Source: Ministeria vibrans ATCC 50519 (lineage: Eukaryota > Protista > Filasterea). From it: a DNA stretch of 64,000 nt. Every line of letters starts with the position of its first letter. Within the stretch, counting starts at the first letter, position 1. Below, piece after piece: positions 1 to 64,000 of this stretch. The notes beneath the pieces were generated by a model. It ran no database searches and was not told where the DNA came from. It saw nothing but the letters and a program-made list of their open reading frames with translations. The stretch is from NCBI GenBank assembly GCA_943704425.1, contig CALSCP010002431.1, forward strand, positions 129,347-193,346. The letters run 5' to 3'. Both the position numbers and the translations under genes were made by a program.

Positions 1-617
1 GCACGACTGAAACGGAGCGAGCGCTGCTTCAACAGGCACACCGTGCGCTGCAATGTCATTTGCTACGCGTGCCACACACTCGCCGGCCAGCAAAAGGATT
101 TCATTCGTGTGGAGAGCATGCTGCAAGGCCAAGGAAACAAAAGCGGATGAGGTAAGGGTGGGGGACAGTGCAGAGAGCACACACTGACTCACCTGCTTGA
201 AGAGCATCAGTGGGTGTGTGTCGGCGTCCGCTTCGTTGAGGCGTCCAACGCACAGAAGAGCATGCCCTTGCTGCCATGCGGCCGTTGCGCACTCAAACGA
301 GCAATAGGGAATGCCGCAGCCTGGAAGGAGAGGGAGACAGCGAGTTGAATCGCCGAACGCACGCGTCAAAAAATAAAACACGCTTTGCTTCTTCTACCTC
401 CTCCGCAAGGAAAGGTTTCCGTTGCAACGTCGCACAGGGGTCGGAGACACCTGGCGCAGCCCCGGACCAGCGCCTGGTTGTGAAGATGCTGCATTGAGGC
501 GAGAGGGATCTCCGTCCACACTTCAGTGCCGGCCGGAAGATCAGTCGCTGAAAACACGCAGCGGCCCTTTCCTGGGCGTTCTTCAATGACTATCGAGGAT
601 GCGGGGAGTTGGGACAT
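1..617 (-). CDS. SET-MYND histone lysine methyltransferase (SMYD5/ATXR2-like), 5' part; runs off the window
   Basis: ATG at 617. N-SET motif ERPGKGRCVFSATDLPAGTEVWTEIP is followed by a split MYND finger, CARCLRPL...GCGIPYCSFECATAAWQQGHALLC, across short GT-AG introns. Confidence 0.8.
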
Positions 618-1037
618 GGGAAAGAGCAAAGTGAGAGTGATCAGACTGATCTAGAATGAAAATAGTCAAAATAGTCAAAATAGTTATAAGTTAATACTTA
701 AATTGTCACATCTACTGATCTGCTCTGGAGTAGACCAACACGGTCTCGCGAGATGAACTCATGGGTGGCCGATCAGGTGGCTGGGACATTTGATTGGGCC
801 ATCCCAAAATTGATGCGGTTGTGCGTTCACGAGAAAATCGACCGCACAGCCGAAAAACCCGTGCGCGAACTCGATCGACCGTACGTATGACCCATTTGAG
901 AGGGTGCTTGTTGAGCGACGCGTGAAAACAGAGTGTTCACCAGTCTGCATTTCACGTGCAAGCCCCACTGGCCTGTCATCCCCAACACCCCATCGCCCCT
1001 CGTTCCCTCTGCGCGTCGCCCCTACCCCCATTGCCCC

Positions 1038-1901
1038 GATGGGATGGATTGCACTCTTGCGCTGTTGCACGACCCGCTGGCGCTTCCCAGTGTGCCAGAA
1101 TGAGCACCAAAGTCAAATATCTCGTGTTCTTGTAGGCTCAACGTCTCCTTCTCGGGCGCCTGCTTCATGGGTGTCTACGGACTCGGCGTAGCCACGGGAC
1201 TACGCGAGCTTGACGCGGAGCTTGGTAGTTGCGGTGGTGCGAGCATTGGCGCACTCACGGCAGCCGGACTGTTAGGAGGTAGGCAACGAATGGAAATTAG
1301 TACGTCTTTTGAACTCTTTCTTCACGCTTTGCCAGGCGCCGATTTGGAGCGAGGCAAAAAAGCAACGTGGGTTATTCTGGAGGAGGTGCGGGAACACCCA
1401 CTGCGTGTGTTGTGGAATGCCAAGGCGCGTCTCAACACGTTCATTGACGAGCATATGCCGCCAGAAGTGGACGTTGAAGCGCTGGCGGGACGTCTCTTCA
1501 TCTCGGTGACGGCCCTTCCGTCGGGACGCAACCACATCATCCACGAGTTCCCCCACACACAGAGCGTGCGCGAAACCATCGTCGCCAGCTGCACCATTCC
1601 CGTGCTCATGGGCATCCCCCCACTGGTCACCAAGCACACCACTAGCACCGCATCAGCATCACCCTCATCATCCCCTCTGTGGTCCATGGATGGCGGCTTC
1701 ACCAACAACCTCCCGTCTCACCATCACTCCCACCCCACCGTCACTGTCACTCCGTTTCGCTCTCTCCACCCGTCCGCGTCCATTGCGCGCGATGACATTC
1801 CCCTTTCGTATGCCTTCCGTCCGCCCTCCGAGTCCGTCTGCGACGACATCTTTGCGGCCGGCTGGAGTGATGCCGAGGCCTTTCTCAAAGAGCACTGTTA
1901 A
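1038..1901 (+). CDS. Patatin-like phospholipase/triacylglycerol lipase (PNPLA2/4-like)
   Basis: Gly-rich SFSGACFMGVYGLGV, nucleophile motif GASIG and DGG motif. The main exon begins at the acceptor at 1135; the first exon is tentative. Confidence 0.85.
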
Positions 1902-1941
1902 AAAAAAGTCATTGTTGTACATTTTGTGTGTGTATGTGTTG

Positions 1942-3042
1942 TTAGACTGTTTCGTGTGTGATGGAGAAGTCGGGGAGTGGCCTGTTCTGCGGGCGATTGG
2001 AGTGGGGGAGAACGTAGCGGAGGAGGTGCGGAAGAAAGAGAAGAGACGCTATGGAGGAGAGGGTGTCAATGACGAAGACACGCGAGCGAAGAATGAGAGA
2101 GCGCAGTGGGGAGGGAGGGGAGGCGCCGTTGAGGTAGAGGGCGAGTTCAAGAGCGTCTACGCTTGTGCTTGGGGCTGACGAGGAGGAAGAAGAGGGAAGC
2201 GGAGCGTCTTCGTGTGTGTAGTAGTGCGGAATGGAGCGTAGTGTTTGAAAGTGTTGCCGATGGTAGAGTGAAATGGCTGCTTGGTTGGTGGCCATGACGT
2301 GCAAAAAGATGACTTGCGCTTGAAGGGCACTAGCCTGTGCGGAGATACGTTGAAGCAATTGTGAGCCTAAACAGAAACACAATAACATAGAATGAGAGAG
2401 AGTGGAGGGTGAGAGAGGAGAAAATTTGAGAGTTTGAGAGTTTGAGAGAGAGTGGAGGGTGAGAGAGAGTGGAGGGTGAGAGAGAGAGTTTGAGTTTGAG
2501 AGAGAGCTTGAGAGAGAGAGAGAGAGCTTGAGAGAGAGAGAGAGAGTTTGAGAGAGAGAGAGAGTTTGAGAGAGAGAGAGAGAGTTTGAGAGAGAGAGAG
2601 AGTTTGAGAGAGAGAAGCACAAAGTGATAGAGCAATAGAGAGAGAAGCACAAGGGGACAGGAGTAAGAAGCACAAGAGAGGGATTGGTACCGAGTCCCAG
2701 GCGTCGAAAGGAGGGGACAACACAGAGTGACATGATGTAGGCTATTAAAGGATCGGTTGGTTCAGCGGGGTCGTCCAGGAGGATGGCGACGGTGCGCGAG
2801 TGGCGACTGCGCGGCTGAAGTTCAACGGTGACTGCGCCGACGACGTATTCGCTCGGTCCGTACGTCGCGACGAGTCCAAAGAAGGACGGGTTGGCACCGT
2901 CGACAAGCGTGTCAAAGAACTCCTTGGGGTATGGCGTGGCAAGGCAGTCGGCGTGGATGCGCTCGAGTCTCTCTCGGTCGCCACTCGCGACAAGGCGCAT
3001 TTTCACCTCGTCGCGGTCCCCAGACTCAGCTTGGACGGACAT
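1942..3042 (-). CDS. NAA60: GNAT N-terminal acetyltransferase, NAA60-like
   Basis: AYIMSLCVVPSFRRLGLG acetyl-CoA motif, IFLHVMATNQAAISLY, IPHYY and an amphipathic C-terminal tail. Intron at 2367-2690. Confidence 0.8.
   Translation of the reverse strand: MSVQAESGDRDEVKMRLVASGDRERLERIHADCLATPYPKEFFDTLVDGANPSFFGLVATYGPSEYVVGAVTVELQPRSRHSRTVAILLDDPAEPTDPLIAYIMSLCVVPSFRRLGLGTNPSLVLLTPVPLCFSLYCSITLCFSLSNSLSLSNSLSLSQTLSLSQTLSLSLKLSLSLSSSLSNSNSLSHPPLSLTLHSLSNSQTLKFSPLSPSTLSHSMLLCFCLGSQLLQRISAQASALQAQVIFLHVMATNQAAISLYHRQHFQTLRSIPHYYTHEDAPLPSSSSSSAPSTSVDALELALYLNGASPPSPLRSLILRSRVFVIDTLSSIASLLFLPHLLRYVLPHSNRPQNRPLPDFSITHETV
2395..2645. repeat. (GA)n-rich compound microsatellite in the NAA60 intron
   Basis: Repeated gagagagagagagtttgaga units. 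Confidence 0.9.
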
Positions 3043-3185
3043 GCTCCAGACAAACACAAGTCGGTAGTCGGTGTGCCCAGAGCAAGCGACTGTGGCGCTA
3101 CGACAAATGTTTGAGTTTTGAGTCGCGATCAAAAACCAAAATAATTGAAATCACTGAACAAAGTCAAATTTCTTGATTGTAACGT

Positions 3186-5842
3186 ATGGGAAAAGAGAAA
3201 CAGCAGGCGGCAGCGGCATCGAGTGCATCGTCGTCTGCGGACGGGGGTGTGGCGTCGCCCATCTTGCCGTCGGCGTCAAACGTCTCAACCCTTTCGTCTG
3301 CCCCCATGATGCTGAGCATGCTCACACTGCTGGCCTTGGCGACGCGGCTTGCCCAGCTGGCGGAACCGCACTGGATTGTCTTTGACGAGGTGCATTTTGG
3401 GGGGTTTGCCAGCCGCTACATCCGCGGCGAGTACTTCTTCGACGTGCATCCCCCTCTGGCCAAAATGCTGCTTGGCGCCGTCTCGTACCTGGCCGGCAAC
3501 CAGGGGGACTTCCTGTACGAGACACTGGGCCACGACTACACGACCACCCGCGAGAATTACGTTGCGCTGCGTGCCTTTTGTGCGGTGCAAGGGGCGGCGC
3601 TTGTGCCGCTGATGTATGTCATTGTGACCAGCGTGCTCGACCGCGCTGTGACGCGCATCACCGCGCAGCGTGCCGGTCTTTTTGCCGCCTCGTTTGTGCT
3701 CTTTGATACGGCTCTTGTGACGCAGTCGCGGTACATTCTGCTCGATGCCTCGCTGCTCCTCTTCACCTTTCTCACGGTCGCCACCCTCGCACGCTTCTAT
3801 GTTGTCTCCTACCAGAACCCTTCGGGTTGGTTCAGTACACACTGGTGGCTCATGCTTGCGCTTACAGGCATCTTCATGGGGTGTGCACTTAGTGTCAAGT
3901 ACATTGGTCTCTTCCTGGTTGCTCTCGTCGGTCTCTACACCATCTGGGACCTGTGGCAGCTGCTCGGCGAACCCACAACGCGTGTCTCCGACTCCCAAAT
4001 GGGCCAACACTTAGCCGCACGCGCCCTCACTCTCATTGTGCTTCCACTCGTCGTATATGTTGCCCTTTTTGCCGTGCACTTGCACGTTCTACGACACTCG
4101 GGTCCGGGCGATGTCTTCCATACTCCCCGTTTTATTGCAGGTCTTGAAGGCAGCTCAGTCGCAAACGTAAAAAAAAAAAAAAAAACACCTCCCCAGATCA
4201 AAATTATACGCTGGCCGCCAGTTCATGGTTCTCATTTTTGTTTCATTTTTTTTTGTTGTTGTTGTAGATGACGCAAGCACAGCCGTATCACATCCGCTAC
4301 GGCTCACGCATTACACTGCGCCCGTCGTATCGCACTCAAAAGTGCTATCTGCACTCCCACACTGCGCGCTATCCTCTCCACCACAAGGACTTTGATGCGA
4401 CGACCAACACGACCAAGGAGCGTGGAAGTAGTACACTGCAACAGTGCACATGCTACGAACACAACGACGTCAACAACTGGTGGACAGTGCTTCCACTTAG
4501 TGTCAACACCTCGGAACCCTTCAATGTAAGCGAGCCCGAGCACATGTTTCCCAAGACGGGCGATTATGTGCGCCACGGCGACCTTGTGCGTCTCCAGCAC
4601 ACACAGACACTGGGCTTTTTGCACACACACAATGTGGGTGCGCCCGTCACGGCTACTCAGCAGGAGGTTGCGGCAATGCACGAGCGTGATGGCACTGCCT
4701 TCCCGCCCCAGCTCGTGTGGCGTCTTGACTTTCTCGATGGGTTCTACTGGCATCCCTTGTACACACGCGTGCGTCTGATAAGCACACACAACCAGCCGTT
4801 TGTGCAGGCCATTGTCGAGGAGCACCCCGATCGCGCCCGGTTTGTCTCGGAGCACCCAGTGCATCTGGCACTGACGGACAAGCGAATGGACGAGAGTGCG
4901 TTTAACCAGCTTGAAGTGAGTGCAGCGCGTTTCGACACCACTGGAGGTGGCACAGCGGATGTGTGGCACGTTGAAGAGCATCTCAAGCACGTCGGAGAAG
5001 ACGATGGTGATGCTGCTGATCAAGTGTGTCGCGGCAAACCCACAATGGGCTTTTGGGAGCGATTTATGGAGTCGCATGTGGAAATGCTTNNNNNNGAGTG
5101 AGAGAGAGGAAGGGAAAAGAAACTAGGTGGTAGAGACAAAACAAAAGTGATGGAGAAAGAGAGGCTGAATGGACTGTGTTGTGTAGTCTGTGCCGTCTGA
5201 TTGGCCCTTGTTGCGTCGCGGGGTGGCGTATTGGCAGAGCAAAGACGCAAACCGACAAGTCAGAAGAACAACTAAGCTTTTAACAGATATTTACATAGAT
5301 TTTGACACTCGTGTTGTGTTCAGGTGTATTTTTTGGGGAATCCGCTCATTTGGGGTTTGGGTACCATTGGGCTGTTTTTCGCGCCCGGTTGTCTCGGCGT
5401 TGCGCTTTTAGCAGTGCGCCGAGGTCGTTTGGTTCTTTCCGGTACGTAATTTGAATTATGGTTGCTACTGAAACATGCTTACTTCTTAAATAATTTAGAT
5501 GAGCTGAGTCGCACACTCATTTCGATTGGCCTTCCCTTTGCGGGTTATTTACTACACTACCTTCCGTTCTTCCTGATGGAACGACAGCTGTTTCTTCACC
5601 ACTATTTACCCGCACTTTTGTTCCAAATTGCACTGCTGAGTGTGCTTCTGGCGCACCTGAGTGCACTTCTACGACTGAGTGGCTCGTCGCATGAGGCTGT
5701 GCTGTTTGCGTCGCTTGCCCTTGCCGCCGCCCTTGTCTTTGCCGTGTTTGCCCCGCTTGTCTATGGCCTTGACCTGACACCCCATCAGATCCGCTGGCGC
5801 CAGTGGAGGGCCTCGTGGGACCTGCGGGTCCTCGCTTTGTGA
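3186..5842 (+). CDS. POMT1: Dolichyl-phosphate-mannose:protein O-mannosyltransferase (PMT4/POMT1 subfamily)
   Basis: VFDEVHFGGFASRY...FFDVHPPLAK, MIR repeats (YLHSH, LVRLQHTQT) and C-terminal MERQLFLHHYLPAL. Several introns; N-gap at 5090-5095. Confidence 0.93.
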
Positions 5843-7133
5843 GAAGAGGCGCTTTTTGTGTATACAACGAACTAAGAATGTTTAATATAATAGACCTAGA
5901 AGACTTTTCTCGCCGTAAACCGTCAAATATACGACTGCGATAGGACTTCATAATATATTTGTTTCGGTATGTGTTGGGTAGAAGCGTGTTTTTTGTTTTA
6001 CCTATATAGATGAATAAAGAGTGTGAATCCAATTCTTTCTCTGTATTGATCAGTGAAAATGAAGTAAAAAAACGCCTAATGACATGGCCAGGGCGCGTCC
6101 AAGTCGGCTCCACAGGGCCGGAGTTGATGCCTGTCCAGGGGGCCATGGAGTCTAGTATGTATTTTTAGAGACTGTGCTTCCCACAAGTTGTCGCGACTTT
6201 TGCCAACTTTTCGTAAACTTAGGTTTTTTTGATAAGCGGCTTTTGTTGGGCGAAATCCTTTTTGATATACTGATCACAACTGTGTTGTGTTGTGACTAGC
6301 ACAAGAGCGCCTGAGATCAAGCAAAAGCAACGGAATCCAATAACAGCGACGTGTGGGAGTAGTGTCGAAGGGCCTTCTCGTCTCAGCACTTCGTGTCGGT
6401 GGAAATCCAACAAATTGTTTAAACATTATTTTCATTCTTCTATTTCTTCATGTGCTAATTGTGCTTTTGTTGTGTGGTCACTGGTCACTGACTCACTGTA
6501 TAACTATAAAACCATTGAATTAATAATAGCATGTTGCTCATCCAAAGTATTTTCGTGGTTATTCATCGCCCGAGACACCAAACATCACCTTAAAACAATA
6601 CACACAAAGTTAAAAAATGGTTAAATTGACTGATCAGTTCATTCAGTTGACAGAATGACAGTTCACTCATCAGTCATCACTTGACAGTTGACAGTGAGTT
6701 GACACTCGTAAGGATTCAGAAGTCTAGTATCGAATGTGAGAAAAAAAAAAAAAAAAAAAAAAAAAAAAACAAACAAACACTGGCTTCTTTTTCATTGATC
6801 GATTCAGCAAATTGAATTATCCTTTTTAGAGTCAGCCTTTTTTCTCTTTTCGTCTTTACCGCTTGTGTTAAACACTAGCACCCTTACTGGTCACGTCTCG
6901 GGGTGTCTGGGGTCGGCCAGTGCGGCTGAGCCCCGGATGCGCCGGCGTGGGGGGCGGGCGGGCGTCGTTACCGGGGGGACACGACGGGGCCCGCTCGGCC
7001 TCCGCAGTCATCTTTAACATGCGCCTGGCATGCCTAATGATGTGCTGCCTGCCATGCTTGACTGCGTCCGCCCATTTTTACCTGTGAATTGAGAAAGTTT
7101 GCTACGTCCTCCCAAAACCCCAACGGCAGCACA

Positions 7134-8483
7134 ATGGACATGAATGTACGTCGTAGCAACTGCCAGTGGGAATCCCCTTGCCTCCTTTGTGCAAGCGAAC
7201 GCGCCCTTGTTTGTGTGTCACAGCGAAAAGAAAATTGAGAGACGAAAAAAAGAAAAAAAAAAATAATAAGCGAACCAACGGATAAAACGCAAATAACGCT
7301 GTCCGCCGTCGTCTCTCGGGCACTGCACGTGCTCTATCTGATGTGTCAATGGGGCAATGGCCAAGGGCGCTACTGAAATGCACCAGAACTCGTTGTTGAC
7401 TTTTTTTTTTCTCTCTCTCTTGTTTTGATAAGGAATGTATTTTGCGCTGCGTTGACCAATACTTCGATGCTTTTGTCGAGGTGACCAACGACCAAGTCTT
7501 TCCTACGGTTGTAAGTCATTTCACGAACAGAGAACGAGCGAGCGAGAGAGAGATTGAGAGCGATTCTAAAGCGTTTTCGCCAAGAGAGCCAATTTCGAGG
7601 TTGATGCAGTTGAACCGCTGACTTGTCATTTTTTTTTTCTTCAGCTCTATAATTTTAGCGCTGAGATAAGACTTGACGGGCCTGAGATAGAACTCGACGA
7701 GTCTAGCCCAATGGGACTCGAAGGGCTTATCGAGTTGGCCGTAGGGACTGAGAGTGACAGTGCTGCATCGCCAGCGTGCAGTGAGAGCACGGAGGAGGAG
7801 GATGCGTCTTCGATCGCGTCTTCCGACTCCGCCATCTCCCACTCGGACAATCACCGCAAGGCGTCCAAAGTCCACAAAGCACAGTCAGCCAGTCTCTCCA
7901 AGGAGGCACTTCAAGCGGCAGTCAAGGCTCGCGCGGCCCTGGGCGACCTCCCGTCCGCCCGTCGCGCCTTCTACGACGCCAAACTGACCCTCCCACGCGT
8001 CCGTGAAGCTCTTGGCTTCCCTTACGTCCAATGTGCCTCCGCCTCCACCACCCTACTCACCCCTAGCAACTTCGACCAGGTACTATTTTTTTTCAACTCC
8101 TCTTTTTTTTTTCCTTCAGATTCTGACCTTTTTTGGTTTTGTTTTCTGTTGTTCTCCAGCTGTCCCAAATGGCGCCCGACCAACGTGAATTATTTTGGAA
8201 GGGCTGCTACAAACTCTGGCACGAACGCGATCTGTCCAACACGAGGATTCGCAATCGTGTGCTCAAAAAGGATTTAGGGTTCAGCAAAGACCAAGTAAGA
8301 GCTAAATTCTATAGTGATATCAAATCCACACGTTGACATTTGTGTGTGTGTGTGTGTGTGTGTGTTTAGGTAACAAGCCTCGTTAAGCTCGTCAAGAACT
8401 ACCGTAATGGCACGTCCTGCAAAAAACGCGCTTTTCATGATCTTCAGCTCATCCTCTCGGCTCTGCACAGCCGACAGTGGTAG
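7134..8483 (+). CDS. Hypothetical multi-exon protein (acidic/Ser-rich middle, basic helical C-terminus)
   Basis: Phase-consistent exons 7134-7145, 7433-7510, 7645-8079, 8160-8293 and 8370-8483 give MDMNECILRCVDQYF...SALHSRQW*. No family recognised. Confidence 0.55.
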
Positions 8484-8714
8484 AGTGAGAGAGATGCGAG
8501 TCAGTCACAGAGAGAGAGATCCTATTTCTCAGTTTTTGTTACTTTTCGAGTGTGTGCTAGGAAAACCCGTTTCTGAATCACAAAAACAAAAACAATAAAA
8601 AACCAAAAAAAAAAACGGTTTCGGGTTACCCCACAAAAAAGGAAGAAAGATAATAAGCAAAGTTAAAAATGAGGCTTTACAAACACAAAAGTAAAATAGT
8701 CATCTGTCATTGTG

Positions 8715-9391
8715 TCAATGATCATCTTCGACGGCATCATCAAGATCAAGATCGTTAAAGGTGGATTCGCGCAGACGGTTCTTGACAGTGAGCTTCTCAT
8801 ACTCGCCCACAGCAGCATCACCCTTGTTGACATTGATGAGGCGCTCTGTTGTCATGTACGGATGTCATCATCATTAGAGTTATCGTTATCATTGGGAATG
8901 TCATTATCATTGTTAGGGACGTCAATAGGGATGTGTCATGTAGGGATGGCCAATAGGGCAAGGGATTTGCCTATGTCTTTTTTCGTTATAACCTTTTCTA
9001 AGCTCATCGATGACGTATTGGACTATTTCATACCAGTGGCGAATCACCTGAAGGCTCGCGTGACGCAGGAGATACACTCGGTCGCGCGTGGAGATCTAAG
9101 ACACATATTCAGTGGCTCTGATTTTGAGCTCCTCAGAGGTTCAATGTACTCACTTCGAGGAAGTGGAATCCCTTTTCGGTGGGATTCACAATTTGAGCGG
9201 CGACACAGTTGGCCAGGTCAAGAGTGCCCTTGAGCACCATTGCCTGAGACACAAGTCATATTATTATAATTATTAAAAATTTACAACACTGACTGAACAT
9301 ACAAAACTTACTTTGTCGTCTTCAAAGTAGGTCAGTGTGCCAATGTTGAGGTCAAGCACCCAGAAACGCCATTTCCAAGATTTCCTTTTGG
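8715..9391 (-). CDS. PH-domain protein, 3' part (5' exons not visible, probably in the gap at 9594-9600)
   Basis: Spliced exons read KRKSWKWRFWVLDLNIGTLTYFEDDK / AMVLKGTLDL...FHFLE / ISTRDRVYLL...IRHWYEIVQ, which fits a PH fold with its C-terminal Trp. Confidence 0.75.
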
Positions 9392-9602
9392 CTGTGCAGT
9401 CGAACAAGCAACGGGAGTCAGACACAGCGCGACAAGGAAAGAACCGTACCGCCCTGCTTGAACACGAACCCTTCACAGCGACGACTCGATACTCTCATGT
9501 CCGGCGGAACTAGAGCAAACAGAGCACGGAAAGGAGGAAGAGAAGGAAAAGGAGCAAAGATTGAAAAACGGTTGAGGTTTTCTTTTTTTTTTTNNNNNNN
9601 AG

Positions 9603-9914
9603 ATGTACGGGTCGATCGAGGACAGCGTCTCGCATGGTGGTGGACTTGCCAAGCAGCCCAGCATGAATTCGCAGTCGTCCTTCTGGATCAACCCGATGCT
9701 TCTGCTCGACGGTGCGACCACCGAGGAGTCGACTGCCGACAGCGGTATGATTCTTGACGACTCGTCGGCCGGCGGCTTCTCGTCGACGGCGAGTGCTGCT
9801 GCGCGTCGTCAGAGCATCATTGCGTCGCTCGCAAGCGCCAACATGCTGACGGACCGCGCTCTGCAGCCCATGGCGTCCACTACCGAGGATCCCGACACTG
9901 AGTTCATGTGTTGA
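9603..9914 (+). CDS. Terminal exon of an unidentified gene whose 5' part is not visible
   Basis: AG acceptor directly after the gap; GC-rich open frame ending EFMC*, followed by an AT-rich 3' region. Confidence 0.55.
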   Translation: MYGSIEDSVSHGGGLAKQPSMNSQSSFWINPMLLLDGATTEESTADSGMILDDSSAGGFSSTASAAARRQSIIASLASANMLTDRALQPMASTTEDPDTEFMC

Positions 9915-10259
9915 GTCAAGATAGAGAGAGAAAGAGAGAGAGAGACAGACAGCCTACTCTGACCAGGAGTTGTTCAAAAGGACAACAAATGTGTGTTGAG
10001 TTGGCGAGAGTGTGTTACTATTGATTAACAATGAAAATGAGGCGAGTCTTCTTTTCTTCAACAAATATATTCATTTATATTCATTCTACATATCTATAAT
10101 TATACTAATTACTTTGTATTCTACATTTTAAATAAGATAGACTCGAGTATTCTATATCATAGCGACTGTTGACGAATCTGATTCCTTTCGACCGATGCCA
10201 TATTATGATTTTTGTACGTCCCCTCTCTGGACATCCCCAACGAAAAAACAATTATGTCT

Positions 10260-10267
10260 TATTATTG

Positions 10268-10320
<53 letters not shown>
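10260..10320. repeat. (TAT)n microsatellite
   Basis: Direct inspection. Confidence 0.9.
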
Positions 10321-10340
10321 GTTACAGCGATGTTTCCTTT

Positions 10341-12322
10341 TCATTCTGGGTGTTGGTCAATGAGACGCTGCGCGTGTTCGCGCCAAATGGGAGCGACAGA
10401 GAGACGAATGCCAAAGGCGAGGGCAAGGCCGCGAAGGAGAACACTGACACGGCCAGCCATGACATAGTCGTCGGCTGCCTCGACAATGGGATCAGTGCGG
10501 TCGAGCCACTCCATGAAGAGCTGGATGTTCATGCCGTGTGTGATATCGTCGGTGTCGCGCTGAGAAAGAGAGGGAGGGAAAAGAAGGAAACAAAACAAGT
10601 AGGTAGAGGAAGAGGTCAGTTGATCAATTTTTGATGTTGATTGGTTTTTACATCATTCCAAAAGGCGGCAAAGCGATAGAGAATATCTGGGTTATTATGA
10701 CGGGTGCGGATGCCCATTTGAGTGATGAGGCGCACGACAGCCGGGCGGTCATCGTCGGCCAGGGCGACGGTGAGGCGGGCAAGGAGAAGGCGCGACGGGA
10801 GTGACATGATCTTGACCTGGCCGTAGTCGATGAGGCCCAGACGCCCGTCGGGCATCAGCAGAATGTTACCGGGATGCGGGTCGCCGTTGAAGGCGCCATC
10901 GATGAAAATCTCATGGCCGTGCACGCGCAACAGCAGATCGATTATGTCCGCCAGATTGATCAGCTGCTCCGTCTCAATTAGTGCCAGTCGGGAACCCGTC
11001 ACCATGCCAACGGTCGCGTTGAACAGATGGCGCGGAGCATTGCGCAGCGCATCCCACACGCGCAAGGCCAGGCTCAGCAGCCGCATTCGCCACTTGGCAC
11101 GCGTGAGAGACTCCTCCACGCCCGCCCGGACGCCCCCTTTTCCCTTCTTGGTACTCTCGCAGTTGTGTCGTTGCTCCTTCTCCAGCTGCTCCAGTGTCTT
11201 TCCCATGCGCTCCGCCATGCGCGAGTACTGTGCGCGCAGGGCACTCACCAGCTTTGTTCCCGGAAGATACTCCATCACAAGCACATTGCGCGAGCACAGT
11301 TCAACAATGGGTTCTGGGATGCACACCTGGTCACCCCACACGGGCATCACGTTGCGCCGCACCAGTTCCAGGTTCTGTGCCTCCCCTTGGTAGTCAAATT
11401 CGGTGACAAACTGCCGCTCGATCTCGCTAAGGAACGGAACGTGTTGCGGCTGTAGGAGTTTGCAGAAGTTCTTGATGGTCGTCATGTCGCTGCGAAACTT
11501 GTGTTCAATCCCAGGAAACTGCAACTTGACAACAACTTCGCGGCCAGACTCGCGCAGTCGGGCCTTGTGCACCTGGCCAATGGATGCGGCGCCAAGCGGC
11601 TCGTCATCCCACTCGGAAAAGACCTCTGCTAAGGGACGTCCAAGGGACGTTTCGACAAGTGATCGTGCCTGTGCTGCGCTGATCTCCGGCGGCACGTCGT
11701 CTTGCATCTTTTTGCACCATTTCATATACTGAGGCGGGACGAGTTCGTCGCGTGTTGAACACACCTACAGGCACAAACAATAGAAGAAGAAGAAGAAGAA
11801 GAAGACATTTCCAATTTATTATCAATCACAAACGAAAAGCGACAACACAAACATAACAATAAGACATGCACTGAATAAGAAAATAATTTATAATTATTGA
11901 GAATTACTCATTTACAAAACTAACCTGAGCGAGTTTGACGTAAAAGGCGCGCAAATCAAGCGTGACTCGTTCGACGACCGGCGAGTACCGATCGTGGAGA
12001 AGGTCCCTGGCGGACAGGGAGCAGGATGAAGGGGCGTGGGGAGTGTGGTGACTCGCATTGTGTCGTACCATGCCTTGAGCTGCTCCTCTTCACTCCACGC
12101 TTTGATCCGCCACTCGTTGAATCGGTAGTGGGCATCTAGATGGATTGTTAGACGTGGCAGAGGGCCGCGGGGGGCTCGTGGGCCGTACAGATGGGCAGAG
12201 CGTGCGACCAAAAGTACACACTGCGGCGCATCCCTTCGTCGTAGCCCAGCGCACCCGCCACCGCCGTCGCCGAGGCCGCCGAGCCCATCAAAAGGAGCCG
12301 ACCAGCGAGTCGCAATGCCATG
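10341..12322 (-). CDS. ABC1/UbiB atypical kinase (ADCK family)
   Basis: FYVKLAQ, PLGAASIGQVHKA, VVVKLQFPG, FNGDPHPGNI and LIDYGQ, with an N-terminal targeting-like peptide. At least three introns. Confidence 0.92.
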
Positions 12323-12453
12323 ATTACAGTAAAATTAATGTGATTATTTATTATTGTGACTTGAGAGTGGAGAGTCGAGGCATTTATGTGTATGACTGAG
12401 GTGACTCCTTAAATGATTTTTGATCTTTTGAAAGTTTTTCATACGATTTTGCA

Positions 12454-14572
12454 ATGACGGCCTTTTTAGCGCTGCTCGTGATGGCGCTCGCGTCGAGCTG
12501 GGCTGCAGAACTTCCACCAGGCATGGTGGATTCATCGTCGACCGAAGCGGGCGTCTCGTTTGACGTCGACAATGTTCCTCGCACGTTCATAGTGAGTTTT
12601 GCTCAACCCGCCACTGCCACATCACGACGCCGCGTTATTGCCATGGCGCTGGAGTCAGTCGACCACGGACACGCCCTTGAGTGGCAGGTGGAGCGCCGAC
12701 CGTCGAATGTGACCGATTTCGATGTGATTGAGGTAGAAAATGCACTGGAGCAAACGAATCCGTGTGCTCATCCCGTCTGCCGAATCTGAGTAGTTTTCCG
12801 TCGGGACAGGCGCATTGAGGATGGAGGATGCGGTTGGGGCGCTACGGGGCGACCCGGCAGTGGCCCATGTGACGCCGCAACGGCGGGTATTGCGGCGACT
12901 GCTGCAACAGCCGCGCAGGCTGGCCCGGTCCATGTTCCGCACGACGCCCCCTCGCCAGGTGACGACGCTGATGGGGGCGGAGCGGATCTGGGACGAGGGG
13001 TACACCGGCCAGGGTGTGTCTGTGGCGGTGTTTGACACGGGTATGCGAGCGGGTCACCCGCACTTTCGAAATGTGGCGACGCGCACTGATTGGACTGACG
13101 AAGGCATTGTTGACGATGTGTTGGGCCACGGCACGTTTGTCGCAGGCGTCATTGCTTCGCAAGGCACTTGCCGTGGCTTTGCACCCGACGCCAAGTTGCA
13201 TATTTTCCGCGTGTTTACCCGCAACCAAGTGAGCTACACAAGCTGGTTTCTCGACGCGTTCAACTACGCCATCGAAATGAAGGTGAACATACTGAATCTG
13301 TCCATTGGTGGTCCCGATTTTTTCGACCGTCCCTTTGTCGAAAAGGTATGGGAGTTGTCTGCAAACGGCATTATCATGGTGAGCGCCATTGGGAACGACG
13401 GGCCGACGTACGGGACGCTGAACAACCCGGCAGATCAACTGGATGTGGTTGGAGTGGGTGGAGTGGACGCGTCGGGGGCGCTGAGTGCCTACAGCTCGCG
13501 CGGCATGACGACGTGGGAGCTGCCTGCTGGGTATGGTCGTGTCAAGCCGGACGTGGTGGCGCTCAGTGAGAGTGTCTATGGCTCAGATATGGAGTCTGGC
13601 TGTCGCGTCCTCTCTGGTAGAAGAATATCGTCAGAGATAGTTGCTGAGAGAAACCTTGCTTAACACAGACTGTATTGATAGGAACCTCTGTTGCGTCGCC
13701 TGTAGTTGCCGGGAGCATTGCGCTTCTGGCGTCGGCCGTCGACATGTCCATCGTGAATCCAGCATCGATGAAGCAGGCGCTGGTGGAGAGTGCGCGCCGG
13801 CTTAGCGGTACAAGTATCTTTGAACAGGGCCATGGGGCATTGCAGCTGCCCGACGCCCTCCGCATTCTCAGAGACTACACTCCCCGTGCAAGGTACTGGC
13901 TCATTGTCTGAGTGAGTGAGTGTTTAGTATGTGTGATCTGTGTTGTACTCACTTTGGTCACTCTGTGAGCTTTATTGTTACGCATTTAAAACAACCCACC
14001 TCCCTCTTTCTATCTTGGACTCACTCTGTGCCTCACAGTCTTCTTCCACCATCACTGGACATGACCGACTGTCCATTCACATGGCCTTACTGCGCGCAAC
14101 CGCTGTACCACTCGGCGCAGCCCGTCATGGTCAACATCACCGTCCTCAACGGCATGGGCGTCTCGGGCCACATTGCCCCGTCGCCCACCGTCCACCCGAT
14201 CAACGCCCTTGCCGCTCACGTTCACATTGACATTGCTCACTCTCCCCGTCTCTGGCCCTACTCCGGCTTCCTTGCTCTCTACATCACGGTCAACCCTTCC
14301 GCTGCTCATCTCTCCGGCTTGGCCATTCTCGACATTCGTCTCACCGTCTCTTCTCCTCCTTTTCCTGGCGAATCTCTTCCCAGGACCACTCAACTCTCCT
14401 TCATCCTAAAAGCAAATATTGTGCCCACTCCCGATCGCTCTAAGCGTCTCTTGTGGGATCAATATCACAATTTAAGGTTTCCTCCCGGTTATTTTCCACG
14501 CGACAATCTCCGCGAAAAGGCAGATCCTCTTGATTGGAACGGTAATAAGAATAATAATAATAAGAATAATAA

Positions 14573-14651
<79 letters not shown>

Positions 14652-16130
14652 TATAAGAATAATAAGAATAATAATAATAAGACATAATAAGAATAATAAT
14701 ATAATATTTTTAAAACGAGGCGTGAAGCCAAGTGAAATGGAACTAAGTTGAGAATCTTGTTAGGGGACCACATTCATACCAACTTCCGCGACCTATTTAA
14801 CGCACTACGCGCCGACGGGTACTTTGTGGAGGTGCTGGGCCATCCTCTGACGTGCTTTGACGCGTCTCTCTACGGCACCCTGCTCATTGTCGATTCGGAA
14901 GAAGAGTCAGTGCAGTGCAACTCCTTCCTTTCTTTCTCACTCTTTACACCCAATTTTGTAGGTTCTTTGAGGAGGAGATTGTCAAACTGTATCACGATGT
15001 GCACGACAAGGGTCTTTCTGTGTTTGTGGCTGGCGAATGGTACAATGCAAAAGTGATGCGCGACAAAATCCGGTTTCGCGATGAAAACGCAAAGCAGTGG
15101 TGGAGTCCCGAGACGGGCGGAGCGAATTTGCCTGCACTGAATGAGCTATTGCGGATGTTTGGAATTGCGTTGGGAGACGGTCTATATGAAGGACTGTTGA
15201 GGTTCCCTGGAAGTGCAGGTAAACACGTTGACGGGAGTGCGGAGTATCCTCTGGCGGAAGATTCGGGTGAGGGTGAAACGGCGTACGATGCGACGTATGC
15301 GTCAGGCTCGAGTCTTGTGCGGTTTCCTGCCAATGGTCGTCTGTGGTTTGCTCCTGTGAATGATATGGTGAGAAGAATTGCTCAGACGAGGGACATGCCC
15401 TTAGCAAAATCAATCTTTTTTTTTGTTTCTTTTTTTGTAGCGACCTGAGATTTTGTTGGACGATGTTAGCCCACACAGTGCAACTGTGCCTGTGCTTGGC
15501 GTGGTACAGACCGCCAGTTCCACTGGCGGACGCATTGCTGTTCTGGGCGACAGCAATTGTCTTGACTCGGCGCACCGCAAGCAAGACTGCTTCTGGCTTG
15601 CTTCCATGATTGTGCGCTTCACGGGCACTCGTCAGCTTCACCCCCTGCTTGCACAGACACTTGGCGCGCCCCTTGCAACCCCATACGCAGACTTTTCCTT
15701 CCCTACCCTCCCCTCTCGTCTCCCCAACTCCCGTCTGCCTTTGCGTTCTCGAGTCCTTGACCATCCTCTTCCCACCTGTCCTTCCGTACTCCGTTTCCTC
15801 CCTGCTTCTCACGAATCATCCCTTCTTCCTCTTCCTCCCTTTCCCAACCTCGATTCCCTTCCAACCCTCACTCCCTTCCCCGGGCACCATCCCACCCCCT
15901 CCAACGACAACATCACTCCCGCCGAGGCACTCGTCTCCTCCTCCGCTCTCACTCTGCCTGTTTTTCTCCTCCTCCCGCTTCTCCTCGTGCTCTTCTTCCT
16001 GCTCCTTCTCCGTCGCAAACGCACCGCCAATTTCCTCCGTCGTCTTTTTGCCGCTGTCTGGCATTGCGCCTCTTCCTCCAAGTCCACTCCTCTCGTCGCT
16101 CCGAACCGTGACATGATCCGCGTTGTCTAA
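12454..16130 (+). CDS. MBTPS1: Membrane-bound transcription factor site-1 protease (subtilase S8)
   Basis: Signal peptide, RRLL prodomain site, catalytic VFDTG / HGTFVAG / [40 protein letters not shown] and a C-terminal TM helix with basic tail. Confidence 0.96.
14542..14705. repeat. (AAT)n microsatellite in an MBTPS1 intron
   Basis: Direct inspection. Confidence 0.9.
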
Positions 16131-16375
16131 ACTGAAACTATACCATTGTGCAACAGTATATTGCACGCTGTTTGTCTATTGTAATTCTAAGCGTGTATTG
16201 TATGTAATTGTAAATGTACAAAGTTTCTTTCCTTTCTCTCTTCCTCCCTCTTTTCTCTCGGTCTCTCTCTTTCTCTCTTGTGACATTTGAAATGATTGTT
16301 TAAAGTGAACTCTCTCGCAAAATATCGTCAACGAGAGACTCAAAGGGAGGAGAAACATCAGACGAAGAGGGAGGG

Positions 16376-17208
16376 TTAAGAGACATGGCCTCGAGGGAGC
16401 GAGGGAGCACGCCGGCCTCAATGAGCTCACGCTGCAACTGGTGGTACTGCTTGAGTTTGCTGTCAAGGCCGTCGGTGGACGATGTGGCTGCAACGGACGC
16501 AGGAGAGCCCGCAGATGGGCCATCGCCGGCCGGTGAGCCCGCCAGTGCGCCACCGGTTAATGGGGCAGCTACATTGGCCCCAGGGACCCGACCGCTCTCG
16601 ACAAACTCAACAAGGGTCCAGTAGTCCCCCTACATCAGAGACAAGAGACAGATAGAAACAGAGACAGAGAGAGAGAAAAAAATGAGAAGGAGGGAGAGAA
16701 AGAAGAGATGATAGAGAAAGAGGGTACCTTTCCAACGGTCAGACGAGGAGTGCGTGTGAAGAGAGGATTTCGAGACAAATTGTGTCGGATTGAATTCTAT
16801 TCACATCAAAGTGAGTTTGTGCAGGAAATCGTTTTGTATATATAATACCGTACCTGCCAGTTTGGAGCGGTGTTGTTCCGATAGTACTCATACTTTGTGC
16901 GGATAAAGTCATAGATGTCTGAGACGAGAACGCCGCCGGTAGGGGAGGCACGAATAGCCTCCTCGATGAGTTGGGCGTAGGAGCGAGAGGGGCGGTGGTT
17001 AGCGGTGTTGGCCCACTCGGCGGTGTCGGGCTCGGAGCGTCGCAGACGGGGAGCGGTGGTCGCGGTGGGGGTGGAGGGAGTCGGAGTCGGAGTGGTCGAG
17101 GTCGGGGTGGTCATTGAGTCGTCAAAGGAGGATGTGGTGGAGGCCATGTCGGCGGAGTTGCGCTGTTGTCTTTGGAGGAGAAACTGTTGGAGATGTTGAT
17201 GTTGTTGA

Positions 17209-17251
<43 letters not shown>

Positions 17252-18954
17252 GCTGCTGTGATGATGGTTGGTAGTGGGCGCTGGAAGGAGGGTGACAATG
17301 GCTGAGTTCCATTGATCGAGTGGGGCGTAGGGTACCCGGGTTCCAGGCAGAGGAGGAGTCGGAAACGGAAGTGGTGGAGAGAAAGGTGGAAGGAGTGTTG
17401 GCGGAGGGGGAGGAGGAGGGAAGCCAGTTCGTAGAGGCGGAGGGTGGGTGACCGGTGGAGAGGACGGCGCCCAGGGTGCGGTGTGTGGGTTGGGGGAAGA
17501 TCTGCTGCTGGTGTTGTTGTTGGTGGTCGTGTTGTTGTTGTTCGGACGGGAAGTTGGTGTCGGAGGACCCGATGGCCACGAGGGACTGGTAGATGTTTTC
17601 AAGTTCGGTTGCGGAGGCCTCGTTGGGCACATCGGTTGTGGATGCGAGTTCGCCACGGCTGTGCCTGTGTTGGTTGTGGCGCTCGATGGAGGGGGAGCGA
17701 GGCCGCGCGGTCGATGAGGCAAGTCCAAATGAGTCTGCAGTGAGATTGACAGTGAGTGGTGCGGCGACAGGTGAGGACGCGACGGCTGCGGCTTGCTCTG
17801 CGTCCGCTCCGGCGACGTCTTCTTCGGCGCTGCCTTCCTCGCGCTTAACACGCGCATTGCTGATCATAATGTCCATGGCTGAGTCGAGCGACATGTCGCC
17901 CGCCAACGCGAGTGATGGCGCCAAATCGGAAGTGGTTCGTCGCACCAGTTTGTGGCTCGACTGTTCCGTCTCTGTACGTTGCGACGAAGACGATGCCGAC
18001 ACCGACACCGCCGCTGGCGCCTGGTGTAGAGGCTGTGGTGTGCGTGGTGGCGCGTGGTTTGCGCGTTTTGCCGCCTCCCTCTGCGCGTGGCCCGAGAGAT
18101 CGAGCACAAAAGTGGACGGGAGGGATTCGCTGCGGGGCCGCACAGGAACGCCCGTCGTGAGGAGCGCAGGGTCTTCGGCGGGGCGTGCATTCTCAGGCAA
18201 GGTGATGCCGGGGGACGCTGGTCCGCATGCATCGCGGCTGTACTCGTCGAGGAGCGACGGGTTGCCGCCATAGTCGACGAGTTCGTCGTCGGCGGCGTCT
18301 TGCGAGTCGTCCAGACTCTCCGGGTCCGATCCGTGGGATTCGTTGACGCCCGCGCCTGGCCGTCTCCGCCCACTGTTGCTGCGACGAGACTTCATGCGCA
18401 CGCGCGTAGCAGCAGCCGTGGCGTCTTCGCTGCCCTTGGAACGAGCGCGCGCAACTTTGCCCGTTCGAACGGCATTCTCGACGGACGAAGGAAGTCTCGG
18501 TTCGGGCGCAGAGACGCGGCGCGATGCTACATTGTGGTTGGGGACAGAGAGGTCGGTGCTTGCGGGCGTGGACGTGGCGATTGGAGCCACCGTGACGCGT
18601 CTCTGGTCCAACGAACGAAAAACGCAACAGAAAAAAAAAGACAAAAAAAAAAAAAGCGGTTGGAAAATTGGAAAAAAAAAAAAGTATTATGTTAGTGTTC
18701 ACTTACGCCTGCTGACATAGGTGAAGACCGTATAGTAGACTGTAGAGGGCCGGGGGTCGATGGAGGAGTGTGGAAGTGGACAAGACGACAAGTCAAAAAC
18801 TGAATTCAGTGAAAATATTAAAATAAAAAGCATTGAAAGATCAAAGGACAAAGACACCGAGCAATACACAAATAATACAATACTGAGTGGATACTCAATG
18901 ATACATTGATACTCACTAGACACTATGGGCTATGATAGTCGGTAGACCATTCAT
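16376..18954 (-). CDS. Forkhead-box transcription factor (FH domain near the C-terminus, long disordered N-terminus with polyQ)
   Basis: Spliced RPSRSYAQLIEEAI...IYDFIRTKYEYY...WQ|NSIRHNLSRNPLF...GK|GDYWTL. The start exon is tentative. Confidence 0.9.
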
Positions 18955-19042
18955 CCGATGAAGTGAGGAGAATGCAATTGTTGAATAGTACAAATAAACA
19001 ATAATAAAACAAAACAAATCTAATTATTATACTTTCTCTGTG

Positions 19043-21723
19043 ATGTTAGGGCGCGTGTGGAGCCAGCTGGTTTGCCGTGGGACGCGACTGGCGCGAGGCA
19101 TCGCAGCGGGCACAGTGGCGCAACGCAACGCAGTCCAAGTGACCGGCAGACGCGTCCCTCGGCCGCTGGCTGGTGCGCGACCGGGGCCATTGGCAGCGTC
19201 GCGCAGGCGTGCCGGGCATGGAGGGGCGCGAGGGGCCGGAGACGCGTCGGGGGCTGTGGGGGCGGCGGCGGCCATTCTCATCGCCTCAACCATCTTCGAC
19301 AGCCACAGCGAGCCCAGCGTGCTCGTCCGCCTGGCCTCTGGCGCCCTTGAGCGCGGCGAGTATGACGAGGTACGTGCGAAGGCCCGGTGCGCCGGGACGC
19401 ATGGCTCGCTGGTGAACTTGTTGTGTGTGTGTTTGGTTTCGTCCGGTCGGCACAGGCACACCGTCTTCTGCAGCAGGCCATTGCCAAGGGGAGTGCCGAC
19501 GCCCACTACCTGCTGGGAACCCTCTACTTCACGGGCACGGGCGTCCCCGAGAGCGCCGAGAAGGCCATTTATCACTTGTGGGTGGTTGTGCGAGCTTTTG
19601 TGCGTCGACGCTCAAAGCCTTTCCCCTTGTTGTATGCTGTAGAGAGAAGGCGGTCGCTGCAGGCCTGCCCGCCCATGCAATTCTGGCGCCAATGCTGATT
19701 CAGTCGGGCTCGTACCGTGGCGTGACGCGCGGCCTGGCCATGCTCGAGGAGGGTGCCGAGAAGGGCTCTGCGCGCTGTCTGCAAACCCTTGGCGAAATCC
19801 ATTTTTCCGGTCTGCATGCAGCTGGCCTCCTGTGGAATGTCACCATCCCTCCAGACATGTACGACCTTGGCGATTTTGTTGTTTTTTATTTATTTTTATT
19901 TTCTCTTATTGGTTGTCTCTAAGACGCTTTTTTCTCTGTTCGTCACTTTGCTATTTCTCTCTATCGCTTTCTGTCTTCTGATGGTGCTTTACTCTGCAGG
20001 GAGCGTTCGTGGGAGTATTTCGTGCGCTCGGCCGCGCTAGACAATCCTGAAGCGCTCCTGATGATGTCCATTGTGCGGTTCACAGAGTACCGTCAACAAT
20101 TGCGTGAGCAAAATGATGCGGATGCAAAGGCAGAAGAAGGAGGAGGTCAGAATCAGGGCAAGCTGGAGGAGGCGGTTCAACTGGTGCGTCAGGCAGTCGA
20201 ACAGGGGTCATCCAAGGCCATGGTAGCTATGGCGACGCTGTACACGACGGGCGAGTTCTTTCCGGTGGACGTTCCACGTGCCGTGTTGATGCTTGAAGGA
20301 GCTGTTGCTGAGAACGAACCAGATGCGCTGGCAATGTTGGGCAACTTGTACTACTTTGGGGCACCTGGAGTGCCGCCTAATTCGGAGCGGGCGTACGAGT
20401 TGCTCTCGCGTGCGCACGAAATGGGTGCGCTGGCGGACAACCCCGACGCACGTCTTGCCTACGCGCAGCTGCTTCGGCTTGGCTTTGGGCCGTCGGAAGA
20501 GCGCAGTGCGGAAGAGGATCATCGTCGGTCGTTGAGTGTACTCAAGGCGATGGTGGAGGAAGGAGTGTGGCTTGCACGCCCTTTCTTTGCACAGGCGGTG
20601 ATGGAGGGCCCGCGCGGTGGAGAGGGCGGAGACATAGCACTTGGGGTGGCGCTGCTCAAACAGTTTGCCTCCAAGGACTGCGCACCGTCGGCGGCGCTGC
20701 TTGCGTCACTGTCGCGTTCGGTGGGCGACATGGAGGAACATGCACGATGGCAGGCACGCGCAGTCGAGATGGGCTGTAGCGACACAATTGTGTCGCTGCT
20801 GTGTGAGCGGGCGGCGACCGCAACGGACGTGTCGACGCTGCGTGAGATACAGGAGACGCTGTATGAGCGAGGGCGTAGAGGGTGCACTGTAGCAACGCTG
20901 CAGCTTGCAGTGAGTTTGCTTGAGGGCATTCCGGGTGTGCAGGAGGCAAATCCGACATTAGGCAAGAGAGTGTTGGAGGAAGTGATCTTTTCAACGACAG
21001 CCAATGGGTCGATGCGTGCGGGACAAATCTACGAGCACGGGTACCACGGAGTTCATGTCGACGTACGACGCGCGGTGCAGGTGTACACGCGTGCGGCGCA
21101 CTTGGGAAATCGCAATGCAATGTACTCAATTGGGCGACTGTACCATGCAGGACTGGTCGACAGCAGCAAGGAGGGCAGGGGAGGCAGTGGTGGTGATGGT
21201 GCAGGGGCGACCGAACCGGACAACGATGCCATTGCGGCGCGCTGGTACCGACGGGCGGCGGATGGGCACTTCCCCCCCGCCATGGCCGCACTGGGCGTCT
21301 TTTATGTGCAAGGTCTGGGCGGACTGCCCAAGGACGAGACACTGGGGCGTCTCTATTTGGTGCGCGCAGCCAAAGGGGGCGTTGGCAAGGCAGCACATGT
21401 GAGCACGAAGAAGTGCTATGAATTCTATAAATATAACTTGTGTGTGTTGTGCGTAGAATTTGGCACTGATGGATGAGGCAGCGGGAGAGTATGAGAGTGC
21501 GTTTGGGTGGCATTCGCTTGCGGCCGAGCTGGGTGTCCCTGAGGCGCATGTGTCGCTGGGACTGATGCACGAGAACGGAGTGGGCACAGCTAAAAATGTG
21601 CGATTGGCGTACGAGGCGTATCTCAAGGCAATTGGGTCGGGGGCGCGGGAAGGGCGCGACTGTTTCACGCGACTACTGCGCGCACACCCGGAAATGATGG
21701 AGGAGAGCAAAAGAGCCACGTAG
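19043..21723 (+). CDS. Sel1-like repeat protein, probably mitochondrial
   Basis: Many SLR units (AHYLLGTLYFTGTGVPESAEKA, ALAMLGNLYYFG, AMAALGVFYVQG, AHVSLGLMHENGVG) and an Arg-rich N-terminus. Confidence 0.85.
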
Positions 21724-21839
21724 TATACACGCTAATTTTTTTTGTCATGTGTGTGTGTGTGTGTGAGTGACTGAGTGTGTGTGTGTGTCAGACTATGATG
21801 ACTATAGAGCTGGGCCAAGTAGGTTTTTTCTGCGTGTGT

Positions 21840-23589
21840 TCATTGTTGCGTGAGATAGTCTCTTGTATAGAGGAGCAGTGCGAGCGGTTGGCCCATTACG
21901 AGTGAGAGCCACACGAGAATATTTCCGTATTGTGTACCCCTCAGCCGTTCGCTCACAATCGCAAGAGGAACCTAAAACAGTCGATGAAGTGAGTAGATGT
22001 GGCTATGTGGGGGTGTGTGTGGTTACTTGAGCAAGCATTGCAAAGAGGGAGTAAAGACGGAACATTCCCAGGGGGACACTGACGAGCACTTCGTGAAAGA
22101 CAGCACTGACAAGAAACACTGCAAGCCAGGCAAACAGACGCGATCGGCCTGAGAAGTAGAGGGGACGCACAAGCGGTAAAGAGAATAAGTGAAACAAGCT
22201 GAAGTTCGGAAAGCAGTAGTGCAGAGTGCGTACCATTGGTCACAATGGGCAGATACAAATGGCGCGTGGCAAACTTGTGGACGGGCAGATTCCACTTGCG
22301 CCAGAACTCAGTAATGGTCGTCGCATTAAACCAGTCTTCGTAGAAGTTACGGTCGGCAAAGCGCAATAGCTGGGGAGAGATAAGAAGAGGGAGTTATAAG
22401 GAGTGAGAGGGTCGTTGAGTGGTTGTACCTCCGAGGTGAGATTGAGAAACGAGTGGAAGAGCAGATAGAAGGCCAAGAGCCACAGAAGAATGTTGATGGC
22501 CGCAAGTTTGAGAAGACGCTGAACGGATGCAAAGACGTCGAGTTGCTCGATCGGCTTCATTGAGTTGAGGACGGTCGGAACAACATACTGTTCGGCGAGT
22601 GAGAGAAGGACGAGAGAGAAGAACGCACATTCGAGTGCGCGTCGGATCACAAAGCGCACACGAATGCGCTGTGTGCGTGGGTATTCGGCCTCGTAGCAGA
22701 GAGTGGGCGCAGCCAGATAGTATGCAATGTTGCCGAACGTGATGTTGTCGGGGTAGTGTCTACATGAAAGAATGAGAATGGCTTCACTCCTTGGTGGAAA
22801 AAGCAACTAACAGTGAGTCGGTGGAGCGCTCTTCGCCGCTTGCAATCCGAGTCTTTTCCGCTTCTCGGAGCCAGGAATTTGTCTGAAAGTACGACACAAG
22901 CTTGAGCCAGACCACCGAAGTGAGAAACATGGCGGGAAAGGCAGTCGCAGGCAACGGACGAAACACAAGCACAAGATAGGACGAAACGACCAGCTCAGCA
23001 GTGACATTGAGCCAATGGACGGCACTGCCCATTCTGGTGGAGAGAAGCCCAAGCGAGATGGCTCGTTCGGTCACGACGGCGATAATCACGTAGACAATGA
23101 GCGCTAAGCAGAGTGCAAGGTCAAGGCGGGAAGACAGAGGAGAGTGAGTGTGTTTCAACGACACACAACGCACAACATAAGCGACAACGACGTACAGAGA
23201 AAGACGGTGAGGGCGGGCCATCCGCGGCTGCTGACCAGCACATCAATCCAATTGAGGGGGCTCACACGCACGCCGTATCTGGATGCGCAGGGCGAGAGAG
23301 CGATGAGACACACAAATCTCGTCATTTCCCTTTCTTGTTTTTGACCCTACTTGTTGAAGTTCTCAAAGGCCATGCGGAAATTGGTAAGAACCAGCAAGAT
23401 GAGACACAGGTTGAAGAGGCCGCGGTAGTTTGAGAAGTCGGAGGCGCTGCTGAGCAGCGACGGCTGAGCTTTGTGCCAGGTCCGTTTGAGGTGGTCGTAG
23501 CGAGGGCGCGGCGCCTGCGGAGCCTCCGACGCCACCGTGGCTGCGTCGATCTTTTCCGTTAGGTTCCGTGCACGCAGGCCGGTGGACAT
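21840..23589 (-). CDS. DGAT1: Diacylglycerol O-acyltransferase 1 (MBOAT)
   Basis: SLLSS...NYRGLFNL, APTLCYE..YPRT, FADRNFYEDWFNA, FWRKWNLPVHKF, VFLVSAVFHE and GQPLALLLY. Confidence 0.95.
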
Positions 23590-23674
23590 TGCCGGTTGGA
23601 GTTGTGCAGTATGCAAAAAAAAATGTGAAATTGAAAAAAGGAGTTTTGAACTTTATCGCTTATTCACTCATTGA

Positions 23675-24697
23675 ATGCAACTGAATCATTCACCAGGTGT
23701 CGACAAGTGTGTTTATTCACTGTATTCGTACGAACAACGACGACAGCGTCACAGCGGCGTAAGTATCCTGTACACCTTACACACGTTTGAGGAAGTAGAA
23801 GAGAGCTGTTGCAATATCGAATCTACTCTCTATATGAACTATCTTACACACATTCACATTATAACACGGGCGACACATGTGAGTATCCTCTCTCCAAACA
23901 CTCTTAACTCTACTTCCAAGGGGCATGCTCCGACACACACACCGTTTTCGATGACCAGGAGAGTAACAGCGACGCCGTTTCCCGTCTACAAGATATCTTC
24001 CAAGATATCCGTGTGATGACTGTATCATTAATAAATGGGTTGTATTCTTCTTCTTCTTCTATAAGGGTGTCGTGCGCGAGCACTGGTTCATCACGCGTCG
24101 ACTGCTGAAAAGCGTTCCTGGGGATGAAGAATCTCATGCAATGCTCGACCACAAGATGACGAAGCATTGATTGTAACCAACGACGAGCTTCGAAAGGAAA
24201 TCGCCGGGTTGGAAAAGGAGGTGAAAGCGCGCTCGACCGGTGTATTCTTCAATTACAGGCTACATGGAGGACTCGCCGTCGTTCAAGGGGAGGGCAAAAT
24301 TCTTATTTCTTAAGGGTGAGGTGAGGTGGAAGCCTCACAGCCCCGTCTTTTTCACCACAACGTGCATACCAGCACTGCCGTCCGCGACATACTCATCACC
24401 TCTCTTCTTCACGGGTCCCCTTCTCGTGAAACCACCTCAGAATTTTTCTCACGTTTTCGCCAAACACCACCCATTAGCTCACCTCTCATCACCGCGACAG
24501 GCCCTAACAAAAAAAAAAAAATCACCGCGACAGGTGACACACTCCGTCCAACAACGAACGTGCTCGGTTTGGCAACCCTGTGCCGTTGTTTGTCTTTTGA
24601 AAAACGAGAGTACCCCTCTACCTCTTCAAACCGCACGCCGCCAGGAGTTCTTTTAGGGCCACCTACGAACACCCCCCATTCGCCGAACACCTCGTAG
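23675..24697 (+). CDS. Possible multi-exon hypothetical protein divergent from DGAT1
   Basis: Short candidate exons between GT/AG sites (DDQESNSDAVSRLQDIFQD; DEALIVTNDELRKEIAGLEKE) and a Ser/Thr/Pro-rich terminal frame at 24326-24697. The full model is not resolved. Confidence 0.3.
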
Positions 24698-25064
24698 CTC
24701 AAATGAATAAAAAGAACTCAAGAACTGATAAAAAGAACAGGCCAGGACTTTCACTCTCAACGTGACGAAAGACTGAGCGACCCAAAGAAATCAAGTAAGA
24801 ATACTCAATTACTGTTAAATTTCGCAATACATGACGTATGAATACTGTATTTATTATTATTATTTCGCACGACGTAACACATTGGCGTTTACAAACACCG
24901 AAACCCACTTCATCGGGCGAAAATTTGTACAGAAATTTACGTAAAAACACAGCTTATTTCCTGATTATTATAATTAACGTTTCTCGCAAATTTGTTTGTC
25001 ATTTTTATTCTTCACTCATCAATTTTTCTTTCAATGAAAATAAAAATTGATAATGACGTTTATT

Positions 25065-25067
<3 letters not shown>

Positions 25068-25120
<53 letters not shown>
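25068..25120. repeat. (AAT)n microsatellite
   Basis: Direct inspection. Confidence 0.9.
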
Positions 25121-25139
25121 TACAACAACAATATCAACT

Positions 25140-28100
25140 TTACAATCGCATACTCACTTGACTAAAGCCAGACGCAAACCGCCCGCTACTCTTGGACTCA
25201 ATCACGTCAAAATCATCACACACTTCGTCATCCTCTTCCTCTTGATCTTGTTCGTCGTTGTCCCGACCCACGCGCTCCGATGTCTGCTCCTCCAGATCAT
25301 CGTTTGCATCTTCATCCCGCTCATGTCGATCCTCCTCCTCCTCCTCATCGGCTCCATCAGACGTCCCGCCACTCATCACCACTGTTGCCGACGGTTGGTA
25401 ATCCACTAGTGACTCGGTCTGACTGAGCGTCGCCACACTCGACGCGTGTAGCACCAGGTTCACATTGAGCGTGGTGTGCGACGACGATGCCAGTGTGATG
25501 GTGGTCGTTGCCGAGACAGTGTCCATGCGTGACGTGGACTGTTCGTGCATATTCTCCAAGTCAGTGGCAATCGACACGGGCGTGCCATGCCGCTGAAACA
25601 GCGCTGTCGTGGAACTGCTGCTCTTCCTGATGGGTGTCTTGGAGGCCGGAGTGCGCTGCGTGAGACCCAATCCCAACGCGGAGCCTGTACGTGTGCGACC
25701 AAAGGCACGCGTGCCCACCCGAGAGGGTGTGCGCGACAAGCCGTTGCGACGCACGCGCTTCTTCCACTCCTTGAGACCCTGGCCGCGCACAACGACAAGC
25801 AAGGTCAGAATGAGACCCTGCGCTGTGTTGCACACGGTAAACAGATACCAGAAGACGAGGGAGCCCGTGAGGCCCAGGTAGGCAAAGAGCCAGGTGAGCC
25901 CAAGACTCATGACCATCGAGAGGTACATGAGAAACTCACCCCAGCTACCCGCCTGGTCGGCGATGCCATCCTGGGCACGACGGCCCTTGGCACGACGAAG
26001 CTCAATGATACTCGACACAAAAAAGCCAAGGTTGACGAGCAGCAGCACAGCCATGGGCGCCAGGAAAGCCCCGTAAAGACCGTTGCGCTCGGCCAGCCAA
26101 CACGACGTCGACGATCCGCGGAAGCCCACCCCCTGGTGTGTTCCATAGTCAACACCAACGGCAATAGCCGTCAGCAGCACAGGGGACAGCCAGCTCACCA
26201 GCGCATACGTCTTGAGCGACGTGGGCGTGCCAAAGACGGTGATGAGCGAGAAGCGCAGGTTATGGCCAATGCAAGCGGACCAAAAGAAGGACCCAAAGAT
26301 AAAGTAGTAGAGCAGAATAGCGACAGCGCGGCAGCCGGCCGTGTTACTGGTGCGCTCGATGCCCACAAGGAAGACAAGGTTGAGTGCAAAGATGGCAATG
26401 CTCAGGTTGAGCAGCATAATCATAGGACGGGTGCGCAGTGCCACAAGTGCATAGAAGGACACCCAGAAGACCACAATAAACACCATACTCAGCACACAGC
26501 CAAGGTAAGTGAGAACCTCTTGTGCAACAGCGTGGGAGTCCGACAGCGTCGACGTGTCCAAGCCGCCCAGCACCGCAAACGACGTCAAGTGATTACACGC
26601 ACACGTTGTTGTGACGGCCGTCTGCGATACAAGCCGACAGCCAGTGGTGCTCCACTGCTCGCTTGACGTGTCCCAAAACACACACGACCGATTGGCACTA
26701 AGCACGCGGCTCGTATGCGGCACTACCATGACAAACTCATCGGGAACACTCGCGAGTGACTCGCCCAAGTCAAAGGTGAGCACTGCACTGTTGCGCAGTC
26801 CACTGTCGGCACCGTCCGCCTGCTGGAACGGATTCGCCTTGTAGGTGTAGTAGCGACTGGTGGTGCACGAGAGGGGCGAGAGGAGGGCAAATGCACTGTC
26901 AGGCGCGTCAAAGAGTGCGGCCGAGACTGTTGTAGTGAGTGTCGACGACGCATAGGCTCGCGGCAGCGACGTCGTGTCGGTCGCGCGCGCAAAGTCCATG
27001 TTGAGCGCCGACAAGGCAATGCCGCGCGTCGTGTCGCATGGCATGAACAACACAATCATGTCGCCAAAGGACTCAATCAGATCAACGATGCGGCTGCCAA
27101 AGCCAACGGCTTGCAGCGCAGCAATGCTCGAGGAGGACACAAGGCCATTAAGCGCGGCAAACACATTGGTAGACACGGTGGTGTTTTCGCTGGATTGCAC
27201 AAGAAGAAAGTCAAGGATGGACGTGAACGACTCAACCACAATGGTCGCGGCCGCTGTGCGGTTCTCGACCTCGAGCCAGTCGGCATTCGCAACGACCGTC
27301 ACCAGATTGACCGCGTTGCTCAGGGCTGTCGCGTCGTTTGTTGTGGGTGTTGTGCTCAAGGTAATGAGCGCACACGCAAAGGTATCGGCTTGAACACTGA
27401 GTGCACCCACGGTGATGCTAACCACGTCTACATAGGCAGTGGTACACAGTAGATTGTTGTTTTGCAGCGTGACATCGCGACCTACAAGTGCGAGAGCCGT
27501 GAACGCTGCAAGACTCAACAGTTGAGCATTGTTTTGCAGCTGCACATCGAGCGTGACGGACGTGAGCACGGCCGACGCTGGCGCATTGCCAATCTCAACG
27601 AGTGCGGCACAGTTGTCCACCACGAGGCTGCCCACCAGCTGGGTCACCGACGACAGCGGCAGTTGTACAAGTGTAGGACAGGCACGCACGCTAATGTTCC
27701 CCGCGTACACAGCAGAAAGGGTCGACAGAAAGGACAGGGTGAGCGGCGCGTCGGTGACGTGCGCCGACGTACCACACGCGTCAATGACAAGGTTGGCATG
27801 GGCCAGAGGCGCCGTAAAACCCGACACGAGGGTCAAATTGGCATTGGCCACGAGATCAAAGGAATCGTGGACGGTCGTGAGCGCTATAAAGCCCGTGACG
27901 GTGGTCAGTGCATCGTTGCCGCTGATGTTAAGACGCTTCAGCTCGTCTACGCCAGTAAGGTCACAGTCGATTGCGAGCAAGGCCGGATTGTCAACAATGT
28001 CAATGGTAAGCTGGGGTGAGCCCACGAGCGAGTCGCTGAGGGCACACGAGACGGCACGCCGACGCGAGGTGGTCACGTCAAGCGACGAGAGTGCCACATT

Positions 28101-30371
28101 GCCCGCAATGCGTACGGACGTCAGCGCACCCAGAGGCAGCGCGTGTACGCCATAGAGGTCCACGAGCACATCATTGTTGGTGACTTCAAGAGCACCGATA
28201 CCCGTGAAGCGTTCGAGACCCGAGGTGGACGCCAGCGAGTCGAGGTTGTCGATAGTGAGTGTGCCACCGTTGAGATTCTGAGGCACGCCAATGTCCACAA
28301 GCGATTCCACCGAAGGAAGGTTGCGCAGCGTCACCGAGAGCGCGCCGCCGTCAAGGCGACCCACCAGGCTAGAGAGCTGCGTCAGATTTGTAAGCGACGG
28401 ACAGTCGGCAATCTCAATGTTGCCACCGACGTAGCGCAGGCCGGCCAGACCCCTAAGACTCCGCATGGCTCCGTTACCCGAAATGCGAATGCTGCCCGAG
28501 ACATTCTGAATAGCGCTAAGACCCACCAGGTTGGCCAGTTGCGCATTGTCGGTGATGATGAGGTCGCCGTTGACTCGATCAATGGCGCTATTAAGGCCCG
28601 CCGTGCTGAGTAAGGTGGTAGTGCCGTCGATTTTAAAGTCACCGGGAAACGACTGGAGCATGGCAAGCGACGAGAGGTCCGATTCGGTGGTGGTGCTTGG
28701 CACAACAACAGAACCTGCAACAGTGGTGCAGAAGGAGACGTCACTCAAGGCGGACTGGGTGCAGTCCGAGGCGCACAGGGGACCCGAAGTAGTCGCGGTG
28801 CAGGTACAATTGTGGCCATTGACCAAATTGGTACAGGTGCCGCCATTTTGGCACGGTGACGAAGCGCACTCGTCCACATCAACGTCACACAAGACACCGG
28901 TAAAGCCCGGAGGACACACACAAAGGTAGCCATCTATCAGGTCGACGCAGTGTGTCGAAGGGGCGGTACATGGGCTCGACTCACACTCGTCTAAGTTTTG
29001 ATCGCAGTCGGTGCCATTGTAGCCGGCGGCACAGTCACACACGTCCGTGTAGCGACTGGCGACTGTGCCACAAGGACACTCGCAAGTGTACGAGTTGATA
29101 CCGTCGATACACTCGCCACCGTTGAAACACGGCGACGACATACACTCGTCCACGTTGGTCTCGCAAAAGGATCCGGTGAATCCTGGGGGGCAAGAACAGT
29201 ATGAATTCACTGTCTGCCCAGCGTTGAGTTGCTCGGGGGACGCCAAGACGGGACCTGTCCAAGTAAACTCACTGAAATACGAACCGGTCCCAGTCAACTG
29301 AAGCGATTTGGTAGGGGAGCCCTCACCCTCTTCGACAGGCATAGGCGTACTGTCGTACGTGACACCGTTGAGCACCACCGACACATTTCCTTCGTAGGAA
29401 ATGAAGCAAGGCACCAACAGCTGCTCGTTGTCCACAAGAATGTATCCGTCGCGAGGCCCATTGCCGTTGCTGCCATCATTAAACGAGCGTGCACCAAATA
29501 TTGACCCTGGATCCGCATCAATCAGCTCACCATCCGTGTTAAACACTTGTCCCAAGCTTCCAAAATACTGGAATCGAAAAAGAAAGAAATTATTATTATT
29601 ATTATTATCATTATTATTATTACCACTTTATTTTATTTATACCTTTCCGGTGACAGGATCACTGACAGGCAAGACGGGAGAATTGACGGCTATAATTTGG
29701 TAGTGAGAAAGGTCAAAGCCGACGGGACCGGCAATTTCAAATTTCTCATTGCTGTCAGACCCGGCATCGGAGTAGTGAATCTCGTTGAACCAGATGGGCA
29801 AAGTGCCGGCAGGAGCGGTGGTGGTACCACTGTTGTGGCACACAATGGTCTCACAGCGGGACCCACCATAGCCCACGAGACACAGACATGAGAATGTGTT
29901 TAGGCCGTCGACGCAGGTTCCACCGTGATAGCAGGGTGAGGACACACAGTCGTCGACGTCGAGCTGACAGAGCGACCCGCTGAGGCCGGTGGGACACGAA
30001 CAGAAAGGAAGCAACGTGAGACCGGGAGTGGGCATATCGCGTGAGTGTGCACTGGGTCCAAACCAGGTAAAGTCCAACTGTGTACGACCCGTCCCGTTAA
30101 TCTGCAAAGTGGATGTGTCCGGTTCGTTGTCGCCAGCAAACACTCCAATATCAGTGCTGTCGTAGACAACACCATTGAATACGGCGGACAGCTTACCCTC
30201 ATACGATATGATGAGGGGCTCAAGAAGCTGCTCGTTGTCCCACACAGCGAGTCCGTCTCGCGGCCCATTCTCAATCGAGCCCATTACAAAAGTCCGCCCG
30301 GCTACATCGGTTCCACCACCAATGTCAATGGTACCCGTCAAGGGCAGCACTTCGCCAAACGTCGTCAAGTA
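25140..30371 (-). CDS. Adhesion GPCR: lamin-tail-like domains, EGF repeats, L-domain/LRR-like solenoid, GAIN/GPS and 7TM; 5' end unresolved
   Basis: GPS CVFWD...WSTTGC...CACNHL|TSFAVL; 7TM motifs ([29 protein letters not shown]); Ca-EGFs ([23 protein letters not shown]). Intron at 29568-29642. Confidence 0.92.
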
Positions 30372-31013
30372 CTAACATACAATTCGGAGTAAGAAAAAAA
30401 AAAAAAAAAAAAGTTAACGAAAATGGCTTCTCGTTGCATTGGCGACATAGCAATCATTGGGGATAGAGCCAAAGTCGGATGCAGACATGCGTCCTGGACA
30501 GCGAAAGAGAGAAAATGGCGGTGGGAGTGGGAGAGAGACGACAGGTTGACGACGACGAGTCGTTTCGTGACGGAGGGCGCCAAGGGGGCGTTGCAGGGGC
30601 CTGCGGGTGTCCCGCCCCAGTGCACATGTGTGCAGGCATGCGGCGCACGGCAACGCAGCGTGTCTTTGCACGGCGTTCCACACTGCACGCTCTCTCACAA
30701 AAATGGCCCATTCACAGAAAAAAAAAAAAAAAAAAAAAAAGAAAAGGGAAATCAAAAACGGTTCGGCAGACGCAGAATAGAGCAGCTGCGCGCAGAAGAC
30801 AACCCGTCGATGCAAGGCAAGTCGCGGAGAGAGCGAAACGGGTGCGTGCCAGTACGGGAATGTCGGGCAAGAGAGCAGAAAAGGGACTCGTGAGGGTCTC
30901 CTTTCGGCATGAGCACACACCCCCACGCTCGTCTGCGAAAAGGGCAGGGCCGCAGAGTACTCCGCCCATTGCACACACAGCTCGAGGCTGGTTGCCGACG
31001 CGCGACGTTTGCT

Positions 31014-31054
<41 letters not shown>

Positions 31055-31369
31055 CTGCGGTGTGTACCGATGGCGTCTCCAATGGCCCGTACGGGAATCA
31101 GCAAGTCTCCTTGGATGCCGGCTGCACCGGCCGCGCGCTCCTTGTCGTGGCGGGGGGCTGGGATGGCTAGAGGGACGCAACGGGGGAGGCGGTGAGTCGC
31201 ATGCGGCATCGGAGGGGCGCGGGGGGGCTGCAGGAGGGCTGTGGGAGACGAGGGGGGGAGGCAGGGGAGATGCGGTACGTTTCGACATGGTCACTGATGA
31301 AAATGTTTATTCCTTCTAATCGATCATTCGATCTGATCAGTCTTTCTTTCTTTTTTCATTTCACACAGC

Positions 31370-34300
31370 ATGTCGCGCAGGAGGATAAAAGCTGTCCAGA
31401 AAGAGGACCCTTGTAAGAGTGGGGGGAGTCGGTGAATCCAGGAAGAGACTGATCTTCTTTTTTAAATTCGTTCACTCTCACATCCTCAGACGACGAATAC
31501 GGACGAAGCTACGACGAGGACGCTGCCATGTCTCCCAGCTCACGTAGGGTGTCTCTTTCTCTCCCTCTTTCCCTCCTTCCGTTGACGCAACAACATATCT
31601 GTTGCATAACGTCACACACACAACACAAAAGAGAGAGAGAGAGAAAAAAAAACGACGACTCCGTTTGACTCTGTTTCCTTCTCCAGACGCCTTCATGTGG
31701 AACGGCGGCGATCATTTTGATGACCATTCCATGGCCTCCTACCTCCCTGGCGGAGACGGAGGCGTGGCAGAGCCGGGAAATGGCGATGGAGACGACGAGG
31801 AGGCGGACGACGACTTTGGTCGTGACGCAGATCCGGCGGCAGACTACACGCGACCCAAACTCAGCGACGAAGACCTCGCGTGCCTTCTGAGCGCCGTAGA
31901 GAACATTGAATCATGCATTCCGGCGATGTATCCGTCGCGCGTCGTTGAAATGACTGTTCTTCGCTTCAACTTTGACAGTGAGGCGGCGCTCAACGCTCTC
32001 ATCGAACACGACGTTCGGCCGTACGCCCCGCCACAGCCGACCCCCGCGCCAGTCCAAGTAGTACCTACTACTCGTAAGGAACAGAATCGACCTAAAGAGC
32101 CACTCAAAATCACTACTGCACGTAAGCAAAAGAACAAAAGAGAGGGAGAGCGCCGAGAGCGAGAGAGAGAGCGGACGCCGTTTTTTTTCTTGGTGATATT
32201 CTTCTTGAGGGTACTGTCCTCTTATACCTTTTCTTGATGTGCCCTTCCCCCCTTCCCTCTTTCCCCCCATCACCCATTTGCTAAAGGTGGAGGGGTGAGT
32301 GGAGAAGGAGCAATCACGCCAGACTCGTCGTTTGGCTATGGTGTTGCATGTCTTCTCGATGATGATGATGATGGCGACAACGACGGCACGAGTGGCAACA
32401 TCACAATCGGCATCAACTCTACTGGTGCTATGCAAGCATTTCCTCCTGGGCTATCTCTAAGGCCTCAACCACAACCGCAACTACAAGAGCAGCAGCCGTT
32501 GGGTGTTGCGTCGCCCAGCGTCACTGCTGCGCCACCTCTTGTCGCACTCAGTGTTGCTGCTGCACCATCGTTGAGTTTTGTTCCGTCTCTGGTTGCTGCG
32601 CCTTCACTGACGAGTGCGCCTTCACTGACGAGTGCGCCTTCACTGACGAGTGCGCCTTCACTGACGAGTGCGCCTTCACTGACGAGTGCGCCTTCACTGA
32701 CGAGTGCGCCTTCACTAACGGCTGCGCCTTCGCTCACCGCTGCGCCTTCGCTCACCGCTGCGCCTTCACTCACCACCGCTGCGCCTTTGCTTACGGCTGC
32801 GCCTTTGCTTACGGCTGCGCCTTCGTTGACGGCGGCGCCTTCGCTTACGACTGCGCCTTCACTCACCACCGCTGCGCCATTTTTTACGGCTGCTCCATCA
32901 CTCACTGCTGCACCGTCTCTCATTTCCGCACCTCCACTCAATACTGAATCCTCTTTCACTACTGTCGCACCACTCGCGACCAACAACGCGGCCTTTTCAA
33001 ACGCACCCGTCATCTCACCGTCGCTTGACCTCACCCGTGCACCCTCACTCTTTGCCCAAACGAAGACTCAGCCGCTCTCCAATGCCACCTTACCAACGGC
33101 CGCCACTACTATTCCGTCCACCAACAGCACACCCAAGAGCACACCAAGAGCTCACCCTCAGCCCTCTTCGTCAAATCGTCTCGCGTCAGTATCCCTTGCT
33201 CATCCCTCTCGTCTTGCTCGTTCCCTCGCCAAACAACCTCTTCGAGTTTCACCGTCACTTGCTCACTCCATTTTTTCCCCCTCCTCTCCGCCTGCTCTCT
33301 CCCTCACATCGTCTCTAACCGACGCCCCCTTTGATTTTACCACCCCGTCTCCGGACGATCTCATCGCCTCCCGCCAACGCCACGTAGGATCCGTCGCAAC
33401 AGCAACTTCCTCCACCACCGTCAACGGCGCAGCAACACCTGCGACCGTCACTTCCGGCACTAAATCTGCTTCACCCATCACTCCGAGCGGCTCTTCCAAG
33501 AGTCTCAGTCGAAAGGCATCTGCTGCTGCTGCGGTGGCAGCCGCAGCAGCAGCCGCAGCCGCAACAACAACATCGCAGTCTACAGTCGCAGACGGTGTTG
33601 CCGATGACATGCGCGCCATGGGCTTTGGCACCGAAGCAAACTCATTCCTGTCGCGCGCCCGTTCCAGCGGCGCAAACACCCCTACCAACGGCACACCGCC
33701 CGGTACTCCAGGCACTCCGGGTACTCCCGGTGGGGGAAAAAAATCCAAAGCACTTCTCAACATCTCAGACGAGTTTACAAAACGTTGCAAAGAAGAGAAG
33801 CCCTCGCTCAATCTGGTCGTTGTTGGTACATCACACCTTTTGGATGCACGAACACACTCACACACACTTTCACTCATAGGACACGTTGACGCGGGCAAGA
33901 GTACTCTGATGGGTCATTTGTTGCACGCCCTGGGCGAAGTAGACCAGCGTGCCATGCGCAAGTTTGAACACGAGTCGTCCAAGCAAGGAAAGGGCTCCTT
34001 TGCTTATGCGTGGGTCTTGGACGAAACCAGCACTGAGCGAGAGAGGTATGCTTATACCGTACAATTGGAAAAAGTGATGAAAGGTGCATTGTTGTTCTCT
34101 TAGAGGAATCACTGTTGATGTTGGAATGAAGTTTTTCCAGACGGAACATCGCAAGATCACTCTGTTGGATGCACCCGGTCATCGTGACTTTATTCCAAAC
34201 ATGATTACAGGCGCAGCGCAGGTATGAAAGTGCGATTTTTCTCTTTCTGTTTCTTTCTGCTTGTCTCTGTCTTTCTTTCTCTCTCTCTCTGTCTATCTCT

Positions 34301-34704
34301 TTCTTCTGATTGTCTGTTTGTGTGTGTGTGTGCGTTGCTTAGGCGGATGTGGCCATTCTCGTTGTTGATTCGTCACTGGGCGAGTTTGAAGCGGGCTTCG
34401 AGAGCGGCGGACAGACTCGCGAGCATGCTTTGCTCGTGCGCACTTTGGGCGTCACTCAATTGATCGTTGCTGTCAATAAGTAAGACAAGTACAACTCACT
34501 CTGGTGTATTTATCAACTGTTGTTGTTGTAGACTTGATATGACTCAATGGTCCGAAGAGCGGTACAAAGAGATCTGTGGCAAACTGCGCCCGTTCCTCAA
34601 GCTTGCCGGGTTCCCCAAGGACTCGGTCACATACGTGCCTGTGAGTGGATTCCTCGGCGAGAATCTTGTAAAGCCACCGCAATGTGAAGGTACAATAATG
34701 TCGC

Positions 34705-34775
<71 letters not shown>

Positions 34776-35685
34776 TTTACTTACACACTGATGGATAGAA
34801 TTGGTGTCGTGGTACAGCGGCCCTACGCTTGTGCATCTCATTGACCAGTTTCAACTGCCGGAGCGTATTGTGGATCGACCACTGCGTGTAAGTGTGAGTG
34901 ATGTGATCACACAGGGCAACGGTGTGCTGGTGACGGGCAAGGTGGAGGCAGGGGGTGTGCAGGTGGGTGAGACGGTCAAGGTGATGCCTATGGGCGACGA
35001 AGGGGCTGTCAAAAGCATTGAGGTTCATCGCTTGCCCGTGCGCTTTGCTGTCGTTGGCGATGCCGTCACTCTCCACATCTCTCCCATGGATATAGTGCGT
35101 GTCAGGTAAACGAACCATGCACACTGTGCAATATAGCTTTTGTCTCCTTATTTTCTTTTGTGTACTGTTGTTTTTTTTTTTTTTTTTTTNNNNNNNNNNG
35201 ACTACTTTGCGACGGTCCATCCCAAGGGCCTTTCCCGCTCTGTCCTTGTCCATGCAGCATTGGCTCTGTTGTATGTGTTCCACACGCTCCTATCCAGCCG
35301 GCGCAGATCATTCGTGCGCGTATTGTTGTCTTTGACATTCGCGAACCCATCACTGTCGGATCACCGGTACACGAAGAAGAGGAGAGAGAGAGAGAGGGAA
35401 TTGAATCTCACCATTTTGTGTGATTAGGTTGTGTTCCACTTTCAATCGTACAACGAAGAAGCAACGATGAAGAAACTGGTGTCGCTGCTGGACAAAACTA
35501 ACGGGGAAGTGATCCAGAAGCGACCGCGGTGCCTGACCAAAGGGCAGACGGCGCTAGTGGACATCCAGCTGCCTCACGCCATCTGCGTTGAACCGTATCG
35601 CGTATCGCGTGAGCTTGGTCGGTTTATGTTGCGTGCGGGAGGTCGTACTATTGCGGGTGGCATTGTCGAGTCTATTCGTGATTGA
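31370..35685 (+). CDS. HBS1L: HBS1-like translational GTPase (Hbs1/Ski7)
   Basis: N-terminal [15 protein letters not shown] and HBS1_N helices; [54 protein letters not shown]. Confidence 0.93.
32595..32935 (+). repeat. Coding 18-nt tandem repeat encoding (A/S)APSLT, roughly 18 units
   Basis: gagtgcgccttcactgac repeated, degenerating at both ends. Confidence 0.9.
34708..34773. repeat. (GT)n microsatellite in an HBS1 intron
   Basis: Direct inspection. Confidence 0.9.
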
Positions 35686-35737
35686 TCCCCCACTTGATAA
35701 AATAAACAATACTTCTATTACGACGCCCTTTTTTTTA

Positions 35738-36736
35738 CTACTTCTTTTGCTCGCCGAGTTGCGATGCGGTGTCCTTTGTGACTGTGATTGTGTGTGCAAG
35801 AGCAAAGGGTACAGCTGCGCGTTCCATTTCCATCAAGCCTGCTATTGTACAGCCTCCTGGTGTAGTCACCTGATCATGAGAGAGAGAAAAGGGAATCAGA
35901 TTGGTAAGGGAGGCGTTGAAACTTTCGGGTTACTTTATCTTTGAGGGCTGCTGGATGGTCGCCTGTCTCGTCGAGGAGACGCGCTGCCCCCTGCATCACT
36001 TGTGAGGCAATTTTGGTTGCAAGGGCGCGCCCTAGACCGCACTTGACAGCACCATCAGCCAGCGATTGGAGCATGAGAAGGCAGAAGGCGGGTCCGCTGC
36101 CTGCCAGTGCCGTCACCGTGTCCATTTGCGACTCGTCGACTGTGGCGACCGACCCGATGCATGAAAACATACGTTCAACCAGCGAGAGGGTCTCTTTGGA
36201 GGCCGAAAGGGGTGCGCTAATGCACGACATGCCGCATTGAATCTGTGCGGGGGTGTTGGTCATGACACGGATGGGAGTGCACGACTGGGGCACAAGGCCT
36301 TGCAAGGCAGGCAGCGTCACGCCCGCAGCAATGCTAATGAGAAGCTTGTCTTCAAGGGCCGCCTGGACTGCCACTTCCGATAGCACAGAAGCGACCTTCC
36401 AAGGTTTCGTTCTGTTTGCGTGTCAGTCAGTGTACAATGTGAAACTGATACTCACTTGTTGACTCACGTACGCTAAGATAACCACCGAGCATTGGCCAAC
36501 AGCGTCCGCTGTGGAGTTAGGAAGCACAGCACGGATACCCAGGCTGCCCTGAAGTCTGTCTATGCTGGCCTCTGACGCGACAACTGCAATGAAATCGTCG
36601 GCAGTCAACATTTTCTCCTACACACACAGTGAGAGTGATTGTAATGATTCGGGAAATGTACAAAGAATCTCACTTTGAGTAAGCCACTGGCAATGGCATT
36701 GCCCATGGTACCGCAACCAAGGAGACAAACTTTCAT
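35738..36736 (-). CDS. PYCR: Pyrroline-5-carboxylate reductase
   Basis: LLGCGTMGNAI Rossmann motif, ISIAAGV, RVMTNTP, TALAGSGPAF, HPAALKDKV|TTPGGCTIAG. Confidence 0.95.
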
Positions 36737-36868
36737 GAGTAAAGGTGGATAAAAAGCGACCGAAGAGAGTGAAGAGACTGTGGACAGACTAAGAAAGATT
36801 GATCATTGATATAATTACCAATCAGTGCAATCACCAAATTAAAATTCAATTATACATATTTGTTTACA

Positions 36869-38323
36869 ATGGCTGAGGAAGGAAAACTGTTGACAATCGA
36901 AAAGGACTACACTGAAGAGTGTGCCGAGAAGATTCCCGTGGCCAAGGGACTCGCAGCTGTAAGGAAAAAAAAAAGAATCTCTTTTGCGGCCCTCTTTTGG
37001 CCATCCACTGGCATCGACGCTCTTCTTCTATACCCCTATACTGATTTCGAGTGTCGGGCCCTTGGAAAGCCATCCACAATTTCCGCAATGGTGCTTTGTT
37101 CAATTTTTTGTTCGTGAAACATTTTCAACTTCTCTCGTTTGCTCACTCGCCTCTCATACGGCATTTCACGTCGCCCATCTGGCACACGCGTTGCAACGAT
37201 TCAATGGAAATGCCCTCGTACGAGCGGGACACCGCTCGCGCGCTCGGATGTGTCACAAGACGGAATTTGTTGAACGAACGAAGATCGCTCTTTCGACTTT
37301 TTGCAACCACTGACACGCTCCTTGTTGTTTGCGGCGGTTTAGAGTGGAAACCTGACAGGTGCAATTGAGTCGCTGTCGTTGCTGGAGAGACAGACACGGA
37401 CGGGACAGGATGTGCACTCCTCTGCCAAAGTTCTTGTTGCCCTTGTCGAGATGTGCTACGACGCCCAACAGTATGCGATCCTCAACGAGCAGGTATGGCC
37501 TTCATGGAGCGGCCACGGACGTAGCGGGCTCCCATAGCCAGCCTCAAACACTAAACGGGATATCCTCTGTAGCTCATTTTTCTGTCGAAGCGAAGAGGCG
37601 CACAAAAGATGGCCATTACGAAAATGGTGCAGAAAGCAGTCGAGTTTGTCAACGCAATGGAAGACCTTGACACCAAAGTTTCCCTCATCGAGTGTCTTCG
37701 CACGGTGACAGCGGGCAAGGTAGCAGGAAACGAAGCGAGCGAAAGGGCCATACTGACCAATTTTTGTAAATAGATTTTTGTCGAGGTGGAGCGAGCACGA
37801 CTGACGCGCACTCTGGCGTCCATCCACGAGGCAGCGGACAAGATCAAGGATGCTGCAGAGGTTCTTTTGCAGTTGCAGGTCAGTCGTAGTATATTGCATT
37901 GTTGGTGTATTTTTCTGATTTTTGTTTTGTTTTCTTCTTTTATGATTGTGCTTGTCAGGTTGAGACGTTTGGTTCCATGGACATTCGTGAAAAGACGGAG
38001 TTTATTGTGGAGCAAATGCGAATGTGTCTTGCTATCAAAGATTTTACTCGTGCACAGATTCTCAGCCGGAAAATCTCACCGAAAACATTTGCCAAGGAAG
38101 ACAATCACGTAAGGACCAACATAAGGAAACGTCGAATTCTTATGGTGATGCGCACGAATAGGACTTGAAATTGCGCTATCTGACAATGATGATCGAGCTT
38201 GTGCTGTACGATGCGGAGTATCTGAGTGCATGCAAGCATTTCCGCAATGTCTTTGACACGCCCGCTGTGTTGGCGGACGAGGCACAGTGGAAAGATGTAA
38301 GATTTAATTTTAATGCTGTTGCA

Positions 38324-38398
<75 letters not shown>

Positions 38399-39430
38399 TT
38401 TCATGTTCATTTTTAGGCTTTGACTAGTGCTACGTACTATCTGTTGCTCTCTCCTTTTGACAACGAGCAGGTACTATTTTTTTGTTGCTATGACATTCTA
38501 GAAGTCACTATTTGAAATGGGGGTGAAAGAATCTGCACCAAAAGCCTTTGGTTTTTGTTGTTTGATTTGTGTTGGTGACGTCTTAGTGTTGGTACACTTT
38601 TTTTTATCGCGTGGTATAGGTTATGCCTTAAACTTGGTGTTGTTTTTGACTTTAATTGTTGTGCAAGTTGCAATATAGCAATCGACATAATTCACGCAGT
38701 CATGTCAATTTGAAGAAAATAATTTTCTCATCAATTCTTTCCTTTTTTTGTAGTCTGACCTGACACACCGCATTTTGGACGAGAAGAAACTTGCACAGCT
38801 GCCTGAGTGCGTGTCTCTGATCAAGGCGTTTGTGCAGCTTGAACTGTTGCACTGGGAGCAGATTGAGAGTGAGTTTGGGGCTGTGTTGCGTGCCAGTAGC
38901 GTCTTCTCGGCCGACACTGAATTGGGTCAGACACGCTGGGTGGATTTGCGCAAGCGGGTCATTGAGCACGTAAGAGTGATATAAGAAAAGAGAAGAGAGG
39001 AGGAGAAAGAACAAAGTGATAGAGATGAGGGAGAAAGAAACAATGCATCAGTTTTTACATTCTGTTTTTTTTTGTAGAATATTCGAGTCATTGCACAGTA
39101 CTACACGCAGATTACGTCGAAGAGACTGGCGAGTCTACTTAATCTTCCCGAAAACGTAACAAGAAATATTTTGGTTTATCAATTCATCTCATCACATGTG
39201 TGTAGGAGACGGAGGAGTTCTTGTCGAATCTCGTGGTGAAGAAGACAGTGATGGCACGCATTGACCGACCTGCTGGAGTGGTGAACTTTGTGAAAACACG
39301 CACACCGGAAGAGACCCTCAACGAGTGGTCGCACTCAGTGGGGAAGCTGATGGGGTTGGTGGACAAGACAACGCACTTGATTGCCAAGGAAAAGATGGTG
39401 CATGCGGCGGGTGTCGTTGAGGCGAAGTGA
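36869..39430 (+). CDS. PSMD12: 26S proteasome lid subunit RPN5
   Basis: [72 protein letters not shown]. About 10 introns. Confidence 0.96.
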
Positions 39431-39534
39431 GCCACACACGCAAACACAATTGAGAAAGAGAGGAGGGAGAAAAAGAAACAAAAGTGATATAGAGAGATGG
39501 GAGGAGAAGTGAAACAACCCTTTTTCTGTTCTGT

Positions 39535-41956
39535 TCATTTTTTGGGTTTGCGTGTGGTTTGGACTACAAAATTGACAATTTTTCCTTGGTCTGCGATGAT
39601 GGTGCGGTGGACGGGGCTTGAGGCAGGCAAGGTGGACTGGATGGACGGGTGGTGGCGGATGTGATCGGTGAGCGCGGAGTGGTCTGTGAGGAGTGTGCGT
39701 GGAAGAGAGAGGGTGGTGATGGGGCGGCCGTGAAGGAGCACTTTAACGTCGAGCGTGCTGTCCACGAGCACTTGGGGGTCGTAGGAGGGGAAGGGTTGTG
39801 TGTGAACATCGAGAGACGAATTACTGTGGAGGACAGTGTAAAGTTCGGCTGCGGTGTGAGGCGCGTAGGGAGCAAGGCAGCGGAGGAGCACGTCGAGGGT
39901 TTCGCTGTAGATTGGTGCATGACGAAGGTGGGCGGGCACGTCGCGAAGGGTGTTGCTCATGGCCATGAGACGTGCAATGAAGCCGTTGAGGGAAGGCGTG
40001 GGTGGACGCGAGTGGCTGTCAAAGGTGAGCATGCACTCGGCGTCGTGGACCAGTTGGTGACGTTCGCGTGTGAGGGTCACCAAGTGATTGTCGTTGTCGT
40101 CGGCCGCGCCGACGGCGTGGGTAGTGGTCGTATGGTCGTGAACAAGCGAGGTGATGCGCGCAAGCCAACGTGTCACACCGACCACTTGTGACTCTTCCCA
40201 CTCAAGCTCGGCCTCGGGCGGGGCCTTGAAGAGCACGTAGAGACGAATGGCGTCAGCGCCGTAGCGCTCAAGGAGCTCTTGGGGATCGACGCCGTTGAAT
40301 TTGCTTTTGGACATCTTCTCAAAGGAGACAGAGCACTTGGTGTGGTTGGGGCAGTCACGCATAACGGGTGTGGTGCCGTCAAGGGGGCTCATGGTGACTT
40401 CGTCGGGGCGGAGGAAGCGGTTTGTGGTGGGGTCCTTGAAGGTGCGCCCGAGCACCATGCCCTGGGCAAGAAGGCTTTGGAAGGGCTCGGGATGGGGAAT
40501 GTGGCTTCGGGAGGCGAGGAAACGCGTAATGAAGCGCGCGTAGAGCAGATGAAGGATGGCGTGTTCGATGCCACCGATGTAGATGTGAACGGGTGTCCAG
40601 TTGCACAGAAGATCTGGGAGATGGGTGGGAAATGGCCGGGAGTCGTCGTGCGGCGAGAGGTAGCGCAGAAAGTACCAAGAACTGTCGACAAACGTGTCCA
40701 TGGTGTCAGTTTCGCGGCGGGCCGGACGAGCACAGGTGGGGCAGGGGGTGTTGACCCAGGCGTCGATGGAGGCGAGTGGCGAGGCACACTCGGAGGAAGC
40801 GGGCGTAGAGTCGGGCGAGGCGGAACTCGAAGCAGTGTTGTCGTTGGTAAAGAGGGACTCGGTGACTTCGTCGCTGGGCAAACACACGGGAAGCTGCTCT
40901 TGAGGCACCGGCACTGCACCGCAGTGATCACAGTGCACGATGGGGATGGGGGTGCCCCAGAGACGCTGACGCGAGACGAGCCAGTCGTGCAGTCGGTGCG
41001 GTTCCAAGGCGGACGACCCCTCTGCAGACTCGTCGGGTTCGTCGCGAATCCATTTGCGCTGCATGACTTTCACATTTTCAGGCCACTGAAGACTGTCGAG
41101 ATCTCGGTAGAGGTCGTCACTATAGTCGGTGATGCGGAAGAACCACTGTTTTAGGTTGCGTTGCTCGACAAGGGCGCCTGAGCGCCAGCTCTTGCCCTCG
41201 TCGTCAACCTGTTCGTTCGCAAGCACCGTTCGATCGACAGGATCCCAATTGACCGTCGCCTCTTTCTGGTAGGCGAGGCCAGCTCGATGGAGTTCGGTAA
41301 AGAGCCACTGCGTCCATCTGGGCGAAGAGGAAGAGAACAAATCGATCAGAGGCAACTTCATGGGGCGCGCGCCGCCGAGCCAGGACGGCCAAAACATCGA
41401 AAATGGGAGGAGGGGAGGGAGATGGCTTGTGCTGCATCGTGCGCAGTGCCAGGGACGGCGAGGGCGCATTCAGTCGATCGTACTTGTAATAGTCGGGTTT
41501 GCATGTCATTACTTCGCGATCCCAGTCAAACGAGATGCCCAAGCGAGTCAACTGTTGGCGCATAGTAGCAATGTTGCTGTGGGTCCAGCGAGCGGGGGCA
41601 ATGCCGCGTTGGATGGCGGCGTTTTCGGCGGGAAGTCCAAAGGCGTCCCAGCCCATGGGATGGAGCACTTGGAAGCCACGCATGCGCTGGACGCGCGCGA
41701 TCACGTCGCTGATGGTGTACACACGCACGTGGCCCATGTGGAGTTGCCCCGACGGGTAAGGGAACATGCTGAGTACGTAGAATTTGGGCTTTGACGAGTC
41801 GAGAGGGGTCGGCGGAGTCGCTCGCTCGCTCCAGCGCTGTTGCCACTTGGCCTCTTGCTGGCGCACCTCATCGCTCACGACAGGAGAAGAGGCAGTGCTG
41901 TACTTCAAGGCAGAGCAGTAGCGATGCCTCAGGAGTGAAGTGCGAACACGCAACAT
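39535..41956 (-). CDS. LARS2: Mitochondrial (bacterial-type) leucyl-tRNA synthetase lacking the CP1 domain
   Basis: Transit-like N-terminus, [76 protein letters not shown]. Intron at 41318-41483. Confidence 0.95.
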
Positions 41957-42047
41957 GAAAAGTTTGAATCAAAGTTATCAAAAAAGCATTCACAAATGAG
42001 ATTATGGAGTAAACACTAATTGAATTTTCACTTTTACTTGATTAAAC

Positions 42048-44308
42048 TTATTGGCATACGTGACAGAGAATGCATTGCGTTTTGGGCTTGTTGGAACTAA
42101 TGGCGTCGTCGACGAAAAACGCTGTGATGTGGAGGCGACAGCTGGAGCAGAAGCGGTGGCCGCACGTGAGCTCTTCGGTGGGCGCGACAAGATCACGGTA
42201 GCACATGACACATGGCTCGGGGGTTTTGACGGAGTAGAGCCATGACTGGGGACTGGGAGCGTATGTATTCTTGACGCGGTCGAGGAATTGTTGGCGAACG
42301 AGGTGTGCGGTGTAGGCATTGTCCGTGTCAAGGGCATGCATGAAGGCGTCAATCAGTGACGCATACGTCGCCTCGTAAAAGTTGGAGACGCGCAGTTTGC
42401 TGCACTTATCGTGCAGAGTGGTGTAGTCGCTGGTAAGGAGGTCGGAATAGACCTCCATAAAGTGCAAGAGAACAGCGTCGCGGTCATAATCGATTGGACA
42501 GGGGCTCTCGTGGAAGTCTCCCACCCAGCTGGCCGAGACCGTGTTGGCCGTCGACTTTTTCTTCGTGCGGAAGACCATTTTGATCTTGTGGACAATCGTG
42601 TCCTGGTTGCGTTTCAGCTCTCTGTCGACGCGAAACGACGGGGCACGATGGTCGTGACCGTGCTCACCACGGGAGAGCTGACAGAAGATTTTGCGCCCTT
42701 TGGCGTCGGCGAGCTCATCGGGAGAGTGCTGGCACGGTTGCATGTTAGTGAGGGTCTCCCACAGCTGGTCAAAAAGGCGTTGACCGTGCTTCACCTGGGC
42801 GGAGAACTCGGGAGAGGACACGTCGAGCGCGGTGATGAGCTGTTGTTTTTCAGTCTTCTTCTTGGAGGTCGCGGGAGCATTTTGCAGCTGGTCGTCGTCG
42901 TCTGCGATTGCCTCAAAGTTGGTGCTACGCACGCCGCGCTCGAGAGCCAGCTCACAAGCAAGCATGGTCATGGTGCAGGCGCGCACACGACGGAAGACGG
43001 TGGCGTGCATGCTGAAGCAGCGCTGCATGACAATGTTGAGGGGACTCTCACCGGTCGTGTGGGCCTGTTCGAGGGCCATCTTGTGCAATTGCTCGACGGC
43101 GCTCTTTGGAATCAGATTGAGAACCTCACTTTCATTGTGGGTGAGAATGCGCTCGGCAAATTCGCCGCAGCGGCTCGTGCTGTTTTTCTGTGCTCGCAGT
43201 GCCGTCATGGTGAGGCTGCAGTACACATTGAAGACGGGTGCGGGTCGAAGCACCCATTCTCCTTTGGAAGAGTAAGAGTAATTGGGAGCGACTGCTGAGT
43301 CACTGACCACCGCGGAGGTACCGGTCGCTCGGTTGCCGGGCACCTTCCACTCAATGCCTTGGAAGTAGGTGCCAATGCTGCGGTGTACCATGTCAATCCA
43401 ATTGGCCTCGCTGATAAAGGTGGGGCGCTCTGCAACGCGACGGTCGATGATGCAGCGGAGCAAGGGCGCCACACGCGTGGCAACAATCTTCTCGAATTGC
43501 TGCTCTTGCTCGGGCGTCTGGTAGACGGGCAGGGCAATGCAGACGACACGGGAGAAGTAGGAGCGAAGAATACCCTCGGGATCGTGCAGGTTCAGAATGC
43601 GCTCTGTCTCTTCGTCGTAGTCACGTTCCGCCTCCTCAAAGGTGCGTCGGTTCGAGATGAAGACGAGCGCTGGTCGTAGATTGTCGGGAATAGAGATGTT
43701 TAGGGAGGCACTCTCGGCCAGTTCAATGGCTTCTTCGACCCACTTGTTGATGGAGAAGTTCATTTCGCTGACGCAGACGAGAACATCGGCGACTGCATAG
43801 GCGAGACGACTCAGCTGCAGTTTAACTGCGTTGGAGCGAGCGCGACCCAACATGGTTTGCTGCTCGTGCGACATGCCCGTGACGTCTAAGGCAAGGGGCA
43901 GTCCGCTGCCCGAGTCACCCTCGAGGTCGAGCAGAAAATTCGAAGGGGTCAATAAAAGCTGGGCGTCGGCCGAGGTCGGTCGCCGTTCGATATTCTGAGT
44001 GGGCGACTCGGCCACCTTTGAAATGAGATGGCCGTTCGCGAGTGCCTTGGCGAGGGCGTTGAGGATGCGTGATTTTCCCACGTGCGTCGAGCCAATGGTA
44101 GCAATGATACGTGCGGCGCTTGAGAGGCGCTCGGCGGGAGTTTCGGCATAAGCGCGGTCGATTTCGCTCTGGACGGGACGAAGGGAAAAATGGCTGTTGG
44201 GACGAGTGTCAATTTCCGCGATGCGATACACTGCAAAAGAGTTGTTTATGGTGCTGCCCAACAGAAGAAAGGGGTTGAATTTGTCAGAATCTTACGAGTC
44301 TGCGACAT
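42048..44308 (-). CDS. GBP/atlastin-like P-loop NTPase with C-terminal RING-type zinc finger
   Basis: G1 GSTHVGKS, G2-like PTS, G3 DLEG; C-terminal CVMC..CGHRFCSSC..CILC (C3HC4). Probable tiny first exon MSQT at 44308. Confidence 0.75.
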
Positions 44309-44684
44309 GGGTAACAGAGGGAAAAAAGAATTACAATAATAATAATAATTTGTTGGGTCGGTTTGTTTTATGTTTCTCGGGTCGACAAACTGGTCGAATT
44401 TATTATTGTTGTTGTGACGATGAGACCAAGTCAGGCGGCTGATTTTCTCAGTCTTAAGGGTGAGAGGCATTGAGAGCCTGAAAACAGACTAAGGAGAGCG
44501 AGAACTCAGGGAGGCAGTCGTGAGGCAGACGATTCGAACGCATGATCGAAATTAATCATTCACAATTTCACCACCAATTCTTTTCCCCCAAGAACTTGGA
44601 GTGCGTCAACCAATAACAACAATATTACTTAATTACTTTATATTCAATATATAGATTTTAGAGTTTAGACGGCACCAAGGGATA

Positions 44685-46534
44685 ATGAAGATCTCACGTA
44701 CGCCGAAAGAGATCACAAGGTTATTCGGCTGTTTCACATACTCACACACACACACAGTTTCACTTCATTTCATTTGACTATTTTTGCCGTTTCAGTCAGT
44801 CCAGAGTCGTTTGTAATGAACAGGGATCGGCGCCTGCTGATACCCGGTTTGGAAGGGTTCGCGGAGACGACGGAGAGTATTTTACGCCAACTGCGACTTT
44901 GCACTCCGTTTGCGCACCAGCTCTTATCAAGCCAAAGCGTGAACCGCGCTTGTGTTGAGGCAATCAAGCAGCAGCTGCTTGACGAAATTCACAAATGGGT
45001 GGCGATAAACGAGGGATCATCAGCGTTTCACAAACCTGCGCGACCGTACAGTTCCCATCCGCCTTCGTCCTTCTACTCATCGCAGTACGCGATCTCACCA
45101 TATCGTCCAATCGAAGCAGCAGCAGCAGCAACAGCATCGGCAGCAGCAGCAGCAACAAGACTACCAGCAGCATCAGCAGCGGCGGCACAATCAACAGTCG
45201 TCGCGTCTCCGCACCCAATCCCCCCCTCAACATCCTCGTCAGCTTCGACTGGGCAAACACGGCAATACGGGACGTCCTTAACGCCCGGCAAGGTGCACCG
45301 CAAGGTAGATTGTCAGTCGCAGGAAAGACAAGCGCGGAAGAAAGCACGCACTGTGGAGACAGTACAACATTCCCATGTACAACCGACTGCACCTTCTTCT
45401 ACGACGACAACAACATCAGCAAAAAAAGAAAGACCAACGGAAAAAGCTTATAAATGGTCATCGGTACAGCCAATACCGACTGCACCTTCTTNNNNNNAAC
45501 ATCAGCAAAAAAAGAAAGACCAACGGAAAAAGCTTATAAATGGTCATCGGTACAGCCAATACCGACTGCACCTTCTTCTACGACGACAACAACAACATCA
45601 GCAAAAAAAGAAACACCAACGGAAAAAGCCTATACATCATCACCAGCTGCACGCACGTCGTCTGAGCCATCCTCGACACCCACATTCGGAGAGGAAGAAG
45701 TCGGTTTACCCAAGGCGGATCACGTCGACGACAAGGCCATGGGTCACAAGGCGAGCGACGACAAGTCGGACGTGGACGACGTTATAATTGTCAGCGACGA
45801 GCTGTCATTGTCATCGTCGTCGACATCTGTTCCAACGCGACGAAAGCGTCCTCGACCCGCCGACCCCCCGACGAAAAATGGTTCTCCTTGTGCTGTTGTT
45901 CAGCACCCGCACCTCTCGACGCATACCCAAAACATCCTTCCAGGTGGACACTCAATCACACGACACTGTGTGCTGTTTTATCTACTGATGCTTCTGCTTG
46001 ACTGCTTCTTCTTTCACAGAATTCAATCGGGATTTTTTGGCGCGCGCCATTGCGTATATAGATGAACCATTGAGTCAATGGAATGCCGAGTTCAAGGACT
46101 CGGTGCCGGAAGCAACGCATGGATGGGCGTCCCTGCCACTGAATCCTCTGCTGTGTGCTCTGTGGCTTGGCAAGGATCACAGCAATGACACGGCAATGAT
46201 GCATGGAAGGTTGTTCGCGCACTTCTTTTTGGAGGGCGGCGTGCAGCGCAATAAGGATTGTGATGCGCTTCGTGAAAAAGTGACTCGCTCTATTCAGGCT
46301 CTTGTTACCCGCCGCCTCTCACCAGCGGAACCGCATTTCAGCGTGCTATGTAACTTTTGCCGCAGCATCTTTGGGCGGATGATCGTCATGGCAACGCGCG
46401 ATCCGATGACGCGCGTGTACACTCTCTACCAGCTTGATGGGACCACCGTTAACACCGTCTTTTCGGGGGCTCGATCGATATTGGCGGCGAGGAGGATTTA
46501 TGAGACGGGCGATGAGTGGGTGAAAATGGTGTAA
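44685..46534 (+). CDS. Hypothetical protein with internal ~35-aa repeats
   Basis: Long open frames at 44774-45880 and 46020-46534 joined by GT-AG introns; contains the N-gap at 45492-45497. No family recognised. Confidence 0.5.
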
Positions 46535-46914
46535 TGTCATAGTGCGGCGCGTGACAATGAAATTATAAAATAAAATATTTTATCTCCATTTTATCATTAT
46601 ATAAACTGAGGGTGGAAGAAAAATAAAATCTCGGCTTGCAGCAAAGGATCTAGGGCGATTCAATTAAATCGAATTAATCGATTTACGATGATTAGTTATA
46701 TTTCAATGACATCGAAGTACTTTCAAAGAGGCTTTCAAAGAGCTTTCAACTTTTAAGCTTCAAAGTTCAACCCCAGTATTGATTTTTTTCACTATTGAAT
46801 CGAATAGTGTAAAATTCAAGTGAAATTAAGAAGGCATTGATTTGAACTTATTTGACTCATTTGAAGTGTAGTCAGTTTACAGGTAGTCTTTTCTCCTGTC
46901 ACTCGTTAGTCAAC

Positions 46915-47670
46915 ATGGCCGACGACGCAAGAGAACCAGCCGACGAGGCGACCAACGTGCTTCTTATCGAGGGAGTTGAGCTTACCAAGACAGATGCACT
47001 GGATCAGTTGTGTCACAGACTCACAGGATGGGGCGCAGTGGTGTCTCTGGAAGTGCTTGCCGACAAAAGGTCTGCGACAAATCGAACATTCGACGTTCAA
47101 TCTCCCCTCGCACCCCATGCATCCATGTGTGCTATTGTGTAGCCACACATGCATCCATGCATCGACGTTTTTGTCTCGCGCAAAAGGATCTTATTCGTTC
47201 CTTTTTCGACTTGTAGTTTACGGTGCGTCTTTGAGGAGCCGCGCGCTGCGCAACGCGCGTACGACAGCCTCCCGTCGCTGTTCACGACGGTTTGCTGCCA
47301 CTACGACCAGGCGAGCGTGTGCATTCCGGCGAGCGACGCGTTTCTCGCAGTGCCCGAATCCGATCGCCTCTTTCTCATCTCGCCACCCTTTTCCCCGCCT
47401 GTCGACTGGAAGCCCATTGTGGAAGGCCCGCCCGTCGTCAACCACGACCTCGTTGCCCGTCTTCAGGCCCTATCCACACAGAGTGACGGCGGCGACGCCT
47501 CTGCGCAGCATGCTCCGTGCGCCGGCGACACAACCGTCCTCCACCCGTCCACCGCACCCACCATGCCTGCTATTGTGCTGCATTTCGCTGGCGATGACCC
47601 CGATGCTCCTGTGGGCGTTGCAGGCATGTCTGTTGCTGGAGTACGCACCGCTTTTCCTCCCAGATTATGA
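46915..47670 (+). CDS. RCAN: Calcipressin / regulator of calcineurin
   Basis: RRM-like N-terminus, signature LFLISPPFSPPVDW, PxIxIT-like PAIVLH and terminal RTAFPP. Confidence 0.88.
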
Positions 47671-48554
47671 GTGCTTGTAAACAAACTATTTTCTCCACTT
47701 GCTCTTTGAAAAAGGACCCTGTCTGGCGTGTCAGGGACTCACAGACCATAAGTTTTATCTGCTGTTAGTCTGAAAAACGTCTGTGATCTGTCAGACTGTC
47801 AGTCACCGACACATATATCGTGCGTTAATGGATATGAGTCGTCTCTCTACTGTCCTTCTCGGGTTTGATAGTAAATTATATTTGAATAGAAAAGAAACCT
47901 TGAAAGACCACTCCAAAAAAACATAAGGCTAAAACCATATCGTGCGCGACGGCATAGCAGCATTTTAAAAAGGACAAGCGGGGTCAAAAAAAAAAAAAGA
48001 GAAGGGCGCGCTCGAAAGCGACACCCGGCACAAATAAATTCTGACAGTTGATGAGAATTGATCCCACCAATGACAGGCTTGTGAGACTGAGTGTACCTGT
48101 CAATATAGCCTGTTAGGAGTGGCAGATATTGAAACCGTAACTCCCCGTCAAGGTAAGTACATACAAACGGCTGCTCTGCGTTACATATACCCACTTTCTC
48201 TTTGCCCAATTCCATTTTCAACTCCCGCCTCAACTTGCCGCGGTTCGTTTCTGATCACTAAGAATGGTTCAAGGGCGATTTGCCAGGCACGGTTAGCAGT
48301 CTGTGAAGACTATTCGTCGACACGACGTGAAAAAAAACACGATCGATTGTGACCTGCGGAGGCCTTCATCAAGCCTAGTCCCTCTTCCATGGTGCATTGT
48401 GACTTATGAGCGAGCACCCTTATGGCTTGCTTGGCGTCCGAGGTACTCTTTGGTCGTTTCGTTTGAACTTTTGTTGAATTGAATAAATTTTACAGTAATT
48501 TTTCTCTTGAGCCTTTTCGTTCAACACTTTTGCGCCAATTTTGAGAGTAGGATC

Positions 48555-49712
48555 ATGGAGGATAGTCAAGAGACACCCAAGAAAAGGTACGCCTTTTGGT
48601 TTTTTTTCCATAGCTCGTTTTGAAGTGCGAGTTTTATTGTATTATTTTAGTTTTGTGATTGCGGTGGCTGCAGACGAGAGCGACAACGCTCACCGCGCAC
48701 TGGACTTTGCAGTGAACCTTGCCCACTCGCTGTACCCGCACGGGCGACTTGTAGTATTACATGCGACTGGTACGAACGCACTTTGGAATAGTCTGGATGA
48801 ACTTTTGACTTACATGTGTGTTGTGTCGACAGCGCTCAATCCCGAACAGCACATTCCGTATGTCGATCAGATGGAGAGGATATACAACTACGAGGCTAAG
48901 GAGCGTTCTGAAAAGATCCAGACGAAGCTCAAGAGTCTTCTTGACGCATGTGCCAACGACGTAAGGACATGATAGTGTGGTTGTGTGATTGTATGATTGT
49001 GAAATTGTGTGACTGTGTGGTTGTGTGATTGTATGGTTGTGTGATTGTGTGGATGTGTGGATGTGTGATTGTGTGACTGTGTGATTGTGTGGTTGTGTGG
49101 TTGTGTGATTGTGTGGATGTGTGGATGTGTGGATGTGTGATTGTGTGATTGTGTGGTTGTGTGGTTGTGTGGTTGTGTGACTGTGTGACTGTGTGACTGT
49201 GTGACTGTGTGGTTGTGAGGTTGTGTGATTGTGTTGCCAATTCTGATTGCAAAAGGATCGCAGATTTTGCTGAGCGTGTGTGTGCAACAACATTATTTGT
49301 GTTTGATTTGAAACGTACCAACGCGCCAATAGTATTATTTTACTATTTTTTGCGAAAGGGGGGAGAGCACTCTGTCGCAATTTGTGCTTGATAATATATC
49401 ATAAATGTGTGTTCCTCTACCATTATATTGCAGTGGATTTGTACTCTTATCCCCTTTGCAATGTGTCAATTTGGATTCACAAAGACACACACAAAAATTA
49501 ATTTTATTTTTTATTAGTTGGACTACCAGTACCGTGAGCTACAGGCGGGCACGGACGAGCGGGAGATGCTGACCAAGACAGTCAACGACCTTGCGCCCGA
49601 CATGTTTGTGGTGGGCACTCGCGGCATGGGTGCCCTCAAGAAGCTCATTCTGGGCTCAATCAGTGACCATTGTGTCAAGAACTGCACTTGTCCAGTCACT
49701 GTTGTCAAATAG
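48555..49712 (+). CDS. Universal stress protein (USP-A family)
   Basis: VIAVAADESDNAHRALDFA ... VVGTRGMGALKKLILGSISDHCVKNCTCPVTVVK. Confidence 0.92.
48975..49235. repeat. Degenerate 8-nt-period (TGTGTGAT/TGTGTGGT/TGTGTGAC) tandem repeat in the USP intron
   Basis: Direct inspection. Confidence 0.85.
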
Positions 49713-49913
49713 TACAATCGCTATGGTGTCCCTGTGCAATTCGAGTCAATTTTCCTTTTTTTGTTTTCTGTCTTATCCGGGATAAAAAAAAGTGTTCAAA
49801 AAGGCCGAACACACCCCAAAATCGAGCGAATTGAACAAGAACAAACAATGGTTATGTTTTATCATTCTCACTCTCTCTCGATGTCTTTGATCTCTCTCTC
49901 AATCTCTGTCCAT

Positions 49914-53353
<3,440 letters not shown>

Positions 53354-53745
53354 TGGATGTTGGAGGAAGAAAAGAAATAAAAGTGAAAGGGGAGACTGGG
53401 GTCTGGGAGAGAGTCAGTCAGTCAGTCAGTAAGAGAGTCGACAGATCAGTCCAGGGAGTCCTGTAAGAATTCTGTACGCACAAAATGGCAATCTACATTG
53501 GGTACTGGTGCGTAGTGGCTGCTCAACTGGTCTGTCACTCGCGTGAGTTCCGTCAGAGGTTACTGTTACGGGACACACACGTTTGTACGTTCCGTTTCAA
53601 TCATTTGCCTTCGGCTGCAGACGATCACACACACACACACACACACACGCACACACACACACATCCAATCCTTGGAGGTGGACCCAAACATCCAAGTGCC
53701 ATGTAGTGGGGTGTCGCGCCATCAAATTGTGCAGGATGGGAAGCC

Positions 53746-53851
<106 letters not shown>

Positions 53852-54116
53852 CGCAGTTGGCGATCGGCGCACTCTTCACCGAACAACGTCACGCAAGTGA
53901 CATGAGTGACCGCGCACTCCTGAGTCCTGCCTGACAACTTATTAAGAACGTGACCGTGAACGATCAAACTGTCGTTTGTGGCCACGTATATAAAATATTT
54001 GGGTTGAGGAATTGCACAATAAGTTAAGACGAAACTCATCTTAAAACATTCCATTTTTAGTTTTCACAATTTTTTCTCTTCCTTCTTCTCTGATAACTCA
54101 TACACTCCAACTTATT

Positions 54117-57100
54117 ATGACGTCTTCCAACTTCACCGCTCTTGTTGTCATCCCCGCGACCACCGACGAGTCCGAACCGGACGCTTGGTCCGCTATACAG
54201 AGTTTGCGCGAACAGTTCGATGCGACAAAACATTACAAGAAATGGCCGCCCCACTTCACCATCGCGTCGCCCTTTGTGCCGCCCGAGTCAATCAAGACAG
54301 CCGCATCCATCCTGGCGCGCGCTGTTGCGCAAGTCGACGATTTCGAAGTGGTTATCAACGAACATGGTTTCTTCGACCATCGCGATTCACTCACGGCCTT
54401 TCTTCGAGACTCCACCTGCACCCCTCTTCTGGATCTGCACGCCACCGCGCGCGAGGCACTGATCCAGGCCAATCTACATGCACCACCGCAAGATTTTGTC
54501 CCGCACCTGACCGTGGTGCACCGGCGTGCCGTCGACCGTCCCACCGTCGCCGCCGCACTGCAAACGTTGCGCAATGTCCGCTTCAAGGTGCGCGCCCTTG
54601 TGGTCTTGAGCCGTCCCATGAACGCACCGGACGAGCCCATGTCAGTGCAGTATGTCATCCCCTTCCGCGGCGGCGGCGACGTGCGCCAGGTGCCGCCTGC
54701 GTCGCGTCATGGCGTGCCAGTCGGGTCGCCCGAGTACCACCGCGTCGACGCACTCTCCGCCGTCCTCCGCGACTACCCACCCCAGGACCAGTCCGGATCA
54801 GCAGCACAATTGCTGGCAGCAGGAAGAGGAGCCGGACTCACCATTGACGTTGCCGCAGCCGTCGCGGCCGCCGCAACTTCCAACGACACACAAGAGGATT
54901 TGCCCTCTCCCCAGGTACAACAATGTCTCACCTCTCCTCTTCTGCAATGCCAAACCTTCACCTCACCGATTCGTTCGTTTCCAGGTCACGTACACACTGG
55001 TGTTTCCCACAGTAGGACACGGTGGTACACGTCTGGCAACGGCTGCCGAGCTGCTCAGCCGCATCAAATGGGATTCGATGTACAAACGCATTATTAGTAT
55101 TAATTGTATTACGTTATACTGACATTAATTTAATTTTTGTAGGTTCTCACTCGAGGACTTTACGGTTGGATGGTACGACCGTGTAACCAACGAAATTGAC
55201 GAAGTGACTGCTGACCACTGGATTGGCACAGAACGAAGTAAAAAAATAAAAAAAAATAACAAACCGACACTCATTATTATTCTTTGTTTATCTCGCTTAT
55301 AGGCGATGTCACAAGCGAGGGATTTATCCCCGAACACCGCGTTCGTCAACTCAAGTACCGCGGTAAAATTGTATGGGACCGTGCAACGCGTCTTGACCTC
55401 ATCAGGTAAGTCCCCTTAGACAGTCACTTGTGTGATGGAATTGTTGTTTGTGTGCGTTCTCAATTCATTTCTATACGTAGCGGCGCACGTCTCGTCCCTA
55501 TTGCACGCGATGGAGTTGCACTTGTGGAGGGCGTCCTTCCCAACGAAGATCCATCTGAAGACACATCGACCACAACGACAACGACTGCAAATGCCAAGGC
55601 AACGCACTTTATTGGTCTTCGAGTGGCGGGCGTTGCCTCGCCGGAGCTCACGGAGCAGTTCACACACGCTCAGATGGCACTGGTTGAGGCACACGCCGAC
55701 GCGGCAGAAACCCTTGTGCCCTTACCTCTGCTGCATATGACCTTAGCATTGGTTCGTGTGACGCCAGGTAGTGCGGCTGAGCGTGCCACTGTGACGGCTG
55801 TGCGTGAGTTTGCAAGGTCACTGCCCGAATCACTCAACGTTGAGCTCAAGGGCGTCGATTGCTTTGCAAGCGGACGCTGTGTGTACGCGCGTGTTGCCAG
55901 TGGTGCTTCAATGGCACTGCTCAATGATGCGCACACGCGTCTACGCGAGTGCCTTGCCACCCACGGTGTTCGTATTGCAGACGCCTTTGAATTTGTTCCG
56001 CACGTCTCTCTCGCGCGTGTGCCTGCGAGTGTTGCCGGACAGATTCCTCGCGCGGCCGTTGACTCGATTGCGGCTCATCGTTTTGGCACGCTTACGACTC
56101 ATGCTGTCGATGTGACAGCCGTCGACGCTCCGCACCGCTCCGATGGCTATTACACCTGCGTCGAAACGGTTCCATTTGGCGTGCAACTACCCACATCGCT
56201 TGAGCTCCACGACGGTCGTGTCCTGGCCATCTTTGACTTTGACGGCACTCTTGTGCGCACACCGACTGTCGACTCAACGCGCTGGTCGCCCGCTGTCAAC
56301 GCCGCTCTGGGGCGACGCTGTATTGACGGTGGCCTTGGCTACTTTGAGACCAATGTGAGTCTTCGCGTCGCTCTGCAGTTGCTTCGAGCACCGCACAATG
56401 GACGCACATGTGAAGGTGTGCCTGTTCTTGTGGAACGTCTCGTCGAGGCATATCAGCGCGCCCGTCGCAACCCTTTGGCACGCGTTGTTCTGCTCACGGG
56501 CCGCACTGAGTCGTGTCGTGCCGACATGGAGGAGTTTATGCGCGAGGCCAATTTGCGCTTTGACGAGATTGTGATGCGTCCCAACCGATTCCGTGGACCC
56601 ACCGCCGTGTACAAGGCGCAGGAGGTGGTGCGTCTTGTGGACACGTACCATCCCATGGCTGTGTATGGCTACGACGACGACGAAAATTGTGTCCCGGCCA
56701 TGGAAAAGGCGCTCGAGGGCCGCGGTCTGGCTCACGTTGCCATCACCAAGGTGGTGCACAAGTCGGCGCGCGTTTCGGCCGACATGGAGTACGCCATGAT
56801 AGAGGAGGTGGTCCGTGCCCATCCTCGCTTGTCTCTCTCGCGTACGCCTCAGTTCACAGGCATTCTGCTTGACAGTGCGTCCCAGGCGCAGCTGCACAAG
56901 GTCTTCCCGGCACCCCAGTCCAACTGGAAAGTTCGCATGCACCACATCACACTGCACCAGGGCGCACCGCATGCTGAGCTTACGCTTGGCGAGCGTGTCT
57001 CTGTCAGGGTGACACGGTACGGTGCGTCTGCTTCGGCTGCTGCGGTTGCCGTGGAGCTTCCCGAACATCTTCAGCGCTTCTGTGCATCGCGCAAGCCTCA

Positions 57101-58676
57101 CGTCACAACAGCCGTGTCGCCTCACGGTGCCTCCAACGTCGACGTGTTGTCCATTCCCGACGACGACTGGACACCCATTGTCAACGAGCGACAGCAGCTC
57201 ACTCTGCGCGGTCACACTCAGCTGTTTGAGCGCTTCCTTGTCGCCGGTATTGACCATGCGGTGGGCCAGGGTGACGACAGCGCCAGCGACGACAGTGCGA
57301 GCGAACGACACGTTGACGCGCGCGGTCTCGAGACGGTTCGAGTGGCGGCTCTGACTCAAGGTGCAGGCGCTTTGGAACTCATGGAAGCAGTGTCGTGGAG
57401 TGCGTCGCTTAACGCTCGCACGAAACGTCAGTGTGCGGAGCAGACACGACTGCGCGAGAGTGCGCTGGACGAGATCCGTTGTCTAGCCGAGCTGGTCATA
57501 CCGGGCACCACGCTTCATCTTGTGGGCTCGTACCGTCTTGGCGTGCACTCGGCCGAGTCCGATCTTGACTGTGTTGCTGCTGTCCCTGCCACTGCGCCCA
57601 TTTCGACCGCATCCTTTCTGCGTGAGCTGGTCGATGTTGCGGCCAAGAGCCCTTCGGTGATGTCGCTGCGCTCGGTGCCTCATGCGCGAGTGCCCATTGC
57701 ATCAGCGAACATCTTTGGCATCAACGTGGACGTTCAGGTGGTGCGCGACGACGAGCCACAGAGCGACGGAATGCGCGCAGTCTCGGAGGTGGAGTACTTG
57801 CTGGCGAGCAGTGCGCTTGATCAGGAGGCGCGTCGCTTGCGTGACGCTTGGCGTCTGCTTCTAGTGATTGTAAAGCGATGGGCGAGCGCACGGGGTGTGT
57901 CACCCTGTCGCTTTGGCTTCCCCGGCGGTCATGGTTATGCGGTGCTGTGTCGTGCACTGGTGTTTGCACGCGCTCACGAAGGCGACTCCATTGCGCTTGT
58001 GGACCTTGTGCCTGCGTTCTTTGTCCGCTACGCTCACATGCCCTGGGCGACACGAAGCGTCTGTGGCGACGGCACGACATCTCCGCACGACGGCGCACAC
58101 CCCATGGTTATTGCGGCAACTCCCGAGTCGCTTGAGAGCGACGCAGTGGCAGGCAATGTGGCACGCTCGGCCACAGCGAGCAGTGTGACGGTGCTGGAAG
58201 CCGAGCTCAAGCGTGCCGCTGACATCCTGAATGTTGGTGCAACCAGCGGTGTTGCTGAGATGGTGACGCTTCTTGAGCGAGTGTGTCGACCATCAATACG
58301 CGAGTGGCAACGCACATTCCGTTCATTTGTGAGTGTGACAACGTGTGCATCCAACCCAGCGCTCCTCGAGACACTCGTGAGTGCCGTCGAGTCCCGTCTG
58401 ATTGGGCTTCAGCGCTCACTGGAGCGCGACCATCTTTGCTCCTTGGTCCGTGTCTACCCACATCATTACAACGAGCACCAGCCACCGTCGCAGTGCCCAC
58501 ATGCGGTGCGCCATGCCATTGGCTATTCGCTCGCCGAGGGACGCACTGCCGCCGCTGTCGAGACGGCTATTAACGACTTTCTGGCAAGCGTGCGCGCCAC
58601 TCCCGAGTTCTTGGGTGTGCCCTATGGCGAACGCGCCAGAGTCGATGCAAAGGTGGTCGTACAAGAGTGTGAATAA
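54117..58676 (+). CDS. Multidomain RNA end-processing protein: 2H + MJ1316 + 2H (AKAP7-like) + HAD + 2H + poly(A)-polymerase-like nucleotidyltransferase
   Basis: Exons 54117-54914, 54985-55079, 55143-55237, 55303-55405 and 55481-58676 total 4287 nt in frame (1428 aa). Motifs: HFT/HLT; LSRIKWD..GWYDR..IPEHRV..VWDR; HMT/HVS; DFDGT..LTGR..K..YDDD; HIT/HVT; GSYRLGVHSAESDLD..VDVQ. Confidence 0.88.
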
Positions 58677-58729
58677 AAGACATAATATTTTTGAGATTTC
58701 ATAATTTTTCCACTTATTTCTTAAATCAT

Positions 58730-59917
58730 CATGATAAAGTCGCTGTTGTTTGTCTTGCTTCAAACAGCAACGTGTTTTGCCTGGTCTGTGCGAGTTGTGA
58801 GGCAAGGAAGCGAGCCAGTGTTATCGGCACAAAACAGCGGAGCTTTAGGCTCCTCCGCTTTCCGTCAGACCTTCAATCCAAGCTATGTGGAGTCTTCAAT
58901 GGGGGTCTCTCCAGGTACTCTTGCTGTTCCGATGCGACCCACAGGTCTCAGTAATTATTTTTCCAGGAATACTCGCGCGAGTTCAAAACTGCACAAACGG
59001 TCGTGCGAATTGTCCGGGAACCACGAGTCCATCCGCGCTGGCATTCGCGCCGTTGGTCGCTGATTCGTTCCCGCCAACATTTTCGTCGCTTGTCGCGACT
59101 TCGGTGGTCTTTTCGCGGACGGGGGAGGCGGAGGAGGACGGCGTGGAAGATCCGCGCATGCTCCTCGTCAACGGCACCTACCACCTGATGTATACCGCGT
59201 TTGGGACGGTCGACGGAGTCAAGAGTCCACGCCTGTCGCACGCAATCACCACGACACCAACCGTAGCCGGTTCGTATCGGCGTCTCGGAGCGGTGCGTTG
59301 TGCTTGAGGCGACGTCGCTTTGGCTCACCCTTTGTTCTTGCAGGTCTTCCCCGGGTCACTCAATAGCAAAAGTGGAGCCCTTGTTCCCCGCTTGGCCACA
59401 CAGAACACACACTACCTCTTGTGGGGCGCAGGGACTATCACAGTGGCCACCAGTCCTGACATGCTCACGTGGACGAATCGCTCAACACTCCTGGAGCCGC
59501 GCGCAGACCACTTCGATTCAAAACTTGTCGAGAGTGGCCCACCGCCACTGCCCCTCAGCGACGGCAACCTCTTGTTCATCTACAATTCGGCCAACGAGAC
59601 GCTTGCCTACAACGTTGGCTGGGTCATTCTCAACGGAACAGGTATTGCTTGTCGTCGCCTCCCCCCACACTCCCCACTTTCATTTCTTTCCCTCTCTCTC
59701 TTCAGACCCATCACAGATCCTTCAACGCAGCTCAGTTCCTCTTCTTACGCCATCTCTTGGATGGGAACGCGGCACTGCACCTTTCCTATGCAACGTGCCC
59801 AACGTCATCTTTCTCGAGGCAGCGATTGCGCTGCCCGAGCGCACCGATACTTTTCGTGTGTACTATGGCGGCGCAGACGATGTCATTGGCGTTGCTGATC
59901 TCACTGTCACCATGTAA
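58730..59917 (+). CDS. Secreted glycoside hydrolase, GH130-like five-bladed beta-propeller
   Basis: Signal peptide MIKSLLFVLLQTATCFA; FNPS, GVEDPR, YHLMYTAF, SKSG, VESGPPP, VPNVIF, YYGGAD. Confidence 0.8.
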
Positions 59918-60034
59918 CAGCGATCGTGAGTCGATGTGCTGTGTGAAAGAAAGAGAGAGAGTAGGAGTTGTTTTTTGTAATGCATCTCACAACACAAGTC
60001 ATACACTCAGTGACATATAAGTACACTATTTGAT

Positions 60035-63635
<3,601 letters not shown>

Positions 63636-64000
63636 TGGCAAAGGAATATAAATAAAAAAGTTTGGTTTGAACTTTGATTTGTCGAGTGACTGAGTGAGAA
63701 GTCGAATTGAACTTTCAAAGATACACTCTCTCTTTCCCTCTCTCTCACTACCGCACACACATGAACTGTGTACTCTTTTACTCTGTTTCACGTTGAAGGC
63801 AGAGTACGGAGTGGTACACTCGTGAACACAGAAAGTGATGAGATGTTAAATTGTGACACACACAATTTAAGGCACAAGTGCGCTTTTCTTTTTGCACTTT
63901 GCGTTGGTGAAATATTATTTTATAGGCATTAACCAAATTTTCCACAATGTAATATGACAAAGATTTATAAAAAAGAGAAAAAGAGAAAGAGAGAAAAAAG

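Follow-up and report, generated by a model that had tools for sequence, protein, structure and literature searches.

The window analysed here is a stretch of 64,000 nucleotides from Ministeria vibrans (contig CALSCP010002431.1, here C2431), and positions are counted within it. On the minus strand, which carries all the features of the receptor gene, two long open frames run from 30371 to 25140 and are joined across a 75-nt intron, with the receptor stop codon at 25140-25142. Together they make up about 1,715 uninterrupted codons.

The C-terminal portion of the product contains a seven-transmembrane (7TM) domain of the secretin/adhesion type at 25809-26519 (Pfam 7tm_2, E=1.1e-28). It is preceded by a GPS motif at 26568-26687 (Pfam GPS, E=4.3e-14), with all 4 of 4 cysteines and both tryptophans present. 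Read from the sequence, the GPS stretch keeps the canonical HL|T cleavage site and continues into a TSFAVL-like tethered-agonist start. Both the GPS and the 7TM are intact, and the gene therefore has the defining layout of an adhesion GPCR, a GPS with HL|T site adjoining a secretin-like 7TM. The best outside match of the 7TM region is a sea-urchin receptor with GPS and 7tm_2 (35% identity). The GPS, the 7tm_2 domain and the sea-urchin match thus mark this as an adhesion-type GPCR gene of a eukaryote. Pfam domains in the gene are limited to EGF, Recep_L, GPS and 7tm_2, and no nuclease catalytic domain (EEP or Endonuclease I) was found in it.

The N-terminal portion is made of EGF modules and of two lamin-tail-domain (LTD)-like units, here named B (upstream) and C. 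Of unit B, the window holds the second part, 123 aa at 30003-30371 (profile E=5.2e-48), which opens at a phase-0 acceptor (ag|TAC, with ag at 30373-30372 and TAC from 30371). It is closed at 29967-30002 by the C-terminal half of an EGF module, with Cys4, Cys5 and Cys6, a motif that recurs after every paralogue unit. A complete six-cysteine EGF follows between the two units at 29853-29966 (Pfam EGF E=7.6e-9, hEGF E=1.1e-5). Next in the translation comes an N-terminal EGF stub, CHNSGT, at 29823-29840. This has the form Cys2-x-N-x-G-T and lacks Cys1 and Cys3.

After a 9-aa linker, the first part of unit C covers 51 aa (IWFNEIHY...TGK) at 29643-29795, recognised by BLASTP against a bacterial protein and by paralogues in the same genome. 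It is separated from the second part by the spliceosomal intron at 29568-29642 (GT at 29642, AG at 29568), which is 75 nt long, in phase 0, of 16% GC and with in-frame stop codons. The second part has 123 aa (YFGSLGQV...NSY) and lies at 29199-29567. The whole inserted module is therefore about 175 aa, cut in two by the phase-0 intron. Another C-terminal EGF half closes unit C at 29163-29198. Further downstream are an array of EGF modules at 28665-29162 (Pfam hEGF E=6.9e-19, EGF E=2.5e-14 and EGF_CA) and the start of a receptor-L-domain-like region at 28416-28577 (Pfam Recep_L_domain, E=6.6e-6). The coordinates, motifs and splice phases reported in an earlier, sequence-only reading of this locus all proved correct on translation.

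The 5' end of the gene is missing from the window. The first half of unit B has no match anywhere in it, and the interval from 30372 to the next gene, on the plus strand near 31600, offers neither a start codon nor a leader. These absences would agree with a window copy that is a 5'-truncated, non-functional duplicate, with the half module at 30003-30371 as a relic. We consider this quite improbable, given the length of open frame, the intact GPS and 7TM, and an acceptor site of unit B that is itself intact. A further point against it comes from the edge of another contig, C1258. There, on the same strand, a hydrophobic leader precedes one complete unit and an EGF, and next comes an orphan first part, the only one in the genome; a GT donor (AAG|gtacag) and a T-run then lead to the contig edge. 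A T-run is also found directly upstream of the unit B acceptor in the window. Each of the two orphan halves, the first part on C1258 and unit B's second part, is more diverged than any other of its kind. The first half of unit B and the 5' end of the gene are thus probably at the start of contig C1258, and the complete receptor probably has three units. Contig C2431 would then probably, if not provably, be misjoined or gapped near 30400.

The identity of the insert is not apparent from domain models. Searched separately, which makes the test a weaker one, the two exon halves have no match to Pfam PF00932 at E<=10 and none in NCBIfam, and a 103-aa first part from a paralogue on contig C2121 has no PF00932 match at E<=1. 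A genome-wide PF00932 scan misses these loci, with one weak and unrelated match on C1670. A search of PDB sequences with a profile of the second half returned nothing real, and a homologue search with the second half of unit B, taken inside its 243-aa exon, gave no relatives.

Six bacterial proteins came from a word-indexed search that took the second part of unit C as its query and allowed long proteins. Five of the six contain PF00932, mostly beside Exo_endo_phos or Calx-beta domains. The best match, P0001, consists of three tandem modules, with a Pfam LTD match of E=3.3e-21 over residues 5-97, and an NCBI “lamin tail domain-containing protein” from Qipengyuania aurantiaca is among the members of its cluster. 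By BLASTP, the first part of unit C aligns with the modules of P0001 at residues 9-46, 168-205 and 343-384 (34-42% identity, E=4e-9 to 7e-6). The second part aligns at residues 71-163, 218-327 and 398-501 with 42-46% identity, the best being 46% over 114 aa (E=1e-16). Both exon halves are thereby matched in order within each of the three tandem modules. The Pfam LTD model spans the first ~60% of such bacterial modules.

The relatives are numerous. A profile built from seven second parts of this genome (A2) was used in a HMMER search of 1.84 billion representatives, with 2,543 relatives at E<=1e-3 and 1,225 at E<=1e-10. The strongest matches are to long proteins of bacteria, with between two and seven modules in tandem and, besides these, Endonuclease_1, Exo_endo_phos, bacterial Ig/cadherin-like or dockerin domains, or type-IX secretion tails (Por_Secre_tail). 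Within the window, the two second halves of units B and C share 41-44% identity with each other; this similarity, like that to P0001, lies well above chance.

In terms of structure, an AlphaFold model was used of a short bacterial relative, P0147 (pLDDT 84). Lamin A/C and B Ig-folds take the first eight places among its structural matches (Z 5.5-6.5, rmsd 2.2-2.7 A over 84-92 residues, 15-16% identity). The superposition covers the first ~100 residues of the P0147 module, and ~60 further residues add three strands. Since the Pfam model does not recognise the pieces from the window itself, LTD membership is here a matter of transitive homology. At the level of sequence, the insert is supported as a bacterial-type LTD module of the extracellular-nuclease kind. 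A resemblance to LTD-like modules of bacterial extracellular nucleases had been proposed in the earlier reading, and the match to P0001 and the other PF00932 proteins supports it.

We then consider how the module sits among the EGFs. The order is invariant in all paralogue units, eight or more: the sandwich is preceded by an N-terminal stub (C-x-N-G-G-T or a variant) and followed by a C-terminal EGF half (C-x-C-x2-G-aromatic-x-G-x2-C). The next full EGF is invariably preceded by a C-half, and the next sandwich by an N-stub. In first units the stub comes directly after the hydrophobic leader. The trailing cysteine motif gives weak Pfam matches, and all of these lie in the C-terminal half of the respective EGF profile (in EGF_2, for instance, at positions 17-32 of 32). 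Because a C-half stands before a whole EGF and an N-stub before a sandwich, the halves can complete one module only across the insert. Placement of the insert inside an EGF module, as first proposed from the letters, agrees with the alignment of the stub CHNSGT with CQNGGT(C), the N-half of an uninterrupted EGF, found at the same position in the paralogue L023 and also in P0023. At this junction, bacterial arrays show nothing more than a short plain linker.

The contexts of C2, C4, C5 and C6 of the split EGF are kept in all units. Loss of both Cys1 and Cys3 had been described for the window. Cys3 is indeed always absent, and Cys1 is absent in internal units; the statement does not extend to the first units of C1258 and C2145, which keep an extra upstream cysteine with no obvious partner. 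From these sequences we infer a Cys2-Cys4 bond across the insert.

A model of the single 243-aa exon, which contains the second part of unit B, the EGFs and the first part of unit C, was built from a 15-row alignment and reached pLDDT 73 and pTM 0.74. This pTM is high for three otherwise loose pieces, and fits a prediction in which the two parts pack into one sandwich. Foldseek and VIA-align searches with this permuted single-exon model gave only EGF or generic sandwich matches, the best VIA-align Z being 4.2.

These data can also be read linearly, with sandwiches and EGFs in a row and the stub and the Cys4-6 motif as decayed remnants or linkers. In favour of such a layout, the bacterial relatives are plain tandem arrays with short linkers, in which the ends of the module need not adjoin, and the EGF-half segments reach only pLDDT 55-76 in the exon model. 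On the other hand, the invariant order over eight or more units, and a succession of halves that is sensible only for one split module, both argue for nesting. So does the precedent of laminin L4, whose insertion site in LE modules lies between Cys3 and Cys4 (PMC5338690). A linear layout appears rather unlikely to us.

The module subtype is rare in this genome. A profile search of the assembly (29.7 Mb in 2,860 contigs, N-runs present) found it only at the window locus, on C1258, C2145 and C2121, and on three tiny contig fragments. The search for further EGF-embedded LTD units that the earlier reading had called for therefore ends at four gene loci in all, plus the fragments. At E<=1 the profile showed no link between this subtype and other lamin-tail-like repeats of the genome, and a relationship to these was rejected. 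Units B and C of the window, both C1258 units and unit 1 of C2145 have the phase-0 intron site in common. On the contrary, unit 3 of C2145 reads straight through this site and has introns at two others, and the C2121 units lack an intron there and have a phase-1 site of their own.

The use of other sites by C2145 unit 3 and the C2121 units means that introns were gained more than once. Repetition of the unit, with a phase-0 intron site shared by the two window copies, had been noted before and stands. The order derived from it, intron gain and then duplication, agrees with the window units, both C1258 units and C2145 unit 1, but not with C2145 unit 3 or the C2121 units.

In the C2121 paralogue these units belong to a secreted protein, and not to a receptor, together with a PKD-like stretch and DUF285 repeats. 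Their occurrence in such a protein suggests that the LTD unit is independent of the GPCR and acts as a portable cassette for surface recognition.

A chimeric assembly, or bacterial contamination joined to a eukaryotic gene, was rejected. Its one point in favour is the fragmented assembly described above, with its many contigs and N-runs. The introns inside the module are spliceosomal, AT-rich and GT..AG, and the frame runs on into EGF modules on both sides, in fusion with the GPS and 7TM. Moreover, the same layout is seen in several paralogues, on four contigs and in independent metagenome contigs. We regard this explanation as extremely improbable.

As for origin, an EGF half after the module is found in 3 of the 150 best representative clusters of the 2,543 relatives (P0023, P0031 and P0079). 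The other 147 of the 150 have bacterial architectures or no EGF half; the library sequences carry no taxon labels. All three exceptions are near-copies of the C2145 and C2121 paralogues of this genome. The source of P0023 is an environmental metagenome assembly, and that of P0031 a Logan read-run assembly.

A maximum-likelihood tree was built from 167 second parts. All nine eukaryotic rows in it fall into a single clade (SH-aLRT 99) on a stem of 0.58 substitutions per site. No supported bacterial sister of this clade was found among the 167 rows.

Vertical inheritance has to be weighed at this point. The module could be an old eukaryotic extracellular LTD subtype held by common descent, or one that bacteria obtained from eukaryotes. 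LTD-like proteins that lack lamin features have been reported from several eukaryotes (PMC5630835). The ESM Atlas also has a look-alike cluster labelled Eukaryota/Bacillariophyta (score 0.95), which is a lead only; given this cluster, other eukaryotes may hold the module. The long stem with no resolved bacterial sister, and the presence of several introns, point the same way. So does composition, with a GC3 of 0.57-0.59 in the module exons, slightly below the 0.65-0.71 of the remaining gene. Against vertical descent, the best relatives overwhelmingly lack the EGF half or have bacterial architectures, and the subtype is confined in this genome to the few loci named above. In addition, the modules share 40-46% identity with alphaproteobacterial and other bacterial modules, and yet the lamin-centred LTD model of Pfam is blind to them. 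Overall, we find vertical inheritance unlikely.

Transfer from bacteria is, on these sequence comparisons, plausible rather than proven. A horizontal acquisition had been put forward in the sequence-only reading; the distribution of relatives and the single eukaryotic clade speak for it, while the lack of a resolved bacterial sister, the missing taxon labels and the diatom-labelled cluster keep this support partial. The simplest reading would be that a bacterial-type module was acquired once, long ago, and that introns were gained and duplications occurred afterwards.

Taken together, we place at about 0.7 the probability that this gene encodes an adhesion-GPCR ectodomain with repeated units, in which an LTD sandwich of the bacterial branch stands in place of the Cys3-Cys4 hairpin of an EGF module. 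The branch would be the one present in tandem arrays of secreted bacterial nucleases and adhesin-like proteins. In such a unit the EGF remnants, Cys2 before the sandwich and Cys4, Cys5 and Cys6 after it, would clamp its base, and the sandwiches would hang sideways off a continuous EGF rod. The long stem branch and the several later intron gains suggest that the module type entered the lineage from bacteria once, long ago, and it may later have spread by duplication of units and genes.

The sandwiches may serve as ligand-binding or adhesion surfaces. If the receptor works as animal adhesion GPCRs do, a pull on the sandwiches would separate the GPS-cleaved N-terminal fragment. This would bare the TSFAVL tethered agonist and lead to activation of the 7TM.

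A more specific proposal is that a module binding DNA or cell surfaces was acquired by the protist from secreted nucleases of bacteria and placed, nested in EGF modules, on an autoproteolytic adhesion GPCR that senses bacterial prey, biofilm matrix or extracellular DNA. In this form the proposal is doubtful. If true, a pre-animal receptor ectodomain would have been built from a horizontally acquired microbial binding domain, and contact with prey, matrix or DNA would be turned directly into G-protein signalling.

Adhesion GPCRs predate animals, and little is known of the targets of their ectodomains in unicellular relatives. Part of the present receptor's ectodomain consists of a module type that is found elsewhere almost exclusively in bacteria. 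If both the nesting and the bacterial origin hold, the receptor offers a clean example of transfer at the level of a domain, after which came intron gain, duplication and recruitment to proteins of signalling and of the surface. It would also provide a small expressible unit with which to probe the binding of this LTD subtype.

Among known systems, bacterial tandem LTD proteins (ExeM/NucH-type nucleases, Endonuclease I fusions and T9SS-sorted adhesin-like proteins) have modules of the same length and order, in repeats, and are likewise extracellular. The motif set INE-HYD, NG-PDG, SYEG, SLQL-G-G, F-W and N-GQ is common to them and the window, at 40-46% identity. Unlike them, the receptor has no nuclease or other bacterial partner domain, and only the accessory module is common. 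Its modules are EGF-embedded, intron-split and GPCR-borne, whereas the bacterial ones are joined by a plain linker. In ExeM of Shewanella, the LTD is dispensable for degradation of extracellular DNA (PMC6085458).

The nuclear lamin tail Ig-fold (PDB 1IFR, 3GEF and 2LLL) superposes its core on the bacterial relative over ~85 residues. It is, however, intracellular and carried on a coiled-coil rod, and lacks both the C-terminal extension of ~60 residues and the motifs present here.

Animal adhesion GPCRs, of the EGF-bearing ADGRE and CELSR types, have the same EGF-rich N-terminal fragment, HL|T site in the GPS, TSFAVL-like peptide and 7tm_2 domain, with 28-35% identity over the 7TM region. The present receptor differs from these in its long receptor-L-like region and its unicellular host. 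In the literature searched, we found no mention of a lamin-tail domain together with an adhesion GPCR.

The closest precedent for the nested unit is laminin L4 (domain IV in the alpha and gamma chains that belong to laminin, and in perlecan). L4 is a beta-sandwich held in the Cys3-Cys4 loop of LE modules, with the EGF rod continuous (PMC5338690). As read from sequence, the insertion loop is the same in the receptor. The fold inserted in laminins also resembles bacterial binding modules, but it is CBM35-like and unrelated to LTD. Its host is an eight-cysteine LE module with all cysteines present, in contrast to a six-cysteine EGF that lacks Cys3 and usually Cys1, and laminin is a matrix protein where the present host is a receptor. 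With an LTD-type insert and a six-cysteine EGF host, the units fall outside the laminin-type L4-in-LE arrangement, and only the insertion site is analogous. The receptor would thus use the same trick as laminins with their still enigmatic L4, a sandwich in the Cys3-Cys4 loop. The nesting of a sandwich in an EGF-like module is already known, and the novelty is the LTD as a new ectodomain module of an adhesion GPCR.

The 5' end of the receptor gene that is missing from the window is probably located at the start of contig C1258 of the same genome, at positions 1-2262 on the minus strand. Read towards the contig edge, the minus strand encodes a leader of hydrophobic residues, then a single complete EGF[LTD] unit (an EGF N-stub, a bacterial-type lamin-tail domain and the C-terminal EGF half), followed by an EGF and, lastly, an orphan first part of an LTD module. 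This orphan part runs into a GT donor followed by a T-run. In the window, positions 30372-30420 hold a T-run and then the acceptor that belongs to the orphan second part. If C1258 is indeed the 5' end of the receptor, the window's contig, C2431, is gapped or misjoined near window position 30400.

Several long A/T homopolymer runs of 20-40 nt are present at window positions 30700-31060, in the interval that separates the receptor acceptor from the neighbouring gene. Short N-runs, adding up to 29 N, are also found in the window; ORFs around 35100-35200 and 45500 show them as X.

The intron within unit A of C1258 (positions 790-1260, minus strand) is approximately 470 nt long, compared with 75 nt for the intron of the window, and is filled by microsatellite of the (CA)n and CACGCA types.

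Two paralogous loci of the genome show further intron arrangements. Contig C2145, of 7.6 kb, carries three EGF[LTD] units at 2172-5324 on the plus strand. Unit 1 has the phase-0 intron site common to the window, unit 2 is split among several small exons, and unit 3 has an open frame across this site, with two other introns, both in the first part. Pieces near-identical to C2145 were found in an environmental metagenome contig (protein P0023, locus L026).

The second paralogue, a secreted protein, lies at 3669-8230 (minus strand) of the locus C2121:46000-55999. It starts with a signal peptide and two to three EGF[LTD] units, one of which contains an N-run that interrupts it; EGFs and a region weakly matching PKD come next. 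The protein continues with repeats of DUF285, a family that takes its name from Mycoplasma proteins (Pfam PF03382, matched over six stretches, E=3.7e-191). The LTD intron of this paralogue is in phase 1, around 45 residues downstream of the intron site of the window.

In terms of base composition, a small gap separates the LTD-type parts of the receptor gene from the rest: comparing window 29199-30371 with 25143-29198, GC3 is 0.57-0.59 in LTD-type exon parts and 0.65-0.71 in EGF, L-domain, 7TM and tail parts, a small sample from a single gene.

Finally, diatoms may have the same LTD subtype as the window. This lead comes from the ESM Atlas, where the nearest feature cluster to the second part of unit C (29199-29567, minus strand) scores 0.95, has 55 members and is labelled Eukaryota, most commonly Bacillariophyta. 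P0040, a cluster representative from a JGI metagenome, has two Cys per module and may be of this kind.

Follow-up and report, generated by a model that had tools for sequence, protein, structure and literature searches.

A spliced Ministeria vibrans gene encodes a Swiss Army Knife-class RNA-repair protein with a new arrangement of 2H, MJ1316, HAD and poly(A) polymerase domains

The 2H protein ThpR converts RNA ends carrying a 2',3'-cyclic phosphate (RNA>p) to 2'-phosphate ends (PMC4201822), and the HAD domain of T4 Pnkp heals RNA>p and takes the phosphate off 2'-p and 3'-p ends alike (PMC3592404). RNA with a 3' phosphate cannot be polyadenylated before the phosphate has come off, as was shown for ANGEL2 followed by MTPAP (PMC9525292). 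The MJ1316 domain is described in PMC6514570, citing Burroughs and Aravind (2016), as a predicted reader of 2',3'-cyclic ends and as fused with RNA-repair domains across eukaryotes. The locus presented here combines 2H, HAD, MJ1316 and poly(A) polymerase domains. It lies in a window of 64,000 nt (the whole stretch of DNA analysed) from Ministeria vibrans, a marine single-celled eukaryote. Judged by the criteria of Burroughs and Aravind (2016) and the Pfam PF10307 description, its product is a member of the Swiss Army Knife (SAK) RNA-repair class with a new domain arrangement: it has a HAD_SAK_1 domain above the gathering score, several RNA-end-processing catalytic domains on one mRNA, and MJ1316. 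In the reading favoured here, the protein probably converts RNA 3' ends with a 2',3'-cyclic phosphate to polyadenylated ones.

The locus is one expressed nuclear gene with a single spliced, polyadenylated mRNA and a 1428-residue product (Table 1). The first-pass annotation had proposed that four GT-AG introns unite split ORFs into one 1428-aa frame, and transcript contigs from two independent studies agree. The longest contig (X1 record 1, 4448 nt) spans 54024-58701, has the four predicted joints exactly and carries a poly(A) run at 58701. A second (X2 record 6, 4347 nt) runs from 54105 to 58701 with identical joints and a poly(A) end, and the same four joints recur in a contig that an independent study obtained by poly(A) RNA-seq (X5). 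A DNA run (X11) is unspliced across the locus. All four introns (70, 63, 65 and 75 nt) are of the GT..AG type and the reading frame is open through every joint; in the joined genome sequence the five exons sum to 4287 nt (1428 codons plus the TAA stop). No ATG was found in the 93-nt 5' UTR. The adjoining gene has a separate transcript contig starting at 58739. Since a mechanical ORF list divides the locus, the gene could be an annotation artefact in which at least two adjacent genes were joined in error, an outcome that the annotation itself had named as a possible refutation. It is contradicted by the two contigs, each of which crosses the entire locus, shows the four GT-AG joints exactly and ends in a single poly(A) tail, and by the identical joints of the independent study and the open frame at each of them, and its probability is negligible.

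Table 1. Features of the Ministeria vibrans locus (positions in the window).
Feature	Position	Strand	Details and evidence
Whole mRNA, 5' end of longest transcript contig to poly(A) addition site	54024..58701	+	X1 record 1, X2 record 6
Exon 1, 266 codons, N-terminal 2H and low-complexity linker	54117..54914	+	Begins with the transcript's first ATG
Intron 1, 70 nt, GTACAA..CAG	54915..54984	+	Joint in X1, X2, X5; DNA run X11 without joint
Exon 2, 95 nt, MJ1316 start	54985..55079	+	Profile positions 4-19, E 1.6e-5
Intron 2, 63 nt, GTACAA..TAG, GC 0.22	55080..55142	+	Transcript joint
Exon 3, 95 nt, MJ1316 middle	55143..55237	+	Pfam and home-made profile
Intron 3, 65 nt, GTAAAA..TAG, GC 0.23	55238..55302	+	Transcript joint
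Exon 4, 103 nt, MJ1316 C-terminal part, conserved IPxHR...WDR motif	55303..55405	+	Pfam and profile
Intron 4, 75 nt, GTAAGT..TAG	55406..55480	+	Transcript joint
Exon 5, 3196 nt including TAA stop	55481..58676	+	
2H domain 1, LigT/ThpR-like	54174..54614	+	Pfam 2_5_RNA_ligase2 2e-25, aa 20-166
2H domain 1 motifs	HFT 54246-54266; HLT 54498-54518	+	
2H domain 2, AKAP7-like	55602..56177	+	Pfam AKAP7_NLS 4.5e-18
2H domain 2 motifs	HMT 55728-55748; HVS 55995-56015	+	
HAD_SAK_1 phosphatase (predicted)	56217..56822	+	Pfam HAD_SAK_1 8.1e-9
HAD motifs	I DFDGT 56232-56249; II LTGR 56490-56504; III Lys 56604-56621; IV DDD 56667-56684	+	
2H domain 3, compact, CNPase/Trl1-CPD-like	56829..57233	+	Fold; pairing with HAD_SAK_1
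2H domain 3 motifs	HIT 56937-56957; HVT 57093-57113	+	
PAP module: NTase, central and RRM-like C-terminal domains	57420..58673	+	Pfam and Foldseek
PAP motifs	GS 57519-57542; DLD 57558-57575; third Asp 57720-57737	+	

Pfam and profile searches were made exon by exon, with the exon translations rather than the joined protein as queries. All six domains were identified by profile or by fold, in the order LigT-like 2H, MJ1316, AKAP7-like 2H, HAD_SAK_1, compact CNPase-like 2H and three-domain poly(A) polymerase (PAP); the stretches outside them are low-complexity or disordered linkers of fewer than 80 residues. The domain list and order of the first-pass annotation were thus correct according to Pfam, structure models and fold comparison. 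The catalytic motifs it named were all found in place and are intact, with two HxT/S motifs in each 2H domain, and the residues of the HAD and third 2H domains (alignment A1) and of the PAP (alignment A2) lie in columns that vary little or not at all. Its claim that ligase, kinase and EEP domains are missing was borne out as well: for RNA ligase and polynucleotide kinase, which many but not all SAK members possess, and for EEP (PF03372), the exon translations had no Pfam match at E values up to 1.

The MJ1316 domain had been predicted to emerge from three micro-exons. Exon 4 alone scores 29.1 bits in Pfam (cut-off 26.3, E 1.6e-6) and is the sole MJ1316 match in a scan of the genome; exon 3 matches Pfam positions 18-41 (E 0.084). 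Twelve relatives went into a home-made profile, on which exons 2, 3 and 4 cover positions 4-19, 23-44 and 52-77 in colinear order (E 1.6e-5, 5e-4 and 6.7e-11), which upholds the prediction.

Among the 2H domains, the nearest solved sequences to the second are 7aor_ar, a kinetoplastid mitoribosomal AKAP7_NLS protein (1.9e-11), and AKAP7 itself (5jj2, 1.9e-4). The third had no Pfam match in the search of the exon translation; from its structure model (pLDDT 89.6) it is predicted to have a CNPase-like 2H fold. Residues 211-345 of the model superimpose on CNPase 2xmi_A with a Z of 13.2 (rmsd 2.9, 132 residues), the top Foldseek match is the fungal Trl1 kinase structure 6u05 (7.5e-8), and A1 shows near-invariance at H249/T251 and H301/T303. 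The 2H class also includes 3'-5' exoribonucleases whose product ends in >p, such as USB1, which acts on U6 snRNA. By analogy, the protein might be a dedicated 3'-tail remodeller of certain non-coding RNAs, in which a 2H domain trims to a cyclic phosphate and the polymerase re-extends the end, and the presence of several 2H domains and a tailing enzyme in a single chain is in keeping with this. However, no domain belongs to the USB1 family according to Pfam, and the conserved pairing of HAD and 2H indicates phosphate removal rather than trimming, so this role is very improbable.

The HAD_SAK_1 domain scores 36.0 bits against a Pfam gathering cut-off of 25.6 (40.6 bits in the genome scan, where this locus is the only match). 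The motif residues D13, D15, T17, T100, G101, R102, K139 and D160 are kept, and the motif columns of A1 are invariant or nearly so. By fold comparison of its model, the domain is nearest to the RNA-repair 3'-phosphatases T4 Pnkp and Pnkp1: the matches are Pnkp1 4xrp_A (Z 15.7), the T4 Pnkp phosphatase 5uj0_B (Z 15.7) and T4 PNK 1ltq (Z 14.9). The HAD profile also matches Pnkp1 by sequence (0.006).

The polymerase, as modelled, is a canonical-type three-domain PAP, its central and RRM-like domains being recognised by fold. Pfam detects PAP_NTPase (1.6e-8; 35.1 bits, cut-off 27) and MTPAP-like_central (1.9e-8), and PAP_central weakly (0.0048; 17.1 bits, cut-off 27.1). G82, D94 and D96 are invariant in A2, and S83 and D150 nearly so. 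The model matches the yeast, human and bovine PAP structures 2hhp, 4lt6, 1f5a and 1q78 with Foldseek E values of 1e-19 to 1e-20 (TM 0.65-0.71); for Cid1 and the TUTases the E value is about 1e-11. Stronger PAP_central matches (76.7 and 49.4 bits) are found elsewhere in the genome, so the PAP at this locus is an extra copy beside a better-scoring canonical one. The PAP tree does not discriminate between a place among the 2H-linked PAPs and one in the canonical-looking clade: the query has a long branch outside that clade, and its inclusion there was not rejected by the AU test (p 0.5).

PAP and OAS have a common Pol-beta fold, the second domain is a match to the AKAP7-type 2H family, and the EEP profile of the relatives discussed below also matches the 2',5'-phosphodiesterase PDE12. 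These points would suit a signalling or immune-nucleotide enzyme whose 2H substrates are small molecules or 2',5' linkages (2',5'-oligoadenylates, ADP-ribose 1'',2''-cyclic phosphate, cyclic nucleotides) and whose NTase makes or extends nucleotide signals. Such a function is nevertheless improbable: the RRM-like RNA-binding domain is retained, canonical PAPs match far better than other NTases, the HAD domain is nearest to polynucleotide phosphatases, and MJ1316 is associated with RNA repair domains (PMC6514570).

A separate possibility is that the chemistry is the same and the purpose is surveillance and decay. Cyclic-phosphate ends made by metal-independent endonucleases would be healed and given an oligo(A) tail that delivers the RNA to 3'-5' exonucleases in a TRAMP-like manner, without rescue. 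This would accord with a chain that has no ligase, with a separate RtcB ligase gene in the genome and with the tailing after phosphate removal that is documented in trans (PMC9525292); the RtcB route and that of the Ministeria protein would compete, since RtcB requires the phosphate that the latter would remove. The polymerase, however, appears to be canonical and three-domain, not of the decay-marking Trf4/Cid1 type (Foldseek 1e-20 vs 1e-11), and the sequence does not discriminate stabilising from destabilising tails. A dedicated decay role is considered unlikely.

Under the favoured conversion of cyclic-phosphate ends to polyadenylated ones, MJ1316 would dock the end and a 2H domain would open the cyclic phosphate, leaving a phosphomonoester. 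For this second step the best candidate is the compact CNPase-like domain, the constant companion of the HAD domain. The Pnkp-like HAD DxDxT phosphatase would then take off the phosphate to give a 2',3'-diol, and the healed 3'-OH would be extended by the C-terminal canonical-type PAP. The LigT-like and AKAP7-like 2H domains probably broaden the range of ends or linkages. Because the chain has no ligase, the expected output is tailing and not sealing, and the tail could either stabilise the RNA fragment or mark it for decay. This heal-and-tail scheme agrees with the modelled Pnkp-like HAD fold and canonical PAP fold; the protein would act on cyclic-phosphate ends and might be linked to ribotoxin damage. 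A broader claim is more tentative. The protein may be the first known case of an enzyme with a HAD-type healing pair (compact 2H plus HAD_SAK_1) connected straight to a canonical-type PAP, in company with an MJ1316 reader and two 2H domains that belong to other subfamilies. Several blocked 3' ends (2',3'-cyclic, 2'-phosphate, 3'-phosphate, perhaps 2',5' linkages) would all lead to tailing, and the origin would be the insertion of one SAK protein into another.

In the protein libraries searched there is no second case of the identical six-domain combination and no other protein that joins HAD_SAK_1 to a PAP. The earlier suggestion that the combination is undescribed therefore stands for the exact combination; the degree of novelty it implied does not, since the component modules are known. 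No orthologue with identical architecture was found, so conservation of the whole arrangement is not usable as support. The N-terminal type of 2H is joined to a PAP in 20 relatives. Among the 18 of these scanned with Pfam, EEP was detected in 16 and MJ1316 in 15, and at least 15 have 2H, a phosphoesterase, PAP and MJ1316 in one chain. HAD_SAK_1 and the compact 2H form a conserved pair, found together in 29 relatives. The label of a new kind of protein was rejected, because the 2H+EEP+PAP+MJ1316 family, the HAD-2H pair and the MJ1316-AKAP7 2H-HAD-2H block already exist.

From its domain order, the architecture looks like three known modules reshuffled or nested in one polypeptide. The frame would be 2H...PAP(+MJ1316), and the other two modules would be the pair MJ1316-AKAP7 2H and a HAD-2H unit at the position of the relatives' EEP domain. 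The relatives' EEP profile is nearest to TDP2 (4e-25) and far weaker against ANGEL2 (1e-6), so the replacement of EEP by HAD is a statement of position and not of functional equivalence. As the gene shows, the phosphoesterase slot of the 2H-x-PAP frame can hold either EEP or the HAD-2H pair, in line with a fixed 'syntax' whose parts are swappable. To the authors' knowledge, SAK RNA-repair proteins are known from comparative genomics alone and no member of the class has been assayed. The Ministeria gene is a practical test case, with a validated transcript, intact catalytic motifs and confident domain models, and as the protein has no ligase, its predicted product, a once-blocked end that now bears a tail, would be simple to detect in vitro. 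The gene opens no new category, and its relevance to long-standing questions is limited to what SAK proteins do generally.

The protist proteins of the 2H-EEP-PAP-MJ1316 or MJ1316-EEP-2H-PAP type (P0013, P0032, P0033, P0038, P0039, P0041, P0089, P0130) resemble the Ministeria protein in having a LigT-type 2H, a PAP module and MJ1316 in a single chain. P0038 is Pelomyxa schiedti KAH3767389.1, named 'RNA 2',3'-cyclic phosphodiesterase' in its source; its N-terminal 2H and 2H domain 1 of the Ministeria protein are 33% identical (E 1e-16). The Ministeria PAP is up to 31% identical to that of P0013 over shared tree columns. However, the protist family has a TDP2-like EEP where the Ministeria protein has AKAP7 2H, HAD_SAK_1 and compact 2H, and one 2H domain instead of three, and its MJ1316 is terminal rather than behind the first 2H.

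MJ1316, AKAP7 2H, HAD_SAK_1 and compact 2H are shared with P0011 (700 aa, MJ1316-AKAP7 2H-HAD_SAK_1-2H), which aligns with exon-5 residues 41-495 in one stretch at 31% identity, and with the long SAK proteins of about 1600 aa (P0021, P0045, P0101, P0104, P0129; CCCH-MJ1316-AKAP7 2H-kinase-2H-HAD_SAK_1-R3H). Both lack the PAP and the LigT-type N-terminal 2H, and the long forms have an additional P-loop kinase, CCCH finger and R3H, with the 2H preceding the HAD. Stand-alone proteins of 330-500 aa, such as Soliformovum irregulare EP01119_P001909 (P0003), consist of HAD_SAK_1 and compact 2H only and represent the healing pair without reader or polymerase. They align as a unit with exon-5 residues 245-570 at 23-27% identity (P0002 up to 31% locally) and keep DxDxT, TGR, K, D and both HxT motifs.

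T4 Pnkp and the bacterial Pnkp1-Rnl-Hen1 system provide the closest structural match to the HAD phosphatase fold (Z 15.7) and have the DxDxT chemistry in common with it. In these systems the phosphatase has a 5' kinase and a ligase as partners, and the break is sealed, whereas the Ministeria protein has neither kinase nor ligase and carries a polymerase at its C-terminal end. A matching logic is that of animal mitochondria, where a cleavage-derived terminal phosphate is taken off by ANGEL2 before MTPAP adds poly(A) (PMC9525292), although that system has no 2H or MJ1316 domain, uses an EEP rather than a HAD phosphatase, is organellar, and divides between two proteins the steps that the Ministeria protein would carry out in one.

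The locus is a single gene with a single mRNA, as follows from splice joints shared by three transcript contig sets, the poly(A) run, the separate contig of the neighbouring gene and a 5' UTR free of ATG. The first-pass annotation had proposed that four GT-AG introns join a 1428-aa frame and had called for RNA-seq at the junctions; public transcript contigs confirm all four. A 4448-nt contig of set X1 spans 54024-58701 with exactly the predicted joints and a poly(A) run past 58701. A 4347-nt contig of X2, which comes from the same study, spans 54105-58701 with identical joints and a poly(A) run, and the four joints are found again in a contig of X5, an independent poly(A) RNA-seq library. In the public DNA run X11 the locus is unspliced and colinear with the genome. 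The introns (70, 63, 65 and 75 nt) all start with GT and end with AG, and the exons sum to 4287 nt, i.e. 1428 codons plus TAA. Because the 93-nt 5' UTR contains no ATG, the first start codon is the one at 54117. The transcript contig of the next gene starts at 58739.

Positions of the exons and of other features in Ministeria vibrans (window coordinates, or contigs C of genome assembly G000)
Feature	Position	Length
Exon 1	54117-54914	798 nt
Exon 2	54985-55079	95 nt
Exon 3	55143-55237	95 nt
Exon 4	55303-55405	103 nt
Exon 5	55481-58676	3196 nt
AKAP7-like 2H domain	55602-56177	
Upstream microsatellites	53600-53880	
RtcB ligase gene	G000:C2497:39180-41473 (+)	
Stand-alone LigT-type 2H ORF	G000:C1010:14615-15067 (+)	

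Several features of the locus were observed in passing. The three micro-exons (exons 2-4) split the MJ1316 domain into near-equal parts, and the 4.3-kb coding sequence is intron-free outside this region. The introns at 55080-55142 and 55238-55302 are strongly AT-rich (GC 0.22-0.23), whereas GC is near 0.6 in the gene's large coding exons. The 3' UTR is 25 nt long and only 37 nt lie between the poly(A) site and the first base of the next transcript contig, which belongs to a GH130-like gene. Directly upstream are long (CA)n and (GA)n microsatellites, seen as pseudo-ORFs of the THTH.. and RERE../SLSL.. type. In the first X1 record 23 T precede position 54024. Oligo-dT priming could have produced these as an artefact, or they could be the poly(A) tail of a transcript from the minus strand that ends at this point. 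Single-base differences between the window and the public runs were found at four positions (55212 T>C, 56028 A>G, 56828 C>T, 58463 T>C). Their combinations vary among X1, X2, X5 and X11, and they look like strain or allele variation.

Profile and library searches were made exon by exon. Exon 1 matches a LigT/ThpR-type 2H phosphoesterase (Pfam 2_5_RNA_ligase2, 2e-25), with no meaningful match among PDB sequences. For MJ1316, exon 4 alone exceeds the Pfam threshold (29.1 vs 26.3 bits). The MJ1316 domains of 12 relatives gave a second profile, to which exons 2, 3 and 4 match colinearly at positions 4-19, 23-44 and 52-77. The MJ1316 domain is indeed reassembled from three micro-exons, as had been proposed. 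Exon 5 has Pfam matches to AKAP7-type 2H (4.5e-18), HAD_SAK_1 (8e-9) and PAP nucleotidyltransferase (1.6e-8). Among solved structures, the AKAP7-like 2H is nearest to kinetoplastid mitochondrial ribosome subunits annotated as AKAP7_NLS domain proteins (7aor_ar, 1.9e-11; 6hiv_DQ); mammalian AKAP7 is more distant.

The third 2H domain has no Pfam match. Its segment aligns as a single unit with dozens of 330-500-aa proteins in which HAD_SAK_1 is followed by a domain of about 120 residues at the C-terminus; two HxT motifs of that domain are nearly invariant. An AlphaFold model of the HAD and third-2H segment, built on the relatives' alignment, reached a pLDDT of 89.6. Compared with all PDB representatives, its HAD part is closest to Pnkp1 (Z 15.7), the T4 Pnkp 3'-phosphatase (Z 15.7) and T4 PNK (Z 14.9), and its third 2H to the CNPase catalytic domain (Z 13.2, rmsd 2.9, 132 residues). 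The top Foldseek match of the combined model is 6u05, a fungal Trl1 kinase structure. The PAP model (C-terminal 464 residues) is good apart from three loops. It matches the full-length poly(A) polymerases of yeast, human and cow at E ~1e-20 (TM 0.65-0.71), with Cid1 and TUTases far behind (~1e-11), and as modelled the PAP is of the canonical three-domain type, including an RRM-like domain. The catalytic motifs had been described as intact, and every catalytic residue is indeed present, in invariant or nearly invariant alignment columns. The protein likewise contains no ligase, kinase or EEP domain, as had been noted; the stretches outside the domains are short linkers.

These domains suggest a four-step reaction. 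MJ1316, which is a predicted reader of cyclic-phosphate ends and was repeatedly fused to RNA-repair domains (PMC6514570), would locate the RNA end. A 2H domain would then open the 2',3'-cyclic phosphate (>p), as ThpR-like 2H enzymes convert it to a 2'-phosphate (PMC4201822); the compact third 2H is the favoured candidate since it is always paired with the HAD domain. The HAD domain would take the phosphate off, as does that of T4 Pnkp, which removes 2'-phosphates as well as 3'-phosphates and converts RNA>p to RNA-OH (PMC3592404). Finally, the PAP would add a tail, a reaction that a terminal phosphate blocks until it is removed (ANGEL2, MTPAP; PMC9525292). Each step has support in established chemistry, from which we infer the overall sequence for this protein.

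Elsewhere in the Ministeria vibrans genome there is a better canonical PAP, an RtcB ligase gene split by introns and one further, stand-alone LigT-type 2H ORF (107 bits). MJ1316 and HAD_SAK_1 occur at this locus only.

Exon 5, run exhaustively with HMMER against 1.84 billion representatives, gave 537 matches, and below 1e-30 only the gene's own fragment. In this search no second protein joined HAD_SAK_1 to PAP. A word-indexed protein search with the same exon returned solely a 773-aa fragment of the gene, a metagenome contig scan found no relatives, and the ESM Atlas gave a single weak lead (score 0.80), a bacterial 2H + PAP_central cluster. In the searched libraries eukaryotic genes have often been called as if prokaryotic, as plain ORFs, so that any spliced orthologue might be there in fragments only. 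Two relatives may be such fragments: P0004, with 43% identity to residues 943-1060, and a Picozoa sequence, P0048 (38% identity), which covers the AKAP7 2H-HAD junction.

The query was also cut into five segments and scored against 161 fetched proteins. HAD and the compact 2H occur together in 29 of these (in reversed order in eight long proteins), the N-terminal-type 2H and PAP in 20. The block MJ1316-AKAP7 2H-HAD-2H is present in the relative P0011, and HAD-2H-PAP was found in the self fragment only. A Pfam scan of 18 2H + PAP proteins detected EEP in 16 and MJ1316 in 15. Their two common layouts are MJ1316-EEP-2H-PAP and 2H-EEP-PAP-MJ1316; two shorter proteins are 2H-PAP only.

On the simplest reading of these layouts, the architecture would be a nesting of modules already known, the MJ1316-AKAP7 2H-HAD-2H block taking the EEP slot in a frame made of 2H...PAP and MJ1316. 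'HAD in place of EEP' is a positional description and implies no functional swap, because the EEP of the 2H-EEP-PAP-MJ1316 relatives (P0013, P0032, P0037 and others) has TDP2 as its nearest profile match (4e-25), with ANGEL2 far behind (1e-6). A TDP2-like EEP hints that the adducts these relatives take off may not be simple phosphates. In the PAP tree, which lends the nesting no support, the query PAP has a long branch. Its grouping with canonical-looking PAPs was not rejected by an AU test (p 0.5); the claim that it belongs to the 2H-linked PAPs was therefore dropped.

The suggestion that this combination may be undescribed stands in part. The exact six-domain architecture appears unique among the libraries searched, where full-length spliced eukaryotic proteins are scarce. 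Its kind is already known: the Pfam name of the HAD family refers to the Swiss Army Knife RNA-repair proteins, a class whose founding paper is reportedly Burroughs and Aravind 2016. With its transcript validated, the gene is a clean candidate for testing this class biochemically for the first time. By their predicted domains, single-chain proteins with 2H, a phosphoesterase, PAP and MJ1316 are common among the relatives. The HAD-2H pair is exemplified by the amoebozoan Soliformovum irregulare, and the 2H-EEP-PAP-MJ1316 layout by another amoebozoan, Pelomyxa schiedti (KAH3767389.1), whose 2H is 33% identical (E 1e-16) to the N-terminal 2H of the Ministeria vibrans protein.
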